A model generated the notes under the pieces. The model was not told where the DNA came from and did no database searches. It was given only the letters and a program-made list of their open reading frames with translations. 64,000 nt of DNA from a virus (lineage: Duplodnaviria; Heunggongvirae; Uroviricota; Caudoviricetes), in IMG/VR virus record IMGVR_UViG_3300006141_000002; one strand, written 5' to 3'. Positions 1 to 64,000 of this stretch are shown here, piece after piece. How positions within the stretch are numbered: position 1 is the stretch's first letter; every line of letters begins with the position of its first letter. The position numbers were made by a program, and so were the translations under genes.

Positions 1-336
1 GACAACACATTTCATTACTTCCTGAACCCAAGAACCTGTCAGCCGAGCTGCAAGGATGGAAAGCAGTGGACGTTGCAGGAATGGCTCGACGAGTTCAAGA
101 TTATTGAGACCGAACAAATGACGCAAGCGTGGAATCGACTGATTGGCGGATTGATAGAGGTAACTTTCAGGATGGATAAAAGCAAAATCAATGGATTGCT
201 TTTAGATGCTCTGCTGTTTACTCTATATTTTGGATATGACACCAGTATTCCGTACATCGAGCAAGTAGAAGCTCACATGATGTTTGCCAAAAGACTATTC
301 AAAGAAAAGTTTAACAAAGATGTGATATTTAATTAA
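1..336 (+). CDS. Hypothetical protein, 5' partial
   Basis: Frame 1 is open from base 1 to TAA at 334-336; start lies upstream of the window. Confidence 0.6.
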   Translation, partial: DNTFHYFLNPRTCQPSCKDGKQWTLQEWLDEFKIIETEQMTQAWNRLIGGLIEVTFRMDKSKINGLLLDALLFTLYFGYDTSIPYIEQVEAHMMFAKRLFKEKFNKDVIFN

Positions 337-358
337 AGAGAAAGGTGGCCAGGACGGA

Positions 359-1207
359 ATGGACAAGCAATGGGTTGATACCAGAAAACAGCAACTTATG
401 TTGGAAGCACAGTCTATGCGAGACAAAATCGCTGAAACAATCAATGCTTCTGAACTATTTACAGTACAGGACAAACAAGACTTGATCGCGCTTCTCGATA
501 ACCACGACGGTAATCCGTACAGTTGTTTCGACACAGCCGCAAGGCTCAAGCTATATGAGAACCATAAGGGCGACAAGGATTTTGCACTCAACTATTTCGA
601 CATTATGGGCTTTGTCAAAAACACTGGTGTTGCAAAGTATGAGTCGATACTCTATATGATTCGCCGTGGGCTGGACAGATATCTTGATTCAGACAAAGTT
701 GAATTCGATGGCGACATCATCATCACAGACCCCTGCTACATTATGCGTGCTGAGCACCATGGTACAACACCTATCACCGAGGACGATTGGGCGGCGTGTA
801 ACTACGGCGAAAACATGGAAGACCTAGGCATCAAGAACTTTATGACCCGCGACACCATTTATGGCGACTGGGGCTGTACGGTCTACAATACAGATACCAA
901 GGAATCTATTGGCGAGTTCTGCGCAGATGCAGGGCTCGTTTCTGTTTTTCTGCTGGATGAAGTTATCAAGTATAATCCAGACTTCGACTATCACAAAGAG
1001 CGGACATGGACAACGACGCTGATCCCTGATTTCAAAGGGACTGTTCAGTTTGTGGTAGAGCGCGAGGAAGGTGTGTACGATGACGATACTGAGTACAACA
1101 AGAATGGCGAGAAATGGGAGGACTACAGCGTCCATGTTGTCGGTCACGGTGTTAACAAAAGAACTAGCAAGCCTATCAACTTCCGAAGCACACAGACCGG
1201 ATTATAA
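359..1207 (+). CDS. Hypothetical phage protein (282 aa)
   Basis: Long ORF after AAAGGTGG RBS, followed by a terminator. Confidence 0.8.
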   Translation: MDKQWVDTRKQQLMLEAQSMRDKIAETINASELFTVQDKQDLIALLDNHDGNPYSCFDTAARLKLYENHKGDKDFALNYFDIMGFVKNTGVAKYESILYMIRRGLDRYLDSDKVEFDGDIIITDPCYIMRAEHHGTTPITEDDWAACNYGENMEDLGIKNFMTRDTIYGDWGCTVYNTDTKESIGEFCADAGLVSVFLLDEVIKYNPDFDYHKERTWTTTLIPDFKGTVQFVVEREEGVYDDDTEYNKNGEKWEDYSVHVVGHGVNKRTSKPINFRSTQTGL

Positions 1208-1228
1208 AACCTGACTTTTATGAAAACA

Positions 1229-1262
1229 CCCGCCCTGTATCTATGTACTGGGCGGGCTTTTT
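1229..1262 (+). terminator. Intrinsic terminator between convergent genes
   Basis: CCCGCCC...GGGCGGG stem followed by a T-tract. Confidence 0.7.
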
Positions 1263-1263
1263 C

Positions 1264-1461
1264 TTAGACTTCTAAACCGAGTTTTTCAGCGATCTCTTCC
1301 GGAGAAAGGCCAGCCTCTTTGGCTTTCGCCATAACAGTCTTCATGTTGACCGGATGCTGAAGCTTCTGCTTCTGCGCTTCGAGGGCTTCGATCTCTGATT
1401 TTTTCTTGGCGATTTTGTCCTCAATAAGGGCGATTCTTTCCTCAACGCTTTTAGCGGCCAT
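1264..1461 (-). CDS. Small coiled-coil protein (65 aa) with a short helical C-terminus, possibly DUF4315-like
   Basis: ATG at 1461 with AGAAAGGTGG RBS; own near-consensus promoter; family call weak. Confidence 0.7.
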   Translation of the reverse strand: MAAKSVEERIALIEDKIAKKKSEIEALEAQKQKLQHPVNMKTVMAKAKEAGLSPEEIAEKLGLEV

Positions 1462-1493
1462 GTTGTTATACCACCTTTCTGAAAGATGTTCCC

Positions 1494-1522
1494 AGTATAA
1501 GCGATAGCGCAAAGGTTGTCAA
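1494..1522 (-). promoter_or_regulatory. SigA-type promoter for the 65-aa gene
   Basis: TTGACA-17 nt-TATACT on the minus strand. Confidence 0.75.
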
Positions 1523-1595
1523 TGGGACAGGTCAAAGAATTGAAACATTTTTGTACGCAAACCATCAAACGGTTATTATGATAGGAGGAATCACA

Positions 1596-2048
1596 ATGAA
1601 CATCGTACTCGTAAAGCATAGCGAACAGCAGACGAAGAAATATTGTTTTTCTGTCCCAGATAGCATCTTGCCGCATATCCATCAAGGCGCCAATGTGATA
1701 TGTGAAACAAGGCGAGGAAACAACCCGGGCTGCGTTGTATCGCCTGTTCTGTCAGGCGAGGATGCAGAACGCGTAACGGCGGAGAATGGCGCCACCACGC
1801 CGCTGCGCAATATCATTGCTGTTGTGAAAAACATTGATATTGTGGGTGTCAGGATTCCGATCTGGATGGAGCTTCATCAGCCGCATGAGAACAAGGTTGA
1901 GCGGCGCAGGCGTGAGCTGCGGTCTTATGGCTGCGTGCGAACGAAGGTCGATATCGACGATGAAGGTATCCTCCTCGATGGATACACCGCATACATTGCG
2001 TGCAAGGAATGTGGGATGTCCACAATTCCGGTGGCGGTGTACGCATGA
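1596..2048 (+). CDS. Hypothetical protein with a ParB-like C-terminal domain
   Basis: AGGAGG RBS before ATG 1596; ILLDGYTAYIA resembles a degenerate ParB/Srx xIDGxxRxxA motif. Confidence 0.5.
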   Translation: MNIVLVKHSEQQTKKYCFSVPDSILPHIHQGANVICETRRGNNPGCVVSPVLSGEDAERVTAENGATTPLRNIIAVVKNIDIVGVRIPIWMELHQPHENKVERRRRELRSYGCVRTKVDIDDEGILLDGYTAYIACKECGMSTIPVAVYA

Positions 2049-2208
2049 TGAACAGAGAAAGGAGATAATACCAATCCTGGTAAACCAGGTTCATGTAGGA
2101 TTGAAAAGTGCATGGTAAAGCTGCCTGTTACAGCGTGAGTACAAACCAGTAAGTACAAGCTTGGGAGGATTAGGCGGTTGACCTCAGCCAGATTCGGTTG
2201 TGGTCGGT

Positions 2209-2955
2209 ATGAAATATATAGCGAGCGTCAGCTTCGGGAAGGACTCACTTTCCATGTTGCTGCGTTTGGTAGAAGAAAAGAAACCTCTGGATGCCGTTGT
2301 TTTCTATAATACGGGAATGGAATTTGACGCAATATATCGCATCAGGGACAAAATGAAGCCGATACTGTGTAGCCTTGGCATAGATTTTATTGAGCTATAC
2401 CCGGCTGAACCATTTCTGTATTCCATGTTAGAAAGGCCGGTAAGGTCCCGTGATGGATCGTGTCATTATGGATATGCGTGGTGCGGCGGTAGATGCCGCT
2501 GGGGAACAACTGCGAAGACAGCGGCGATCCGGAGGTTCAAAAAATCTTTGGCAGATGACGTTACAGACTATGTTGGGATTGCAGCGGATGAACCAGAACG
2601 GTTTGAGAAGGAGAAATCTGAAGGAAAGCTTTTGCCGCTTGTTGAATGGGGAATGACAGAAGCAGACTGCCTTTCTTATTGCAGGAATAGGGGATGGAGC
2701 TGGAAGGAAAAGTCTCCAGAAACAGAATCCGGTACAATAGATCTGTACGACATCCTCGATAGAGTTTCATGCTGGTGCTGTGCAAACAAGAACCTGAAGG
2801 AACTGCGGAATATCTACCGTTATCTTCCGCAGTATTGGAGTAAACTTGAAGATTTACAGCGCCAGATTAACAGGCCGTTTAAGGGCTTTTATAATGGCGA
2901 ATCAAGAGGAATATTTGAACTTAAACGGAGGTTTGACTGTGATACGAAAACATAA
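2209..2955 (+). CDS. PAPS reductase (PP-loop) family protein, copy 1
   Basis: SVSFGKDS PP-loop, YNTGMEF, YVGIAADE and C-terminal RVSCWCC motifs. Confidence 0.85.
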   Translation: MKYIASVSFGKDSLSMLLRLVEEKKPLDAVVFYNTGMEFDAIYRIRDKMKPILCSLGIDFIELYPAEPFLYSMLERPVRSRDGSCHYGYAWCGGRCRWGTTAKTAAIRRFKKSLADDVTDYVGIAADEPERFEKEKSEGKLLPLVEWGMTEADCLSYCRNRGWSWKEKSPETESGTIDLYDILDRVSCWCCANKNLKELRNIYRYLPQYWSKLEDLQRQINRPFKGFYNGESRGIFELKRRFDCDTKT

Positions 2956-2970
2956 GAAGGAGTGGTGACG

Positions 2971-3573
2971 GTGAGCGAGGTAAGTATCAGCAGCGCAAAC
3001 AAGAAGATGGGGAAGATCTCCAGCGTATCTCTTCCATCTGTGGTAACGTGCCGGAAGTGCGCATGTCAGCAAAAGTGTTATGCGAGGAAGCTGGAACGTC
3101 TGCGACCGGCAGTAGCGGCGGCGTACAAACGAAACCTGGATGTTCTTCAGAGCGATCCAGATACATATTGGAGAGAGGTCGAGGCGGCAATCATGCTGTC
3201 TCGATTTTTTAGATTCCACGTATCGGGCGATATTCCCGACATCACGTATTTGATCCGGATGGTCGATGTCGCGCAGAGAAACCAGCATTGCCAAATCTTA
3301 TGCTTCACAAAGAAGTATGAGTTGGTGAACGATTATCTTTCAGGTGGAGCCGTTCTCCCATCAAATTTACATATGATCCTTAGCGCATGGACTGGACTTG
3401 AGATGCAGAACCCATTTCTGCTCCCCGAGGCTCATGTCAGATACCGCGACGGCTCTACCACCGCGAGAGATGACGCGAAACTTTGCGGAGGTAACTGTAC
3501 TGAGTGCGCTTGCACAGACGATGGATGCTGGACTCTCCAGAGAGGAGAGCAGGTAATTTTCAACGAACATTAA
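2971..3573 (+). CDS. GP88-like Cys-rich (putative Fe-S) phage protein
   Basis: NKKMG...SLP..TC..C...CYA, FRFHVSGD and FTK motifs recalled from the GP88 family; second Cys cluster at the C-terminus. Confidence 0.65.
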   Translation: MSEVSISSANKKMGKISSVSLPSVVTCRKCACQQKCYARKLERLRPAVAAAYKRNLDVLQSDPDTYWREVEAAIMLSRFFRFHVSGDIPDITYLIRMVDVAQRNQHCQILCFTKKYELVNDYLSGGAVLPSNLHMILSAWTGLEMQNPFLLPEAHVRYRDGSTTARDDAKLCGGNCTECACTDDGCWTLQRGEQVIFNEH

Positions 3574-3587
3574 GGAGGAATGCTGGC

Positions 3588-4040
3588 ATGAGTATGAGCT
3601 ATTGGATGATCGAAGGCGTCGGACTGGACACCGACAAAATTATTCCGTACCTGAACAGTGAAAAACTTGCGCAGTTCCTGATTGAGCAGCTTGGTCAGGA
3701 GCCGGGAACGGTGACGGAACTGAAACGCATGGTCGCTTCCGGAGACTTCAGTTCGCTCGATATTGAAGACTATCTGTACGGCCAACCGTTCGATAATATT
3801 GCTGACCTGCTGACCCATTGCGATGATACAGACTCCATCACTTATGGTGATGATGGCGAGGGCAGCTACTACTTCTATTACCCACCCTCCATGCCTTGGG
3901 AGATGCGAGATACTGAGCCCAAGAACATCCAAGAGGTTCACAACCGTATTATTGCGGCTGTGCAGCAGGTGGCTGACTTGGAGTCAGACGAAATCGATCT
4001 AATGATTGACGATGACCTGCATGTCGTAGGGTTCGGTTGA
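3588..4040 (+). CDS. Hypothetical acidic protein
   Basis: AAGGAGG RBS, ATG 3588, tightly packed in operon. Confidence 0.7.
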   Translation: MSMSYWMIEGVGLDTDKIIPYLNSEKLAQFLIEQLGQEPGTVTELKRMVASGDFSSLDIEDYLYGQPFDNIADLLTHCDDTDSITYGDDGEGSYYFYYPPSMPWEMRDTEPKNIQEVHNRIIAAVQQVADLESDEIDLMIDDDLHVVGFG

Positions 4041-4041
4041 T

Positions 4042-4473
4042 ATGGAGCCCGCATCCAGCTTCACATGGAACAAAGAAAGCGAGGGATTCTATTCCAGACA
4101 CAAGTTATCCAACGGACAATACTGTATGGTTGGTTTCTTCCGCTTTCACACGAAGCGCGCTACCTGCTATTATGTGGCTTTTGCTGTTGCGGACAAAAAG
4201 AAGAACCTGAATGGATGGTTTGAGAATAACAAGAACAATAACATCGAGTATAAGATGACCGGACGATGCGGAGTAGAAGCGTTGCTTTGGTGTCGTGACA
4301 GACTTCTGGAGTTTGAAGAATTTGTTCCGACAGACAAGGTGGAAGACACGAAGATTGTGGTCTGCGCAACAGACTCAAAACGATTTCGTATGTACGAAAA
4401 GGCGCTTTCCAGATATGGATATAGAAAGGTATTCATGGACGGCTGCTGGTCTATGGTCAAAACGTTAAATTGA
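4042..4473 (+). CDS. Hypothetical protein
   Basis: ORF abutting the upstream stop codon. Confidence 0.65.
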   Translation: MEPASSFTWNKESEGFYSRHKLSNGQYCMVGFFRFHTKRATCYYVAFAVADKKKNLNGWFENNKNNNIEYKMTGRCGVEALLWCRDRLLEFEEFVPTDKVEDTKIVVCATDSKRFRMYEKALSRYGYRKVFMDGCWSMVKTLN

Positions 4474-4488
4474 AAGGAGGCGGCAATT

Positions 4489-4677
4489 ATGGCGTGTTAT
4501 CGAAACGGCAGTTGCGGCCCCTATGAGAACAGGTCGTGTTCAGAGTGCCCTGCAAGCAAGCCGGAGTACCTTCTTGGATCAGCTATTGCGGGCGGGATGA
4601 TTGTTGGCGAGAATCTTATCGTTGACGACAGGTTTAAGAGTCGTAAGGGCGGGAATGAGGTGATGCGCAATGCCTGA
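4489..4677 (+). CDS. Small Cys-rich hypothetical protein
   Basis: AAGGAGG RBS; CYRNGSC...CSECP. Confidence 0.6.
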   Translation: MACYRNGSCGPYENRSCSECPASKPEYLLGSAIAGGMIVGENLIVDDRFKSRKGGNEVMRNA

Positions 4678-5248
4678 AAAGTTTTATATCTCGGATTGGC
4701 ACTATGGTCATAAGAACTGTCTGGCCTTTGATAATCGCCCGTTCACAACTATTGAGCAAATGAATACAGCTCTTGTGGGACGCTGGAATAGTGTAGTTAA
4801 GCCTGGCGACTCCGTATATGTGCTTGGCGATATGTTCTGGTGCAATGCGGACACAGCAATCCCGATTCTTAATTCTCTGGCCGGAGAGATTTTCCTGGTC
4901 AAAGGGAATCATGACAGGTGTCATATCAAGAGGTTCGTGGATCAGTTCGTAAAGGTATCCGAGTATATGGAAATTGAAGACAAGGATCGTAAGGTTGTGC
5001 TATGCCACTACCCAATTCCATGCTTCAAGAATCATTTCTATGGCTGGTATCACCTTTACGGGCACGTACATAATTCGTTTGAGTATAACATGATGGAACA
5101 TACCAAATTCTTAATGAAGGAGTTATACGACCGTCAATGCAATATGTTCAATGTTGGTGCGATGATGCCATGGATGGACTATACTCCACGTACACTCAAC
5201 GAAATCATTTCTACCGCTAAGGAGGAGAAAGCAAATGAGGCAAATTAG
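4670..5248 (+). CDS. Calcineurin-like metallophosphoesterase
   Basis: SDWHYGH, LGDM, KGNHD, CHYP and LYGHVH motifs. Confidence 0.9.
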   Translation: MPEKFYISDWHYGHKNCLAFDNRPFTTIEQMNTALVGRWNSVVKPGDSVYVLGDMFWCNADTAIPILNSLAGEIFLVKGNHDRCHIKRFVDQFVKVSEYMEIEDKDRKVVLCHYPIPCFKNHFYGWYHLYGHVHNSFEYNMMEHTKFLMKELYDRQCNMFNVGAMMPWMDYTPRTLNEIISTAKEEKANEAN

Positions 5249-5729
5249 AAACGGCGTATTTGAGACAAACAGCAGCAGTACACATTCTGTTTCTGTGAGA
5301 TGCGGTAAAGGGCTTCAGCAAAACTGGATGCCGGTTGGAAACGACGGGTATATCCATGCAAGCCTTGACGAATTTGGGTGGGAGATTGAGACATACAGAG
5401 ATCAAGATGCAAAGCTGTCTTATCTTTTGACAATGGCGTACATGAAAAACCCGCCAAGCGTCCACAGTTGGTCTGACGAGTATTCCCAGCCGGATGATAT
5501 CAAGAGGTTCATGAAGACGAAAGACTTCAAGATGATCAGCGATGCGGTTGCAAAGTACGCCGGTTGTAAAGGTGTCATGTTGGACGGAATTGATGGTGGA
5601 TACATTGATCATCAAAGCCATGAGGATTACATGACAACGCAAGAATTTTTGGATGAATATGGTGTTGATGTGATTGAATTCGTTTACGGTCGAGGCGTTT
5701 ATGTTCATACAGATAATGACAATCATTGA
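5235..5729 (+). CDS. Conserved hypothetical phage protein
   Basis: N-terminal IRNGVFETNSSSTHS motif typical of gut phage hypotheticals. Confidence 0.7.
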   Translation: MRQIRNGVFETNSSSTHSVSVRCGKGLQQNWMPVGNDGYIHASLDEFGWEIETYRDQDAKLSYLLTMAYMKNPPSVHSWSDEYSQPDDIKRFMKTKDFKMISDAVAKYAGCKGVMLDGIDGGYIDHQSHEDYMTTQEFLDEYGVDVIEFVYGRGVYVHTDNDNH

Positions 5730-5737
5730 GGTGCTAT

Positions 5738-6073
5738 ATGAATCGTGAAGAAAGACGGCGTACGGCAAAGAACGGAACGTTTATGGGCGTTCTCAATGAC
5801 ATAAAAATAGCCAACCAGTTCAAGGCCGCCATTGAAGGGGATTGGCCAATCAAAGAGGGTGACAAAGTAAAGCTTAACCTTGATGCCATCATGAAGCATC
5901 CTGGCTATCAGCAACAACTGCCTGCATACCGAAAGTTCTGTGAAGAAAACACTGAAACAGTTTTCACTGTCGCATATGATGAGAGGCTCCGTCAAAGTAT
6001 TGTATGCCTTGTTGAAGATAAAACCGAACCGAAATGGCTGTTTTGGATTGGAGATTTAACTAAGGTGTCATAA
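5738..6073 (+). CDS. Hypothetical protein
   Basis: GAGGTG RBS, ATG 5738. Confidence 0.7.
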   Translation: MNREERRRTAKNGTFMGVLNDIKIANQFKAAIEGDWPIKEGDKVKLNLDAIMKHPGYQQQLPAYRKFCEENTETVFTVAYDERLRQSIVCLVEDKTEPKWLFWIGDLTKVS

Positions 6074-6092
6074 ACCTGCTGGCTGCGCAAAG

Positions 6093-6665
6093 GTGGTGGT
6101 ATTTGTGTCTAACCAAGAAATTGAACATCAAATTATTGATAATGAAAAGCTGGTATATTTCATTATCAACAAGTATTTCTACGACTATCGCGCCGACGAA
6201 GATCTTATACAGTGCGGCAGAATTGGCCTATGGAGGGCTTGCGAGAGGTTTGACGGCGGGAAAAGTAAGTTCTCTACGTTTGCGAGCAAGTGTATCTATA
6301 ACGCAATCGTGCATGAGCTGCAGAACCGCAACAACGAATGGAAGCTTGGGTGTGTGGAGTCGCTTGATCGTGTGATTGAGACCGACAGAGAATCCGGAAG
6401 TGACATTACAGTTGGACATCTGATACCAGTCATCGAGGAGGGCTATTGCGAGATCGACTACGATTTGTCCTCCGTCAAAAAGAAACTATCAGAGCGAGAT
6501 GCCGAAGCATTCCAAATGCACCTTGATGGGTTCAAAGCTGTAGAGATTGCCGAAATCTATGGTTTCAGCCGGTCGTGGGCATCAAGAGTCATCAGAGACG
6601 CACAGTACATAGCCCGTAAAGAACTGCTTGGGAACAGAAAACCCGCCATCAGGCGGGTTTCTTGA
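6093..6665 (+). CDS. Phage sigma-70 family sigma factor (regions 2 and 4)
   Basis: EDLIQCGRIGLWRACERFD...KFSTFASKCIYNAI region 2; C-terminal EIAEIYGFSRSWASR HTH. Confidence 0.85.
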   Translation: MVVFVSNQEIEHQIIDNEKLVYFIINKYFYDYRADEDLIQCGRIGLWRACERFDGGKSKFSTFASKCIYNAIVHELQNRNNEWKLGCVESLDRVIETDRESGSDITVGHLIPVIEEGYCEIDYDLSSVKKKLSERDAEAFQMHLDGFKAVEIAEIYGFSRSWASRVIRDAQYIARKELLGNRKPAIRRVS

Positions 6666-6670
6666 TCCTA

Positions 6671-6988
6671 TCAATATCGTTCAATCAGTTGTTTGCGCTT
6701 AGCTTCATATTCATCCTGAGTAATTGTTCCATTTTTGCGCATGGAACTTAGGTCTTTGAGTTTATTCTCAAGATCGCTCTTATTGGTTCTGGGGAGTAAT
6801 TTGTTACTAATGAGTGCGGCGACCAATGCAACAATCAAGGCAAGAGCAACTCCAACAGCCGAAGTAATGAGCATTGCATCATCCTCATATCCAGGGGATG
6901 CTGGAATTTTGAACACGAAATTGATTGAGATGATGAACATAGCTATAGCCGATATGATTGAGATAAGCAGGATTTTACAAGTCCGCAT
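6671..6988 (-). CDS. Two-TM membrane protein with C-terminal SHOCT domain (moron-like)
   Basis: Two hydrophobic helices; LKDLSSMRKNGTITQDEYEAKRKQL SHOCT motif; AAAGGAG RBS 7 nt before ATG 6988. Confidence 0.8.
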   Translation of the reverse strand: MRTCKILLISIISAIAMFIISINFVFKIPASPGYEDDAMLITSAVGVALALIVALVAALISNKLLPRTNKSDLENKLKDLSSMRKNGTITQDEYEAKRKQLIERY

Positions 6989-7018
6989 ATACAAACTCCT
7001 TTATCATGTAGTGTCACA

Positions 7019-7046
7019 AGTATAACACAAATTCAGAAAAACGCAA
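7019..7046 (-). promoter_or_regulatory. Extended -10 promoter for the SHOCT gene
   Basis: TTGCGT-16 nt-TATACT with TGn extension on the minus strand. Confidence 0.55.
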
Positions 7047-7060
7047 GGAGGTGGTTCCAG

Positions 7061-8197
7061 ATGATTTATCTCGACAACGCTGCCACTACAAAAGTGTCAC
7101 CAGAGGTTATGGAGGCGATGTCTCCATACTTCTCTGAATTTTATGGGAATCCAGGCAGTATCCACTTCGCGGGGCGCGTAGCGGAAGAGGCCGTGGAGAA
7201 CGCCCGTAAATACGTTGCAGCTCCAATCGGGGCAGACCCGAACAATATCATTTTTACTGGCGGCGGTTCTGAGGCTAACAATCTTGCAATTCGCGGGGTC
7301 GCGGAATACTTGAAGTCAATCGGTAAGAATCATATCATCACAACACAGGTGGAACACCACTCCGTTTTGGAGTGTCTAAAACAGTCATTTTATGACACAT
7401 TCTATGTTACCTATCTGCCTGTTCGCAGAGATGGAAGCATTGATATTGAACTGCTGGAAGCAAGCATCTGTGATAGAACCGGTCTTGTCTCTGTGATGAC
7501 TGTCAATAACGAAACGGGCAACCTGTATCCAATCCATGAAATTGGAGAGATTTGTCACCAAAACAACGTACTGTTCCATACAGACTGTGTGCAGGGATAT
7601 TGCCAGACCGGCATTGATGTAAAGCGGGACTTCATTGATTTCCTGTCTGCTTCAGGGCACAAGATACATGCGCCAAAGGGCGTTGGTTTTCTGTATACGT
7701 CAAGAAAGGAGATGCTTCATCCTGTCATATACGGCGGAAGTCAGGAGTACGGCCTGCGTGGGGGGACACATAACACGCCGTATATTGTTGGCATGGGGTG
7801 GGCGGCGCAGATTGCTCATAAGAGCTATCTAAGCGGAGATTGTGTTTACGGAGAAATGCTTTCGCACGTCAAGCAGCAAATTCTGTCCGAGATTCCCGAT
7901 GCACATATCAATGGAACACCATTTGCAAACTCAAAGACTGTCAACATCCGTTTCGATGGAGTGGATGGCGAAACGCTTCTTATGGTGCTTGACAGTATGG
8001 GAATTGAGGTGTCGGCCGGCTCTGCTTGTTCCGCACATTATGCTGTACCAAGCCACGTACTGTCTGCCATCGGCCTAACCGACGATGAAGCGAGAGGTTC
8101 TATCCGCATTTCCGTATCGAAGTACACCACATTCGAGGAAATCAACGAGGCCATACAGGCTATCGTTGATACGGTCAAAGAGCTACGAGGAGGTTAA
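7061..8197 (+). CDS. iscS: Cysteine desulfurase (IscS/NifS type)
   Basis: IYLDNAATT, YGNP, SGHKIHAPKG (PLP lysine), SAGSACS (catalytic Cys) and IRISVS. Confidence 0.95.
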   Translation: MIYLDNAATTKVSPEVMEAMSPYFSEFYGNPGSIHFAGRVAEEAVENARKYVAAPIGADPNNIIFTGGGSEANNLAIRGVAEYLKSIGKNHIITTQVEHHSVLECLKQSFYDTFYVTYLPVRRDGSIDIELLEASICDRTGLVSVMTVNNETGNLYPIHEIGEICHQNNVLFHTDCVQGYCQTGIDVKRDFIDFLSASGHKIHAPKGVGFLYTSRKEMLHPVIYGGSQEYGLRGGTHNTPYIVGMGWAAQIAHKSYLSGDCVYGEMLSHVKQQILSEIPDAHINGTPFANSKTVNIRFDGVDGETLLMVLDSMGIEVSAGSACSAHYAVPSHVLSAIGLTDDEARGSIRISVSKYTTFEEINEAIQAIVDTVKELRGG

Positions 8198-8199
8198 TT

Positions 8200-8619
8200 A
8201 TGGGGTACTACACTGACTATACACTGAGCGTCTACAGCACCGTAGACTATGAAGTTCCTGCCGGTCCAATGAAACTGTCAGATAAGATTTCACCGATCAT
8301 GGAACAACTGGTTGATGAAGAAATTGACAGGATGAATATCTTCTCAGACGGGAATATCAAGGACTCATACTACACCAATGCAAAGTGGTATGACCACGAG
8401 GAAGATATGCGTATCCTGTCTGCCAGATTCCCAGGCATGGTATTCTGGCTTAGCGGCCAGGGCGAAAGCCAAGAAGACCTTTGGCAAAAGTTCTTTGTCA
8501 ACGGGCGGATGCAGGAATGTCGTGCGCAGATTATATACGATGATTTCGATCCGGAAAAGCTGGACGAGTGGACACCTGACGATACCTTGGAGAAGAAATA
8601 TAGTTATCAGCTCACATGA
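8200..8619 (+). CDS. Hypothetical protein
   Basis: GGAGG RBS, operon context. Confidence 0.75.
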   Translation: MGYYTDYTLSVYSTVDYEVPAGPMKLSDKISPIMEQLVDEEIDRMNIFSDGNIKDSYYTNAKWYDHEEDMRILSARFPGMVFWLSGQGESQEDLWQKFFVNGRMQECRAQIIYDDFDPEKLDEWTPDDTLEKKYSYQLT

Positions 8620-8628
8620 GGTCTCAGT

Positions 8629-9246
8629 ATGAATGATTTCGACTATGAGGTTCTGCAGAAGAAGCGACTTGCGCGTCAGGCGTTCCATAAAAAAGGCGGA
8701 AGCAAAAGTAGAAAGTGCCCAATGTCAACGGATCGCATGACCAGAAAACAGTGGATAGAAAGGTGTGGTGAAGTTGTGACCTATGAACTTGGTAAACCAA
8801 TGGGTTGGGAGGCATTCAAACAGATGCCGGTTGCTCTCCAAAAAGAGTATCTCCTGCTGCTGATTGACAAATACTCGACCACAGCGTCTGATTTGGCGCG
8901 TATGTTTGGCATTACTTCGCAGACTGTTACGCGGTTTTGCGGCAATCAGGAAATTGGCATAGAGTTCTCTCGTGGGAAACGTATGTCGAGAGATAACAGG
9001 GCAGAGTTTGAGAGGTTCCTGTGCGGCGCGGACGACGATGCTGTGCCAGCTGCTCTTGAACCGAAGCCAGAACAGTCCGCACCAGAGTTGTCTATTAGCA
9101 GACAGACATCTGGTATGGATATGACGGCGTTCAGTTTAAGTTTCGAGGGTGTCATCAAGCCCGAAACAGTCGTCAACTCAATTATATCTATGCTCCGTCC
9201 GGGATCAAGCGTACGGTTAGAGGTAAAATGTCAGGTTCTCCCGTAA
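8629..9246 (+). CDS. Hypothetical protein with putative HTH
   Basis: TASDLARMFGITSQTVTRF resembles an HTH. Confidence 0.6.
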   Translation: MNDFDYEVLQKKRLARQAFHKKGGSKSRKCPMSTDRMTRKQWIERCGEVVTYELGKPMGWEAFKQMPVALQKEYLLLLIDKYSTTASDLARMFGITSQTVTRFCGNQEIGIEFSRGKRMSRDNRAEFERFLCGADDDAVPAALEPKPEQSAPELSISRQTSGMDMTAFSLSFEGVIKPETVVNSIISMLRPGSSVRLEVKCQVLP

Positions 9247-9252
9247 TTGCGG

Positions 9253-9281
9253 TTGAAAATCAGATACATAGCAGGTATAAT
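9253..9281 (+). promoter_or_regulatory. SigA-type promoter
   Basis: TTGAAA-17 nt-TATAAT. Confidence 0.75.
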
Positions 9282-9312
9282 GTAACAAGAAAGCTACGGA
9301 GGTTTATAAGAA

Positions 9313-9684
9313 ATGTCTGAAATGAAGAAATGCGTGTCGTTCGCGTGCCCACATGATCTTGCCATACAGATTGAGGAGAAGTTCTCAGCGTGTGGCGGAA
9401 AGTATACTGTAAATGAACACAGTATGGAGAAATTTGGACAAGTGTACGATTTCTTCAACAATCTTGCGGATAATAATGACGGCGATATTACATGTCTGGA
9501 CATACAGCCAGAGTCTGTCAACGCGAGGATCGAGATCGAGGTTCCTCCTCTGGACTTGTATCGTGACTGGATGAAGAAGTTTGTGGAGATCCTACAGTAT
9601 ATGGATGTGCTTGATATTAAGCCATCCGAGTTTGACGGCATTATGATAGGTGCGACTGTGAACGATGTATGGGAGGTGGCATAG
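9313..9684 (+). CDS. Hypothetical protein
   Basis: GGAGG RBS downstream of promoter. Confidence 0.7.
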   Translation: MSEMKKCVSFACPHDLAIQIEEKFSACGGKYTVNEHSMEKFGQVYDFFNNLADNNDGDITCLDIQPESVNARIEIEVPPLDLYRDWMKKFVEILQYMDVLDIKPSEFDGIMIGATVNDVWEVA

Positions 9685-9914
9685 TGAATAAAAGCAGACG
9701 TACGTCGCTCAAACAGGCAACAAGCCTTCTTGATCAAGCGATTGACATTGTTCGGGACGCGAAGGATGAGGAGCAGGATTGCCTTGACAATCTTCCGGAA
9801 AATCTCCAGAACAGTGACCGGTACGAAAGCATGGAAAGTGCTATCGACAGTTTGGAGGATGCCATTGATAAGATTGACGAAGCGAAAGAAAATATAAATG
9901 AAGCAATCGCGTAA
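9684..9914 (+). CDS. Small acidic helical phage protein (76 aa)
   Basis: GGAGGTG RBS, GTG start; EEQDCLDNLPENLQ.S.RY motif common in phage hypotheticals. Confidence 0.7.
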   Translation: MNKSRRTSLKQATSLLDQAIDIVRDAKDEEQDCLDNLPENLQNSDRYESMESAIDSLEDAIDKIDEAKENINEAIA

Positions 9915-9917
9915 GGT

Positions 9918-10487
9918 GTGATAGAACAAATGTTTGGTATTGACGATCTGTTTTTCTTGATAGCCGGGCCTGCGCACTTTTTGGGGAAGTGTGCGGACGA
10001 GAGTGCAACGAGGTATGCGGTACAGCAAAATTCAAAGCAAAAAGGATATAATCTGACGCGGCAGAATGAACTTAAACGGATGGCATACAGCGCATCAGCA
10101 GAAGAGCGAACCGCATTTAACCATCTTGTGCGCAGAACTGTTCGGAGAGGGAAAAATAGCTGGGATGTTATTCTTGCCATCAGGCAGATATCTCTTATGG
10201 AGGGCTGGAAGTATTATGACGCTGGTGAGCAGTACAGTGATCCAGCATATGTGGAGCTCATCGGCGGAAAGTGGCCGGACTATCAGATCCCAGGAGAATT
10301 TTGCGGCAAATTTGTTGGTGATGACAAGGCTCGTGAAATGAACACGGAGACGGCCCGCAGAGAAGAATGGCGATCCAGAACTCCGCATGGTACATGTGTA
10401 GAGATTTTTCCTACGGATTATGAGACGGAAAAAGCCTATCAAGAAGCGGTCGCTCATGCCTACAGCCTAACACACAGGGGACTCTAA
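9918..10487 (+). CDS. Hypothetical protein
   Basis: ORF follows directly in operon, converges on repressor. Confidence 0.65.
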   Translation: MIEQMFGIDDLFFLIAGPAHFLGKCADESATRYAVQQNSKQKGYNLTRQNELKRMAYSASAEERTAFNHLVRRTVRRGKNSWDVILAIRQISLMEGWKYYDAGEQYSDPAYVELIGGKWPDYQIPGEFCGKFVGDDKAREMNTETARREEWRSRTPHGTCVEIFPTDYETEKAYQEAVAHAYSLTHRGL

Positions 10488-10490
10488 CCA

Positions 10491-11276
10491 TCAAAAATTG
10501 TCTGACAGCGGAATATCGAAGTCCAGTAATACTTTCCCGCAGCACCGTACTGTGTATCCGCTGTCGCTATGGACATGCACGCTCAAGTCAGAACGTTTTG
10601 GATTTGCAGAAAGCAGGTGAAGGTTTCTGTCTTCATCAAGATAGTATTGCTTGCAGTACATTTCACCGTTTACACTGAAAATTCCTACATCGCCTTCATC
10701 AAGGTCCGTCGTTTCTTTGACAAAGACCAATTCTCCGTCATGGATATAAGGCTCCATGCTGTCACCAGAAATACAGACGGCATAGTCCGCATCACCTGGA
10801 ACGCTGTCGTCCACACGAATCATCTCGAAGTCTTCTCCCTCCAGCGGAGTTCCGAAGCCAGCCGCCGGCGGGGATAGATACCTCGGGATGTATCTATTCC
10901 TGGAGATACGCTGTTCACTCCTGTTTAGCGGCAGTTTGATAATCTTCGCGTCCTGATTGATACGCTCATATTCCATTGCACATATTGTATCGACCAGATT
11001 GCGGCCATGTGCATCCAGCGCTCTGTATTTTTTCGACAGGGCGCTGATTGCTATATCTAAAGCAGATTCTGTGGTGGCGAGAGGTCGGCCAAGAAGTTCG
11101 TCTGTACTCGTGCCAAGTATATTTGCAAGCTGGATCAGGGTATCGAAAGACGGCTGCCTCGCGCCTCTCTCCCAGTTCCCTATTGTGACCGGAGTCACGC
11201 CAATACTTTGGCCAAGGGACTTCTGAGTCATACCTCTGCCTAACCTGATCGTTTTCAGGTTTTCGCTGAAGTCCAT
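10491..11276 (-). CDS. CI/LexA-like repressor: XRE HTH plus S24 peptidase
   Basis: LKTIRLGRGMTQKSL...IGNWERGARQPS HTH; ISGDSMEP (Ser) and YCKQY (Lys); GGAGG RBS before ATG 11276. Confidence 0.92.
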   Translation of the reverse strand: MDFSENLKTIRLGRGMTQKSLGQSIGVTPVTIGNWERGARQPSFDTLIQLANILGTSTDELLGRPLATTESALDIAISALSKKYRALDAHGRNLVDTICAMEYERINQDAKIIKLPLNRSEQRISRNRYIPRYLSPPAAGFGTPLEGEDFEMIRVDDSVPGDADYAVCISGDSMEPYIHDGELVFVKETTDLDEGDVGIFSVNGEMYCKQYYLDEDRNLHLLSANPKRSDLSVHVHSDSGYTVRCCGKVLLDFDIPLSDNF

Positions 11277-11299
11277 GAATACACCTCCGAAAAATGGTC

Positions 11300-11328
11300 T
11301 TGACATTACAAGCTGTTTGTGTTATCTT
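11300..11328 (+). promoter_or_regulatory. Rightward promoter of immunity region
   Basis: TTGACA-17 nt-TATCTT with TG extension. Confidence 0.7.
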
Positions 11329-11357
11329 TTCTTGCACAAACAAGATGTTATATCCGC

Positions 11358-11386
11358 AGACTACCACAAAACAATTTGTATGTCAA
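11358..11386 (-). promoter_or_regulatory. Leftward promoter driving the repressor
   Basis: TTGACA-17 nt-TAGTCT on the minus strand. Confidence 0.7.
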
Positions 11387-11576
11387 GTTCCTTTGTGCAA
11401 AAAGAAAGAAGCAGGCGCCATAAACGCCTACTTCTTCTCCCGCAAGAAAGGAATACACCAAAACCAAAAGCGGGCGCAGCGCAATGCTACGATCAGATCA
11501 TACCGCAAATATGACCTGACGGGTGTAGTATACCACGAGGCTCCCGCAAAATCAATCACTTTTCGGGAGGTACTCA

Positions 11577-11885
11577 ATGAAGTCAAACATGTCTCTTGGT
11601 CAGTTCCGTGCAGAGCTGGGGTCGTATAACAGCTTCCAGCTTGTATTTGATGACCCTCTTAGTCCGCTCACATTCTCCACCTTGTTCAATCATGCTGCTG
11701 TGATTCTGTCTGCCTCCCCCTATATCGCGCTGAAAAACAGTAGTGGTCATCTGTGCCTTAGCCACATCCAGGCTATCAAGAAACGCGGCAAAACAGACGG
11801 ATACCAGTCGTATATATTCGTTTGTAACGATTTTACCCTCTCAAACGACCCTATACCGGTCAAATATGTGCTGAACTGCGCCTAA
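11577..11885 (+). CDS. Hypothetical protein
   Basis: GGGAGGT RBS. Confidence 0.7.
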   Translation: MKSNMSLGQFRAELGSYNSFQLVFDDPLSPLTFSTLFNHAAVILSASPYIALKNSSGHLCLSHIQAIKKRGKTDGYQSYIFVCNDFTLSNDPIPVKYVLNCA

Positions 11886-11907
11886 AAAATTTCTTCATAA
11901 AAAAGTG

Positions 11908-11936
11908 TTGACAAACGCTCCCGCTTGTGGTATAAT
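11908..11936 (+). promoter_or_regulatory. Perfect consensus SigA promoter for the mazF/MrpR-like operon
   Basis: TTGACA-17 nt-TATAAT, TG extension, A/T-rich upstream tract. Confidence 0.85.
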
Positions 11937-11968
11937 TGGCTCATAAAATCAAAGAAAGGAATTGAATT

Positions 11969-12409
11969 ATGAGCGAGACTCGTCAAGCAGAGCGTGTTTC
12001 CCCTCTGATCGGGGAAGTCTACTATATGAAATTCGAAGGTAGCGGGAATGAACAGAACGGGTGGAGACCTGGCGTGGTATTCCAAAACAATGTCGGCAAC
12101 GCGCATAGCCCTAACGTGATTGCGCTTCCTATGACCAAGGTACTCAAGAAAACTGGACAGCCTACCCATGTCCTCGTGACGGCGGAGGATACCGGCATTC
12201 CGAAGGATAGCATGGTATTATGTGAGAACCCTGAAAAGATGTCAAAGAAACGGATCGGCGGGTTTATCACCAAACTATCCGACGAGTATATGAAGCAGAT
12301 TGCAAAGGCAAGCCTGATTGCAACGGCCGCAGTCTCCTTCTTGGACGAAGCTGATTTGCTGGATGTCTGGCGGAAATCTGTCAGACTGAACAGAGTGAGC
12401 GTGGCATAG
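11969..12409 (+). CDS. mazF: PemK/MazF-family endoribonuclease
   Basis: GEVYY...GNEQNGWRPGVVFQNNVGN...VIALPMT...THV...LCE motifs. Confidence 0.88.
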   Translation: MSETRQAERVSPLIGEVYYMKFEGSGNEQNGWRPGVVFQNNVGNAHSPNVIALPMTKVLKKTGQPTHVLVTAEDTGIPKDSMVLCENPEKMSKKRIGGFITKLSDEYMKQIAKASLIATAAVSFLDEADLLDVWRKSVRLNRVSVA

Positions 12410-12418
12410 GAGGTCGTC

Positions 12419-13333
12419 ATGTATAACGAAGATCGTAAAACAGCGTTCATAGAGGAGACAAGGAGTTCCTCTGATTTCGGGAAGTCTGTATTCCGGACAA
12501 CGGAGCCATATGAACAGAAGACAGGTCAAGATCTGTGTGAGCTTCCAACAGAGGTTCTGCAGGAAATTGCGAATAGTCACTTCGGATCAAGGACAAGAAC
12601 AATGGATTCAACGATTGCCTTTCTGCGATCCTATGTGACATGGTGCAAGGAGAAGGGATATCCGGCCTGTGATGGCATCTATTCCGTTCAGACACAAATG
12701 GACGAGAAAATGAAGCGCTACATGGTTGCATCGCCAAAACACTTGCAGGTTGTGCTCGACAAGGTGTTCTCACCAGTGGAAGAGGAAACAGTAGACTGTA
12801 TTTACCGCTGCTACCTGTGGATGGCATTTGCTGGGCTTGAAGAACCTGAAACGATAGAGGTGAAGGTTAACGAAGTGGACTTCGGAGCTATGCTGATTGA
12901 GCATGGCGGGAAATCGTTCGAGCTGTATCGTGAGGCGATACCTGCGTTTCGAATGGCATGTGAGGCGACGGCGTTCAAGTACCAGCACCCAAGGTATACG
13001 CAGACAAGAAGCCGATTCCCTGGCGAGTACCTGATGCGGGGCATTCGGTCAGAGCAGGTAAAGTCAACGACCGTACGGAGCATTATACAAAAGGCGTTCA
13101 AGGCCAACGAGGTTGAATTGACGTACAGTAAGATCAGAATGTCTGGTGTCTTTTACAGGGCATACGAAGCGGAACGTATGGGTGAAGAGGTAAACTTTGA
13201 TGGCCTGATCGCAGAGCACATTATCAAGATGGGCAGCACGTATCACAGGAACTACACCAGGGGCAAAGTTGCGAACCTGCTCAAAAGAGACTTCTTCGAT
13301 GACTATGCTTGCTGGAAAGCCGCGTTCACTTAA
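12419..13333 (+). CDS. MrpR/YopR-like repressor (tyrosine-recombinase-like fold, no obvious catalytic HxxR motif)
   Basis: MYNEDRK start, YLWMAFAGL, and LTYSKIRMSGVFYRAY, which resembles LTPNTIVRSGHLYRAY recalled from SPbeta YopR; similar length. Confidence 0.65.
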   Translation: MYNEDRKTAFIEETRSSSDFGKSVFRTTEPYEQKTGQDLCELPTEVLQEIANSHFGSRTRTMDSTIAFLRSYVTWCKEKGYPACDGIYSVQTQMDEKMKRYMVASPKHLQVVLDKVFSPVEEETVDCIYRCYLWMAFAGLEEPETIEVKVNEVDFGAMLIEHGGKSFELYREAIPAFRMACEATAFKYQHPRYTQTRSRFPGEYLMRGIRSEQVKSTTVRSIIQKAFKANEVELTYSKIRMSGVFYRAYEAERMGEEVNFDGLIAEHIIKMGSTYHRNYTRGKVANLLKRDFFDDYACWKAAFT

Positions 13334-13339
13334 CAAAAT

Positions 13340-13380
13340 AAAGCAAGGAAAAGGAGCTGCTGCTCCTTTTCTTTTGCTTT
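13340..13380. terminator. Bidirectional intrinsic terminator
   Basis: AAAGCAAGGAAAAGGAGC-TGCT-GCTCCTTTTCTTTTGCTTT. Confidence 0.8.
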
Positions 13381-13407
13381 TACAATACTTTTATATGAGG
13401 CGATAAG

Positions 13408-13602
13408 ATGGGACTTGTCTACCCAAAGGGAGAGATTGTATGGGTCGGGCACTATGACAAGGACAGCAATCTCAGATATATCACAACCTCCAAGCCAGCG
13501 CGAGACTACTACTATTTATATGAATTGAAGGATGGGAAGTTTGTCAAACTCGGGAAGGATCGCAATCCTCGCGCCCTTGAGGAGAAATACATACATCTTT
13601 AA
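13408..13602 (+). CDS. Small hypothetical protein
   Basis: GAGG RBS, 64 aa. Confidence 0.6.
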   Translation: MGLVYPKGEIVWVGHYDKDSNLRYITTSKPARDYYYLYELKDGKFVKLGKDRNPRALEEKYIHL

Positions 13603-13760
13603 TCGGGTTACACAGCGATGCTGTTGACCGGTATACCACATCAGTTTTCTGGCGAACTTTGATTTAGGGTATGCCTATAAATGCCTTGGAATAGGGACTT
13701 TCGCCTATCTATGCAGAGTTCCTATATATCCATGGGATAAGAACGAAAGGAGTTGGTTTT

Positions 13761-14321
13761 ATGCCAGAAAAAGAGCGATTCCTGGAACTTTGCGATAGTA
13801 TCCATCGTGACGGCATTCCAGATCTGATGGACTGGTTGGAGAAGAGTGACTTCTACTCCGCTCCAGCAAGCACAAGGTTCCACGGCAATCACCCCGGAGG
13901 ATTACTCCAGCACTCGTTGAATGTCTATGACGAGCTGAGGCGAATCCTGCACACCTACCCTGAGATTGAGGCAAGTGACGAGACTGTGGCCGTCGTCTCT
14001 CTGTTCCACGATCTCTGTAAGGTGAATTTCTATGCCAGCGAGAAACGGAACCGAAAGAACGAAGATGGGCGATGGGAGAGCTATGACGCGTACACCATCA
14101 AAGAAAAGTTCTGCTTCGGTGGTCATGGCAGCAAATCGGTGTTCATTGTCCAGAATTTCATAAAGCTCACACCGGAAGAGGCCGCTGCCATCAACTGCCA
14201 CATGGGTTCCTGGGACGGGAACAAGGACGTTGGAAACGCCTATGAACAGTTTAAGCTGGCGTGGGCACTCCATGTAGCGGACGAAGCTGCTACATACATA
14301 CTCGAAAGCAAACAAGATTAA
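13761..14321 (+). CDS. HD-domain hydrolase
   Basis: APASTRFHGNHPGGLLQHS, LFHDLCK, CHMG and LHVAD. Confidence 0.88.
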   Translation: MPEKERFLELCDSIHRDGIPDLMDWLEKSDFYSAPASTRFHGNHPGGLLQHSLNVYDELRRILHTYPEIEASDETVAVVSLFHDLCKVNFYASEKRNRKNEDGRWESYDAYTIKEKFCFGGHGSKSVFIVQNFIKLTPEEAAAINCHMGSWDGNKDVGNAYEQFKLAWALHVADEAATYILESKQD

Positions 14322-14334
14322 GGAGGAAGTGTTA

Positions 14335-14622
14335 ATGCCTTTCGGCAGAACAAAACCCGCAGCGCCGGTTTCAGCACCGGATATTCTGGCGCAAAAGAAG
14401 AACCAACTCGATCTCTACAACGCTAGGTTCGACCACGCTGTCGAGCTCTTTAACGATGCGATTGACAGTCTTGGGATGACCAGCCATGACATCGCTGAGA
14501 CGATGCAGGAGATCAGCGAATACGAGAAGGAATTGGAGACCACAAAAGCCGGGCTCTCCGAGGCGAGGGACAAAACAGAGCGGGTCATCGCAAACTTCAA
14601 GTCCCTGCTTTCCATCGACTGA
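14335..14622 (+). CDS. Coiled-coil hypothetical protein
   Basis: AGGAGG RBS; heptad pattern. Confidence 0.7.
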   Translation: MPFGRTKPAAPVSAPDILAQKKNQLDLYNARFDHAVELFNDAIDSLGMTSHDIAETMQEISEYEKELETTKAGLSEARDKTERVIANFKSLLSID

Positions 14623-14642
14623 CCATCAGAGAGGAGTATCCT

Positions 14643-15362
14643 ATGGCAGAAGAACTGAATCTTCAGCAGAAGCTTGCCAAGATCCGTAAGATGACCGAGG
14701 TTATCCAGAAGAACAAGAAGGGGTTCAATTACAGGTACACATCTATTGACGAGATTCTGGCGCGTGTGACGGCTGGCATGAACAAATACAATGTGTCCCT
14801 GTACCCAAATGTAGATCCGCAGTCCGAGGTTATCACACCATACTCATACGGGAAGACAAAATTCACCAAGGACGGGCAGCAGTACGAGGAGCAGAATAAC
14901 GAGATCATCGCACAGGCCCGCGTCATATATACCTGGGTCAACGATGATAACCCTGATGAGACGCTTCAAATCCCTTGGTTTGTTGTTGGCAGCCAACAAG
15001 ACCCAGCGCAGGCGTTCGGCAGCGGACTGACATACGGTCTGCGCCAATTCCTGATCCAGTTTTTCCAGATTGCTACGCTGGATGGCGAAGATCCGGATGA
15101 CTGGCGCAGCAAACAGCGGTTCGCCGAAGGCGAGGAAGACCGCACAATCGCCGGAAAAATTGTGGAGCAAATCCACGCTTTGGTGACTACATATCTGAGA
15201 GAGAACCCTGACGAAAAGCAGAAGGTTATCGCTCTCACAAAAAAATATGTTCGTGAAAACGGGAAGCCGAGCGCGAACTATTACGCTATCGAAACCTCAG
15301 CCCAAGCGTCTGAACTTCTGGAGGCGCTGAAGGCTGAGTTTTCTAATACAAAGAAGGAGTGA
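14643..15362 (+). CDS. ERF-family single-strand annealing protein
   Basis: NYRYTSIDEIL and QAFGSGLTYGLRQFL...EDPD. Confidence 0.85.
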   Translation: MAEELNLQQKLAKIRKMTEVIQKNKKGFNYRYTSIDEILARVTAGMNKYNVSLYPNVDPQSEVITPYSYGKTKFTKDGQQYEEQNNEIIAQARVIYTWVNDDNPDETLQIPWFVVGSQQDPAQAFGSGLTYGLRQFLIQFFQIATLDGEDPDDWRSKQRFAEGEEDRTIAGKIVEQIHALVTTYLRENPDEKQKVIALTKKYVRENGKPSANYYAIETSAQASELLEALKAEFSNTKKE

Positions 15363-15368
15363 TTTAGT

Positions 15369-15761
15369 ATGGGATTTCGGCAAGGTGGTTTCTGCTCCGT
15401 GTGGAGCACAGAGCCAAGCAAGTCCGGCAAGACAACGAGGGTTCGTCTATCGTCCAGCCGGAAGAATCAGTCAAGCGGGGAGTACGAGCAGGATTTCTCT
15501 GGATTCTGTACCTTCATCGGGAAGGCACACGATATGGCGCAGAGCCTGCAGCCGAAGGATCGCATCAAGATTCTGGAATGCGATGTCGGTACTACATACG
15601 ACAAGGAGAAGCAGAAGGAGTACGTCAACTATAAGGTGTTCGACTTTGAGATGGCTGACGGCAGTAAATCCGGCGATAGCGGCAACAAGGCCAGCGGCAG
15701 GAAGAAATCTGCATTCGATGTTGACGGTGGCGAAGCGGACGACAGCGATCTCCCCTTCTGA
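15369..15761 (+). CDS. ssb: Single-stranded DNA-binding protein
   Basis: OB-fold-like core, acidic DDSDLPF tail, next to ERF. Confidence 0.8.
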   Translation: MGFRQGGFCSVWSTEPSKSGKTTRVRLSSSRKNQSSGEYEQDFSGFCTFIGKAHDMAQSLQPKDRIKILECDVGTTYDKEKQKEYVNYKVFDFEMADGSKSGDSGNKASGRKKSAFDVDGGEADDSDLPF

Positions 15762-15779
15762 TCAGGTCGGTGAGACTAA

Positions 15780-16553
15780 GTGAATTACTCGAATATCATT
15801 TCGGATTTCACATGGTCTTACTCTCGGATCGGTCAGTTTGAGATGTGTCCTTATGGGTTTCTGCTGAACTATATCAAAAGAGCAAGTAAGAAACCCATGT
15901 TCTTCTCGGACTATGGGAGTTTCATGCACAAGCTGATTGAACAATATTTGCGTGGTTTTTTGGAGAAAGACGAATTGGCGGCCACATATCTGGCTGGGTT
16001 CAGGAAAAACGTCAGAGGGAAGGCGCCAAACGGAAAAATCTTCAAGAGTTATTTTGAGCAAGGGTATGAGTACCTGAGCCACATTGATTTCCCATATCTG
16101 TCTCCAGTCGGGATTGAGCAAAAGGTTAATTTCTTCATTGGGGACAAACCATTTACAGGTATCATTGACTGCGCGGCTATGGACGATGGGGAACTTGTTA
16201 TCATTGACAACAAGTCAAGAGCGTTGAAGCCGCGATCAGGCAGAGGTAAGCCAACAGTTTCTGACCAAGAGCTTGACTCCTATCTGAGGCAGCTCTACCT
16301 GTATAGCGTTCCGATGGAACAGCTTTATCATACATACCCAGTCAGGCTGGAGTTCAACTGTTTCCGAACGGGGCAGTTGATCTCCGAGCCTTTCCGGGAG
16401 CAAGAATTTGAAAAGACAAAAGAATGGGCACTCAAATCCATTGATACGATCACGAGAAATGAAGACTGGTCGCCAAAGATAGACTACTGGAAGTGTAGAT
16501 ACATTTGCGACCTGAGTGATGATTGCTGTTACTTCCAGATGAACAGGAGGTGA
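15780..16553 (+). CDS. PD-(D/E)XK nuclease, Cas4/RecB-like
   Basis: SYSRI..F..CP, GIID, IIDNKS, QLYLY and a C-terminal Cys cluster. Confidence 0.88.
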   Translation: MNYSNIISDFTWSYSRIGQFEMCPYGFLLNYIKRASKKPMFFSDYGSFMHKLIEQYLRGFLEKDELAATYLAGFRKNVRGKAPNGKIFKSYFEQGYEYLSHIDFPYLSPVGIEQKVNFFIGDKPFTGIIDCAAMDDGELVIIDNKSRALKPRSGRGKPTVSDQELDSYLRQLYLYSVPMEQLYHTYPVRLEFNCFRTGQLISEPFREQEFEKTKEWALKSIDTITRNEDWSPKIDYWKCRYICDLSDDCCYFQMNRR

Positions 16554-16558
16554 TTGCA

Positions 16559-17890
16559 TTGGACATCAATGAGATTTGCGATATCAGCAGTGAGGCCGGC
16601 GTAGTGGCATCTCTGGTTTTCAATCCAGACTACATCTATCTTGTAGAACAGCTTACGGCGCAGCACTTCACAAACCAACAGAACTCCTACATCTTCTACG
16701 CGATTAAGAAGCTGGCGGAGCGAAACGTCAAGACTATCGATGCCTACAACATTATGAGTATCCTGCGTTCGGATCAAAAGATGAAAGGTAAGGCAGATAG
16801 AGTCCTGACAGAGCGCGGCGTTGAGGAGTTCATAGGCAATGCCTCCTCGATTGCGAGAAACACACCAGAGGGATACAAACTCGTTGCAGATGCCGTGCTC
16901 AGTTCTGCGTTCCGGCGTGCAACCTATCAGAAGCTATGCGAATGTCAGAGTATCTGTCAGAACCAGTCAGAAACAGAAATCGAACAGAAAATATATGCAA
17001 CGCTTGATGATGTGATGATACAGTTTTCAACGACAAAAGAGGTTCCGCAATATAAAGATGTCGTTGACGAACTATGGGAGCAGATATGTCAGCGGCAGAG
17101 AAGCGGTGTGTCTGGTATTCCGTTCAAGTTCCCCACCCTGAACCAGTACGTCACGATTGAACCTGGCGAGCTGGTTATCTTCGCTGCAGAGGCCAAGCAG
17201 GGCAAGAGCATGATGCTCCTAAACTGTGCAGTAGATTTGCTCAGACGCGGTAAGCGAGTGATGTATATTGACAGTGAGCTGAACTCACGGCTCTTTACTT
17301 GCCGGCTGATGGCACACTTAGCAAAGATCGAGTTCAACAGGGTTCGCAGCGGCAACTACTCGCCGGAGGAGGCAGCACGTATTGCTACCTGCAAAGAGTG
17401 GATGAAGTCAAAAAGTTTCACCCATCTCTATATGCCGATGTTCGATGCACAGAGCATCTTTACAACCGTTAAGAAGGTTAATCACACACAGGGCATTGAC
17501 GTTCTAATTGTGGATTACTTCAAAGGGAAAGGCGAAGGCGATGCGTTTGACAGCTACCAAGAACTCGGAAGATTCGTCGATATGGTCAAGAACCAAATCT
17601 GCGGTGATATGAACATCGCTGGTATCGGTGCAGCTCAAGCGACATCGACCGGTAAGGTAGCGGATAGCGCGAAGATCGGGCGCAATGCTTCTACGATTGC
17701 AGTCATACAGGACAAGCTGCCGGAAGAAATTGAGACTGACGGCCCTGAGTGCGGCAATAAGAAACTCAGAGTAGTTCTGAATCGTAACGGCCCACAAATG
17801 GCGCCAGACGAGTACATAGACATGGCTTTCTGCGGCAATCTTATTTCCTATGAGGAAGCGCGGCAACACGTTGTGCAAATGCCGTATTGA
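16559..17890 (+). CDS. dnaB: DnaB-like replicative helicase
   Basis: TTG start with AGGAGGTG RBS; Walker A AEAKQGKS, IVDY, AQ and LNRNGP. Confidence 0.9.
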   Translation: MDINEICDISSEAGVVASLVFNPDYIYLVEQLTAQHFTNQQNSYIFYAIKKLAERNVKTIDAYNIMSILRSDQKMKGKADRVLTERGVEEFIGNASSIARNTPEGYKLVADAVLSSAFRRATYQKLCECQSICQNQSETEIEQKIYATLDDVMIQFSTTKEVPQYKDVVDELWEQICQRQRSGVSGIPFKFPTLNQYVTIEPGELVIFAAEAKQGKSMMLLNCAVDLLRRGKRVMYIDSELNSRLFTCRLMAHLAKIEFNRVRSGNYSPEEAARIATCKEWMKSKSFTHLYMPMFDAQSIFTTVKKVNHTQGIDVLIVDYFKGKGEGDAFDSYQELGRFVDMVKNQICGDMNIAGIGAAQATSTGKVADSAKIGRNASTIAVIQDKLPEEIETDGPECGNKKLRVVLNRNGPQMAPDEYIDMAFCGNLISYEEARQHVVQMPY

Positions 17891-17907
17891 TGAATGGAGG
17901 TGATGGC

Positions 17908-18897
17908 GTGGAAGTATCTGAAATCATCGAAAGCGTAGATATTCTGGAATACATATCTCAGTTTTGTGATCCGCAGGAGAAAGAAGACGGAGAGTATTGG
18001 TGCCTCAGCCCATTGAAAGATGAAAACACGCCGTCATTTTCCATCAATCAGGAGATGCAGAGGTTCTACGACTTCTCATCTGGTAAAGGCGGGAATGTCC
18101 TGGACTTTATCCGCGCATACAACAACTGCGATTTTTTGGAAGGTCTGCGGATACTGAAGGATTACGCTGGAATTTCCGAAAGCGGCACATCGACAGCCCC
18201 GCAGCGACTCTTAGCGACATCTATTGCAAAGCGGTTCCAGAGCAAACCGCAAAAAAAGAAGGCGTCAAAGACCTCCATACTTCCCAAGGACTATATGGAC
18301 CGTTATGAGTGGAATGTAAAGAAACTTGCGGTCTGGGAGCGAGAAGGTATCACGATGGAATCCATGGAGAGATTTCAGGTGCGATACGACCCGTTCTCAG
18401 ACCGTCTCGTTTATCCCATCAAAGACGCAAGCGGTAATATTTTCAGTGTCTGCGGCAGGACGCTCGACCCTCATTTCAAAGAGAAGAATCTTAGAAAGTA
18501 TACCTATTTCCAGCCTATTGGAATTTTAGACACCATTTATGGTCTGTCAGATAACAGCGAGGAAATTCGCAAATGCGGAGAGATTATTCTGTTCGAGGGC
18601 GCAAAATCAGTCATAATGGCTGATGGTTGGGGAATCAAAAATACTGGGGCGATTTTAACATCGCACCTCAACCCATATCAGTTCAAGATTCTGATCCAAC
18701 TTTGCGTCAAGGTCACATTTGCGCTGGACGCAGAGATTGATATCCGAGAAGATACAAACATCATGAAGCTTAGGCAGTACACACAGGTGTATTGGATCAG
18801 AAACAGAGACAATGCGCTTGACCCAAAGGATAGCCCAACAGACAAGGGGGAAGACGTGTTCCGGTCGCTTTACCAAGAAAGGGGGCGGTTGCGATGA
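17908..18897 (+). CDS. dnaG: DnaG-type primase
   Basis: ZBD-like SPLKDENTPSF...GKGG; TOPRIM FEG and LDAE. Confidence 0.88.
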   Translation: MEVSEIIESVDILEYISQFCDPQEKEDGEYWCLSPLKDENTPSFSINQEMQRFYDFSSGKGGNVLDFIRAYNNCDFLEGLRILKDYAGISESGTSTAPQRLLATSIAKRFQSKPQKKKASKTSILPKDYMDRYEWNVKKLAVWEREGITMESMERFQVRYDPFSDRLVYPIKDASGNIFSVCGRTLDPHFKEKNLRKYTYFQPIGILDTIYGLSDNSEEIRKCGEIILFEGAKSVIMADGWGIKNTGAILTSHLNPYQFKILIQLCVKVTFALDAEIDIREDTNIMKLRQYTQVYWIRNRDNALDPKDSPTDKGEDVFRSLYQERGRLR

Positions 18898-21159
18898 ACA
18901 ACTACATCCCGTATCATATGCACTCGGATTACAGTTTACTGGATAGCTGCACAAAGTTCCAGGAATATGTTGATCTCGCAGTCAAAAACGGCCAAACAGC
19001 AATAGCGAGTACGGAACATGGGAAACCTCTTGGATGGGTCTCCAAGAAGCTCTACTGTGACAAGAACGGCATCAAGTTTATACACGGAGTCGAAATCTAC
19101 CTTACAGAGCATCTGGTGAGTCCAAACGGGGAGCGTATCCGCGACAACTACCACACAGTGCTGCTTGCCAGGAACTGGGAAGGTGTAAAAGAGTTGAATG
19201 CTCTGGTCTGCAAATCATGCGACCAATACCACTTCTACTACACCAACCGCATTACCTTTGACGAGTTTCTTGGTATTTCGGGAAACATCATATCAACAAG
19301 CGCATGTCTTGCATCTCCTCTGAACAGGCTGCCATCTACCCATCCAAAGTATATGGAACTCGCCCGCAAGTACGATTTTCTTGAGGTTCAGGCGCACGAC
19401 CATCCGGATCAAGTCGCCTTCAACAAAAGGCTTCTGGCTCTCTCCAAAGAAATTGGGACTCCGCTGATCGCAGGAACAGATACACATAGTTCATCTCCAT
19501 ATAAAGCTGAGTGTCGGAGGATTTTGCTTGGCGCCAAGCGTAAGACATATGGCGACGAGGATAACTTCGATCTCACCCACAAGACTTATGACGAACTGGT
19601 TGAGATGTTTGCCAAACAAGGGGCTCTGAGCGAGGATGTGTATCTGGAGGCAATCGCAAACACAAATCTGCTTGACAGTATGGTTGAGGATTTCAAGCTC
19701 GACACATCCATCAAATATCCCATTCTGTATGGTTCTCAGGAAGAGGATGAGCGGAAGTTTGCGGAACGTGTTGAGCGGATGTTCGCAGAAAAGGTATCTA
19801 ACGGAACCATCCCGCCAGAACAGGCGGATGTGTTCAGAAGCGCCATCGACGAAGAGATGGATGTGTTCCACAAGATAGGTATGATGGGCTTTATGGGTTC
19901 CATGTCAGAACTGATTTGCTGGTGTAAGGAGCACAATATGGCAATCGGTACAGCTCGTGGTTCTGTCGGCGGTTCGAGGGTGGCTTATGTCACCGACATC
20001 ATCGACCTGAACCCAGAGACATGGCGCACAGCATTCTCTCGGTTTGCGAACGTGGATCGCGTAGAGATTGGAGATATCGACATTGACGTGGTCAAGTCAG
20101 ACCGGCCAGCAATCTTTGAGTATATCACTGGCAGGTTTGGAACGGATAAGACCGCTCGCGTTGCTTCTTTCGGCACAATCAAAGGAAAGGGCGTCATAGA
20201 TGACGTTGGACGGCATCTGTCCTTCCAATGGGTCAAGGAACATGGCGAACTCGTTGATAATCCTTGGTCGCTGGAGAAAATTAGCCAGATTAAAAAGGAA
20301 TTCGGCGCAGATGTGCAGGAGCTCATGGAGAAATATGACATGACAGAGGATGACCTCTATAAGAAACATCTGGACGAGGTTGTCAGTGTCGCAACAACAA
20401 AGAAGTATCCTGAGTTGTTCTATTATGTCAAGGGCATGTTCGGCGTAAAGGTTTCGCAGTCCGTCCATCCCGCCGGAATGGTCATCAGCCCCATCACGCT
20501 CGTTGACAACTATGGTGTATTTGAAAAAGATGGGGAAAACTGTCTGATGCTGGATATGGACGAAGCACATGAAGCCGGTTTAGCCAAGTATGACTTCCTA
20601 GTCTTAAAGACCGTACAGGTCATCCGGGATGCTTGCAGCTACATGGGACGCCCGTACCCAAAGACAAGTGAAATCAACTGGAACGATGAGGCCGTATGGG
20701 CCGATATGATAAAAAGCCCAGCCGGTTTGTTCCAGTTTGAAAGCGCGTTCGCGTTCGACAGCTTGAAAAAGTTTGTTCCGCACAGCATTTTTGACATGTC
20801 TCTGGTAACAGCCTGCATCCGACCATCTGGCGCATCATATCGCAATGAATTGCTGGCAAGGAAGCCGCACAGTAATCCATCTGAGTTGATTGACGATCTG
20901 CTGAAAGACAACCTTGGGTATCTGGTGTATCAGGAGGATATCATCCAATTCCTGCAAAGGATATGTGGACTAAGCGGGAGCCAGGCGGACTCTGTCCGGC
21001 GCGGCATCGCCAAAAAGAAGATGGAACTGCTGGATGAATGGATGCCTGTGATCCTGAACGGATACTGTGAAAAGTCAACCAAGCCACGTGAAACGGCTGA
21101 ACAGGAAGCAAAACAATTTTTGCAAATTATCCAGGACGCATCGTCCTATATGTTTGGGT
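18894..21159 (+). CDS. dnaE: DNA polymerase III alpha (DnaE), exon 1
   Basis: PHP domain HMHSDYS..DS; RGSVGGS, DIDIDV, SVHPAG, KYDFL; homology stops at SYMFG. Confidence 0.93.
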
Positions 21160-22059
21160 TATTGATTAGCTCATTTCTTGTGAACCCTATGACTCAGGGG
21201 TGTGCGGCGTAAGCCGCGCTAACGGTATCAGATGAATAAGACCGGTCTATGAAGCCTTACAAGGAGATATAGGCCAATTCCATATTAGGTGACATACAAA
21301 CCTGTGCGTATATATGGGGACGAAGCCTCTGACTAAGAGAACCTACGGCCCGTCGAACGGGTAGCAGGCGATACCGTGCCAAGCCATTGAGAGGGGTGCT
21401 GTAATGCTCTGGAAAGCGATCCAAGGATATGAAGGTTATTATGAAGTCAGCGACGCAGGGTGCGTTAGAAGTGTTGATCGTATCATCTACGACAAAAATG
21501 GATGGTCTCGGAGATATCGGGGGAGAGACATGAAACTGACGCGCACCAAAGGAAAGGACGGCAATGGATATATGGTCGTCAACCTGCGGCGCGACGGCAC
21601 TTCGTATGTGGCCTTCATACATATTCTGGTTGCAACCGCGTTTATTCCGAATCCACACGGATATCCGATGGTCAATCACATCGACGGTGATAAGACTAAT
21701 AATGCCGTGAGCAATTTGGAGTGGACGACATATAGCTATAACAACATCCACGCTCTATACAACAATCTGCGCAAGCCAAGGGGTATACCGGTCATTCAGA
21801 TGACAGAAGACGGGGATATCATTGAGGTTTATGAATCTGCCGCAGAAGCGGAGCGAATCACTGGAATCAGTGCGAGACTGATTTTGCAGTGCATCAATCT
21901 TCGCATCTTCTCCGCTGGTGGGTTTGCGTGGGAAGCATATTGGAGGGTGTAACGACTATCCCAAAAGGGAGTACGGCAGAAGATGAGTCTCTGCTGGAAG
22001 CGCAAGAACGGCTCAGGCCGAAGATATAGTCTGTCCGAATGGAAACATTCGAATAAACG
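21160..22059 (+). ncRNA. Group I intron (900 nt) in dnaE
   Basis: P1 UGGGU/GCUCA with U.G at the splice site; P4 ACGGTATC/GATACCGT; P7 GACTA/TAGTC with AAGATATAGTC S element; terminal G at 22059; P10 GATTA/TAATC; splicing restores SYMFGYNHSVAY. Confidence 0.92.
21404..21952 (+). CDS. Intron-encoded NUMOD4-HNH-NUMOD1 homing endonuclease
   Basis: WKAIQGYEGYYEVSD (NUMOD4); HILVATAF...NHIDGDKTNNAVSNLEW (HNH); YESAAEAER (NUMOD1). Confidence 0.92.
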   Translation: MLWKAIQGYEGYYEVSDAGCVRSVDRIIYDKNGWSRRYRGRDMKLTRTKGKDGNGYMVVNLRRDGTSYVAFIHILVATAFIPNPHGYPMVNHIDGDKTNNAVSNLEWTTYSYNNIHALYNNLRKPRGIPVIQMTEDGDIIEVYESAAEAERITGISARLILQCINLRIFSAGGFAWEAYWRV

Positions 22060-23009
22060 ATAATCATTCAGTTGCATATTGTCTGCTCGGTTACCTGTGC
22101 GCCTACTATAGGTACTACAATCCAATCGAATTCATCACTTCGTTTCTCAACAATGCGGCAAACGAAGATGACATTCAAAACGGGACAGCGTTGGCAAGAC
22201 AGCGTGGCATCCGTATTGTTCAGCCTAAGTATGGGTTTTCTAAAGCGGATTATTTCTTTGATAAAGAAGAAAACATTATCTCAAAGGGAGTCAGCAGCGT
22301 CAAGTATATGAGTAAGGCTGCGGCCGATGAACTATACGAGCTATCCAAAACTCACCAGTATACGTTTTTTATCGATCTGCTCAGAGACATATCTGAACAC
22401 ACATCGCTTGACTCCAGACAAATGGATATCCTAATCAAGATCGACTATTTTGTTGATTTTGGGAACCAACGCGAGTTGTTCAAGATCGTTGAGATGTTTG
22501 AGTTGTTCAAGAAGGGCTCCGCAAAGAAAATCCGCAAAGATGTGATTGATGGTACATGGCTCAAAAAAATTGTCAGTAAAAGTTCGAATGGGAAAACTAA
22601 AAGCGGCGATGACGCAAAGAGCTATACTATCGTTGATATGGAAGAAATCCTGCACGATATTGAGTTCTACATCAAGGGTTCTCATGTGAACGACTTGTCG
22701 GTCTTTATGAAAGCGAAAAACTTCAATGATATCATGGGGTATGCTGGTTATACGTCTGGGAATGAAGCTGACCGCAATAAGCTGTTTATCACCGGCGTTT
22801 ATCCTGTTCGCCGCAAAAGGGACAACGAGATTTTCGGCTACAGTGTTCTAACGCAGTCCATTGGGAGCGGTATAGAAAGCCGTATGACAGTGTTCAAGCG
22901 CAGGTTCGACCAAGACCCCATTAAAGAGGGCGACATCGTTATCTGTAAGCGGTGGGAGCGCGATAAGATCTACTTCAGGATGCTCGATTATGAGCATCTT
23001 TTGTTTTAG
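22060..23009 (+). CDS. dnaE: DnaE exon 2 (spliced product 1071 aa)
   Basis: Frame open from 22060: NHSVAYCLLGYLCAYYRYYNPIEF continues the DnaE fingers motif; in frame with track ORF 22191-23009. Confidence 0.9.
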
Positions 23010-23021
23010 ATAGGAGGGCAT

Positions 23022-23486
23022 ATGTGGTACAGCATTCAATATAGGATCAGAACAACGCATCACGGAGGGTTTCTATGCAAAAAGTCGAACCTGTTTCCCG
23101 TACTCGATATTCGCTATCGCAAAGGCGGTTCAGGACGATGGACAAGCCTCGAAAGCGTAGAGATCGATTTCTATACATACCGTCGTTTCAAGAATACTTA
23201 CTACAAGAGTTTCGAGAAGCGCATGACGACCATGATGACTCTGGAGACAAAATCAGACTACGAGAGGTTAGAACTATTCATGGAAATCCTTGGCGCTGAA
23301 TTTGGCCGCAGTATTGCAACGCTTGTAGAGAGTGTTGTCCGCGAACGGATTATCATGGAGAAAGCGGATGATAGTGAACGAGAAGATGTGAATCGTATTA
23401 CTCTCTCCCTGGTGACAAGCAAGTGGGGAACAACAGAAATTCAAGTGAGGAGTGGTAATAATGACCATGCAAGACTCCCAAGTTGA
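23022..23486 (+). CDS. Hypothetical protein
   Basis: AGGAGG RBS. Confidence 0.65.
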   Translation: MWYSIQYRIRTTHHGGFLCKKSNLFPVLDIRYRKGGSGRWTSLESVEIDFYTYRRFKNTYYKSFEKRMTTMMTLETKSDYERLELFMEILGAEFGRSIATLVESVVRERIIMEKADDSEREDVNRITLSLVTSKWGTTEIQVRSGNNDHARLPS

Positions 23487-23679
23487 ATACTTCGCATTCA
23501 TGGGAGATTCTTGCTGTGCTGAGTGTGAACCAACACTCAGCGATATCGATCAAAGCATTGCGGAATGTATGGCAATGCTTGACAATGCTATCTACCGGAC
23601 TGATAAGAGCGAAATTAGCTTTTGGAGACGTATGCTCCAGACAGCAAAAGTGCAAAGAAGGGAGCTTTTAGCAACCTAA
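23461..23679 (+). CDS. Small hypothetical protein
   Basis: GAGGAG RBS, overlaps upstream gene. Confidence 0.55.
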   Translation: MTMQDSQVEYFAFMGDSCCAECEPTLSDIDQSIAECMAMLDNAIYRTDKSEISFWRRMLQTAKVQRRELLAT

Positions 23680-23789
23680 CTGTTTTGCGATGGCGAGCGG
23701 CGAGCAAATTACACTGAAGCCTTTGCGGATTGTAAATCAATCTAACGGTAGTCAAGAGGTGTCGGGTATGTTGTTAAACACATACCTTC

Positions 23790-24527
23790 ATGCACTATTC
23801 AGTCGGTTGGTCTGGTGGAAAAGACAGCACAGCAAGCATTATCTTGGCACACATACATAATGAACCAGTTGATAGCATCCTGTTTGCAGAGGTAATGTTT
23901 GATATATCAAATGGAATCAGTGGAGAAAATCCACAACATATTGATTTCATCAAAAATAAAGCAATCCCTCTGTTTGAATCATGGGGATATAGGGTCGATA
24001 TTGTTCATTCTGATCGAGATTTTTTATCTGTGTTTAATAGAGTGATTGAAAGACCCACAAAACATCTCGAACACAAAGGATTGAAATATGGATTCCCTGT
24101 AAATGGGCTTTGCTCTATAAAACGGGAATGTAAACTAAGGGCAATAAAATCGTACTACAAAGCTATTGGGGAAGAGTGCGTCCAGTATGTTGGAATTGCA
24201 ATCGATGAGCCAAAACGTCTTGTCAGCCTCCATAAGTCAAGAAATATTTCTTTGTTGGAGAAGTATGGACTTACAGAAGCTGACGCTATGCAATTATGTA
24301 AAGATTACGGGTTGTTAAGTCCAACGTATGAATTGTCCCGAAGAGGCGGGTGTTGGTTCTGCCCGAACGCTAAGTTGGCGGAACACAGAGATATACGAGA
24401 CAGATACCCGGAAGCATGGGAACAGTATATCAATCTTGAGAATGAAAATGTTGCATTTAATAAATGGAATACATTTTCAGATAAGACACTCCATGATATA
24501 GAGCTGATGCTATCAAGAGAAGTATAA
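23790..24527 (+). CDS. PAPS reductase (PP-loop) family protein, copy 2
   Basis: WSGGKDS PP-loop, YVGIAIDE and RGGCWFCPN. Confidence 0.85.
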   Translation: MHYSVGWSGGKDSTASIILAHIHNEPVDSILFAEVMFDISNGISGENPQHIDFIKNKAIPLFESWGYRVDIVHSDRDFLSVFNRVIERPTKHLEHKGLKYGFPVNGLCSIKRECKLRAIKSYYKAIGEECVQYVGIAIDEPKRLVSLHKSRNISLLEKYGLTEADAMQLCKDYGLLSPTYELSRRGGCWFCPNAKLAEHRDIRDRYPEAWEQYINLENENVAFNKWNTFSDKTLHDIELMLSREV

Positions 24528-24559
24528 AATTGGCCTTTTATTCACACTGGAGGTTTGAT

Positions 24560-24886
24560 ATGGAATATAACTACAAGGATTGTTTGCGATTTGTGGAAGA
24601 AAAATTAAGAGTGAGTCTTTTCCCGTATCAAAAACAAATGCTTAAAGCATTTTGTGAGGGAAAAGAAGTTCGTTCCGCTCGTTGTGTCGGACGCACTTAT
24701 GTGGCAAAGGCATTTGGGCAATACGTTTCAAGTCTTTGCGACAAAAATGACTACAACAAAACTCCGGATATTGTGTTCCCATACAGCGATGCTCTGGAAT
24801 ATGGATTGATCGATCAGCACCTTATCGACAGAGCAAAAACGGCACTTTCTCTCGACGATTTTAGGCGAGAATATCTATGCGAGTAA
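24560..24886 (+). CDS. Small protein resembling the N-terminus and lid of a terminase large-subunit ATPase
   Basis: GGAGG RBS; FVEEKL..SLFPYQK, RSARCVGRTY and FRREYLCE. Confidence 0.55.
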   Translation: MEYNYKDCLRFVEEKLRVSLFPYQKQMLKAFCEGKEVRSARCVGRTYVAKAFGQYVSSLCDKNDYNKTPDIVFPYSDALEYGLIDQHLIDRAKTALSLDDFRREYLCE

Positions 24887-25065
24887 TAACACACAACGAT
24901 AAAATCTTTATTGATGGAATGGCCGTTGAACCCCCAAAACCATCTGATTGCATCTGTATTTCACAGCACAACGGGAATGTGTATGTAAATGGATTTGAAT
25001 GGACAGGGGAACATTGGAAGCGAACTTTGCGTGCAACTTGGCACTGGTTGCTCTGCTGGTTATGA
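24877..25065 (+). CDS. Small hypothetical protein
   Basis: Overlapping ORF in operon. Confidence 0.55.
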   Translation: MRVITHNDKIFIDGMAVEPPKPSDCICISQHNGNVYVNGFEWTGEHWKRTLRATWHWLLCWL

Positions 25066-25089
25066 GTCCAATTTGCATTTTAGAAAGAG

Positions 25090-26742
25090 GTGGAAACCAT
25101 ATACAAAGCAAAAATTGAGACAAATGAGGTAGCAGGTGTATTTTTCTGTGGCGGCGGCGGCAGTACGGACGGCATCGTGAGATATACAAACATTCCGGTT
25201 GTTGGCGCGGTCAATCATGACCTTGCCGCCATCAGGATGCACCAGACCAATCATCCGTTCACCGAACACTATAAGGAAGATGTGTTCGCGGTAGACCCGA
25301 AAAAGTTTTGTGGTGGATACCCGATGGGCTTTGCGTGGTTCTCTCCAGACTGTACCCATTTCTCACGGGCTCGTGGATCGACTCCGGTTAAGAAGGAAAT
25401 CCGAGGTCTGTCTTGGGTTATGGTCAAATGGGCTCTCAGCGTCAGGCCGCGTGTTATGGCTATGGAGAACGTACCAGAGATCAGAACATGGGGACCGCTT
25501 ATCGAACGCGATGGAAAGAAGTATCCTGATCCACAGCGTTCTGGCGAAACTTTTGACGGATTCGTGAAGATACTGACCACTGGTATTGAGCCAGACCATC
25601 CGGCACTCTTGGAGTGTTGTGAGTTCCTTCACATCGATCCGTCAGGCGAGGATGCAACGAAGCTCATCGCCGGTCTTGGGTATGAGATGGACTGGAAGGA
25701 ATTGTGTGCTGCTGACTATGGCGTACATACAACGAGGACACGATTCTTTGGTGTATTCCGGTGTGATGGCAAACCGATTGTGTGGCCAAAGCAGACTCAC
25801 GCCAGACGAAATTCAGAAGCGGTTTTGAATGGAGAACTTCTACCGTGGGCTCCTGCGGCTGAGGTTCTCGATTTTTCTCTGCCGGCGCCAAGTATCTTTG
25901 ATACAAAAGAAGCCATCAAGGCGAAGTATTCTATCCGCGCTGTTCGTCCGCTCAGAGATAATACTATGAGAAGGATCGCCAGAGGTTTGGATAAGTTCGT
26001 TTTGAAAGCAGATGATCCTTATGTCGTCACGGCTCCACAGGCTATTGCGCCGTATCTTGCTCAGTACCACACAGAGCAGTCTGAGAATGTACGCGGTCAG
26101 GCGGTGGACGAACCAATCATGACGCTGGACGCATCCAATCGCTATGGCGTTGTTGCCCCTATTCTGACGAAATATTACGGGAATGACGAACACGGTCAGG
26201 ATATTGAAGAGCCGCTGCATACTGTTACGGCGCATGACCGCGAGGGGCTTGTGCTTGCTCATATCTGTAAGTTCAAAGGGGACAATATCGGTCAGCATCC
26301 GTCAGATCCGCTTCAAACAATTACGACTACTGCCGGTGAGTTTGCCGTCATCAAGACAAAGGCAGTAAGGTATTCCGACGGTGTCAATATGGGTAACTGG
26401 ACAAAAGTCAGAGAAATGCTAAACAGATGGGCTGGTTACAGCATGAAGGATGATGAAGTCCTGCTCAAGTACATTAACGGAGACTGGTATTACATTGTGG
26501 ATATTGGTCTGCGGATGCTGAAGGCGAAGGAAGCGTACAGGGCAATGGGTTTTGCGCCGGATTACGTGTTCGATGTGGATGCGGACGGTAAGAAGATGAC
26601 ATCGTCTGAGCAAATGGAAAAGTGCGGAAACGCCGTGTGTCCTGACCTCGCTGGTCTGATTGCGGCGGCAAATATCCCTGAATATGCGAGGGAAGAAATA
26701 TGCCATAGCATGAAAGAGTGGCGGAGTACGATTGCGGCATAG
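25090..26742 (+). CDS. DNA cytosine-5 methyltransferase
   Basis: FFCGGGG (I), SPDCTHFS (IV), ENV (VI), TTRTRFF (VIII) and CGNAVCP (X). Confidence 0.92.
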   Translation: METIYKAKIETNEVAGVFFCGGGGSTDGIVRYTNIPVVGAVNHDLAAIRMHQTNHPFTEHYKEDVFAVDPKKFCGGYPMGFAWFSPDCTHFSRARGSTPVKKEIRGLSWVMVKWALSVRPRVMAMENVPEIRTWGPLIERDGKKYPDPQRSGETFDGFVKILTTGIEPDHPALLECCEFLHIDPSGEDATKLIAGLGYEMDWKELCAADYGVHTTRTRFFGVFRCDGKPIVWPKQTHARRNSEAVLNGELLPWAPAAEVLDFSLPAPSIFDTKEAIKAKYSIRAVRPLRDNTMRRIARGLDKFVLKADDPYVVTAPQAIAPYLAQYHTEQSENVRGQAVDEPIMTLDASNRYGVVAPILTKYYGNDEHGQDIEEPLHTVTAHDREGLVLAHICKFKGDNIGQHPSDPLQTITTTAGEFAVIKTKAVRYSDGVNMGNWTKVREMLNRWAGYSMKDDEVLLKYINGDWYYIVDIGLRMLKAKEAYRAMGFAPDYVFDVDADGKKMTSSEQMEKCGNAVCPDLAGLIAAANIPEYAREEICHSMKEWRSTIAA

Positions 26743-26765
26743 CGCTATGAAAGGGGTGAAAGCAG

Positions 26766-26981
26766 ATGTTAAAGCGAGTTTGTAATATGTGCGGTAAAGA
26801 TTTCGATGAGTTTGATACACAGGAGGATTTCAGTCTTCACCGCTATGTCGGTTATGGAAGCGGGTTCGACGGCAGCTATATTGATCTTGATCTGTGCTGC
26901 GACTGTTTCGACAAGCTGATAAATGATTACATAGTTCCCAGGTGCAAGATCTCGCCGGTAGAGGATGGAGGTCTGTTATGA
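26766..26981 (+). CDS. Small zinc-ribbon-like protein
   Basis: CNMCG ... LCCDC. Confidence 0.65.
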   Translation: MLKRVCNMCGKDFDEFDTQEDFSLHRYVGYGSGFDGSYIDLDLCCDCFDKLINDYIVPRCKISPVEDGGLL

Positions 26982-27508
26982 ATGTTTCGGAAGAACTTAG
27001 CCGTATAATTGAGGAAATGCAGTCACGAACGGGTGGAGAGCCAGGGCAGATTCTCTGCAGTCAGGAAACGCTTCAACAGCTCTGGGAACAGACCAGAATG
27101 ATCTATGTCAGCAACGATGATGTAGAGAGTGGCAGAGGGTATGCCGCGAGATATATGGGTATACCCATCTCGGTTTCTCCTGGTATGGAGCCCGGTAAGG
27201 TGTGTCTGATTCCTAACAGAGGCGTTCAACCACAACTCGGTATTGATTTTTCAAGTACATCGGACACAGGCGCAGATGAATGGTTCCCGGTAAGTCCATT
27301 CACTACTCCGAGTGGCTGGCAAGTAAGGGCTGACCCGTTTATGAATCCGGTATATCAAGCGGCGTTCAATCTGGATGCAGCACCGAAGAAAAAGAAACCA
27401 CCTGCTAAGAAAACAGCTACTATAGATGAGCCAACGGATATTGATGAAGGCAGCTTCATTGATATTCTGAAAGGCGGTAGTGGTCATGACGATGCAGGAT
27501 CAATTTGA
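26978..27508 (+). CDS. Hypothetical protein
   Basis: GGAGG RBS before ATG 26978. Confidence 0.7.
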   Translation: MNVSEELSRIIEEMQSRTGGEPGQILCSQETLQQLWEQTRMIYVSNDDVESGRGYAARYMGIPISVSPGMEPGKVCLIPNRGVQPQLGIDFSSTSDTGADEWFPVSPFTTPSGWQVRADPFMNPVYQAAFNLDAAPKKKKPPAKKTATIDEPTDIDEGSFIDILKGGSGHDDAGSI

Positions 27509-27767
27509 GATATTCACTTGTGCCATCGATATCATTACGACACGAGGCACACGAAGGCAAACCATTGAAGCTCCGCGAATTATCATTGAGAGGCAGTTTA
27601 TCAATCTCATATATGAAGCGGCGCAGGCAATGGAGCCAGTTAAAGTGAAGCTAAGCAGGGTAATCCCCATATACAGCCAGTTCGAACAGAAATGGCTTGA
27701 TAGAGAATGCAGCATCGCCTTTGGAAACCAGGCGTTTGTTCGCGTATACGGGGAGGATTCGGTATAA
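27486..27767 (+). CDS. Hypothetical protein
   Basis: Overlapping ORF ending just before a terminator. Confidence 0.65.
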   Translation: MTMQDQFEIFTCAIDIITTRGTRRQTIEAPRIIIERQFINLIYEAAQAMEPVKVKLSRVIPIYSQFEQKWLDRECSIAFGNQAFVRVYGEDSV

Positions 27768-27768
27768 G

Positions 27769-27796
27769 AGGGCGGTGCTAAAGCGCCGTCCTTTTT
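27769..27796 (+). terminator. Intrinsic terminator
   Basis: AGGGCGGTGC-TAAA-GCGCCGTCCT followed by TTTT. Confidence 0.75.
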
Positions 27797-27824
27797 ACCG
27801 CCCAGATAACGGAGGTATAAATAA

Positions 27825-28433
27825 GTGAAGCGTTCTTTAATCGTATATTTTGTTGTCACCGCAATTATGCTTTTGGCGTGTGGGTTAACCACGATACCGG
27901 AGCCGGAGCCAAATGTGCAGATGGTAGACCCCGTACATTTGACGTCCAATACGGTGCGCACACTCGAAGAGAGAACTATAATCTCTGCCCACACGAACAA
28001 GTCGGAGATTAAGAAGGAACAGACCAAACCGCCTTATGTGATGTATTACAATGAGAGTGATATTGTTATGCTCGCAAAACTCATGTATCAGGAATGCGGA
28101 GGGGTTCCGAGCGACACAGAGAAAGCATGTGTCGTGTGGACTGTTCTGAATCGAGTTGATGAATACGGCGGAACGATTTATGAGGTTGTAACAGCGAAGA
28201 ATCAATTCGCCTATTACAATGACAGGCCGGTTGATGATGCGCTGTATCAGCTTGCAAAAGACGTTTTGACCCGTTGGAACAACGAGAAAAATGGCGAGGT
28301 TAACGTTGGCAGAGTATTGCCACCCGATTACCTTTGGTTCTCTGGAGATGGTGAACACAATCATTTCCGCAACGCATACAAAGGTCAGTTCTCAATATGG
28401 GATTACAGCTTAGAAACCCCATATGAAAGTTGA
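27825..28433 (+). CDS. SleB-like cell wall hydrolase with N-terminal membrane anchor/signal
   Basis: MLAKLMYQECGG, VWTVLNRV, NQF and HNHF. Confidence 0.8.
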   Translation: MKRSLIVYFVVTAIMLLACGLTTIPEPEPNVQMVDPVHLTSNTVRTLEERTIISAHTNKSEIKKEQTKPPYVMYYNESDIVMLAKLMYQECGGVPSDTEKACVVWTVLNRVDEYGGTIYEVVTAKNQFAYYNDRPVDDALYQLAKDVLTRWNNEKNGEVNVGRVLPPDYLWFSGDGEHNHFRNAYKGQFSIWDYSLETPYES

Positions 28434-28441
28434 GGATACAT

Positions 28442-29119
28442 ATGAGCAAAGTCATTATTCAGGATGAATTTACAAGCAAAACCCCAATCACAATGATTGG
28501 AAAGGAAGCTGGATGCTGCTGGGGAGCAGACACCAGTGACGACAAGAAAAACTACAAGCGCGGGATTGATTGTCTTGAAAGTGAGCACGGGAGAACATTC
28601 GAATTTCCGGATGTCTATATGATTCTGGATGGGTATTCTGCCCGCGTTATTCGTGAGTGGTATACGCATATTGGCGGTTCCCCAACTCGCCTTCAGGCAA
28701 GTACACGGTACATCGACTATGAGCATGGCTTTGATTTTGTAACTCCGCTCAGCATTCGGGAGAATACCACTGCTGGCGATATCTATGCAAATATCATGGC
28801 ATCTATCGAAGATGGTCTGAAAGACCTTGACGAACTTGGGATACCACGAGAGGATTCAGCACTTGCTCTTCCGCTTGGTATGACGACCAAAATCGTGTGT
28901 AAGCATAACATGCGAAACCTCATTGATATGTCCCATCAGAGGATGTGTAAGAGGGCGTATCATGAATACCGGAAACTGTTCAACGATCTGTGTGATGCTC
29001 TGTCCAACTATTCCGAAGAGTGGAAGTACGTTGTTGGACATTATTTTGTGCCGAAGTGCAAGTATATGGGCTTCTGTAAGGAACGATACACCTGCGGCTT
29101 GATGCCGAGGAAGGAGTAA
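28442..29119 (+). CDS. thyX: FAD-dependent thymidylate synthase
   Basis: HGRTFEF, SARVIRE, QASTRY, PREDSALALPLGM and RMCKRA. Confidence 0.88.
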   Translation: MSKVIIQDEFTSKTPITMIGKEAGCCWGADTSDDKKNYKRGIDCLESEHGRTFEFPDVYMILDGYSARVIREWYTHIGGSPTRLQASTRYIDYEHGFDFVTPLSIRENTTAGDIYANIMASIEDGLKDLDELGIPREDSALALPLGMTTKIVCKHNMRNLIDMSHQRMCKRAYHEYRKLFNDLCDALSNYSEEWKYVVGHYFVPKCKYMGFCKERYTCGLMPRKE

Positions 29120-29125
29120 TTCGAT

Positions 29126-29545
29126 ATGAGTTATGCGGATGAAAAGATCAACGACGGTGGAGAACGCATGGTTTACGGCGAAGGTCTCGCAATGCGTGAA
29201 CCATCAACCGGAAAGGGTCGCTACGACCTCATTACTCCGTTCGGCATCCGCCGTCTTGCCATGTGGTATGAGGCTGGAAGCCGCAAATATGCGGATCGTA
29301 ATTGGGAAAAAGGTATGCCTTTCTCCCGCTACATAGACTCGACGAAGCGACACCTCGATAAGTTCATCATGGGTATGGACGACGAAGACCATCTGGCTGC
29401 TGCGGCGTGGAATATCCTCGCTATCATGCACCATGAGGAACTTGGTCAGACCCAGTTTGACGATATGCCACACTACCTCAGTTCTCACGGAGTTGACCCA
29501 GATCAGATTACTTTTGACGACATTATGAGCGTCAGCAAGGAGTAA
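29126..29545 (+). CDS. dATP/dGTP diphosphohydrolase (DUF5664) family
   Basis: GKGRYDL, GSRKYADRNWEKG, RHL and DHLAAAAWN. Confidence 0.82.
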   Translation: MSYADEKINDGGERMVYGEGLAMREPSTGKGRYDLITPFGIRRLAMWYEAGSRKYADRNWEKGMPFSRYIDSTKRHLDKFIMGMDDEDHLAAAAWNILAIMHHEELGQTQFDDMPHYLSSHGVDPDQITFDDIMSVSKE

Positions 29546-29548
29546 CCA

Positions 29549-30109
29549 ATGCGGAAATTAACTGTATTGGTTGATATGGATGACTGCATTGAGAAATTGT
29601 CATTTGCGTGGTCAAAGTATCTAAACCACAAATATGGACTCAACGTTCCATACGAAGCAGTCAATCAATGGGATGTATCTAAAGCATATCCAACACTTAC
29701 CAAAGATCAGGTATATGGGCCTCTATTGGAAGACGATTTCTGGGATTGGGTCGAACCAATCGATGGAGCAGCAGAGACTCTCTTGAAACTGAAAGAGGAT
29801 GGTCACGACGTTCTGATCGTGACCGCCTCTACCTATCATACCATCAAAGCTAAGATGGAGAAGGTTCTTTTCCGATACTTCCCATTCTTAACTTGGGATG
29901 ACGTCATCATCACATGTAGAAAGCATTTGATTGCTGGAGATGTGCTTGTTGATGACGGTATTCATAATCTTTACGGCGGTTCATACAGGAAGATCCTTAT
30001 GAGCGCCATGCACAATTTGGATCTGGATGAAAGCATGGTTGGTGCCGTAAGAGTCAATAGCTGGGTTGAAGCATATGACGAGATCTGGCGAATTGCAAAC
30101 GAAGGGTAG
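29549..30109 (+). CDS. 5'(3')-deoxyribonucleotidase (NT5C, HAD)
   Basis: VDMDDC and DVLVDDG. Confidence 0.85.
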   Translation: MRKLTVLVDMDDCIEKLSFAWSKYLNHKYGLNVPYEAVNQWDVSKAYPTLTKDQVYGPLLEDDFWDWVEPIDGAAETLLKLKEDGHDVLIVTASTYHTIKAKMEKVLFRYFPFLTWDDVIITCRKHLIAGDVLVDDGIHNLYGGSYRKILMSAMHNLDLDESMVGAVRVNSWVEAYDEIWRIANEG

Positions 30110-30117
30110 GTGATACA

Positions 30118-30339
30118 GTGGTCGTAATGTATACCACAGGCTGCCCGAATTGCCGGGCGCTAAAAGACTTGCTGGATGAGAAGAACATTCCATACGTGGA
30201 GAACAATTCCGTCGATGAGATGTTTTCTCTTGGTATTACAAAAGTCCCAGTATTGCGTGTGGGCGATGAGTTGATTCAATACAACGCAGCAATTAACTGG
30301 GCAAATACATACGGGGAGGTATCAGATGAAAAGCAGTAA
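30118..30339 (+). CDS. nrdH: NrdH/glutaredoxin-like redoxin
   Basis: YTTGCPNC and VPVL; immediately upstream of nrdD. Confidence 0.85.
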   Translation: MVVMYTTGCPNCRALKDLLDEKNIPYVENNSVDEMFSLGITKVPVLRVGDELIQYNAAINWANTYGEVSDEKQ

Positions 30340-32077
30340 AAATATTGTTGAATCTTATCTGGACAAAAAGGATTGGCGAGTAAAGGAAAATTCAAATGCT
30401 CCATACAGCTTTGGAGCAATGAACAAGTACATTACGGCAGAGGTCAGCAAGGACTACTGGCTCCGCGAAGTCTACCCTGAATACATCTCGCAAGCATATG
30501 TTGATGGACATATCCACATCCATGATCTTGGGGGACTGACACTTTATTGCGTTGGATACTCTCTGAGGGAAATCCTGCTCAAAGGCGTTCGTAATGTACC
30601 AAGTGTGCCAACATCTGCTCCGGCAAAGCACTTTGACTCTGTTCTTAATCAGATTGCAAACCTGATTACGATTTTCCAGAACGAAATCATGGGAGCTGTT
30701 GCTTTGAACGGATTTGACACGTTGCTCGCTCCGTTCATCAAAAGCGACAAAATCGGGTATGACGAAGTAAAGCAGTCAATGCAGAACTTTATTTTCAGCA
30801 TTAACTCGAACAGTCGGGCTGGAGCAGAACCTGCTTTTTCCAACATTACCTTTGACCTGACACCACCAAAAGATATGTTGGACGAATATGTCATCGTTGG
30901 CGGCAAACTCCAAAGCTTCACTTATGGTTCCTGCCAGCAGGAAATGGACATGCTCAACAGAGTATTCTTTGAGATTATGCTCAATGGTGATGCAGACGGG
31001 AAGCTGTTTGCATATCCTATTCCGACTTATAATATCCACGAACGTTTTGATTGGGATAATCCTAACAATGAAATGCTGTGGGAGATGGCGGGGAAGTACG
31101 GGACTCCGTATTTTGCCAACTTTATCAACAGCGATTTGGATATCTCAGACGTGAGGTCTATGTGCTGCCGCCTGCGCCTCGATCTGTCTGAGCTTCGCCA
31201 TAGAAATGGCGGCCTGTTTGGAGCAGGAGACTCAACAGGCTCTATTGGCGTTGTTACACTGAATCTTCCTCGCCTTGGATATGAGAACAAAGGCGATCAG
31301 GCAAGCTTTTACGCCGCTTTGGATAAGTATCTCGACATCGCCAGAGATAGTCTGGAAATCAAGCGGGACTGGCTCCAGAAAGAGGTTATCGACGCGCACA
31401 TGCTGCCGGCATATATGGAGTATGTTGGTACGATCAACAACCACTTCTCAACAATCGGCGTCATCGGCATGAATGAAATGTGTGAAAATTTCATGGGGAA
31501 GAACATTATTGACCCTGAAGCCAAGCAGTTCTGTGTTGATGTTGGCAACCACATCAGGGCACGGCTCCTGGTTTATCAGGAGGAGACCGGCCACCTGTAT
31601 AACTACGAGGCAACGCCGGCCGAATCGACATGCTACCGGTTTGCGTTGGCCGACAGGAAAATCTACCCTGACATCATTACTCAGGGCAGCGGACTTGATT
31701 GCTATTACACGAATAGCTGTCACATTCCTGTCAGCATGATTGATGGTATCGATAGCACCTTCAAGCACCAGGAAGATCTTCAGACGCAGTTTACAGGCGG
31801 AACTGTCATTCATGTGTGGGAAGAAGGCGCTATTACTGGCGAGCAGGCAAAAGCCATCGTCAAAGCAATGTGTGAGAACTATCGGGTTCCGTATATGAGC
31901 CTATCCCCGATCTCTCGTTACTGCGACGAACATGGATATATACCAGAAAAAGTGGATAAGTGTCCGTACTGCAAGCAACGGCTCAAGAAGTATCAGCGCA
32001 TCACTGGGTATCTGCGCTGTGTGGATAACTTCAATCGCGGCAAAAAAGCCGAGTTTTCAGACAGGGTTCAACTCTGA
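30326..32077 (+). CDS. nrdD: Class III anaerobic ribonucleotide reductase
   Basis: IHIHDL, SMCCRL, EATPAES, CPYC and RITGYL glycyl-radical motif. Confidence 0.95.
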   Translation: MKSSKNIVESYLDKKDWRVKENSNAPYSFGAMNKYITAEVSKDYWLREVYPEYISQAYVDGHIHIHDLGGLTLYCVGYSLREILLKGVRNVPSVPTSAPAKHFDSVLNQIANLITIFQNEIMGAVALNGFDTLLAPFIKSDKIGYDEVKQSMQNFIFSINSNSRAGAEPAFSNITFDLTPPKDMLDEYVIVGGKLQSFTYGSCQQEMDMLNRVFFEIMLNGDADGKLFAYPIPTYNIHERFDWDNPNNEMLWEMAGKYGTPYFANFINSDLDISDVRSMCCRLRLDLSELRHRNGGLFGAGDSTGSIGVVTLNLPRLGYENKGDQASFYAALDKYLDIARDSLEIKRDWLQKEVIDAHMLPAYMEYVGTINNHFSTIGVIGMNEMCENFMGKNIIDPEAKQFCVDVGNHIRARLLVYQEETGHLYNYEATPAESTCYRFALADRKIYPDIITQGSGLDCYYTNSCHIPVSMIDGIDSTFKHQEDLQTQFTGGTVIHVWEEGAITGEQAKAIVKAMCENYRVPYMSLSPISRYCDEHGYIPEKVDKCPYCKQRLKKYQRITGYLRCVDNFNRGKKAEFSDRVQL

Positions 32078-32562
32078 TGCGAGTCCTCACTGTTGTTGAT
32101 GAACGGTTCGATGATTACAAGAAACCGTCAATGTTCATCGGCGCAATATCCTGCGGCGGCAAATGCTGCATAGAAGCAGGAATACCTACATCTGTCTGTC
32201 AGAATGACGGGTGGCGCTCACGCGCCCCCGTCACTATTGACAGTTGTGAACTGTGTGAACGATACCTCGCCAATAAAGTTACCGAGGCAGTTATTTTTGG
32301 TGGTCTGGAACCGTTCGAGCAGTTTAATGAGATGGAAGAAGTTATTCATGATTTACGGCTTGTCTTTAGGTGCAACGACGATGTTGTAATCTATACAGGC
32401 TATTACCCAGAGGAGATAAAGGAGCAGCTCAAGACACTATCTGCTTATAAGAACATTATTGTAAAGTTTGGACGATTCGTACCGAATAGTACAAGCCGGT
32501 TTGATGATGTTCTTGGCGTTACCCTCGCAAGTGATAATCAATATGCAGAGAGGATTTCATAA
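32077..32562 (+). CDS. nrdG: NrdG-like activating protein with atypical Cys spacing
   Basis: Follows nrdD; CGGKCC...CQN, FGGLEP, IYTGY, KFGRF and SDNQ. Confidence 0.75.
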   Translation: MRVLTVVDERFDDYKKPSMFIGAISCGGKCCIEAGIPTSVCQNDGWRSRAPVTIDSCELCERYLANKVTEAVIFGGLEPFEQFNEMEEVIHDLRLVFRCNDDVVIYTGYYPEEIKEQLKTLSAYKNIIVKFGRFVPNSTSRFDDVLGVTLASDNQYAERIS

Positions 32563-32747
32563 TGAGAATCACAACGAACCCTGACACAGAATTTGTGTAT
32601 GAAATCAGACAGCAGCTAAAAGCCAACAATGGATACTGCCCATGTGCTCTGGTAAAAAATGCAGATACAAAATGTATGTGTAAAGAATTCCGAGAAATGA
32701 CAGAGGGCGCCTGTCATTGCGGGCTTTATATCAAGTGTGCAGAATAG
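32562..32747 (+). CDS. Minimal ferredoxin-thioredoxin reductase catalytic-subunit-like protein (61 aa)
   Basis: YCPC, CMC and CHCGLY triad. Confidence 0.8.
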   Translation: MRITTNPDTEFVYEIRQQLKANNGYCPCALVKNADTKCMCKEFREMTEGACHCGLYIKCAE

Positions 32748-32756
32748 GAGGCCAAT

Positions 32757-32996
32757 ATGAAAACGAAGACTGAAATCCAGTATTTCTACAATGAAGTAAC
32801 TGGTAAGATGGATCGAAAGGTAATCACTGAAACTACAGAGGGAGTTCCGTGTGGTGAATGTGAAGATGGAGAGCTTCTCACAGGTGAGGTAGAGCTTGTC
32901 GATGGTCCTTGCGTAGTAATGGCTGTTACAACGCTGGCTGTTACGGTTATTGGTGTGTGCGCTGCTGTAATTAGCAACATCTTTAGGCGCAAGTGA
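32757..32996 (+). CDS. Small protein with C-terminal TM helix
   Basis: AGGAGG RBS; hydrophobic tail. Confidence 0.6.
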   Translation: MKTKTEIQYFYNEVTGKMDRKVITETTEGVPCGECEDGELLTGEVELVDGPCVVMAVTTLAVTVIGVCAAVISNIFRRK

Positions 32997-32997
32997 T

Positions 32998-33336
32998 ATG
33001 GTACAGCTTGACTACCTTGAAGAACTGAAAGCCATCAGAAAATGTGTGCAGCTACCAGGATTCAGAGTCGGTGTCTTTACAAAACTTATCCATGATGCAA
33101 AGTGCGTTTATATGGACTTTGTAAATGAGATATGTTTAGACGAAGAAGAAAAGGATGCCATTTCCAAAGTACAAGACAGATATGTAACTTTCAAAAATGG
33201 AAGCAGCATCAGGTTTTTATCCGCCGGAGACAGTGCAAGAGGACACAAGTTCAACTTTGTTTTGTATGACAAAGACATCTCCTCAGACATCTTGTACTCT
33301 GTTGTAGCTCACACAGAATTTAGATATGAGGAGTGA
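32998..33336 (+). CDS. Protein resembling the central segment of a terminase large-subunit ATPase
   Basis: CVQLPG.RV, VTFKNGSSIRF..A.D.ARG and VLYD. Confidence 0.55.
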   Translation: MVQLDYLEELKAIRKCVQLPGFRVGVFTKLIHDAKCVYMDFVNEICLDEEEKDAISKVQDRYVTFKNGSSIRFLSAGDSARGHKFNFVLYDKDISSDILYSVVAHTEFRYEE

Positions 33337-33823
33337 TTTGTTGGAAAACCAATTCACAGAAATTGAACGCAAGTTCTTAATTGATAGATTACCAACTTCC
33401 TTGCCAATGTTGGAGAGGAAAGAAGTCTATCAAGCATATCTGTCTATTGATCCAGAGGTAAGAATTCGAAGGAATGTTGTTGAAGGAATAGACGTCTCAT
33501 ATTACATCGCTATCAAATCGAACGGTGAACTTATTCGCCGTGAAGTCGAGATTCCTATTTCAAAAGAATACTTCTACGCACTGGCTGATATGGTCGAACA
33601 CCCATTTGTCAAAAAGGATTTTAGTATATATGACATCGATGGCCTTATATTGGAATGCTCACATGTAGACAAAGGCACTGATACAGAGTTTATGTACGCA
33701 GAAGTAGAATTCCAAAGCGTAGAGGATGCAAATAACTTTGTACCGCCGAGTATCTGCAAAATGGACGTCACAAATGATCCTTCATACAAGATGAAGAACT
33801 ACTGGAAACGTACACGGAATTAA
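33326..33823 (+). CDS. CYTH / triphosphate tunnel metalloenzyme
   Basis: EIERKFL, QAYL, RIR and YAEVEF; real start may be TTG 33341. Confidence 0.85.
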   Translation: MRSDLLENQFTEIERKFLIDRLPTSLPMLERKEVYQAYLSIDPEVRIRRNVVEGIDVSYYIAIKSNGELIRREVEIPISKEYFYALADMVEHPFVKKDFSIYDIDGLILECSHVDKGTDTEFMYAEVEFQSVEDANNFVPPSICKMDVTNDPSYKMKNYWKRTRN

Positions 33824-33832
33824 GGAGAAACT

Positions 33833-34357
33833 ATGCAAGTAGGAAAATTTGAAAAAGTCAGCTTCGAACAGTTCCTTGAATCCATGAAGGATATGCCGAT
33901 TGCAAATGAGTGGGAATTTTATAAAGCGTATGTTCATGACTTATACGAGCAGATCAAACTTCCGACACGGGCAACGTCAGGGTCTGCAGGGTATGACTTC
34001 AGAGCCCCCTTCTCTTTTACTCTGCACCCAGGTGATACTATCAAAATTCCGACTGGCATCCGGGTAAAGATTGAGCCTGGATGGTGGCTGGCGTGTGTTC
34101 CGCGTAGTGGTCTTGGGTTCAAGTACCGGATGCAGCTTAACAACACCATCGGCGTGATCGATGAAGACTATTACGGCTCTGATAATGAAGGTCATATCTT
34201 TGCCAAGATCACCAACGATACCAATGAAGGAAAAGATATCTGCATCGATGCTGGCGATGGCTTTATGCAGGCTATTTTCATCCCATACGGTATCACATAC
34301 AACGACAATGCTGTTGCCGTCAGAAATGGAGGCATCGGCAGTACAGGAGCAAAGTGA
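33833..34357 (+). CDS. dut: Trimeric dUTPase
   Basis: SAGYD, RSG, GVIDEDY, Q and RNGGIGSTG. Confidence 0.93.
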   Translation: MQVGKFEKVSFEQFLESMKDMPIANEWEFYKAYVHDLYEQIKLPTRATSGSAGYDFRAPFSFTLHPGDTIKIPTGIRVKIEPGWWLACVPRSGLGFKYRMQLNNTIGVIDEDYYGSDNEGHIFAKITNDTNEGKDICIDAGDGFMQAIFIPYGITYNDNAVAVRNGGIGSTGAK

Positions 34358-34533
34358 TGGATAAAAAATCAAATAAGCTCATATTCCGAATTGACTGTAA
34401 GGTATTGACCGCCGTATTCGTCATTCTTAAACTGTTCGGTATCATCAGATGGAGCTGGTTGCTGGTATTAGCGCCGCTCTGGATGCCTCCGGCCGTCGCC
34501 TTTATTCTGGCGATTCTCTTGCGAGGTGATTGA
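34357..34533 (+). CDS. Small membrane protein (58 aa, not in the ORF track)
   Basis: TGATG overlap with dut; ILKLFGIIRWSWLLVLAPLW is typical of small phage TM proteins. Confidence 0.7.
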   Translation: MDKKSNKLIFRIDCKVLTAVFVILKLFGIIRWSWLLVLAPLWMPPAVAFILAILLRGD

Positions 34534-34694
34534 TATTCCAAAGTATATCACAGACGAGCACCAGGTCAATCACTGCGGATCTATTTTTACCGTAGTCAAC
34601 AATACTCCCAATATACATAAAGAGGATAGAGATGAACAAAAACGGGAAGTTGAAGACCGTCTCTACTCCATCTTTAGCAAATACCAACCATCGT

Positions 34695-34743
34695 AAAAAA
34701 ATAGCAGAGCTTCGTCCTTCGTGGGCGAGCTCTGCTTTTTTTT
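34695..34743. terminator. Bidirectional intrinsic terminator upstream of the integrase
   Basis: A7-AGCAGAGCT...AGCTCTGCT-T tract. Confidence 0.8.
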
Positions 34744-34766
34744 AGCACAGAAAGGGAGTACAAAAC

Positions 34767-36278
34767 ATGGATTTTATTTACGCCAGACAATCAGTAGACC
34801 GCGAGGACAGTATCTCTATTGAAAGTCAAATTGAACTCTGCAAAAAAGAGGTTTCCTCTCCAGAGTGCATGACATTCTCGGATAAGGGGTACAGTGGGAA
34901 GAACACAGACAGGCCAGACTTCCAGCGTATGATGGAGCGCATTAAGGCTGGCGACACAACCAGAGTGATTGTATATAGGCTCGACCGTATCAGCCGGTCT
35001 GTTCTGGACTTTGCTGAGCTTATCAACGAGTTTCAAAAATATGGTGTCGAGTTTATATCAGTAACGGAGCGGTTTGATACATCGACACCGATAGGTAAAG
35101 CGATGTTGATGATCGTCATGATTTTTGCTCAGCTTGAGCGCGAAACAATACAGCAGCGTGTAATTGACGCATACCGCTCAAGAAGCCGCAAGGGGTTCTA
35201 TATGGGCGGTCGTGTTCCATACGGTTTTCGCTTGAAAGATACAGTGATAGATGGTATCAAAACCAGTATGTATGAGCCGATACCAGAAGAGATTGAAGTG
35301 GTGAAGCTTATTTATTCCCTATACTCAGACCCACAGACATCATTTTCAGATGTAATGCGGTATCTGTACGACCATGGAGTACGAAACCGGGACGGAGAAG
35401 CTTTCAGCAGAACACGAATACGGGATGTGATTGTGAATCCAATCTATCTGAAAGCGGATGACATGATCTATGAGTTTTTCCAGAACCAAGGGGCTGTTAT
35501 CGTGAATGATATATCGCAGTTTATAGGGATGAATGGTGTTTATCTCTATACTGGTGAGGATACCGATAAACGAAAGTCTATATCGCTGGATGGACACATC
35601 GTGGTTCTGGCACCACACATGGGATGTATTGATTCAACGCTATGGCTCCAGTGCAGAAAGAAGTGTCTCAATGTCAGACAAATCGCAAAGCCGGTCAAGG
35701 CCAAAAATACGTGGCTGGCGGGTAAGATAAAATGCAGGAAATGTGGATATGCGCTGTCGCTCAGAGAGTATAAACGGAAATATGCAGATACAGCAAGGTA
35801 TTACGTGTGTGCAAGGAAATACGTCGCTATGACGTGCGATGGTATCGGTGCTGTTCCTGCAGAGAAAATAGAAGATATTGTATTCCTTGAAATGCAGAAG
35901 AAGCTGGCAGAGTTTAATGAACTTCAAATGCACGAAAAGCGCGAGGACAGCTTGGAAGTCACAAAGAAAAAGGTGAGGGTAGATCAGATTGAGAACGAGA
36001 TTAAAATTCTTGTAGAGAGGATTATATCTGCAAATTCTGCAACAATGGAATACATCAATCGGAAGATAGAGGAGCTGGATGCTGAGAAGGTAGTCCTAAA
36101 AAGAGAAATTGCTGAAATGTCAGCAGACATTTACGGCAGGAAAGATGTTGGTGCAGTCAAAGACTATTTGCGCCAATGGAATGAAATAAGTATCAGCGAC
36201 AAGCTAGTGGTTATCGACACGCTGGTTGATACAATCAAAGTGGACGAGGAGCGTGTTGAAATTACATGGAAGATTTAG
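34767..36278 (+). CDS. Large serine recombinase (integrase)
   Basis: YARQS catalytic Ser, DKGYSG, RPDF, YRLDRISR; recombinase domain, CRKCG zinc ribbon, coiled coil. Confidence 0.95.
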   Translation: MDFIYARQSVDREDSISIESQIELCKKEVSSPECMTFSDKGYSGKNTDRPDFQRMMERIKAGDTTRVIVYRLDRISRSVLDFAELINEFQKYGVEFISVTERFDTSTPIGKAMLMIVMIFAQLERETIQQRVIDAYRSRSRKGFYMGGRVPYGFRLKDTVIDGIKTSMYEPIPEEIEVVKLIYSLYSDPQTSFSDVMRYLYDHGVRNRDGEAFSRTRIRDVIVNPIYLKADDMIYEFFQNQGAVIVNDISQFIGMNGVYLYTGEDTDKRKSISLDGHIVVLAPHMGCIDSTLWLQCRKKCLNVRQIAKPVKAKNTWLAGKIKCRKCGYALSLREYKRKYADTARYYVCARKYVAMTCDGIGAVPAEKIEDIVFLEMQKKLAEFNELQMHEKREDSLEVTKKKVRVDQIENEIKILVERIISANSATMEYINRKIEELDAEKVVLKREIAEMSADIYGRKDVGAVKDYLRQWNEISISDKLVVIDTLVDTIKVDEERVEITWKI

Positions 36279-36279
36279 G

Positions 36280-36327
36280 CGTTGTAGTCTGATTGTATCG
36301 CCAAAGCAGGACAATCAACATACAGCG
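36280..36327. other. Candidate attP: imperfect inverted repeat right after the integrase stop
   Basis: CGTTGTAGTCTGATTGT-14 nt-ACAATCAACATACAGCG, 13/17 arm matches. Confidence 0.45.
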
Positions 36328-36347
36328 AAATCTTACCTATTTCATAA

Positions 36348-36374
36348 TCGTCTCAAATCAATCATTTGAGACGA
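36348..36374. repeat. Perfect 11-bp inverted repeat
   Basis: TCGTCTCAAAT-CAATC-ATTTGAGACGA. Confidence 0.8.
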
Positions 36375-36449
36375 ATACATACCAGATGTTCATTTACAAG
36401 AGAGTCATAAACGATTGTGGCTATGTTATAAGTGAATATCTACGTCATG

Positions 36450-36486
36450 GCGGGGCTGCGGCAACTTAGCTCCGCTTTCTTCTTTT
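36450..36486 (+). terminator. Terminator for rightward transcription
   Basis: GCGGGGCT...AGCTCCGC followed by a T-rich tract. Confidence 0.6.
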
Positions 36487-36490
36487 GCGC

Positions 36491-36530
36491 AAAAAAATAG
36501 GAGAGCAGCCCATAAATGGACGCTCTCCTA
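36491..36530 (-). terminator. Terminator of the late/lysis operon
   Basis: TAGGAGAGC...GCTCTCCTA followed by a T run on the minus strand. Confidence 0.65.
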
Positions 36531-36569
36531 AAACTTTGATACCATACCCTGGTGTATGGGCGTGCGGCG

Positions 36570-37037
36570 TTACGCCTCATGTCCTTCGTGATGTTCCTGC
36601 CACTCACGATAGGCGCGCTTGATGTTCTCAATAGCCAATACGGCTCGGTTATTTTCGTACTCCTTGTGCGTCTCGCAATAACGCTCATAGAAGTCAATCT
36701 CATGCAGGGCTTCAATGAAATCCTCATGTGTATGAGGCAAATTCTGAAGCAACTCTCGATTAAAACGCAGAATCTGCACCCTATGTAAATCAGCGTTGCG
36801 TTCATCGTCGGTGTGAATATGGTTGTCAAGACGTTTTTGTGTCTCCGTCTGCATCTCTTGGAGTTTATCGAGTTTTCCGATAATATCTCCATGCAGGGCA
36901 GAACCGATTGCAGACATAACCTTTTTGCATCCGTGGCCGATTGCAGACCATGGATTTACCTTGATCGGCGCGATTTGAATCAGTGTCATCAGAACGAGCA
37001 GAGCTCCACTGCTCGTCATGATATCTTGAAGGTTCAT
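36570..37037 (-). CDS. Lysis-module membrane-anchored protein
   Basis: N-terminal TM LIQIAPIKVNPW; last gene of the lysis cluster. Confidence 0.7.
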   Translation of the reverse strand: MNLQDIMTSSGALLVLMTLIQIAPIKVNPWSAIGHGCKKVMSAIGSALHGDIIGKLDKLQEMQTETQKRLDNHIHTDDERNADLHRVQILRFNRELLQNLPHTHEDFIEALHEIDFYERYCETHKEYENNRAVLAIENIKRAYREWQEHHEGHEA

Positions 37038-37040
37038 AGC

Positions 37041-37379
37041 TTACTCACCTGCCTTCTCCGTAGGCGCATTAACCGTCTTGCTCATCTTACACAGGTCATC
37101 AATGAGTTTAGCAATATCACTCATATTGATGCCGTACTTAACTGCTTCAGGTGAAGCCTTAACCATAGCCATAACCCATTCTTTCCTACTTGCTCCATTG
37201 TCGAACATGTCCTCTGCCTGTTCCATATATCCAGCGACCATCTTTACAACCTCTGGCCAATTTTTGTCCTTAATAATTTGCTGCACATACTTTACCATAC
37301 TGATCATCAGAGCGATGATAGCAGCAATTCCGGTCAGATTAGAAAGAATTAACTTTGCCCACTCCATATTCATAGTCAT
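37041..37379 (-). CDS. Holin, LL-H-like
   Basis: Single N-terminal TM, AE...GASRKEWV motif, next to endolysin. Confidence 0.72.
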   Translation of the reverse strand: MTMNMEWAKLILSNLTGIAAIIALMISMVKYVQQIIKDKNWPEVVKMVAGYMEQAEDMFDNGASRKEWVMAMVKASPEAVKYGINMSDIAKLIDDLCKMSKTVNAPTEKAGE

Positions 37380-37385
37380 TCCTCC

Positions 37386-37742
37386 TCAAATTGCGGGGCT
37401 GTCCTCAGTCCCGTCGTCCTGTGAAAATCCCGCTGCTTTCGCGGCAGCATACTTGATTCCCTCGCCATCAGCACCTTTGTTCTCCGTTTCGCTCTTATGT
37501 ACGATGCTGTTCAGTACAATACCAATAGCAGTACCCACTGGGGTGAATACTACAGTAAAGCAAGCCAGAGCGCCCATATACTGATACTCGATGCTTTTCC
37601 AGGCGAGGATGAAACCTCCTGCAAGCCCTGCTGCCAGAAACAGCATCAGATAGAGCGCCAGCCGGTTAGTGAAACCAATGCCTGGACGCTTATTTCTGCG
37701 CCGCTTGGGTTTCTTTTGCCCACGCTCAATCTTGATGGTCAT
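37386..37742 (-). CDS. Two-TM membrane protein (lysis module)
   Basis: Basic N-terminus and two hydrophobic helices. Confidence 0.65.
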   Translation of the reverse strand: MTIKIERGQKKPKRRRNKRPGIGFTNRLALYLMLFLAAGLAGGFILAWKSIEYQYMGALACFTVVFTPVGTAIGIVLNSIVHKSETENKGADGEGIKYAAAKAAGFSQDDGTEDSPAI

Positions 37743-37746
37743 AGCA

Positions 37747-39183
37747 TTACACCTTACCCATCATTTGTGCAAAACGGTACAGAACAGTAACAAGCTGCTC
37801 TCTGGTGAGTACATCGGCCCACATACAATTTGGCTCGCCGTTAATGGTTGTCCCGTTACCGGCAATCAGACCAGTAGATACAGCCCATTCACGGGCGTCT
37901 TTGCTCCATGCCCCGCAATCATTGTCCTGGAGTTCCTTGCGCATCTCGCCCCAGAGTTCCTTGAAACGTGCTACGTCCATATCTTCATCCTCCTCTACAT
38001 TGGTATTTGCCCCCGCCAGAAGTGCAGAGACATCGTCACGAACAGTCTGCATACTCTTTCCGTACTTCGGAAGCCAATGCAGAACATCGCCATGATTCGA
38101 GCCGAGCCCAAGCCGGTAGCTGTCTTGGTGGCACAGGATAACGGGAACCTTGACTCCGCTGTATGTAACCGTCCCCTGTGGGTCGAGGTTGTAGAGTTTG
38201 CACAGGTAGGCCGTCAGTTCGACCGCCTCCCGATACACCTTCTCAAAGTAGGCGGGGTCGTTCAGCTTGTCCTCACAGATTTCGAACTGAATCCAGCCGT
38301 TGTTGCAGGAGCCCTTCTTGCCGGAGCCGCAGCCCCACGCCTTTTTGTCCCAATCTCCCACCTGAACACTGGTCACATCTCCGTTGGCGAGCTTACCGAC
38401 CCAGGCATGAACGCCAGCCTGCCGCTCGCTGTGGTTCCAGTCGTTGCGGCTGTTATTCGTACCGAGCAACGCCAGCATCTGCGCTTTGTCTGACGCATTA
38501 TCATCCGGCTGGACATACCTCTTCAAGTTCGGATTATTTGCACCAGTGGAGTGCCACAGTACGCCTCTGACGGTGGTTTTCCCGGCGCCCTTGTACCAGG
38601 TACTTTGCCGCATGAAACACTTCATGGGTGGATTTGCGGAAGCATACTTCATCTTCACGTCATCTCCTCTCTCAGCCGCCACAATGGCGAACTGGTTGTA
38701 ATAGGTCTGCCCGTACTCAGCCCGCTTCTGCTGGACTGCGGGGTCATTCATCTTTGCCGGACGCTCAAACTGGAGCAGCACAGCATCGGATGCCTCTCGC
38801 ACGGATGCCGTGGTCAGAAGCACCCCCAGTACGCCCTTAAAGCTCTCTGAGAGCTCTTTCATGAGGAACCTGAGCTGGGCGTTGAGGTCGCCGATAGACG
38901 CTCCTATGGCCTTGCAGAAGGCATACAAAGCCTGTTTCCGAGTCCAATATGTCCACTGGCACAGGCCGTAGCCAGCGCTGTCTCGGACGAAGTTGGTATA
39001 CGTCCCATTGTCCACGGCGACGGTGTATGTTTCATCTGTATATCCCAACTTCTTCTCATATGTATTCTGGAGATTCTTTGGGTTCAGGCCGCTTTCCGCA
39101 TAGATATTCCCCATCAGCCCTGCTGCGCCAGCGTCGGTCAGCCCTTGCGCTTTCAGAAATTTCCAAATAGTAACTTCGTTCAC
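37747..39183 (-). CDS. Endolysin: phage-tail-lysozyme domain + amidase_2 + SLH-like C-terminus
   Basis: GLMGNIYAESG/GYGLCQWT; HSTG, FEICED, LCH; WAVSTGLIAG...TREQ; GTG start with GGAGGTG RBS. Confidence 0.88.
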   Translation of the reverse strand: MNEVTIWKFLKAQGLTDAGAAGLMGNIYAESGLNPKNLQNTYEKKLGYTDETYTVAVDNGTYTNFVRDSAGYGLCQWTYWTRKQALYAFCKAIGASIGDLNAQLRFLMKELSESFKGVLGVLLTTASVREASDAVLLQFERPAKMNDPAVQQKRAEYGQTYYNQFAIVAAERGDDVKMKYASANPPMKCFMRQSTWYKGAGKTTVRGVLWHSTGANNPNLKRYVQPDDNASDKAQMLALLGTNNSRNDWNHSERQAGVHAWVGKLANGDVTSVQVGDWDKKAWGCGSGKKGSCNNGWIQFEICEDKLNDPAYFEKVYREAVELTAYLCKLYNLDPQGTVTYSGVKVPVILCHQDSYRLGLGSNHGDVLHWLPKYGKSMQTVRDDVSALLAGANTNVEEDEDMDVARFKELWGEMRKELQDNDCGAWSKDAREWAVSTGLIAGNGTTINGEPNCMWADVLTREQLVTVLYRFAQMMGKV

Positions 39184-39267
39184 GAAACCACCTCCTCGGT
39201 AAAACGATGGTTTTATATACAAAGGGAGCCAGCACAGCCGACTCCCGTCCTTTTATCCTTATCTGTC

Positions 39268-39323
39268 GCCGCCTCCTTCAAACCCCTATGGGAGGGGTGC
39301 AGGGGAGGGCCGCAGCCCACCCC
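39268..39323 (+). repeat. Inverted diverged copy of the DGR IMH/double-hairpin element
   Basis: GCCGCCTCC-TTCAAA-CCCCT-N5-AGGGG-TGCA-GGGGAGGGC-CGCA-GCCCACCCC versus 43533-43588 on the minus strand. Confidence 0.7.
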
Positions 39324-39343
39324 GCCTATGGCTAAGCAACATA

Positions 39344-40366
39344 TTACAAGTCTCCAAGACCTGCCTGTTTTTGTGCGACAATTTCGCCGTCCTTGAAGTA
39401 TTTGCCGAACTCTTCATCTGCGTCAATGTCCTTATACACACCGACCATATCCGCAGAGTCCCATCCAATCAAAGACTGGATCACAGAATCCGGGATGTTT
39501 GCTCTCGCCAGTTCACTCGTCATAAAGTGCCGAAGAGAGTGCAGATATACATCCTCACCAATGATACTGGAAAATGTACGGGCGAAGCTGTTCATGCGGG
39601 ATACTGTAATGGGCTGCGTTTTGTCGTGTACGTCCGTAAACAGCCATTCGCTGTCAATGCCGCGCCGCTTGCGCTCTTCCATCCACAGGTCGAGGTATGG
39701 CTTAAAGGGTTTTGCGAGCACATAGCATGTCAGCATCTTTCCGCTCTTGCCGCGTCCTTTGGTTTTGATTTTCTCCGGCGTCTTATACAGAGAACCGTAG
39801 ATGATATTTTCATCAGAGAAATACACGACTTTGAATCGACCCAGCTCAGATTTTCGCCGGCCCGAATACGCCGCCAGTGCAAGGAAACACGCCTGCTCAT
39901 ACTTTTTATGTTCGACCAGATAGTCAAGACAGCCCTGAATTTGCTCTTTAGTCAGAACGGTCTTTTTGCGTACAGGCTCATTGACTGGGTTCTCGATCTT
40001 CCGGACAACCGGCCGATAGTCTGGATATTCATCGTCCAGAATATTTGTGATAAGGTTTGACAGTGAAGAAAGCGCGGCCTTCAGGTGCCGGACACGATTC
40101 GCAGAGCACCCCTGTCCCAGCGCATAATTTTGGAATGCCATGATGTCGCGCTTGGAAATATCAGTGAAGAACTTGTTGTTTGCGTTGTCTACGACCCAGC
40201 AGAAGAAAATCAGCAAATCATTCTTGTAAACCACGATAGTCTGTTCAGACCTGTCCACGGAGCGCAGATACATAATGAAATCATTCATCAGTCTGATATT
40301 TTCCGGGTTGATCTGTGCGATTTTCTCAGGTGGCGCCGTCAAACAGCGGTTCGTTTTCCTGCTCAC
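39344..40366 (-). CDS. Tyrosine recombinase (XerC/D-like), catalytic residues intact
   Basis: YSGRRKSE (R), IKTKG (K), HSLRH (HxxR), GW and VY (Tyr). Confidence 0.92.
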   Translation of the reverse strand: MSRKTNRCLTAPPEKIAQINPENIRLMNDFIMYLRSVDRSEQTIVVYKNDLLIFFCWVVDNANNKFFTDISKRDIMAFQNYALGQGCSANRVRHLKAALSSLSNLITNILDDEYPDYRPVVRKIENPVNEPVRKKTVLTKEQIQGCLDYLVEHKKYEQACFLALAAYSGRRKSELGRFKVVYFSDENIIYGSLYKTPEKIKTKGRGKSGKMLTCYVLAKPFKPYLDLWMEERKRRGIDSEWLFTDVHDKTQPITVSRMNSFARTFSSIIGEDVYLHSLRHFMTSELARANIPDSVIQSLIGWDSADMVGVYKDIDADEEFGKYFKDGEIVAQKQAGLGDL

Positions 40367-40436
40367 TGAAATCCCTCCCTTCGGTTTTTAGATAGAGGGC
40401 AATGTCTCAATAGACACAGCCCTCGTTATATGATGT

Positions 40437-40886
40437 TCAGACAAATCTGTAGTGTGGTCGCTCTCCACCCTCAACACTGTACCTCATCCAGTCGAGCATA
40501 ACGATTGCAAAAGTTGACAGAAGAAACCACACGCAGATAAATTGCGGGCAGATTTGACCGAGAATGTTCCCGGGCATGTGAGAGTAATCCCAGACACCAA
40601 GGCCAAGCCATAAGTTCAGAACACAACCCGCACAGAACTCCGCCGCTGTGATAGCACAGGTACAAATAACAGATTGTAAGAGCAGAGGCATATTCCATGG
40701 AAGTTCTGCTCCGAATCGCTCCAGAGGTACGGCAAGGAAAATAGCAAGCAAAAGCATCGTCCAACTGATTGTTTCCGGTCTCCCGTTTGCTGTCTTCCAG
40801 ATAACCTCAGTGAAGAAGTAGAACGTCCCCGTCCATACCCAAAGGAGTACGCTCAGAACCCACTTTCCGTTCTTATTGACTACCAT
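40437..40886 (-). CDS. Multi-TM protein, DUF1113/CmpB-like
   Basis: EFCAGCVLNLWLGLGVWDYS..P.N..GQIC. Confidence 0.7.
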   Translation of the reverse strand: MVVNKNGKWVLSVLLWVWTGTFYFFTEVIWKTANGRPETISWTMLLLAIFLAVPLERFGAELPWNMPLLLQSVICTCAITAAEFCAGCVLNLWLGLGVWDYSHMPGNILGQICPQFICVWFLLSTFAIVMLDWMRYSVEGGERPHYRFV

Positions 40887-41062
40887 GGCGCATCAGGCTC
40901 CCAATCATCACAGATTTCGTCCAGCTTGCGCCGGGCCCACTCTGCTTCGTCTTCGCAGACAGCAGCATCATATTGACTCAGTGCAAATGCCTGTGCTCGA
41001 ATCACATCCGCCTGCCGCCGGCAGATATCAATCAGAAGATCAATCAGTTGCGGAAGCCGCAT
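40880..41062 (-). CDS. Small hypothetical protein
   Basis: Overlaps both neighbours in the operon. Confidence 0.55.
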   Translation of the reverse strand: MRLPQLIDLLIDICRRQADVIRAQAFALSQYDAAVCEDEAEWARRKLDEICDDWEPDAPW

Positions 41063-41633
41063 TTGCGCTCAACCTCCCAACGATTGCCGCCATCTGCTCC
41101 TGTGCTACGGTCAGCTTACCGGTCAGTTCAGAAGCATAGGGCTCCGGCAGATCCATTCCGTATACCACAGCGGAGATAGTATCCTCATCTTTAAGAGACA
41201 GGACGTATGCTTTCAGCGCGTTGTGGTATGAAGTCTGTGTTGTGATAAGGGTTTGTGCGGCAATGTAGATTTGTGCAATCTCCATAGCGGAGTAGACCGT
41301 ACAGGTTCCATCATCCGCCTGATAGGGGAATGCGGTGCCGCCCAACTCTACCACGCGGAACAGGTTGTTGATATTGCTCTGGTCTTCCAGTGCCAGATTG
41401 AAGTGATCTGTACGGTCGCCGATCTGAACGTCAACACCGGATACAATCACCGTATTGCAGGCTTTGGAGATTTCCAGCAGCTTTGCAGACCGGACAACGC
41501 TGAGAGAATTATCTAAACCGAGGATATCAACGGCGTCCTCTGTGGTGATCCAGCCCATAGTAATAGCCTGGAGCACACCCATATTGGTCAGTCCGCCATC
41601 GTGATAAAGCTGTGAAATATACTGTTTGTCCAT
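41040..41633 (-). CDS. Tail-associated protein (XkdX-like N-terminus plus DUF4376-like domain)
   Basis: GWITTEDAVDILG; HFNLALEDQSNI...YQADDG..YHNALK. Confidence 0.65.
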   Translation of the reverse strand: MDKQYISQLYHDGGLTNMGVLQAITMGWITTEDAVDILGLDNSLSVVRSAKLLEISKACNTVIVSGVDVQIGDRTDHFNLALEDQSNINNLFRVVELGGTAFPYQADDGTCTVYSAMEIAQIYIAAQTLITTQTSYHNALKAYVLSLKDEDTISAVVYGMDLPEPYASELTGKLTVAQEQMAAIVGRLSANAASATD

Positions 41634-41636
41634 ATC

Positions 41637-41921
41637 TTAGCCCTCCAAAATGGATGCGACCAGCACAGCCATATTCGCTTTCATGCGCTTCGTCTTATCA
41701 ACGATGCGGTTGTGATGGTCGATTTCATACCAATCATAGCAGTTGCCTTCCGCATCCTCATCGAATTTTGTCTTCTGGATGACGTGGAAGGTGTCTGTGA
41801 TGGTGCTGTCATCGTATTCCTGTACCACCTCCGCGAACCCCTCAAAATCGGTGTGCTCGCTCCCTTTGGTACGGAGAGTTTCTACGCCGCTGTAGCCATT
41901 TGCTCCAAATACATACTCCAC
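41637..41921 (-). CDS. Hypothetical protein overlapping the RT 3' end
   Basis: GAGAGGAG RBS inside RT; 40-nt overlap. Confidence 0.65.
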   Translation of the reverse strand: MEYVFGANGYSGVETLRTKGSEHTDFEGFAEVVQEYDDSTITDTFHVIQKTKFDEDAEGNCYDWYEIDHHNRIVDKTKRMKANMAVLVASILEG

Positions 41922-42997
41922 GTTAATCTCTCCTCTCGCATATGATTTCGAATCACTTGTTTCAGTTCCTTTTGAACCTTGCCGTGATAGATTTTTTCAT
42001 AGATGTTTTTATTGTTGCAATGTTTGAGCTGACCCAATCTTGAAATCAGCCCAGTCGCCATTCTGGCGGATATTTTTCTGTGCTGCCTTTTGCGGCGGTA
42101 ATACTCGTTCAGCTTCCGTTTTAGACGGAACAGATTGCGCTTCTTGAGCAATGTGAACCTTCTGCCGAACCTGTAGCCGAGTGCGCATGGCATACGGCTC
42201 CTTGTGGGGAACACCTGCCAGTTGTCTTTCAAAGAGAGATTGACTCCCGCAAGCCATTCTTCAATTAGCTTTCTCAGCCTGTGCAGTTTCCTTTTGTTAC
42301 TTCCAAAGATTGTGAAATTGTCCATGTATCTGAGATAGTGGGTGCAGAATCCGCTGTCTCTGATGAGCTGGTCGAGTGGCTGTAGAAGCGTATTTGCGAA
42401 CCACTGCGAGGTGTATAGGCCAATCAGTACGCCGTACCGTAGGACTTCCTCGCATACCTTCAATACGCGCCAATCTTTGATGAGGTGGCGCAACCGTATC
42501 AAAATGAACCCTGGATCAATGCTGTCGTAGAAATGATGGATGTCGAGTTCTTCGCAGTATTTGGTCCCTCTAACATCCGTGTCCATCCACTTCTCAATTT
42601 TCTTCTTTCCGTAGTGAATGCCACGATTGCGGATACTACCACAGCAATGCCTGTCCATTCCACGCATCATGGTTGGTTGGAGAACCTGCACAAGCGCATG
42701 GTGTATATATTGATCCGGCCACAGCTTTGGTTCGTTGATGATACGCCATTTTCCGGCGCTCTTATCATACCGCTGCTTCTGCTTCGGCTTGGAGAGCTGG
42801 CGCTTATGATATACGATCTGCTCGATGATATGGCGCAGATCCTCTACACGCGCCTCCATATCCTGTTCAATCCATGCGACCGTTTTGTTTGGCCTGTGTT
42901 TCGGCAGCCACCTGTGACTCGTGTTTACCTCCACGAGGGCAAGCATCAGGTTGTCGTGTGAAATGAGTTTCTCGTATAGATTTTTTGTACGTTTCAT
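41882..42997 (-). CDS. DGR reverse transcriptase (371 aa)
   Basis: LDIHHFYDSI, GVLIGLYTSQWFAN (DGR SQ signature), LRYMDNF, LGY; AAGGAGG RBS; adjacent TR. Confidence 0.95.
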   Translation of the reverse strand: MKRTKNLYEKLISHDNLMLALVEVNTSHRWLPKHRPNKTVAWIEQDMEARVEDLRHIIEQIVYHKRQLSKPKQKQRYDKSAGKWRIINEPKLWPDQYIHHALVQVLQPTMMRGMDRHCCGSIRNRGIHYGKKKIEKWMDTDVRGTKYCEELDIHHFYDSIDPGFILIRLRHLIKDWRVLKVCEEVLRYGVLIGLYTSQWFANTLLQPLDQLIRDSGFCTHYLRYMDNFTIFGSNKRKLHRLRKLIEEWLAGVNLSLKDNWQVFPTRSRMPCALGYRFGRRFTLLKKRNLFRLKRKLNEYYRRKRQHRKISARMATGLISRLGQLKHCNNKNIYEKIYHGKVQKELKQVIRNHMREERLTWSMYLEQMATAA

Positions 42998-42999
42998 AG

Positions 43000-43237
43000 G
43001 TTGTTACAGTACCTCCTTGTAACCTCATGAGCTTTCCCACGCTCCGGTTTCTCAGAGGGTACTAACCCATGTCCTATCGGTTAATCTTTGCCAAGGGGCA
43101 CGCGATTGCCCGCGCCAAGGGTGTAGTGCGAAATACGCACCACAGCCCTTATAGAAAGGGTGAGGAGCCCGATCTACCAAAAATAATGCTAACCACGCAC
43201 TCGCCCGGAACCTCTGGTGAGGCCCAGCGAAAAACAA
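43000..43237 (-). ncRNA. Probable structured DGR RNA spacer between TR and RT
   Basis: Non-coding, several hairpins (e.g. GTGCG-TATTT-CGCAC); position equivalent to the BPP-1 TR-brt spacer. Confidence 0.55.
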
Positions 43238-43380
43238 GGATGCGGCAGCCGATGTTCGAGTTCGTGTTCGACGCACTGTTGTAGTTCACGTAGAACAACC
43301 CGTGGTTCTGGTTCTGGTTGTAGTTACCCCCACAGTGCAGGCACGGGTTGGAAGCGTTATAGTTCCAGTTATCCGCGACG
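43238..43380 (-). repeat. DGR template repeat (TR), 143 nt
   Basis: AAC-rich; ungapped alignment to 43580-43722 with 20 mismatches, all at TR adenines. Confidence 0.97.
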
Positions 43381-43480
43381 GCACAATAAATGAACCAGCG
43401 ACTGCTGCGTAGGCAATCCCGTAGCGCACATAAAATGCGCTTCTTGTTTGCTTTACTAAAAATAGGAATGATTCGATTTA

Positions 43481-43504
43481 GGGGACGTACTTGCGCACGT
43501 CCCC
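43481..43504 (-). other. GC-rich hairpin with GNRA loop upstream of TR
   Basis: GGGGACGTGC-GCAA-GTACGTCCCC on the minus strand. Confidence 0.7.
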
Positions 43505-43532
43505 TTTTACATTGTTTACTTGGCTACTGGAT

Positions 43533-43588
43533 GGGGAGAACTGCGGTTCTCCCCAAACCCCTCTCTTAGGGGAGTTCTTGGAGGCGGC
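43533..43588 (-). promoter_or_regulatory. DGR IMH and downstream hairpin/cruciform
   Basis: GCCGCCTCC at the VR 3' end (TR has GCCGCATCC), CCCCT-AAGAG-AGGGG and GGGGAGAAC-CGCA-GTTCTCCCC. Confidence 0.8.
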
Positions 43589-45830
43589 AGCCGATGCTCG
43601 AGCCCGTGTACGACGCACCGTTGCAGTACACGCAGAACAACCCGCGGTCCTGGCTCTGGTCGTAGTAACCCCCACAGCGCAGGCACGGGTAGGAAGCGAC
43701 ATAGTACCAGTAATCCGCGACGTATGTGCTCTCAGAACCACTTGCAGCCGTAGGATAGATCGCCCACTCAAGGCCACTTACGGTAGACACCGCAATAGCA
43801 GATGGCCAGCCGTTTGACGGCTTCCCGATTAGAGACCCACCAGAGGAATCACTGAACGCAGACGGGGTATTGATAACGTACATACCATTGCTGTTGTAGT
43901 AGCATCCGTCCATCCAGTCGTACACGTTATCCCACAATCCCTCAATATTGCGGTACTGCGTATAGCCGTATGTAGTACGGTTAGCTGCTGTGGTGCCAGT
44001 GTGGTACTTCATAGCGTCCGTTTTCCCGTTGTTCTCCTTGGAGCCACTTGCGGAACAGCCATATCCGATCTTCGCCTGAGAGTTCCAGTCTGCGAACTCC
44101 ACCAGATAGAGCATTTGGATGGTCACACGCATGGCATAGTCGAACTGCCAAATGGTTGCACCCAAATTATGAATACCTGTACGTGCGGCAGACCGGGTAA
44201 TACTCACCTGTTGGGCAACGCCAGTGGTGCTCTTATAACCGCTTGCGCAATGATATCGCCCGACATAGACTACATCTCGCTCACCCTTTCCGTCTCCTCT
44301 GTTTGCATGAGCGGGGGATACCTTGAAGCCGTCCGTTTCTCCATCTGCGATTTGGAGCTTCAGTGTATTTCCGCTCTTTGTCCACTTGTACCAGAACTTA
44401 GGAATAGCAACAACAACACCGCCAGTACGATTGCTCTTTGTCATCCCGGACCATGGCAGCAAATTATCAAAAGGAGAACTGCCGCTGCCGTTGTTCACGG
44501 CAGGAACGGGATCGGTGAAGCTCGCGGAGGCGTCGGTACGAGACCACTTTGTCGTACTGGAACCATCCCAAGATGCGCCATAAATGGTTACAAACTTAGC
44601 TGTCACACTTACCGACTGGGCGGCTGGGATAGTGTAGTTGCTTCCACCAGAGCAGGTAACCTTGATAGTGGTATTGCCTGTTGCACTATTCACACTGCTG
44701 ACGCGGTAGGTTTTTCCACTCGCCAGTGCGACAGTTGCGATTCCCGTGTTCTGTGACACAACAGAATAAGAACCGTCAAAGTTACCAGAAATAACAAAAG
44801 TGGCACTTGTAGCGGTCTTATTCAGTGTGATTGAGAGTGGGGAAATTGTCATCGTTCCGGTCGCCTTGCCGATTGTCCAGGCTACATTTTTTGCCTTTGG
44901 CTCGGTGTCTCCAGACCAAACGTAGTCATCCTTCGGTGTAAAAGTGGCGGTATATGTTTTAGCATTCGTACCGACAGTTTCTCCTGACAGCACCATCTTC
45001 GTAGAATCATATCCGCTCCAGCTTGGATTTTGTGGGTTTGTATTATAGGTCAGTGATCCGCTTTGAGACGGTACGGTACTAATCACAAGACGGTTCGGAA
45101 CACCGGTCGTGCGGTTGGCTGTGTTGGTATTCACAGCGCCATCTGTGGACGCAGGGAAGAACGAGATGTAGTAGGTCATCCCATTCGTCAATCCTGTGAT
45201 AGTCAGTGGGTTGCTTGCGTACTGATTGCGTGTGTTCACCACCTGACGGAATGCAACATCAGCTCCGCTGTCATCCGGGCTAGTTGCGTATGATCCGGTC
45301 TTCACCACAATGGTCGTATTCGCCCATGTAGCAACAGTGATACCGTCTGTTACGACAGTGGATGCCGGATCAGTCCATTTCACACTGATTTTCCCATTGC
45401 CTGCGGCTGATGCACTAATACCACTTACGTTGCCAAGCGCAACAGGATTGGGCGTGGCGGAGAAGCCACCATCCTCAACGTCTGTGTAGGAATTTGCCGT
45501 GGTATACGGGAAGAGTTTGTAGTAGTAGGTTGTTCCATCAGTCAGCCCACTGTCGCAGAAATACGCCGTTTTATATGCGTCACGCGTTTTGCTGTCCAGT
45601 ACGATAACGCCGTCACGACGGCTCACGGGCATAGAACCGGCTTTCCGCACCAACAGAGTACCTCCCCAGGACGCCAGGGTGGAACCAGCCACCACAAGGT
45701 CCTCCGGATCTGTCCACTGAATATAGACCTTCTCATGCGATGTTACGGTCTTGATGCCGGTCGCGGCAGCCAAAGCCAGACCTCCGCCACCGCTTCCGGA
45801 GCCGCCTGGAAAATTAGAGATAATAGGCAT
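43566..45830 (-). CDS. DGR target: putative receptor-binding/tail adhesin with two FN3-like repeats, Ig-like segments and a C-terminal CLec-fold VR
   Basis: GGGAGG RBS before ATG 45830; duplicated WTDP...GLT.G.TYY modules; YRNIEGLWDNVYDWMDG and terminal GCRL. Confidence 0.88.
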   Translation of the reverse strand: MPIISNFPGGSGSGGGGLALAAATGIKTVTSHEKVYIQWTDPEDLVVAGSTLASWGGTLLVRKAGSMPVSRRDGVIVLDSKTRDAYKTAYFCDSGLTDGTTYYYKLFPYTTANSYTDVEDGGFSATPNPVALGNVSGISASAAGNGKISVKWTDPASTVVTDGITVATWANTTIVVKTGSYATSPDDSGADVAFRQVVNTRNQYASNPLTITGLTNGMTYYISFFPASTDGAVNTNTANRTTGVPNRLVISTVPSQSGSLTYNTNPQNPSWSGYDSTKMVLSGETVGTNAKTYTATFTPKDDYVWSGDTEPKAKNVAWTIGKATGTMTISPLSITLNKTATSATFVISGNFDGSYSVVSQNTGIATVALASGKTYRVSSVNSATGNTTIKVTCSGGSNYTIPAAQSVSVTAKFVTIYGASWDGSSTTKWSRTDASASFTDPVPAVNNGSGSSPFDNLLPWSGMTKSNRTGGVVVAIPKFWYKWTKSGNTLKLQIADGETDGFKVSPAHANRGDGKGERDVVYVGRYHCASGYKSTTGVAQQVSITRSAARTGIHNLGATIWQFDYAMRVTIQMLYLVEFADWNSQAKIGYGCSASGSKENNGKTDAMKYHTGTTAANRTTYGYTQYRNIEGLWDNVYDWMDGCYYNSNGMYVINTPSAFSDSSGGSLIGKPSNGWPSAIAVSTVSGLEWAIYPTAASGSESTYVADYWYYVASYPCLRCGGYYDQSQDRGLFCVYCNGASYTGSSIGCRLQELP
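43580..43722 (-). repeat. DGR variable repeat (VR), 143 nt
   Basis: 3' end of the target gene; differs from TR only at A positions (12 G, 7 T, 1 C). Confidence 0.97.
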
Positions 45831-45889
45831 ATAAAACCTCCCTTGTATCTTCGTGCAGCTGATCGCCAAATGACGCAGCCGTTATGTAA

Positions 45890-46294
45890 TTATCCGATCA
45901 GAATAATTTGGACGGGAATATCAATATCCGGCATTTCTCCGTCCGCTGAGATGATAAGTTCCCCATCCGCCTGACCAGTGACAGAGAGCATTGCTTCGCG
46001 TGCCATTTTTCGTTGCTCAAAAGTCGCATTTTGCGCCACATTGATTGTTCCGTTCTGCGACTGGCCGAGTCCATCAACATACAATGTTTGCACGAATGGA
46101 GAATCGAGACCTGCCCATGCAGAAGCAAGCAGCGTGCAGGAAATACACACGCTGCTGTCCGCTTTCATGCCAAGAATGTTGTCAATCTTGACCATGTTGG
46201 AATTGTCCGGTCCATTCATGGCTCTGCGCCATTCTCGAAACTTCTCCGTGCTGTCGTCTGTCAAATGGAGATCATAGTTTGTTGTTCCACTCAT
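45890..46294 (-). CDS. Tail-associated protein, C-terminal module paralogous to 46311-46736
   Basis: ATG 46294; NGTINVAQ...QADGELII..G..PDIDIPV. Confidence 0.7.
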   Translation of the reverse strand: MSGTTNYDLHLTDDSTEKFREWRRAMNGPDNSNMVKIDNILGMKADSSVCISCTLLASAWAGLDSPFVQTLYVDGLGQSQNGTINVAQNATFEQRKMAREAMLSVTGQADGELIISADGEMPDIDIPVQIILIG

Positions 46295-46310
46295 ATATGT
46301 CCACCCCCGT

Positions 46311-46736
46311 TTAGGCCAGCAGGATGGTGACCACAGGAATATCGATCTGCGGAGTATCTCCGAAAACAGCAACCGTTAGAGCGCCATCTACTTGGTTGCA
46401 CACATACAATTCTGCACCTTTGGCCGCCTCCATCTGAGAGTCAGTAATTTCCTGAGCAACGCCAATTACGCCATTATGTTCGGCACGCAAGCCGTTCACA
46501 AGTAAAATCTGTTGGCCGCTAACCCAACCATTCTTTGTTAGCGTTCCTCTAACTGCAACGCTGGCTCCGCTGCTGTTTGGGTTGATACAGGTACGCTTCG
46601 GATTGCTTCCATCATCATCTGCGGAATCGATATACAGTCGTCCATCGTCTGGTGTAAAGTAACACCAACCTGGATGGAGCGGAGTGATATCTGTCGAGAT
46701 GCGAGAGCTATCACCCTGCAAAATTTTGAAAAGCAT
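46311..46736 (-). CDS. Tail-associated protein
   Basis: GGAGG RBS; NGVIGVAQ...QVDGALTV..G..PQIDIPV. Confidence 0.7.
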   Translation of the reverse strand: MLFKILQGDSSRISTDITPLHPGWCYFTPDDGRLYIDSADDDGSNPKRTCINPNSSGASVAVRGTLTKNGWVSGQQILLVNGLRAEHNGVIGVAQEITDSQMEAAKGAELYVCNQVDGALTVAVFGDTPQIDIPVVTILLA

Positions 46737-46771
46737 AGATTAACCCTCCTCATCTTGAGTCTGAGTTTGAT

Positions 46772-46802
46772 AAAAGGGGCAGACCCGCAGGCCCACCCCT
46801 CT
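46772..46802 (-). terminator. Intrinsic terminator/hairpin
   Basis: GGGGTGGGCC-TGCG-GGTCTGCCCC followed by TTTT on the minus strand. Confidence 0.65.
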
Positions 46803-46825
46803 ATTCGCTGTTTGTTTATCCGAGA

Positions 46826-47656
46826 TTAGAATGCTCCCCAGGTCATCGCTTCATCGGCGTACTCCTTGATATACGCTACAACGTCAGTTGCGGTAGCATC
46901 TTCGGGCAGAGTACCCACCAGGGCCGCCAGGTCGGTAATTGCCTTATTCATGGCGGTGGCGTCATCTGGATGTGCCTGAATCCATGCGGCAATCTCAGCC
47001 AGAGTATCCAAAGATTCCTTGGCGTTCTCTGGGATGAGCTGCTTTGCCAGTTCCTCATTGGCGATAGTGCGGGCGGACTTGTCGGCATCGTCACCAATCA
47101 GCGTGTCCATCTTACCCTCTGCAGTAGTCACACGCTTGGTCAAGTCCTCCAACGCAGCATCAGTGGCGATGCCGTCGGTCTTCTTGTCCACATATGCCTT
47201 AACGGTGGCGAAGGTTTCGTCACCAATCTTCAGCTCACCCACCTTAGCCGCAATCTGAGCGTCCACATCGGCGGCTGTGACGAAGGTCTTGGCCTTGGTA
47301 AAGGTCAGCTTGCGGGTAGCAGGGTCATAGGTCACACCGTCCAGGGCGTTACCCGCACCAGTGGTTTCAACACTGGTAGCACCAGTGTCCAGGTTAATCT
47401 GAACATACTTGGTGCTGTCCCACTTGGCAAGGCAATTCAGCTCAGTCACATAGTATAGAGCGGTTGTGCTGGGATTCGTATTCGCCTGTAGGGCTGTCAG
47501 GGTGGCAAACTCCTGAAAATCACCGATACGCACACGGGTAGTACCGTCTACATCCAGGTACATGGCGTGCTCATCGGTAGTGATGTAAAAAGTGCCCTCA
47601 GAAATGGCCTCGGGAAGATTTGCCAGAAGCCCTTTCTTAAATGCTACTTTAGCCAT
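46826..47656 (-). CDS. Tail fibre-like structural protein
   Basis: AAAGGAGG RBS; N-terminal FKKG...FYITTD module; ESLDTLAEIAAWI coiled region. Confidence 0.75.
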   Translation of the reverse strand: MAKVAFKKGLLANLPEAISEGTFYITTDEHAMYLDVDGTTRVRIGDFQEFATLTALQANTNPSTTALYYVTELNCLAKWDSTKYVQINLDTGATSVETTGAGNALDGVTYDPATRKLTFTKAKTFVTAADVDAQIAAKVGELKIGDETFATVKAYVDKKTDGIATDAALEDLTKRVTTAEGKMDTLIGDDADKSARTIANEELAKQLIPENAKESLDTLAEIAAWIQAHPDDATAMNKAITDLAALVGTLPEDATATDVVAYIKEYADEAMTWGAF

Positions 47657-47678
47657 CCTTATGCCTCCTTTCGTGTTA

Positions 47679-47709
47679 CCCGCAGTGGAAATCCCACTGC
47701 GGGCTTTTT
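47679..47709 (+). terminator. Hairpin with T-tract on the strand antisense to the tail operon
   Basis: CCCGCAGTGG-AAATC-CCACTGCGGG-CTTTTT. Confidence 0.55.
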
Positions 47710-47716
47710 ATTTTGA

Positions 47717-48571
47717 TTACTTCGCAGACTCGTCGCCCAGGTCGCCCCAGACAACGCTTGCCATAACGGTATCGAGTGCAGCCTTATCCTCAGCGCTCAT
47801 AGCGCCAGCGGTGGTAGCGGTAGCGACAGCCATACTCAGGCCATCCGCCCCAACAGCAAGACCATTCGCATTCGCCGTATCCAGCTTGATAGAAACGGTG
47901 TTGCTGGTCACCTCAATACCGGCACCGGCTGCAACGGTATCGACCAGACCCTTCAGTGGGATGTAGATGTGTGTGCCTTCTGCATCGGCCACAGTCAGGT
48001 CAACATAGGGGTCGCCCACCTCTGCGCCCTCATAAGGAACACCTTCGGTCTCGACAACACCGAAGGTGCCGCCGCTCAGAACGGCGCTCTTGGGGATGTT
48101 GATATCATCGCCCACATAGGTGGAAGTTTCACCCTCGGTACGCTTCAGCTTATAGGTCTTCTCGAAGCCATCCGCCGGAGTCTCCTGCTCCTCGATTGCG
48201 AACTCAATAGCCACACCGCCAGCAGTAGCAGGAACAAACAGACCGTCAGTTTTCAGCTCGATGGCGTTGCCTTCCTCTTTGGAGAGCTGCACACCAATGG
48301 TGGTGCCATCCTCACCAGCAGACAGGATAACGCTTGCGTCAACCGCAGTCAGGCCAGCAGCGCCGCCAGCGGACAGCGCATCCAGCTTGGCCTTATCTGC
48401 GGCGGACATCAGACCGGACGCCAGGGTGGTGGCCTCGGTGCCCTTGGCATAGAGCACTTCACCCTTGAAGAGCTCATGAGTGTCGCTCAGCCAGTACAGG
48501 GTATTGCTGTCCTTGACGGTAATGGCATCATACTGGGCACGAGTACCCTGCTTGAAAATTACATTTGCCAT
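47717..48571 (-). CDS. Tail fibre-like structural protein
   Basis: GAGGAGG RBS; FKQGTRAQY N-terminus; GLMSAADKAKLD and GAMSAEDKAALD repeats. Confidence 0.75.
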   Translation of the reverse strand: MANVIFKQGTRAQYDAITVKDSNTLYWLSDTHELFKGEVLYAKGTEATTLASGLMSAADKAKLDALSAGGAAGLTAVDASVILSAGEDGTTIGVQLSKEEGNAIELKTDGLFVPATAGGVAIEFAIEEQETPADGFEKTYKLKRTEGETSTYVGDDINIPKSAVLSGGTFGVVETEGVPYEGAEVGDPYVDLTVADAEGTHIYIPLKGLVDTVAAGAGIEVTSNTVSIKLDTANANGLAVGADGLSMAVATATTAGAMSAEDKAALDTVMASVVWGDLGDESAK

Positions 48572-48631
48572 AACAATAACCTCCTCAACGTTTTTCTATA
48601 TAGAAACGCTCTCTAAGCGCCTATATCTTGG

Positions 48632-49561
48632 TTACATATCTTCCCACACATAAGTGGACTCGCCGCCGGGTTCGTCCATCCCGCCGTCTCCCATGTCACT
48701 CCATTCATCATTTGGGTTCAAATCAACGGGTTCAGGCACTTCGCCCGGTTCGCTATCAATGGTAAAGGTGAGAACCTTGTGCTCATCGACATGCGGGACA
48801 TAGACAGATCCGTTCTTACCAACAACAAGGCCAAGGTTCTGTGTCGTCTCATCATCGAAGGTAACGACGAGTTCACCATCTTCGTTGATCTCCATATTGA
48901 TAATGCCGCGAGCAGTATCTGCACGAACAAAAATCGGGTCGCCCAGCGGAATTTTTTCAAACTCACCGGTCGGATTACCTTCTTCATCCTTGATTTCAAC
49001 GGTAGACACCAGTTGAATCGTGCTGTCTTCTTCATTGAAAACAATGTTGTCAGCTTTAGCCGCAACAGCTTCGTCCGTTCTGTCAATACGTTCAGTAAGC
49101 GTAGCCTCAGCTTTCTCAACCTTATCTTCCATCTGCCTCTGCATACTGTAAATAAGGGATAGGTGTTGGTCAGTTATCACATCGTCCATATTAGTAGATG
49201 CCTGAATATGCAGAATGCACTCACCACTCTTGGCGATACGTGGCCTGTTATACGCGCCAGAGTAGATTGTCAGGAATGTTGTTACAGGACCGGCATAGCG
49301 AGTCAGTTTGCTTGTGACAGGCATCGTGAACTGATAGTAGCTTTCGTTATAAAGTTCCTCTCCGCGTTTCAGCAGATCAATATCTGCCGTACCATCTGCT
49401 CTAATATAGCTCAAATATAGCGTTGCGGAGGCCATATCCAGATCACCAATTTTTGTTGGAATCAGGAATGTGAGTTTTTGGCTAAGGTGATCCCCTCGAT
49501 AAAGTGGTTCTCGTGATGTAACTACGAGATTCATACCACTATCCAGTTTGATATAAAACAT
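48632..49561 (-). CDS. BppU-like baseplate upper protein
   Basis: GGAGGTG RBS; LYLSYIRADG motif; tail context. Confidence 0.6.
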   Translation of the reverse strand: MFYIKLDSGMNLVVTSREPLYRGDHLSQKLTFLIPTKIGDLDMASATLYLSYIRADGTADIDLLKRGEELYNESYYQFTMPVTSKLTRYAGPVTTFLTIYSGAYNRPRIAKSGECILHIQASTNMDDVITDQHLSLIYSMQRQMEDKVEKAEATLTERIDRTDEAVAAKADNIVFNEEDSTIQLVSTVEIKDEEGNPTGEFEKIPLGDPIFVRADTARGIINMEINEDGELVVTFDDETTQNLGLVVGKNGSVYVPHVDEHKVLTFTIDSEPGEVPEPVDLNPNDEWSDMGDGGMDEPGGESTYVWEDM

Positions 49562-49639
49562 ATATTTTAGCCACCTCCTCATATAATACGCACGGCTCTG
49601 TATGTCACCGCGCTTGATTCATAGTTTGAAAATACAGTG

Positions 49640-50578
49640 TTATTGTTCCAAAATGACATAGTCCACCTCATCGAGTGTCATATCATCAAAATCCTCTAAT
49701 GAGAAGTCGTCCATCTCATCCAACAGGCGGTATCTCTTGAGCATAGAACCTGAAATATCAGCATCTAACGGCAGAGCTGCAGTCTCTGGGCAAATCAGCT
49801 TGATAAGAATCGGAGTCATATCAGCCATGATTTGAATAATGCCATTTGCAGTCTCCAATTTTCTCGCTTTCGTACCAGTCACCTTGGAATCAATGGTGAT
49901 ACCGCTGATGGCACGCCCAAGAGAATGGGATAATCTTGTTCCAAGGATAATTGCCGTCATCTCAATGCCAGCAACAGCATCAAACCCTATACGGCTACAT
50001 AGATTATCCAGCGTGGCGTCCATGGACATACCAGTATTAGCATCAAGTATCAGCCCTGTTTTCAAGTCCTTATCTAACCCTGCGTCCATGGCTATTCCTG
50101 AACGCAGGGTAATGAGGCTCCTCTTGAGCGTATCTGTCACGTTGGCATCCAACATGATTGAAGCATCCATGTGTCCAAGCGATTTTGCAATTTTGGTCAC
50201 CAACGGTTCTACGGACATAATCATACCGGTCTCTGCCCGGTTGAGCACAGTAGCCAGTGTCACAAGATTTTCAACAGAAAGTTCCAGTGGCTCATTGTTC
50301 ATAGATAAGATATCCGTAGCTCTGAGTTCAACGGAGGCATCCATTGAAACAGATGCGCCAAGCTTCTCATAGCAGGTTTTAATCATTCGGTCAAGCCTTG
50401 CTGCAAGTTCCATATCTGACCGCATAGACGCAATCCGTAACAATTTGCATCCTTGAAGCGTCGCATTGAGGATCATACGGTCAGTTACAGAGATTCCGTC
50501 TCGAAAAGGAATAGACTGAATGAGAAGATCGCACTCTGTCAGGTGGCGATGCAGGAAAATATCAAAGTCCTTTGCCAT
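49640..50578 (-). CDS. Hypothetical tail-region protein
   Basis: 312-aa ORF in the late operon. Confidence 0.7.
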   Translation of the reverse strand: MAKDFDIFLHRHLTECDLLIQSIPFRDGISVTDRMILNATLQGCKLLRIASMRSDMELAARLDRMIKTCYEKLGASVSMDASVELRATDILSMNNEPLELSVENLVTLATVLNRAETGMIMSVEPLVTKIAKSLGHMDASIMLDANVTDTLKRSLITLRSGIAMDAGLDKDLKTGLILDANTGMSMDATLDNLCSRIGFDAVAGIEMTAIILGTRLSHSLGRAISGITIDSKVTGTKARKLETANGIIQIMADMTPILIKLICPETAALPLDADISGSMLKRYRLLDEMDDFSLEDFDDMTLDEVDYVILEQ

Positions 50579-50593
50579 ACGCCACCCCTCAAA

Positions 50594-50992
50594 TTAGACA
50601 GGGTTCTGCACGCTCAGGTTGAGGTAGTTCGCCGGAATAGACATGATAGTAGCTGGCTCAATGCTACGAGGGGTGGAGAGCTGCCCATACTGCAGCAGAT
50701 TGCCGCCAGTGAGCGCATCATAGATTACGAAGTGGGTTACGGTGCCCCAACTTGCTGTACTCTCATGAAAATCAATAGATTCCGTATTTGTTACAACACC
50801 GCCGGAAGGCTTGCTGAGTTTAGTCAGTTCAACGCGGGAGTACCCAGCGCCAGAAGGTTCGCTTACGTTGGTGCCAGTAATAGTAGGCGCTGTAGTAGAC
50901 AGGCCAATGTAATACTGTGTGGGCAGGGTAGTAGCAACATCGGTAGCATATACATTGCCCGCCACAACGTTCAAAAAGTATTGTGTAGTCAT
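50594..50992 (-). CDS. Small tail fibre/structural protein
   Basis: YIGLSTTAP, GYSRV, WGTVTHF.IYDA.TGGN motif family. Confidence 0.72.
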   Translation of the reverse strand: MTTQYFLNVVAGNVYATDVATTLPTQYYIGLSTTAPTITGTNVSEPSGAGYSRVELTKLSKPSGGVVTNTESIDFHESTASWGTVTHFVIYDALTGGNLLQYGQLSTPRSIEPATIMSIPANYLNLSVQNPV

Positions 50993-51049
50993 AGATGACC
51001 CTCCTTATCGAAAAATAGGCATAATAAATCCGGCCTCCTAATGGGCCGG

Positions 51050-51430
51050 CTATTTCTGGATAAAGCTCTTGTTGATATTGTTCGTGATATACATAAGACC
51101 TTGCCTCGGAATTTCCACATTACCGTTCACATCTCTAATTGTAATTTGGTAAATGTACTTACCGGATAATTCGTATGTCTCTTTGGGCGTAAGATCGACA
51201 GACAGGATGTTGAACGCAGACCCGTCCCCATTTTCGAGAACATCCATGGACTTATTCAATATTGGTGAACCCTTCTTGTTTGTAAAGTCCACAACCGAGA
51301 AGTTACTCGTACACCCTATCATGCTGAATGGCTTTCTGTTCTTGTAGAAATACACATTAAACAAGAGCTCCTGTGATTCTCCACCAACAAATTCAATCGT
51401 TGGCAAGGTGTATGGATTAGGGATATCCAT
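51050..51430 (-). CDS. Baseplate-associated (BppU N-terminal-like) protein
   Basis: GGAGGGGAG RBS before ATG 51430; LTPKET..LSGKYIYQI. Confidence 0.6.
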   Translation of the reverse strand: MDIPNPYTLPTIEFVGGESQELLFNVYFYKNRKPFSMIGCTSNFSVVDFTNKKGSPILNKSMDVLENGDGSAFNILSVDLTPKETYELSGKYIYQITIRDVNGNVEIPRQGLMYITNNINKSFIQK

Positions 51431-51443
51431 ATTGCTCCCCTCC

Positions 51444-51659
51444 TTACTTCTCTTCCGCAGTCTGCTCTTTCTTATCGGCCTTTGCTTCGGCTTCCACCTC
51501 TGCCATAAGCTGCTGCGTGATTGCGCGGAGATCTCTGATGATATCACCCATCAGGATAACACTGTCAGTATTCAACAGTTTCATACCGCCGGAAGATAAG
51601 ATATCCGCCAGCCTGTTATGATCGTCTGCAATACGATGTGCAAGTTCAATCTTTTCCAT
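51444..51659 (-). CDS. Small hypothetical protein
   Basis: AAGGAG RBS. Confidence 0.65.
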   Translation of the reverse strand: MEKIELAHRIADDHNRLADILSSGGMKLLNTDSVILMGDIIRDLRAITQQLMAEVEAEAKADKKEQTAEEK

Positions 51660-51677
51660 ATTGTTTCTCCTTCATAA

Positions 51678-54600
51678 TCAAAGAGACGCGAGTGCGTCAT
51701 TCAAATTGACAAATCTACCGTTGACACGGATGTGTACTTCTGAATTTATCCAAATGCCGTTCCCGGCATTGATCGCCATCCCTTCGGATGCAGAAAGTGA
51801 CATACCTCTGTTAGACTCAATACATGCCAAGTCCGTTCTGCGTACACCATCTGAACCATACCCGTCATAGATAGAGCCAAAGTTTCCGAACATGAAATGA
51901 GCTCCGTTGATTGTGCCGCCTTGAATATAGGCACCATAAATCCGTGGAGATGCAACAAGCTCATTTGTGATTTGTGTACTTGCGATGCTCTTGATTTCTC
52001 GCTCAGTCCACGTATTATTGGACAGCCATGTAATGTCGTTTTCAACTCCATCCATACGGGTATTGAAATTGTATAGCCGGTTGTCAATATTTCTCTGTGT
52101 CCAAGAAAGATCACTGCTAAGAGCAGACACATCACTTTCAACATTAGTGATTCTGTTCTGCACTCCACCAGCTAAGTGGCTCCATGAGATTGATCCATTG
52201 CTCAGCACAAGGTTACCGGTCATGTTTACATTCCCAGCAGAGTCTACACTGAATTTTGGATTGGTTTTGTTTGGAACGTAGATCGCACATCCGACCAAAG
52301 CAGCGCCTGAATTAGCCGTAAGGTTGCCACTAATGTTCGCAGCACTCAGGGTTCCAGTGAATGTGCCATTTACAGCACTTAAACTTCCTGAGAACGTACC
52401 GGTTGCTGCTCTCAATGCACCACTGAACGTACCAGTCGCTGCTTCAAGTTCACCGGCGAATTTACCTTTCTTCGCATACAAAGTGCCATCTTTTTTCACA
52501 TAGAATGGCGCATTGGCCGGATTGCTTGCACCAGCCCAGATAGCATAAGCGGAATGCACGCTTGTACCGCCATTCAACGCCACATAGTTGCCCCCGCTAC
52601 CAGAATGGAGATAACTGTTCTCAATCGTATATCCGCCAATCTTTCCGCTCTTGGCAAGCAATTTTCCACGGAAATATGCACTTCCATCATTGATATCCAG
52701 AAAGAAATTGGAATTCTGAGGCATCCCATCTGAATCAAATATGATGTTTCCAGATCTATCAATAAAACCTGGTATTACTGTTGTCCCATTCGTATCAAAC
52801 AACAGATTTGATCCACCCATGATTCCGTACTTTGGATCGATAATGATTTTCCCGCCATTATCCTTTTGTAGAACGAAGGTAGAGTTATTGAGCCATGCTC
52901 CTGTGCTGTCTACCTTAAACTGCATTACTCCAGTGTCGTTCTCATTTTCTATGATAAGATTGTTGCCGATAATTAACTTGCCGCCAATCACTTCGGCATT
53001 TACACCAAAGTATTCGCCGACTTCTGGAGAGGAAAACAGACCAATACCAACTTTCGCATGTTCCCAGTTATCATCCGTCATCGCAATCATCCCATTTACA
53101 ATGCGAAGCTGCAATCTGGGATTGCTTGGACTACTTACACCGATTCCAGAACCGCTGATAATAACACTCTGGTTTGATGCGCCAAGAATCATATTTTTTG
53201 CCGCATCCAAAGAATCGGACATAAATTTGGACACCGCAGACGCCTGACTGGAAGCCTGATTGTAGATGTACTTACTTGCATCAAAGTTACGGCTTGTTGA
53301 ATAGCTTGTCTCAATCATATCCTTCAACGTGTTCACGTTATCATGCCGCTTAAAGCGGTTAGAAAAAACGATGGAGAATTGACTGCGATCCTCGAAGCTC
53401 AGCTCGAACTCAATAATGTAAGGTGTGATTGTTGAATCTCCAACCTTCAGATAGACACCTTTACCAAGTTCAAGCTGATTGCGAAATGGTGCAAACTCCT
53501 GATTGAACAGAAAGTTCCCTGATTCAACCGAGAATTCATAGGTTGGCGTAGCAAGGTCGCTCAGTACACCAACAGCATAATCGTAAAGCTCCATTTGCAC
53601 GGAATACTTCTGATACTCGCTCACATTTCCTGTCAAGAACATAGAGCCAGTACGCGCCGTGAGTCGAAGCGTCGTACCTTCATTTGTGGTAACTTCATCA
53701 ACTGTGACAGCCCTAATATTGCTCGACAGACCGGAGTATGTGCCGATGATGGTTATATTCCCACTTGCCGCAGTCGTATTCCCAACACGGGTTGTTCCAG
53801 CATAGAAACTCATGACAAAGTTCCCGTTGCTTCTTGTTTCCAGTGTACCGCGAATGATATCGCCAGAGACGGAATACCCACCAGATAATGCGAACGTGCC
53901 GCCGGACATTACATACATTTTCTTTGAAAACGTACTTGTCAGGTCAACCATCGAAATGGAAGAATTACTGATAGAAACAACTTCATTGGAAAGTTTGTAA
54001 GTATTTCCAGATATCGACGCATCGACTGTTGAAGCCACAAACGTGTTCTCAGTAATATCCTGCTCAATCATAAAGTGAGATAGCTCCGCGTATTCGCTCG
54101 GAGTGAAATAATTTTTGATGGAAAGTCTGTCAACAACCGCTTTAATCTCAGCAGTATAAGAATCAAGTTCACTCTGGATTGTTCCAATAAGTGAATTCTT
54201 CGCAGAAATCTCAGACTTCTTGGCGGCAATCTTTGTATTGATATTATTCAGAACCGCCTGTTGGCTTGATATGCCTGCGCTCGTTGTTTCCATTGCCAGT
54301 GCCTGGATCGTAACACTCTGCTGACCGGTCAGGGAATCAAGTTCACCATTCAAATCAGCAAGTGCGGCCTGCTCAGCAAGAATGCGCGATGTGGCGGACG
54401 CCTGAAGTGCAACGAGCCCTTTGTAGTACATCTGGTTGTTGATGACGCTGCGCTGCCATGTATTCCATTTTGAAGCAAGTGCTCCAGATATGTCTCCATT
54501 GTGCATAAAGTACGACAAATCATAGAGCCAGTTCGTACCGATTGGATTAACAGCACGGATATCAAGATCATCCGCACCATATGGGCGAATTGCAGTCACA

Positions 54601-55286
54601 AGCTCATCACTCTGCTCTTCTATATCCATAGACTTCAAAAGATTCTCGAAATCCAAGTAGATTGGAAGATTCGTTATTTCTTCATCAGCATCATAGACGT
54701 TGATTGTTTTGCCGTATGTGTCAAATACGAACACACACCTGTACTTTTCAGGTGCGCTATTATACACAAACGACAGTAAATAATCATCATAATCGTCAAA
54801 GGTACGATACCGCCCAATCAGAGACGGAGAAACATATCCTACGCTCCACCCAACTGCAATTTCAAGAATACGGCCAAGCACAGTATTTGTTGGAGAGGCC
54901 GGATTCCAGAAGTTGAACGTGCCCTCTTCCAAAAAGAACTTTTTGGATTCGAGCGTTTTCTCGCGTGAGTACCCCTTGATATGTTTGACCTCGGAAATTC
55001 CATCTGCTTCGATGGATGGATTTAGGATTTCATAAATGCCGTAGCACTTAGTGTATACCTGCTTGTGTCCGGATACGGCCTCATAGAGCGGATTGTCCTC
55101 TCCGTTGATTTTAGCTGGCACATCAAAAGATATTTCACTTGGTTCCGAGTATTTAATATGCAGTTTTAGGTTATGCGCACCGGGGATTACCCCGATAACC
55201 TTATCGCTCAGTGTCGTCAGCACAAGCTCCGGCGTTTCTGGATTACCATCTCTGTCAAACTCTAATTTTGAGTAATTGAGATACAT
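51678..55286 (-). CDS. Tail-associated lysin/hub-like minor tail protein (1202 aa)
   Basis: Follows Dit-like gene; LVTAIRPYG, coiled coil, Gly/Thr-rich beta repeats. Confidence 0.75.
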   Translation of the reverse strand: MYLNYSKLEFDRDGNPETPELVLTTLSDKVIGVIPGAHNLKLHIKYSEPSEISFDVPAKINGEDNPLYEAVSGHKQVYTKCYGIYEILNPSIEADGISEVKHIKGYSREKTLESKKFFLEEGTFNFWNPASPTNTVLGRILEIAVGWSVGYVSPSLIGRYRTFDDYDDYLLSFVYNSAPEKYRCVFVFDTYGKTINVYDADEEITNLPIYLDFENLLKSMDIEEQSDELVTAIRPYGADDLDIRAVNPIGTNWLYDLSYFMHNGDISGALASKWNTWQRSVINNQMYYKGLVALQASATSRILAEQAALADLNGELDSLTGQQSVTIQALAMETTSAGISSQQAVLNNINTKIAAKKSEISAKNSLIGTIQSELDSYTAEIKAVVDRLSIKNYFTPSEYAELSHFMIEQDITENTFVASTVDASISGNTYKLSNEVVSISNSSISMVDLTSTFSKKMYVMSGGTFALSGGYSVSGDIIRGTLETRSNGNFVMSFYAGTTRVGNTTAASGNITIIGTYSGLSSNIRAVTVDEVTTNEGTTLRLTARTGSMFLTGNVSEYQKYSVQMELYDYAVGVLSDLATPTYEFSVESGNFLFNQEFAPFRNQLELGKGVYLKVGDSTITPYIIEFELSFEDRSQFSIVFSNRFKRHDNVNTLKDMIETSYSTSRNFDASKYIYNQASSQASAVSKFMSDSLDAAKNMILGASNQSVIISGSGIGVSSPSNPRLQLRIVNGMIAMTDDNWEHAKVGIGLFSSPEVGEYFGVNAEVIGGKLIIGNNLIIENENDTGVMQFKVDSTGAWLNNSTFVLQKDNGGKIIIDPKYGIMGGSNLLFDTNGTTVIPGFIDRSGNIIFDSDGMPQNSNFFLDINDGSAYFRGKLLAKSGKIGGYTIENSYLHSGSGGNYVALNGGTSVHSAYAIWAGASNPANAPFYVKKDGTLYAKKGKFAGELEAATGTFSGALRAATGTFSGSLSAVNGTFTGTLSAANISGNLTANSGAALVGCAIYVPNKTNPKFSVDSAGNVNMTGNLVLSNGSISWSHLAGGVQNRITNVESDVSALSSDLSWTQRNIDNRLYNFNTRMDGVENDITWLSNNTWTEREIKSIASTQITNELVASPRIYGAYIQGGTINGAHFMFGNFGSIYDGYGSDGVRRTDLACIESNRGMSLSASEGMAINAGNGIWINSEVHIRVNGRFVNLNDALASL

Positions 55287-55297
55287 GTTGCACCTCC

Positions 55298-56089
55298 TTA
55301 TGCCGACACGTTATACATGAGCCGGCCAGAAATCGTCAGCGTACCATTCCCAGTCACAACAAGATTATTATCACCGTGTACCAGACGGAAAAAGTTCAAA
55401 TTGAACCCGCCATACAAGTTGCTTTTGTTTGTCATATCTTGTATAATACCGTTCATGTTATCTATTTCTACAGTTGAAACAGACGCTGGAATACCGCTAA
55501 GCAAGAATTCCCTGTCTCCGTCATCGCGGTTGACAATACTTAGCTTTGATGTGCCAGATGCCGGACGGAAAGAAATATGCGGCTTAATGTACTCGTGAAT
55601 AGAGCTATTGTTCCGGAATACGATATTTGTTTTCCCGCTGATTGTATACTGATTTTCAAACGGATAGCCATACGCATACGGACAATCACACACCACGTTC
55701 GCTTCAAACGCAACAGGGAGCCAGCCATGCGCCAGTGGTGTCAGCTTTGTAATAAGGCAATGGAACTGCACCCACTCCAAATCAGGCTGGTCGATTGACA
55801 ACCATTGATACTGCTGGTGGCCTGTCAGCCACATAGAGATATTCTCAAGTTCGTACCGGTCAAGCGGTTCCTCTGCTCCGAACACCAGCTTGAACTCCAA
55901 CGGCTTCTGGTGGTAATTCACACCGAAATGCAGAGGTTGAACACGGAGATTTGTCCTGGTCTCGACAATAGATGCTTGATTGCCAAAACTGACGTTCCCT
56001 TGTCCGTTACCATTGAAGTCATAAATCATCAGGCCATACATCAGGGAAGATTCGCCATTAAAAGAAAATTCGTAGGAATTGAATGCCAC
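55298..56089 (-). CDS. Distal tail (Dit-like) protein
   Basis: GTG start with GGAGG RBS, directly after tape measure; FECDCPYAY-like motif and FFRLVHGDN. Confidence 0.75.
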   Translation of the reverse strand: MAFNSYEFSFNGESSLMYGLMIYDFNGNGQGNVSFGNQASIVETRTNLRVQPLHFGVNYHQKPLEFKLVFGAEEPLDRYELENISMWLTGHQQYQWLSIDQPDLEWVQFHCLITKLTPLAHGWLPVAFEANVVCDCPYAYGYPFENQYTISGKTNIVFRNNSSIHEYIKPHISFRPASGTSKLSIVNRDDGDREFLLSGIPASVSTVEIDNMNGIIQDMTNKSNLYGGFNLNFFRLVHGDNNLVVTGNGTLTISGRLMYNVSA

Positions 56090-56118
56090 ATCACATCGCC
56101 TCCTTCCAAATATGATTG

Positions 56119-56146
56119 TGGAGGGGAGCACAGTAGCTCCCCTCCA
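56119..56146. repeat. Perfect 11-bp hairpin between tape measure and Dit genes
   Basis: TGGAGGGGAGC-ACAGTA-GCTCCCCTCCA, no T-tract. Confidence 0.7.
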
Positions 56147-56151
56147 TAGAT

Positions 56152-59100
56152 TTATCGTTTGATTCGAAGATGGGACAGAACCTCGTTTGTGAATTGACGG
56201 TTGATCTCCTGATGTTGCTTCACCGTCTCCTCATTGCCTCCGTAGATATAGACATCACCAAAATGAATGGCTTCGCTTTGGTTGTTTGTGACAGCCGGTA
56301 GGGGAGCGTATGTACTGTCTACCCCATTCTTTGTAATATCAAAGATACCACTCAAATCAACGGAATCCAGTGCTCTCCCAAGTTTCTCGGACAGCATGGT
56401 AGTAAAGTCAATCAGTCGGTATAGTCCCTTTTCCTTCTTCGCATCAAGCACCAATTCACCCTTTTCAAGGATTGCTGGCACTTCTTTGCGGTTCAGAGGG
56501 AACTGATCGTCAACAAACCCACCTGTGTGATAGCAGTTATGAAGCAATTTACCAATGTTGGATGGATTCAGTTCATCTCTGGTAATCCACCATGTTCCAT
56601 CAGAGCCACGGAAATCAGCATGTACGCCATACTGATCGAGCTTTGCCGCCTCAATAGCCGCCTGCTTATGTAGAGCATCGTTCTTATCCTTTGTGTTGAA
56701 CGTGCTCCACTGAGCACCCAGCTTCTTCATGCGGGCAACAATGGCCTTGACCATATCTGTGTTCGATACAGATGTGTCTGAATCGGACGGACCGACAACT
56801 CTATTTCCACCAGATGTTCCGTCATCACCTGAGCTAAAGCTATACGATCCACTGCTTATGCTACTAAGCTGTGAGGTTATACTTGAAATCTCAGCCTTTA
56901 AGCCTGCAAGCATACTTTGAACAGATGTACCATATCGCTGTGCGGCTGCCTCACACTGAGCCCATGCGTCAGTGATTTCCTGATTCAACACAGAACCATA
57001 TTCATAGTTCCAGTCGATCAGCTCCTGATACAGTGTTTGCCAGTGTTGGTTGATATAGTCGATTGCCATATCGTAGAGCTTCTGGTACGAAGAAATTGTC
57101 TTCTCAAGAGCGGCAATCTCTTCATCCTTCTGCTGCTCATACGCTTCCTGCATATCGTCCAGAGCATTCTCCTGAGCCTCACGGGCATAGTCAGCCTGAG
57201 TATCAGAAAGTTCCTTTTGGAGCGCAGCCATATCTTCCTCAAGTTTGATCTTCTGCGCCTGGGCGTCGCGGCTGTCATCGAGTGACAGAGCGTTGATCCG
57301 CTCCTGCAGTTTAGCAATCTCCTTGATTTTGTCCGCTACTTCATCCTCATAATCCGCTTCATCTTTCGCGGCCTCGAGAGCCTCCTTGCGAAGGTCGATA
57401 ATTTTAGCATAGGCATCTTTCATATCCTCAAGCGCATCGATCTGATCCTGAATACGCTGTTTCAACATATCCATGACGTACTTGATGATACCCTCTACGC
57501 CATCCTGCATCGTTGTGAGTTCTTCTTTTAGACTTTCTAGGGACTCTTTTGCTTCATTAGATACCCGTCCAATTCCAGCAATAGCATTCTTTGACAGCGA
57601 CTGGATTGCTTTAATATTGTGCATCGCAGCGTTATATTGAGAATTAGTGAGCTCACCGGCCAGCTTCATCTGTTCAAGCTGTGCGTATACAAGCCCCCAT
57701 GTTGTCCCAGTCGCCTCTGTTGTGGCAAAACACAGTTCGTTCAGGCTTTCGTTTGACTCACCGAGCGCGGCGAGGCGCAGCCTCTCGACATAAGCAAGGG
57801 CGTTCTCCAATGCAAGCCGCTCTGTCTTTGCTGCAATAACCGCGTTGATGCGCTCCTCGTTGATGACAAGCAGACCATTTTCATCCTGGAGATACTGCAT
57901 ATACTGCGGCCCGAGGTCGTAAATAGACTGGAGTGTATCTACGGATATAAAACCGCCATTTGACGCATATTCGTCCGCTGCGTCATGCAGTGTATCGTAC
58001 ACACTCTGCACCTTGTCCACAAGGTCAGATGCGGCATCGACCATATCCAGCAAATTATCAACAACATCATCTCTGACATCCTTAATCTTTTGCGCATAGT
58101 CCCACCACAAATCACTGAGTTTGCTGACCTCATCGCTGGTGTCGGCGTACCCCTGAGACCTGTAATATTCCGCCTGCTCATGGATGATCTCCTGCATCCG
58201 TTTGTAGTAATCTACAATATCGTTTGCATATCCGGCAACGCCAGGATGGAATCCCTTGTCCATAGCGTCTTCCATCCAGTTTTCTGTCAGCTTGATGGCG
58301 TTCTCGCGTTCGCCGGCCATCTTCTCAAAATTATCAACAATCGTTTTCTGAATGCTATCCTGATAATTCCACCACTGTTTCTGGAGTTCCTGGATATAGT
58401 CGGAATTTTCATCAAGACCCATCGCACGATACTTTTCCGCGTACTCATGTACGGTCTCCTGCATCTTGCGATAGATTGCGACAATCTGATCTGCACTTCC
58501 ACCGTTTTTCTCCAAGAGGAAAATAGAGTGCTCAAAGTTTCCAATGATTTCACTCAATTCTTCTTTGAGCTTTTTCAGTGCGTCCTCAAGCGCGTCTTCC
58601 AGTTCCTTGTCATCAACTGTTGCCTTCACTTCGACTTCTGCGCTTGGAGAATATGGCTTGCCGTATGTGCCCTCCTTATCCTTGTTGATGACAAGACCGC
58701 CATGCGCACCACCCTCAAAGGCGGGGACAGAGCCAAGGATATGCTTACCGGAACCACGGAGTATCTTCTTTGTCTCGTCAGCATTATATACCTGGTCTCC
58801 CTCGTTAAGGTCAACGATCTCCGGTCCGTTTACACCAGCCAGATATGCTTCTTTCCCGGACTTGATAAGCTCTGGGTCTTCCTCACCTACAAGCGCCGGA
58901 CCGGCAGGAGCTCCATCTGTACCGTTTGCAAACCCAAGGATACTGCCAAGAGAACCAAGCACGTTGTTTTTCTTTCTGACATCATAGTAGACCGTTGCGG
59001 TCTTGCCGTCAATGTCTGAAACTGCATCCCCAATAGAGTATATCTTCGTTACCGCAGAATCTGCCGCATTGCCAATATTCTCAATTTCAGAGACAACATT

Positions 59101-62100
59101 CTCCGTTGATTGATCGTCAACTTCGTCAATAGCGTTCCCAATACCATCTACGCTTGCAGTAACATCGGTAAACTCCAGACCGCGAATGTAATCAAGCGCG
59201 TCACTAACATCCTTGATCTCCCCATCTGCATTTGTCAGAGATATGTTGTCAACCTCGCCGAGTTTCGTGATAAGGCTCTCAGCCTCGTCCTTCGTAAACC
59301 CAAGCGTCTGAAGGATATCGCCGAATCCCTCATAATCAATGGAGATATTGATTCCGTCTTTTGTAACGACGCCAAGTTGATCCAGCACTTCAACCAGATT
59401 GTTTGCGTCCTGTGTCACACTGATAAAACTCACATTGTCAAGACCGGACAGAGCAGTGGTAATATCGTAGATTTCTTTTTCTGTCTTTCCGAGGGTCAAG
59501 AGCTGCTCAGTAAGTCTGTCCAGATTGATGACCTTACCGCCAAGTTCCTCCGCATCGTCTGCACAGCTATCCATAACAATGCCGAGATCCTCGATTTTCT
59601 TAAGCACCTCATCAATATTGAAGAAGTCAATGTCGCCCCACATAGACAGCGCTTCAAGGCACGACAGAACGGCCTCCTCTGTGAGTCCCATCTTCTCTGC
59701 AATAGCAGCAATATTTTCCTGGTCAATATCGAAGATATAAGCACCATGCGAATCTTTGCTGATCTCAAGCAGTTTTTCACCCTGCTCATTGACCATCTTG
59801 CCGGCTTCCGACATTTCGTATAGTCTCTCGATAAAACCGGCACCCGCGCTATCCGCATCAGAAAAGATAGATTCGCTGCGTTTCATGGACTCATAGATTT
59901 CATCCAGTCCATCGCTCCAGCCCCAAGCGGCAAGCTGTTCGCTACCAAACAGGAATTCCGCAGCGGCCCAGAACCTGTTTGAGTTGGTTGTGCCAGCCTC
60001 AAACTGCTTGTTCAGTTCCTCAAAAGCAGCGGCATAGGATTTGAAGTCAGTATCCTTTTCTTCAACATACATAGCGGCGTCGTATCTCGCTTTTGCATCA
60101 GTAACCTTATCAAACTCACCAACCATGCCATCAAGGACCTTGTTGAGCGCCAGAGCCTCCGTTGTAATGAGACTGATACCATCCCCACCGTTTGCAAGAT
60201 TCGTCAAAATAACGGATAAGAACTGCGCATTCATTCCATCCTGTTCGAGGATAGACGCAAGTTCAAAACTACTGTCAGCAAGCTCCTCAATTTTGTCAGG
60301 TGAAATTTCTCCAAGGGAACTAAGTAAAGATACTAACTCGGACTTTGCCTCTGTAAACGATTCGGACTTCCATAGAGTGCTGATTTGCTGCCGCAATTCT
60401 TCTGTTCTTCTTGCGGCAACCACTTGTTCGTCATTATAGGCAGCAATCGCATTAAGAACTTCATCCCAAGACGTAGCTCCGTCTTCTGTAATAGCCTTAA
60501 CAGCAATCACAAAATCCTCTTCTGATAGATTTCGAAGCTGATCCTTGATTTCATTTCGCTTTTCATACAAAGACTTAATGGCAGCAAAATGATCGTCCGG
60601 ATTCCAAGATGAATAGCCGGGCTCATCAGACTTATCTACCAGCTTATTAGCAAGATCATTAAGCTGTTGTTCATACAGTTCATATTGACGTAACTGATTA
60701 AACAGTTCTGGAAAATGCACAGCCAGCAGATCATCGACGCCATTTGTAATGTTATCAATATTAATATCACCATTACTCATGGCATCCTTTAGGTCTCTGC
60801 TGGATTCCACTGTGTCTATCAATTCTTCCCTGAATTGTGACAATCCCTCTGCCGTTTTGATTGCAGAAGTGTCCATTCTCAGAAATTGTTCATAGATAAC
60901 ACTGTCACGGAGCCCTTTTGCCTGCTCTGTCAGTTCGTCGCCATACTCAAGATATCTCTCATATTGCTGGCGAAGGGTCGTAAACAATTCGCTGGATGAA
61001 TAGTCGTAATCAGCAGCGGCCTTTAATGCCTCCATCATGCCAAGGAGCTGTTCTGCTCTCTGCATAGCATCCCCATATGTCGAAACATATGTAGTATTGG
61101 AGAACCAGCCGCCATCGGTGACTTGTAAACCATACCCAGCATTACGCAAAATTTCTTCTGCCTTGTTATCCCCAGAGCCAACATAATCCCATGAGCCGAA
61201 AGCGGGATGTACGAATGAGCCTTTGCTACTGCCGACCGCCTTGTCACTTGCGTTTGTAGCGGCCGCATATGCTGCAACATACGAATCAACAGTATCTCCA
61301 GCCTCAGCAAGCGCAATCTGCTTTAGCTTATCAATCTCGTCATCCAGCTTTCCGTTGACTAAATCAAGGTTATTTGCTTGATCTCCGACAAGTTTTGTGA
61401 TTTCATCTTGGATATTTCGAACCTCGGCTCGTGTGCCAGCATCAACATACTCTTCTTTCCTGAGTTCCTGATACTTCTCGATCAGGTCATTCAGAGTTTG
61501 CAGTTCTTCCCTATTTGCTTCTGCTTTTTCTCGCGTCTCACTGGCAAGTTGATTCGCCTTCTCCGAGGCTATCTCAGCGGCATTTATCAAAGAACCAAGG
61601 GCAGATATAATTGCCTGAATCGCCAGAGCAATTCCCATAGTGATAAGCATATTCAGCGCTGTATTGAGTACAGTTACACCAACTGCGGCGAGTTTTGATT
61701 TCGTCCCAAGTGCGTTTGTTTGGATACCAGCATTTCTGCAGTATGTCATATACCCCTTGAGACTTGCCGTTCCACCGTTCAAACTCTTTAGATATGCCGC
61801 AAGAGAACTATCTGTCCCCTCCAAATTGCGCATAAAGAGCGTTTGGGCCTCTGCTGATGTACCAAGCTGCAGGTTATATGCACCGATACGTTGATTGATA
61901 TTATTCAGTGCTCCATTAAATCCAATTCGCAGAGAATCTGTTAACCGTGCCCCAGATTCCCTTGCTGCATTAAAGTTCTTGATAAGCGAGCCAATACCAC
62001 GATTAGCAAGCTGAATCTTGTTATCATTAAAATCAAGAAGCCCAATGGAAACACCTTTGGCACCTTTTACAGCGGTATATGCACCAACGATAGTAGTAAT

Positions 62101-64000
62101 CAGTGTTGGAAGTGTACCAAATCTTTCAATGATCTTATCAAGCGTCTCGATAAATCCGGTGCCAAAATCAACTACATTTTTGATAAAATCAGAACTGAAA
62201 AATGTATTGGATAACTCCTCAAATGCTGCATTGAACTGCCCAATCTTTGCAGTAATTGTGTCCATATAAATGGAATTTGCTTCTGTTGCAACACCAGCAG
62301 AATCCATCGCATCAGCATAAGCGCCGGCCGCGTCTGACCAGTTTGTAAGGATACTACTGACGACTTGCAGTTGTCGTACGCCACCAAGGATCTCAGCAAT
62401 ACGTGCCTGTTGTGTATCAGATAGTTCATCCCAAACCACAGCAATGCCCTCAAAAATATCGTAGATATCTTTGAATGTATCTGTAGTCCCATCGACCATA
62501 ATATCAAAGCCGGTTAATGCCTTGATTTCACTTGCATACTTAGAGAATCCTTGTGCGAGATCTGAAGTATCTTCACCAAGCTCTTCAAGTTCAGACTTAG
62601 AGCCACGAATACGGGCGCTGATTGTTTTCAAGGCTGTACCAACAGTTGAAGAATTTTGAACAGCAGCGTTTGCAGCCGCAATCAGACCGGCAGATTTCTC
62701 AAAGCTGGTATTAGCCGCATTCAATGCGGCACCAGATTTTTCATATGCTTCCATCATTTCGCCAGCAGAAACTGCGTACTTTTGGCCGACCTCAACCAAT
62801 ACGTCTGCGACATGTTCTGCTTCTTCAACATCCATGTTGAAACCCTTGATAATTGATGTCATACCAGTTGTGGCGGCATCTGTATCGACAGCAGCTACAT
62901 TCGCCAAAACATTTGCGTACTCCGCAAGTATTGTTGCATCTTCTAAGTTGTAGCCCAGCCGGCTAAATGTCTCAATAGACCCAAGCACATCTGTGATGCT
63001 TTTGCCAAGATTTTTTGCAAGAACAGTAGCATTTTGCAGGAAATATGTAAGCTGTGTATCAGTGGCACCCGTGACGATTTGCAACTGAGCCAATGCGCCG
63101 TCAAGTTCTCTAACGTTGGCAATCATCTCTTTGATAGTATGGATAGCTGTCGTCAAACTTCTGGTGATCAGCATCCATCCACCAAAACGCTCGTATGCTT
63201 TTGATAACGCATCAAGCATAGAGCGGCCAAGCGATCCAGTCGCTGTGGCCTGTGTGCGGATATTCGCAAACTCGCCTTCCATCTCTCTAAGCCGCTCAGT
63301 CGTAATCTCTGCCCCAGACCTAAGTTCTGTAAGCATAAGCCGAATACTATTGCCGGCATCAGAATAGGAGAGTTTGCTGTTAGATTGCAGGAATTTCGTC
63401 ATGCGTTCCTGCAGGCTCGCAACCTGTTTAAGAGAAGCGAGCTCTGCTTGGTTTGCTGCGGCCTCTCTTTCAGCGGCGTTCTCTGCCGCTCTTGCGGCAC
63501 GCTCAGCCTCAGCGGCGGCCTTTGCTTCTGCGGCCTGCTTGTCCTGGATCGCAGTTATATTCCTTTGGATGGCGAGCCCCTCCTGCTGGAGAGCCTCAAT
63601 ATCACCAGAATGGCTGACCTTGACCTCGTTTACTTTCCGCGCCCATTCGTTATAGGCTGCCGTAATTCTCTGAATTTGCGCTTCGTCCGCAACCATATTA
63701 CTGCCGGACAAACCACTCTTATATGTCTTTGCAACACTCTTGGCGATAGAGTCAAGCACTTCCATCTGACCAGCCCAGCTTGCCGCTGCGGTCTTTGCCT
63801 CGTTCATTTTCTGAACTGCGGCATTTGCGGCGTCAGCGGTGCTGCGCATCGTCGCGTCAACGCCCTCTGCACCAAGGAAATCCTTGAGCCCTGTGATGTT
63901 CACCCCGTTTTGTACGCTCAGAGAGCTGAGCATTGTCTGGAGTTGCTTCTTTACATTCGTTACGGCGGCAGAACAGTCAATCTTGTTCACCTTCAAGGTC
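56152..64000 (-). CDS. Tape measure protein (TP901-like), 5' partial, >2614 aa
   Basis: Very long helical ORF open to the window edge; LGKSITDVL..FSRLGY core; C-terminal HTGG...EVPAILEKGE. Confidence 0.92.
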   Translation of the reverse strand, partial: TLKVNKIDCSAAVTNVKKQLQTMLSSLSVQNGVNITGLKDFLGAEGVDATMRSTADAANAAVQKMNEAKTAAASWAGQMEVLDSIAKSVAKTYKSGLSGSNMVADEAQIQRITAAYNEWARKVNEVKVSHSGDIEALQQEGLAIQRNITAIQDKQAAEAKAAAEAERAARAAENAAEREAAANQAELASLKQVASLQERMTKFLQSNSKLSYSDAGNSIRLMLTELRSGAEITTERLREMEGEFANIRTQATATGSLGRSMLDALSKAYERFGGWMLITRSLTTAIHTIKEMIANVRELDGALAQLQIVTGATDTQLTYFLQNATVLAKNLGKSITDVLGSIETFSRLGYNLEDATILAEYANVLANVAAVDTDAATTGMTSIIKGFNMDVEEAEHVADVLVEVGQKYAVSAGEMMEAYEKSGAALNAANTSFEKSAGLIAAANAAVQNSSTVGTALKTISARIRGSKSELEELGEDTSDLAQGFSKYASEIKALTGFDIMVDGTTDTFKDIYDIFEGIAVVWDELSDTQQARIAEILGGVRQLQVVSSILTNWSDAAGAYADAMDSAGVATEANSIYMDTITAKIGQFNAAFEELSNTFFSSDFIKNVVDFGTGFIETLDKIIERFGTLPTLITTIVGAYTAVKGAKGVSIGLLDFNDNKIQLANRGIGSLIKNFNAARESGARLTDSLRIGFNGALNNINQRIGAYNLQLGTSAEAQTLFMRNLEGTDSSLAAYLKSLNGGTASLKGYMTYCRNAGIQTNALGTKSKLAAVGVTVLNTALNMLITMGIALAIQAIISALGSLINAAEIASEKANQLASETREKAEANREELQTLNDLIEKYQELRKEEYVDAGTRAEVRNIQDEITKLVGDQANNLDLVNGKLDDEIDKLKQIALAEAGDTVDSYVAAYAAATNASDKAVGSSKGSFVHPAFGSWDYVGSGDNKAEEILRNAGYGLQVTDGGWFSNTTYVSTYGDAMQRAEQLLGMMEALKAAADYDYSSSELFTTLRQQYERYLEYGDELTEQAKGLRDSVIYEQFLRMDTSAIKTAEGLSQFREELIDTVESSRDLKDAMSNGDINIDNITNGVDDLLAVHFPELFNQLRQYELYEQQLNDLANKLVDKSDEPGYSSWNPDDHFAAIKSLYEKRNEIKDQLRNLSEEDFVIAVKAITEDGATSWDEVLNAIAAYNDEQVVAARRTEELRQQISTLWKSESFTEAKSELVSLLSSLGEISPDKIEELADSSFELASILEQDGMNAQFLSVILTNLANGGDGISLITTEALALNKVLDGMVGEFDKVTDAKARYDAAMYVEEKDTDFKSYAAAFEELNKQFEAGTTNSNRFWAAAEFLFGSEQLAAWGWSDGLDEIYESMKRSESIFSDADSAGAGFIERLYEMSEAGKMVNEQGEKLLEISKDSHGAYIFDIDQENIAAIAEKMGLTEEAVLSCLEALSMWGDIDFFNIDEVLKKIEDLGIVMDSCADDAEELGGKVINLDRLTEQLLTLGKTEKEIYDITTALSGLDNVSFISVTQDANNLVEVLDQLGVVTKDGINISIDYEGFGDILQTLGFTKDEAESLITKLGEVDNISLTNADGEIKDVSDALDYIRGLEFTDVTASVDGIGNAIDEVDDQSTENVVSEIENIGNAADSAVTKIYSIGDAVSDIDGKTATVYYDVRKKNNVLGSLGSILGFANGTDGAPAGPALVGEEDPELIKSGKEAYLAGVNGPEIVDLNEGDQVYNADETKKILRGSGKHILGSVPAFEGGAHGGLVINKDKEGTYGKPYSPSAEVEVKATVDDKELEDALEDALKKLKEELSEIIGNFEHSIFLLEKNGGSADQIVAIYRKMQETVHEYAEKYRAMGLDENSDYIQELQKQWWNYQDSIQKTIVDNFEKMAGERENAIKLTENWMEDAMDKGFHPGVAGYANDIVDYYKRMQEIIHEQAEYYRSQGYADTSDEVSKLSDLWWDYAQKIKDVRDDVVDNLLDMVDAASDLVDKVQSVYDTLHDAADEYASNGGFISVDTLQSIYDLGPQYMQYLQDENGLLVINEERINAVIAAKTERLALENALAYVERLRLAALGESNESLNELCFATTEATGTTWGLVYAQLEQMKLAGELTNSQYNAAMHNIKAIQSLSKNAIAGIGRVSNEAKESLESLKEELTTMQDGVEGIIKYVMDMLKQRIQDQIDALEDMKDAYAKIIDLRKEALEAAKDEADYEDEVADKIKEIAKLQERINALSLDDSRDAQAQKIKLEEDMAALQKELSDTQADYAREAQENALDDMQEAYEQQKDEEIAALEKTISSYQKLYDMAIDYINQHWQTLYQELIDWNYEYGSVLNQEITDAWAQCEAAAQRYGTSVQSMLAGLKAEISSITSQLSSISSGSYSFSSGDDGTSGGNRVVGPSDSDTSVSNTDMVKAIVARMKKLGAQWSTFNTKDKNDALHKQAAIEAAKLDQYGVHADFRGSDGTWWITRDELNPSNIGKLLHNCYHTGGFVDDQFPLNRKEVPAILEKGELVLDAKKEKGLYRLIDFTTMLSEKLGRALDSVDLSGIFDITKNGVDSTYAPLPAVTNNQSEAIHFGDVYIYGGNEETVKQHQEINRQFTNEVLSHLRIKR

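Follow-up and report, generated by a model that had tools for sequence, protein, structure and literature searches.

A gene for a MazF endoribonuclease directly precedes a gene for an MrpR-like repressor in the 64,000-nucleotide stretch of phage DNA analysed here (the window), and the question raised by this locus is whether the two genes form a lysogeny switch owned by the phage itself. MrpR (YopR) of SPbeta and SroF (phi3T_97) of phi3T are recombinase-fold master repressors (PDB 8A0A, 8BJ6, 8BPZ, 9RD5 and 9RGL; PMC10516654; bioRxiv 10.1101/2025.11.27.690993). That MazF bears on lysogeny in the SPbeta-like phages, as an earlier note on this locus had stated, is indeed published, and the tipping of these phages to lysogeny by MazF is still called an "uncharacterized mechanism" (PMC10769878). 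The phi3T_93 product of the sroF operon frees host MazF and promotes lysogeny (PMC10769878), and MazF degrades most phi3T mRNAs except that of the sroF operon (bioRxiv 10.1101/2025.11.27.690993). No description of a phage-encoded MazF beside an MrpR-type repressor was found in the literature within the library searched. By analogy with the Bacillus phages, we propose with moderate confidence that the locus may be the lysogeny operon of a 139-kb temperate phage of gut Clostridia and may place both a transcriptional and a post-transcriptional lock on lysogeny.

The mazF gene (positions 11969 to 12409, plus strand; 146 aa; PemK/MazF endoribonuclease, with no antitoxin gene) and the gene for the MrpR/SroF-like recombinase-fold repressor homolog (12419 to 13333, plus strand; 304 aa) lie in the same frame with a gap of 9 nt, and the second gene has an AGGAGG ribosome-binding site (12408-12413) that overlaps the TAG stop codon of the first (12407-12409). 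A sigma-70/SigA-type promoter (11908 to 11936, plus strand) with the structure TTGACA-17-TATAAT, a 12/12 match, and a TG before the -10 (extended -10) abuts mazF, the interval between them being too short for any ORF. The operon ends at an intrinsic terminator with a 13-bp stem, a 4-nt loop and a T-rich tail (13345 to 13374, plus strand). Both the coordinates and the signals of the two-ORF unit with one promoter and one terminator, as it had been described earlier, were confirmed. A near-consensus promoter of the same kind was also found 5' of mazF in nearly all relatives, with differing spacer sequences, and in the relatives lacking mazF (L023, L026 and L032) the promoter lies directly 5' of the repressor gene. 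Since it is kept despite differing spacers and abuts the repressor gene where mazF is missing, comparison among the relatives indicates that its conservation reflects selection rather than chance.

The MrpR likeness that had been proposed for the second ORF was borne out by Pfam, by a family profile searched against the PDB and by Foldseek, all of which agreed. Residues 1-76 matched Pfam PF22822 (MrpR_N_CB) with an E-value of 2.2e-12 and 47.9 bits (curated cut-off, 27 bits), and the same domain was present in 81 homolog clusters except two truncated forms. The family profile matched YopR/MrpR in the PDB (E 1.4e-6, residues 1-256). With the AF2 model (pLDDT 90.5), Foldseek ranks 1-7 were occupied by MrpR/YopR/SroF (8a0a, 8bj6, 8bpz, 9rd5 and 9rgl; E 1.4e-8 to 3.9e-5), ahead of Xer, of integrases and of the best recombinase, Cre (E 8.4e-5). 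Judged by these profiles and the predicted model, the ORF can be taken as a real MrpR/SroF homolog. It shares with MrpR and SroF the N-terminal MrpR_N_CB domain, a two-domain fold with core-binding and catalytic-like parts, an apparent replacement of the box I arginine, and a gene that comes last in a short operon, within the lysogeny region of a phage genome of about 135 kb. It differs from them in an identity of only 14-16% in the Foldseek alignments and in TM-scores of 0.42-0.58, which are probably low because the two domains are posed differently; in addition, its operon has two genes instead of six, no repeated operator emerged from k-mer scans, and its repressor role is a predicted one.

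At the place of the integrase box I arginine the protein has E141, within the segment AGLEEPE (SGLAHSE in the aligned MrpR), and this position is variable in the family; an invariant Tyr296, the counterpart of which would have to be judged from a residue-level superposition, lies near the C-terminus. The place of box II (SKIRMSG) is without histidine. No match to PF00589 was obtained at E-values up to 1 (the true integrase of the same phage scores 2e-15). Exact and 1-2-mismatch k-mer scans of the intergenic DNA of the whole genome revealed no SPBRE-like repeated operator, although degenerate 24-bp sites could escape such scans; what they returned was limited to common promoters, arms of tRNAs and a 21-nt repeat close to a gene for a reverse transcriptase, unrelated to the operon. 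The repressor gave no tblastn match among 50,697 GenBank phages, and its family was represented only by metagenomes and MAGs, plus one Intestinimonas genome. A prophage of Intestinimonas butyriciproducens encodes a repressor of 50% identity.

MazF matched Pfam PF02452 (PemK_toxin) above the cut-off (E 9e-21), and its closest solved protein was B. subtilis EndoA/MazF (4mdx, E 8e-17). The two proteins have in common the catalytic Arg and Thr, the EQ loop and the PTHV motif, and the hexamer recognised by the B. subtilis enzyme (EndoA/NdoA; PDB 4MDX and 4ME7) is prominent in the phage genes; the phage-encoded protein differs in an extra C-terminal segment, a longer N-terminus and the absence of an upstream mazE, and some of its residues differ from those aligned in B. 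subtilis MazF. An alignment of 20 homologs revealed no variation at the catalytic Arg (WRP) and Thr (LP.T), and that the C-terminal extension of about 22 aa is conserved, with L125, W134 and N141 invariant. In the alignment with B. subtilis MazF, the catalytic R25 and T48 of that enzyme are matched by R33 and T56 of the phage protein. From its characterised relatives in the Bacillota, the phage enzyme would be expected to cleave at U^ACAUA, the strict site of B. subtilis MazF, which is conserved in the MazF of Listeria and S. aureus (bioRxiv 10.64898/2026.08.06.743204). No MazE- or RHH-type antitoxin (PF04014 or PF01402) was matched in the complete 138,873-bp phage record, using a search that detected these families in 11 of 14 control genomes.

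The adjacency of the two genes, on which the earlier note had built, held in 37 of the 44 loci fetched with the repressor as query and in all 80 viral loci fetched with MazF as query, and the gaps between them ranged from -8 to 34 nt in all relatives. The mazF gene has been lost at least two to three times among the relatives and is thus not essential to the switch. A third gene, up102 (11577 to 11885, plus strand), encoding a small beta-rich protein with a PH-like fold, was found directly upstream in 41 of the 44 repressor-seeded loci, including those without mazF (jackhmmer), and in 76 of the 80 MazF-seeded loci (hmmsearch), and the divergence values of up102 and the repressor are correlated (Spearman 0.75). 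As the repressor has a closer tie to up102 than to mazF, the conserved unit comprises three genes; the two-gene unit proposed earlier therefore stands as a widely conserved adjacency, but has to be extended by up102 and to treat mazF as dispensable. With a median pairwise identity of 61% (repressor, 40%; up102, 21%), MazF is under the strongest constraint among the three genes.

The hexamer TACATA ranked first among all 4,096 hexamers in the downstream early genes of 72 loci (124 copies vs 45 expected under a synonymous-codon null), in a full set whose related loci inflate z-scores and in which many unrelated hexamers reach z of 6 to 9. It again ranked first in 24 representatives below 55% identity (38 vs 14.8), in all three reading frames. 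Its one-base variants were not enriched, and its reverse complement was enriched weakly (1.55). In the mazF-less relatives the enrichment was weaker (1.43 vs 2.67). The repressor gene contained two UACAUA against 11 expected (Poisson 4e-11 if the early-gene ratio is applied), the mazF gene was not depleted (5 vs 4.4 expected), and up102 across the family carried 29 against 10 expected. For the pentamer UACAU, the sense/antisense contrast seen in the repressor gene (52 vs 167) was gone under the synonymous-codon null (52 vs 56), and the signal is carried by the hexamer only.

The whole 139-kb genome contains 51 sense UACAUA against 17.4 expected. Its first early genes (13408 to 18897, plus strand) encode a 64-aa ORF, an HD phosphohydrolase, an ERF recombinase, a 130-aa ORF, a PD-(D/E)XK-like protein, a DnaB-like protein and a 336-aa ORF, among which the HD and ERF labels were derived from Pfam and the PD-(D/E)XK-like and DnaB-like labels were read from the translations. 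These seven genes carry eight sense UACAUA (at 13588, 14291, 14295, 15188, 15593, 16331, 17813 and 17950) against about 1.4 expected. None was present in the genes for up102, MazF, the MrpR-like protein and the neighbouring S24 repressor of this genome, a count that is uninformative alone with about 0.5 expected for the operon. The enrichment of UACAUA in early genes and its sparing in the repressor gene fit the MazF arm of a switch that would belong to the phage.

The alternative that survives best, unlikely as we consider it, is a reversed toxin-antitoxin or addiction module, in which the MrpR-like protein or up102 would neutralise MazF and the module would stabilise the prophage or kill cells that lose or derepress it, with lysogeny control being secondary. 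In Myxococcus, a solitary MazF is neutralised by the transcription factor MrpC; MazF-mx of Myxococcus xanthus is chromosomal, acts in a developmental setting and has MrpC as its antitoxin. The phage locus resembles that system in a solitary mazF without mazE that is linked to a transcription regulator, but the regulator families are unrelated and the link here is one of gene adjacency. A module of this kind would agree with the lack of a MazE or RHH gene in the phage, with the tight translational coupling seen in the gene gaps and in the ribosome-binding site lying over the mazF stop codon, and with the conserved, helix-like C-terminal extension of MazF, which could serve as a docking site. 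In the 80 viral loci the MazF subfamily is always accompanied by the MrpR-like gene, but there are repressor genes that lack a mazF partner, an asymmetry expected for a toxin and its neutraliser; the same asymmetry could equally be due to vertical inheritance in one phage lineage. Moreover, the same promoter serves the MrpR-like gene in relatives that lack mazF, the repressor evolves much faster than MazF, and the top rank of UACAUA in the early genes of the phage is left unexplained. B. subtilis MazF has been reported as a non-lethal regulator (bioRxiv 10.64898/2026.08.06.743204), so that a neutraliser may not be required. A weak point of the two-lock operon that we prefer is that an RNase made all the time might yet require an inhibitor.

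A second and rather improbable alternative regards MazF as defence or superinfection-exclusion cargo (a moron) placed on an always-on repressor promoter, where it would cut the transcripts of incoming phages, especially relatives, and take no part in the phage's own lysis-lysogeny decision. This reading does not easily account for the enrichment of cut sites in early genes of the phage itself, since selection should remove own sites if MazF served against foreign RNA only. The mazF gene does have a strong promoter and a terminator, is co-expressed with an immunity gene and is optional in the family, and PHROGs places MazF-like genes in the class 'moron, auxiliary metabolic gene and host takeover'; it is, however, far more conserved and position-fixed than typical cargo genes, and the PADLOC defence models gave no match for up102, MazF or the repressor. 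Another point for cargo is that in Bacillus, phages with arbitrium are restricted by MazEF of the host (Cui et al. 2022, as cited in PMC10516654).

The earlier note had further proposed a separate CI/LexA repressor as a second layer of control. A gene for an HTH and Peptidase_S24 repressor (CI/LexA-like, autocleavable) indeed lies beside the operon, divergent from up102 (10491 to 11306, minus strand; Pfam HTH_3 E 5e-16 and Peptidase_S24 E 3e-18; PHROG 4, transcriptional repressor, E 1.5e-39). The divergent control region (11300 to 11404, neither strand assigned) contains three copies of a TTGCACAAA / TTTGTGCAA-type motif, as read from the sequence. The region also has two inverted repeats, I12 and I13, and a promoter scan found a promoter-like site directed rightward (11300-11328); the motif copies are putative operators of the S24 repressor. 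About half of the representative loci have a homolog of this repressor in divergent position 5' of up102, and the other half lack it; among 70 relatives, four have exact LexA boxes at up102 (about 0.2 expected). The S24 repressor thus exists as proposed, but its likelier role is the control of up102, not that of an independent second layer. That it is the real master repressor, with the MrpR-like protein having some other DNA-related task and the mazF adjacency being an inherited linkage without functional coupling, is very unlikely in our view: its classic divergent position with operator-like repeats and the lack of a repeated MrpR operator in the k-mer scans speak for it, but the S24 gene is missing from many loci in which the MrpR-like gene is always present, and functional coupling is favoured by the conserved promoter, by the coupled translation and by the different hexamer content of the repressor gene and the early genes.

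The AF2 model of up102 (pLDDT 93) predicts a PH-like beta barrel that includes a single helix; the best solved match was YojF (1njh, Z 8.0). Homology to the antirepressor Sar/YopT is not supported, as 2DLB and the Sar chains of 9RGL were listed neither by Foldseek nor by a wide VIA search, for which a monomer model is a weak test in the case of an intertwined dimer. Like Sar/YopT, which is under LexA control (bioRxiv 10.1101/2025.11.27.690993; PDB 2DLB and 9RGL), up102 is small, adjoins the repressor gene, co-diverges with the repressor and is apparently under SOS-type control; Sar differs in being an intertwined alpha/beta dimer, and its gene lies downstream of the repressor gene instead of upstream. 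We regard up102 as a candidate partner or antirepressor of the MrpR-like protein and as the best candidate for its inactivation on induction.

The anatomy, homologies, conservation and motif statistics above are direct results; building on them, we infer as follows where MazF cuts, which messages it reaches, how it affects lysogeny and what up102 does in the two-lock operon. A strong host-type promoter would drive both mazF and the mrpR-like gene. The product of the latter, a probably catalytically degenerate DNA-binding protein with a recombinase fold, would silence lytic promoters, by homology to MrpR/YopR/SroF. MazF would degrade the UACAUA-rich early messages of the phage itself, the repressor message being almost free of the hexamer, and since it would require an exact match of six bases, the host could tolerate it even with no antitoxin. 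On induction, up102, lying behind SOS-type control (the S24 repressor in this phage, LexA boxes in some relatives), would inactivate the repressor. As with the sro operon (yopM-R / phi3T_92-97), which works through host MazEF together with arbitrium (PMC10769878; Cui et al. 2022, as cited in PMC10516654), the repressor operon is coupled to MazF, with the repressor message being spared there and the cut site being rare in the repressor gene here. The systems differ in that MazF and MazE are host-encoded there and are modulated by phi3T_93/YopN, AimX and YosL of the phage, whereas here MazF is encoded by the phage at the head of the operon and no MazE was found. No AimR-like protein was found among six ORFs of 330-400 aa scanned against Pfam, three of which were without a family. 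The comparison suggests that this phage may carry its own copy of a dormancy tool that the Bacillus phages borrow from the host.

More tentatively, a widespread lineage of large gut-Clostridia phages may have taken an antitoxin-less, six-base-specific MazF into the repressor operon and tuned its UACAUA content, loading the early and putative antirepressor genes and sparing the repressor gene, which would give a self-contained, two-lock lysogeny independent of host MazEF and arbitrium. The family would offer a simpler natural version of the Bacillus systems, with the RNase inside the repressor operon, no antitoxin, apparently no arbitrium and a clear prediction of the messages that are cut. If this is true, an RNase of a toxin family would serve as a dedicated regulator inside a virus, phages would shape the cut-site content of their own genes, and repression of the MrpR/SroF type would extend from Bacillus to abundant phages of gut Clostridia, which would matter for how stable prophages of the gut microbiome are and for how they are induced.

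Two minor observations concern the DNA in and around the operon. A minus-strand promoter-like site within mazF (12245 to 12217, 11/12) was considered for an antisense-RNA antitoxin and rejected as a chance match, being not kept at synonymous positions in 33 homologs, and an Rfam scan of 10400-13900 gave nothing meaningful. Just 5' of the -35 of the operon promoter lies the A/T-rich 15-nt element TTTCTTCATAAAAAA (11890 to 11904, plus strand), present in exactly two copies in the 139-kb genome, the other of which stands in inverted orientation at the same distance from the -35 in the promoter of the true integrase gene.

The gene pair was found to form one compact operon in a complete virus record of 138,873 bp, a genome close in size to that of SPbeta. 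The mazF ORF (11969-12409, 146 aa) and the repressor ORF (12419-13333, 304 aa) share strand and frame, the second starting 9 nt past the first, and the AGGAGG ribosome-binding site of the repressor gene overlaps the TAG stop of mazF. A perfect TTGACA-17-TATAAT promoter with a TG before the -10 (11908-11936) precedes mazF by an interval too short for any ORF, and a hairpin of 13 bp followed by a T-rich tail (13345-13374) ends the unit; these coordinates bear out the earlier note, which had described two ORFs 9 nt apart with one promoter and one terminator.

The second protein scored 47.9 bits against the Pfam model MrpR_N_CB (cut-off 27). A profile of 36 family members matched the crystal sequences of YopR/MrpR, the SPbeta repressor, over residues 1-256 (E 1.4e-6) and also matched phi3T SroF (E 1e-3), and the best seven Foldseek matches of the AlphaFold model (pLDDT 90.5) were MrpR, YopR and SroF structures, followed by Cre, XerA and integrases. 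E141 occupies the position of the box I arginine, and no Phage_integrase match to the repressor was detected, whereas the true integrase elsewhere in the same phage scored 2e-15. Because Pfam, profile and fold matches concur, the motif-based likeness to MrpR, for which HMM and Foldseek comparisons of 12419-13333 had been proposed, is a real homology. K-mer scans of intergenic regions across the whole genome, which degenerate sites could escape, found no repressor operator.

The first protein was identified as a PemK/MazF endoribonuclease (Pfam PF02452, E 9e-21), with B. subtilis EndoA/MazF (4mdx, E 8e-17) as its nearest solved relative. The Arg and Thr aligned to the catalytic residues R25 and T48 of the B. 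subtilis enzyme were invariant among 20 homologs. About 22 additional C-terminal residues (125-146, encoded by 12341-12406; F/Y-L/I-D-x3-L-x2-V/I-W-x-K-A-x2-L/M-N), with invariant Leu, Trp and Asn, are kept throughout the phage subfamily, whereas B. subtilis MazF lacks them; cis inhibition of the enzyme is one possible role of this extension, a docking helix another. Neither a MazE (AbrB-type) nor an RHH gene was found in the whole phage by searches that did recover genes of both kinds or either from 11 of the 14 control genomes, and no PADLOC model matched. An antisense-strand promoter-like site inside mazF was rejected as the source of an antisense-RNA antitoxin, its synonymous positions not being conserved.

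Gut and rumen metagenomes supplied related loci, as did MAGs labelled Oscillospiraceae, Congzhengia, Ruminococcus and Clostridia; one repressor homolog sits in an Intestinimonas genome. The adjacency of mazF and the MrpR-like gene, a survey of which had been suggested in the earlier note, proved to be conserved: among 46 repressor-seeded loci, 44 of them holding upstream DNA, mazF lay directly upstream of the repressor in 37 of the 44, including loci whose repressor was only 28-40% identical, and an MrpR-like ORF lay downstream in all 80 viral loci of a MazF-seeded search. In two of the latter (L087:3935-4253 and L125:3905-4461) the MrpR-like ORF begins 320-550 nt after mazF rather than 9-34 nt, and the gap may hold an additional small gene. 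Three mazF-less lineages were scattered within mazF-bearing clades in a tree of 75 distinct repressors; this implies two to three losses of mazF at the least, and some lineages can dispense with the gene. Where mazF is present, almost every related locus has a near-consensus promoter ahead of it despite differing spacers; in three loci that lack mazF, a promoter of this type directly abuts the repressor gene. The stable unit is therefore promoter, optional mazF and repressor.

The strict six-base site U^ACAUA of B. subtilis MazF, which works as a non-lethal regulator, is common to the Listeria and S. aureus enzymes (bioRxiv 10.64898/2026.08.06.743204). Hexamers were counted against a null in which each protein was kept and synonymous codons were resampled with category-specific usage; the loci counted are mutually related, which inflates the statistics. 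In the early genes just downstream of the operon terminator, TACATA was the most over-represented of the 4,096 hexamers (124 against 45 expected, 72 loci), and it ranked first again in a set of 24 representatives whose repressors are less than 55% identical (38 against 14.8), spanning all three reading frames and 20 of 23 loci. Its one-base variants were not enriched (ratios 0.49-1.22) and its reverse complement only mildly so (1.55). It was neutral in mazF (5 against 4.4) and scarce in the repressor gene (2 against 11; Poisson P 4e-11 under the early genes' ratio). In up102, a 102-aa ORF upstream of mazF, it was enriched (29 against 10) and ranked 13th. Enrichment was weaker in mazF-less relatives (1.43 versus 2.67, P ~0.03, small sample). 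This genome holds 51 sense-strand sites against 17.4 expected, with eight in the seven genes that follow the terminator and none in the S24 repressor, up102, mazF and mrpR genes, where only ~0.5 was expected. A depletion of the pentamer UACAU was rejected, as it vanished once amino-acid content was controlled.

Taken on sequence grounds, the mazF-repressor pair is most probably a lysogeny operon. The MrpR-type protein would be its transcriptional repressor arm, and the phage-owned MazF, whose specificity for UACAUA we infer from its relatives, would cut early messages bearing the site while sparing the repressor message; such six-base specificity may explain why an antitoxin is unnecessary. 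If MazF is restrained at all, the repressor, up102 or its own C-terminal tail may do it. In phi3T, MazF breaks down most phage mRNAs but not that of the sroF operon (bioRxiv 10.1101/2025.11.27.690993), and the product phi3T_93 of this operon releases host MazF and favours lysogeny (PMC10769878); the logic is alike, but the RNase is a host gene there and a phage gene here. A reversed toxin-antitoxin or addiction pair is possible, as is a defence cargo role for MazF, but both account less well for the hexamer pattern. Mere inherited linkage of the neighbouring genes, likewise possible, is also the poorer account of that pattern. For Bacillus phages, publications already cover the repressor family, the principle of the antirepressor and the link of MazF to lysogeny; in the literature searched, we found no description of a phage-encoded, antitoxin-less MazF heading a repressor operon, of a PH-like partner gene, or of cut-site loading of early phage genes.

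The putative PH-like partner is up102 (11577-11885); 41 of 44 repressor-seeded and 76 of 80 MazF-seeded loci have it immediately upstream, whether mazF is present or absent. The family is very divergent (median pairwise identity 21%, against 40% for the repressor and 61% for MazF), and its divergence tracks that of the repressor (Spearman 0.75). Its model (pLDDT 93) is a PH-like beta barrel with YojF as best solved match (Z 8.0); no Sar/YopT match appeared in structure searches, a weak test, as a monomer model was used and Sar is an intertwined dimer. An HTH-S24 (LexA/CI-like) repressor gene is divergent from up102 here and in roughly half the representatives, and in four relatives without it an exact GAAC-N4-GTTC LexA box precedes up102 (~0.2 expected by chance). 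In phi3T/SPbeta, the small LexA-controlled antirepressor Sar, co-evolving with SroF, sets off induction (bioRxiv 10.1101/2025.11.27.690993). Small size, divergence with the repressor and SOS-type control are common to both proteins, although the fold seems to differ; because its co-divergence and LexA/S24-type control resemble those of Sar, up102 would be a reasonable functional counterpart. A TTGCACAAA / TTTGTGCAA-type motif is present three times (11308-11404) between the S24 repressor gene and a rightward promoter-like site, and these copies are probably operators of that repressor. On the minus strand, a weak promoter-like site (11555 to 11527) is followed by a strong terminator (11437 to 11405), and the two could yield a small RNA of ~115 nt antisense to the up102 leader.

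A second 12/12 consensus promoter lies outside the window (L128:2900-2960, i.e. G000:C1 ~90,900-90,960; window-scale ~86,831) and drives a 287-aa Phage_integrase-family gene (E 2e-15). It shares with the mazF promoter the TGTGGTATAAT -10 region and, inverted, a 15-nt upstream element that occurs only at these two promoters in the 139 kb genome. This sharing with the promoter of the true integrase gene supports a lysogeny role for the operon, and lysogeny genes may be controlled in common through the element. In the whole 139 kb, just five sites resembling sigma-70 promoters (11/12, 12/12 or extended -10) precede genes, and most phage transcription probably relies on other signals. A 64-aa ORF (13408-13602) without a Pfam or PHROG match comes after the operon in this phage and its closest relatives; in more distant ones its place is ~4 kb ahead of the repressor gene. 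Also outside the window, in a tRNA-rich part of the genome (G000:C1 ~108,970-115,630), the 21-nt element CTCTGTATTGTAAATCAGAGT is present in four copies, of which the fourth carries two changes; they surround a second gene for a reverse transcriptase (379 aa; RVT_1, E 3e-17).

Follow-up and report, generated by a model that had tools for sequence, protein, structure and literature searches.

A gene becomes the target of a diversity-generating retroelement (DGR) through one signal, an IMH followed by a hairpin, which engineers transplant to direct DGR mutagenesis to new genes. The DNA analysed here, a stretch of 64,000 nt referred to as the window, carries two such signals in inverted orientation, one of which (A) ends a working target while the other (B) adjoins no target at all, and this raises the question of what B is and why it is there. 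The original prediction had proposed three answers, namely a pair of recombinase sites that invert or mobilise the DGR cassette, an orphan landing site or decoy, and the relic of a second or former target. The third fits best: B is probably an old DGR target end now orphaned, perhaps retained for the sake of its hairpins; it would derive either from an older target end or from a lost second target.

Module A, the 3' module of the working DGR target at the VR end, lies at 43533-43588 on the minus strand (fold z = -3.9), and module B, its orphan inverted counterpart, was delimited at 39268-39323 on the plus strand by pattern, fold, covariance model and alignment. Both are 56 nt long and are built in the same order, with GCCGCCTCC followed by a 6-7 nt spacer, a first hairpin CCCCT-N5-AGGGG, a linker of 3-4 nt and a second hairpin with a GC-rich 9-bp stem and a CGCA loop. 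On re-reading, the coordinates, strands and sequences of the two elements were as first described, and the identical 9-nt IMH, the two stems, the CGCA loop and the compensatory change of hairpin 2 (AA/TT versus GG/CC) were all present, with 42 of 57 alignment columns identical. The inward-pointing pair, put at 4.2 kb beforehand, was measured to enclose 4209 nt that comprise TR, RT, four small ORFs and a tyrosine recombinase gene whose stop codon lies 20 nt from the end of B. The reported lack of VR homology upstream of B also stood, as local alignment of the 370 nt upstream with TR and VR gave scores at shuffle level.

According to VR/TR homology the IMH extends over about 17 nt, of which B has the last 9 exactly and 4 of the preceding 8 bases, and the B copy of the related locus L003 retains more of it (CGGCTG, a 3-nt insertion and CCGCCTCC). 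At the distinguishing base B has the C of the VR end (GCCGCCTCC), as opposed to the A of TR (GCCGCATCC). The VR-side sequence enters A as ...CATCGGCT-GCCGCCTCC, the spacer of B reads TTCAAA or TCCAAA, and the stop codon TAA of the target gene sits in the loop of A hairpin 1. Hairpin 2 of B contains an internal A.A mismatch, which is A.G in other haplotypes; no haplotype has this stem fully paired, and shuffled sequence folds at least as well. A third helix formed by the 5' half of the IMH with downstream sequence, closing both hairpins, was found in some folds only and was conserved neither in L203, a contig of the L003 clade, nor in B, and it was discarded.

The assemblies show an active DGR at A and no such activity at B. 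The VR (43580-43722, minus strand) is the 3' end of a tail-protein gene and the TR (43238-43380, minus strand) ends at the 3' side in IMH* (GCCGCATCC), one base off the IMH, both being defined by VR/TR homology. The target gene (43566-45869, minus strand; phrog_5302) likely starts at 45830, which gives a protein of 754 aa that matches the calls in related contigs, and the reverse transcriptase is encoded at 41882-42997 on the minus strand (RVT_1; phrog_1423, E 6e-68). VR was distinct in all ten of ten assemblies, and of the 36 columns that vary in it 34 coincide with TR adenines. Upstream of B, on the opposite strand, lie the 5' region of the endolysin gene and the gene itself; among 12 sequences this DNA showed a few SNPs and one indel, the nearest 32 nt being invariant, and neither TR-derived nor hypervariable sequence was present in any assembly. 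In these assemblies, which represent the majority form, the DGR does not rewrite B.

B belongs to the sequence and structure family of the VR 3' ends of about 60 related DGRs, which have the architecture of A and in which CGCA is the commonest hairpin 2 loop. A covariance model (R1) trained solely on the VR ends of 20 other, foreign DGRs recovered A at 59.5 bits (E 9e-16) and B, over the full model length, at 33.2 bits (E 4e-8) in the 64-kb window, and on both strands of these 64 kb no third site exceeded 8 bits, the next hit having an E of 0.85. GCCGCCTCC is found four times in the window against 0.31 expected and, on sequence comparison, the match between A and B is far above chance. Across 85 loci (876 kb) R1 gave at most one plus-strand hit each, all in DGR loci, and minus-strand hits only in the B copies of the window's clade. 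DGR-less relatives gave no hit, and a second module copy was found in none of the other DGR loci by local alignment or covariance model. The exact B pattern had no match in GTDB genome contigs, it was present in two contigs of one metagenome scan, with native flanks in both, and a megablast of 8.2 kb against GenBank phages returned no match.

B had a single origin, which predates the separation of the window clade from the L003 clade. In L203, a full contig reached through the 197-aa and 149-aa proteins of L003, A is as in the window (hairpin 2 GGGGAGAAC) and B is of the GGGGAGGGT type, so that A and B were already distinct in the common ancestor and have not co-varied. The alignment score of B is 61-78 against A of the L081/L082 clade and 50-52 against the resident A, and its hairpin 2 (GGGGAGGGY) is an older allele, still present at the sister clade's working VR end. 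Nucleotide homology between the window and L003 starts exactly at B, a mosaic boundary. B differs at 4 positions in 56 nt against an overall divergence of 19%, so that it ranks among the best-conserved 3% of 56-nt windows, a weak statistic (binomial P ~0.01) as the variants come from three lineages only; two of the four differences make up a compensatory C-G to T-A change. Prophage remnants that lack VR, TR and the RT N-terminus retain B, and its persistence is therefore independent of a working DGR. Loci L013-15 have the DGR with A (RT 91% identical) and the recombinase in the same place without B. In L005-L012 and L017/18, which lack both DGR and B, the recombinase lies between the 149-aa gene and the endolysin gene. 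Recombinases 83% and 65% identical occupy this place in phages without DGR, A and B, and the A-type module is found in about 60 DGR loci without this recombinase. Neither the DGR nor the recombinase needs B.

The genes enclosed by the pair are all on the minus strand. A small acidic protein, p94, is encoded at 41637-41921 by a gene that overlaps the 3' end of the RT gene; conserved together with RT throughout the family, this gene is a candidate accessory gene of the DGR. An Avd-like identity was rejected for p94, of which the predicted model is a five-strand sheet with one helix and not a helical bundle; Foldseek of this model against the PDB gave no match at E <= 0.001, and an exact look-up of the L003 p94 gave no record. 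Further along are the genes for a 197-aa DUF4376 tail-fibre-like protein (41040-41633) and a 149-aa CmpB-like membrane protein (40437-40886), both present in DGR-less relatives too, with a 60-aa ORF (40880-41062) between them that is a gene call in related contigs. The tyrosine recombinase (39344-40366) has the catalytic R, K, HxLRH, W and Y, as read from its translation, and phmmer against PDB sequences gave no hit; judged from its relatives, it is a conserved phage gene untied to the DGR. A gap of 160 nt separates the recombinase stop codon from the start codon of the endolysin gene (37747-39183, minus strand; Phage_lysozyme2 and Amidase_2), whose GTG start at 39183 is 84 nt from B. B is located in this gap, and between B and the GTG start a terminator-like hairpin with a T tract is found at 39224-39246 on the minus strand. 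A 17-nt inverted match between 39220-39236 and 41852-41868 was dismissed as chance-level, one arm being within the p94 coding sequence. The phage is temperate and of gut origin, and B was also considered as attP and set aside, the prophage junctions being at ~36303, beside a serine recombinase.

Several other explanations would account for a second module at this place. That A and B resemble each other by chance, or belong to a dispersed REP-like hairpin family, was suggested by a hairpin at 46776-46799 with the common tetraloop and a GGGG/CCCC stem. This hairpin is, however, unmatched by R1, and with a stem of 13 bp that runs into UUUUAU on the transcribed strand it is an ordinary intrinsic terminator; with an E of 4e-8 for B, just two module copies in the 139-kb phage genome (a record of 138,873 bases) and DGR-less relatives devoid of any such element, the odds on this explanation are practically nil and the REP-like alternative was rejected. 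A and B could instead be inverted sites of the adjacent tyrosine recombinase, a flip of the 4.2-kb TR-RT-recombinase segment switching diversification. The geometry favours it, as the inverted pair brackets a segment with an intact recombinase, and in hairpin 2 two inverted arms of 8 bp may be seen to flank an asymmetric CCGCAG of 6 bp, much like a core site. Yet the recombinase and the repeats are not inherited together, since L005-12 and L017/18 have neither A nor B and L013-15 lack B; the A-type module is conserved in the DGRs that do without this recombinase, and A and B fail to co-vary. A flip would also set the late genes of the 197-aa and 149-aa proteins against the late transcript. The canonical order was observed in all of ~19 independent assemblies, among those listed, each of which represents the majority form, and a pattern search of IMG/VR for the hybrid junctions gave 12 chance matches, all unrelated, for one junction and nothing for its counterpart. 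Inversion or mobilisation at these sites is thus scarcely credible, and the relatives that have both DGR and recombinase and no B are an outcome that the original prediction had itself named as refuting. The reading with the greatest consequences, had it held, was that the recombinase turns diversification on and off; it is not supported.

Two further explanations leave B with a present function. It might be kept purely as a structure on the late transcript, as an attenuator, a terminator or a stabiliser of the recombinase mRNA 3' end, its DGR ancestry being irrelevant. Such a role would suit its intergenic position just past a stop codon, in a late operon whose genes all point one way, the retention of both stems, one of them through a compensatory change, and the terminator-like hairpin that most relatives have ahead of the recombinase gene too. 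A terminator role is nevertheless doubtful because the transcribed strand has no proper U tract, hairpin 1 of B running on the minus strand into UUUGAA (window) or GUUGAA (L003); a scan for terminators called the hairpin at 39246-39224 and did not call B, and this proper terminator just downstream of B in the window has no equivalent in L003. The unpaired 9-mer of the IMH is moreover as invariant as the stems, RNA folds of the B region are no better than shuffles, and relatives that are 83% identical do without any gap there, all of which makes a purely transcript-based explanation unlikely. Alternatively, B could be a working VR-less cis element of the DGR, either a docking or decoy site that tunes homing or a latent landing pad. 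It keeps the features of 3' recognition, namely the IMH-specific C, the GC-rich stem and the family 4-nt loop in sense orientation (PMC3240598), it is conserved above background, and an inverted cis element fits the finding that target function in BPP-1 is independent of orientation (PMC3240598). On the other hand, L013-15 run the same DGR without B, no assembly has TR-derived or hypervariable DNA adjoining B, remnants without VR, TR and the RT N-terminus still carry it, and its hairpin 2 is mismatched in every haplotype with a fold at shuffle level. A working cis element is accordingly a distinctly unlikely explanation, and of the proposed orphan landing site or decoy it is the orphan that stood, nothing in the assemblies speaking for a landing. 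We regard it as very unlikely that B is under selection as a VR-less cis element, whether by docking of the RT-cDNA complex, whereby homing at the tail-fibre VR would be tuned or buffered, or by transcript pairing with A across 4.2 kb on the late RNA, whereby the TR-RT unit would be set off. If true, IMH-hairpin modules would have a role beyond marking the VR end.

An old orphan target end remains the probable identity of B, in line with its greater closeness to the sister-clade VR end than to the resident one and with an origin that predates the window/L003 split. Where the tail-fibre genes meet the lysis genes, a rearrangement or an exchange of modules would have left B behind, through the loss of a second, convergently oriented target gene or through the displacement of an older target end; of the supposed second target gene or rearrangement no other trace is left. 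The IMH and hairpin serve 3' recognition, and 5' integration requires TR/VR homology (PMC3240598; PMC5758913). B would be unable to complete homing, having upstream no TR-homologous stretch at which the 5' cDNA integration it needs could occur. Its higher than average conservation and the compensatory stem change suggest that its hairpins may now be tolerated or, as a structured spacer on the late transcript, be of slight use. As these features are unlike those of a decaying relic, some function may exist.

B offers a natural control, in which a complete-looking signal shares a genome with an active DGR, by which VR is rewritten in all populations sampled, and the adjoining DNA is nonetheless unchanged. 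B lacks upstream TR homology, and its behaviour is consistent with the rule from laboratory work that homing takes more than 3' recognition. It also indicates that target ends can be copied, inverted and long kept away from any target, and such orphan ends are raw material for the gain or loss of DGR targets. They can in addition mislead automatic DGR annotation or pass for recombinase sites.

Among known systems, the fim switch, the shufflons and the invertons of Bacteroides have, as here, inverted repeats around a segment with a tyrosine recombinase. In contrast to them, the relatives here show no consistent co-occurrence of recombinase and repeats and the assemblies no orientation polymorphism, and the repeats belong to a DGR-specific family found without the recombinase. 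The recombinase itself has homologues (27-33% identity) in the Xer-like tyrosine recombinases of Enterococcus VPE25/VFW, Staphylococcus SEP9 and Bacillus Tsamsa (GenBank), and as in these large Firmicute siphoviruses it is a stand-alone gene in a large phage. The integrase role here falls to the serine recombinase (34767-36278) next to the prophage junction at ~36303.

The closest comparison is with the DGR of BPP-1 (Guo et al. 2011, PMC3240598; survey by Wu et al. 2018, PMC5758913), of whose IMH and hairpin/cruciform A is a standard example. B shares the parts of such a module and their order, with the IMH end and, downstream, a 9-bp GC-rich stem and a 4-nt loop. It differs from it in having no VR, TR homology, upstream open reading frame or adenine mutagenesis, and in pointing in the opposite direction, 4.2 kb from the target of the cassette. 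The module of this RT family departs from that of BPP-1 as well, since two hairpins make it up, the first of them holding the stop codon in its loop, and the loop of the second is mostly CGCA, as compared with the GRNA consensus reported for BPP-1-like phage DGRs (PMC3240598; PMC5758913).

All genes from ~36.4 to 50 kb of the window, which belongs to a virus record of 138,873 bases (47.8% G+C), are carried by the minus strand. In transcription order and on this same strand, the tail genes lead to a tail protein (754/767 aa) whose final 143 nt form the variable repeat (VR, 43722-43580), followed by element A (43588-43533), the two-hairpin module at the 3' end of the working DGR target. Then come the template repeat (TR, 43380-43238), with the IMH* GCCGCATCC at its 3' end, a 240-nt spacer, the RT (42997-41882), ORFs of 94, 197, 60 and 149 aa, and a tyrosine recombinase (40366-39344) in which the catalytic R, K, HxLRH, W and Y are present. 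Its stop codon lies 20 nt from the end of element B (39268-39323), an inverted copy of the module on the plus strand, beyond which are found a terminator-like hairpin (39246-39224) and the endolysin (39183-37747).

Elements A and B are both as written in the original prediction, with 42 of 57 alignment columns identical. VR ends were collected from DGRs with RTs sharing 45-92% identity with the window RT, and most have the same module, composed of the homing motif (IMH), a short hairpin whose loop contains the target gene stop codon, and a GC-rich hairpin with a CGCA loop most commonly, but also CGAA, GGAA or GTAA (VR ends L081-L143). Stem sequences vary widely among loci while pairing is retained, and compensatory changes are plentiful. 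R1, a covariance model built from 20 foreign elements and run on both strands of the whole window with filters off, detected A at 59.5 bits (E 9e-16) and B at 33.2 bits (E 4e-8), and nothing else above 8 bits. The original observation of an A/B pair is thus confirmed. Over 85 loci (876 kb), it gave at most one plus-strand match per locus, all in DGR loci; minus-strand matches were solely the B copies of the window's clade. DGR-less relatives had no match, and no second module copy of B's kind was found in the other DGR loci examined.

A REP-like hairpin family, with a partial third member at 46776-46799, had been put forward as another explanation of the A/B likeness. Pattern and hairpin scans of the whole genome yielded two copies only, A and B, and this explanation was rejected. 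The hairpin at 46776-46799 (minus strand) has no R1 match and shows, on the transcribed strand, a 13-bp stem with three G.U pairs, a UGCG loop and then UUUUAU. It is an ordinary intrinsic terminator that separates two tail genes and has nothing to do with the DGR module.

It had also been proposed that A and B are sites at which the tyrosine recombinase inverts or mobilises the cassette. Recombinase relatives, encoded by 76 viral contigs, were sorted by gene content and by the DNA 3' of the recombinase stop. The closest (L003/L004, 93% identical) have the DGR, B and, as seen in L203, A. At 82-83% (L005-L012) and 65% identity (L017/L018), DGR, A and B are all missing; the order 197-aa gene, 149-aa gene, recombinase, endolysin is unchanged, and the endolysin ribosome-binding site directly abuts the recombinase stop codon. 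At 74% (L013-L015), the DGR (RT 91%) and A are present without B, and the recombinase is directly followed by an endolysin bearing an extra N-terminal domain. Conversely, ~60 DGR loci with an A-type module have no such recombinase. From this co-occurrence and the R1 results over the 85 loci, it follows that B is DGR-derived and that the tyrosine recombinase is a resident phage gene needing neither A nor B. Its distant homologues are 'Xer-like' genes of large Firmicute siphoviruses, and its nearest genome matches are Oscillospiraceae and Acutalibacteraceae MAGs; one sample name indicates mouse gut. A terminator-like hairpin (40367-40436, minus strand) precedes the gene, likewise in L003, L005, L010 and L017, so that the recombinase appears to form a transcription unit of its own amid the late genes.

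Inversion was judged from independent assemblies, which report the majority form. Contigs were gathered from ~19 samples through exact look-ups of the window p94, recombinase and endolysin and of two L003 proteins; order and orientation were canonical at every place shown, although such look-ups may merge places with identical proteins. Searches of IMG/VR with both hybrid-junction patterns returned unrelated sequences or none, and two metagenome contigs containing B have native flanks. A switch present in both states at comparable frequency is therefore excluded, while inversion could still occur rarely. With the recombinase kept in relatives devoid of B and a single orientation in ~19 samples, the inversion-switch reading is not supported. 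Separately, the IMG/VR contigs L003 and L004 both stop on the TR side of the RT, 70 nt upstream of its start; the TR/VR repeat or VR heterogeneity probably interrupted the assembly there. L203, which is longer and comes from the same phage, continues normally past this point.

Integration is carried out by a large serine recombinase (34767-36278, plus strand; Resolvase, Recombinase and Zn_ribbon_recom). Because the integrated copies L182 and L184 diverge from the window at ~36303, beside this gene, attP lies at ~36.3 kb and the window represents a temperate phage in its excised or circular form; B as attP, with the tyrosine recombinase as integrase, was rejected on the same ground. The same heavily deleted prophage remnant occurs in several independent assemblies (L166, L167, L183, L184), including an NCBI MAG. 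Its first block, from the serine recombinase to a truncated nrdD, is fused to an RT without its first 63 codons; p94 and the genes up to the tyrosine recombinase follow, and then B. Beyond B, L166, L183 and L184 retain the first 28 codons of the endolysin, fused to the att region. Microhomology at the breakpoints (42807|31122 and 39102|36364) is just 1-4 nt. Remnants of this kind, from which VR, TR and the start of the RT (63 codons) are gone, still have B.

The VR was distinct in each of ten assemblies from different samples (L180-L190), with 34 of 36 variable columns at TR adenines, and the window DGR is thus clearly active in natural populations. Upstream of B, only a few SNPs and one indel were seen across assemblies, the 32 nt adjoining B being invariant, and no TR/VR homology was detectable to 370 nt. 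This agrees with the rule that 3' recognition relies on IMH and hairpin while 5' integration requires TR/VR homology (PMC3240598, PMC5758913). Of the suggested orphan landing site or decoy, the orphan part holds; adenine-templated variation is absent beside B in these assemblies. B differs between window and L003 at 4 of 56 positions, against 19% in the surrounding 3.8 kb, which ranks it among the best-conserved 3% of 56-nt windows (binomial P ~0.01, from three lineages only). A compensatory C-G to T-A swap of the loop-closing pair accounts for two of the four differences; the remaining two lie in the spacer and at the mismatch position. This is a hint that B may be under selection. This conservation would suit a structure acting on the late transcript, but folds of B are not superior to those of shuffled controls (z = -1.2 to -1.3 as DNA, -0.5 to -1.3 as RNA; A reaches -3.9), and B has no U tract on the transcribed strand. 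With folding and termination adding nothing to the hint, this role and that of a docking or decoy site for the DGR are kept as minority readings.

Both the orphan and the relic readings of B fit. B is closer to the working A of the L081/L082 sister clade, L085, L087 and L111 than to the A of its own genome. Hairpin 2 of the L081/L082 A is GGGGAGGGT-CGCA-ACCCTCCCC; the full L003-clade contig L203 shares the window's A, with hairpin 2 GGGGAGAAC, yet has a GGGGAGGGT-type B. A and B were therefore already distinct in the common ancestor of both clades, with no co-variation since. The L003 B retains six further IMH bases (CGGCTG), set off by a 3-nt insertion, and in hairpin 1 the target-closing TAA of A is TAT in B. 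Nucleotide homology between window and L003 begins at 39263, at B, the endolysin modules beyond being different. The relic of a second target foreseen by the original prediction is consistent with this mosaic boundary and with the sister-clade likeness: B may be the 3' end that survives from a convergently oriented target since lost or, alternatively, from an older, displaced target end, at the mosaic junction.

The cassette lacks avd. Overlapping the RT 3' end by ~40 nt is p94 (41637-41921, minus strand), an acidic 94-aa ORF that almost all loci of the RT family carry directly 3' of the RT, even where other flanking phage genes differ, and for this reason a candidate DGR accessory gene. It matches no Pfam family, and no PDB fold at E <= 0.001. 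Its AlphaFold model (pLDDT 84), a five-strand sheet with a C-terminal helix, led to rejection of an Avd-like identity.

What B represents is a known element in an unusual layout, not a new kind of system, and its main value is as a natural control for DGR target-recognition rules and as a caution for annotation. In the DGR family of the window, the target 3' signal is made of two hairpins with the stop codon in the first loop, and the second loop is mostly CGCA, whereas the consensus reported for BPP-1-like phage DGRs is GRNA.
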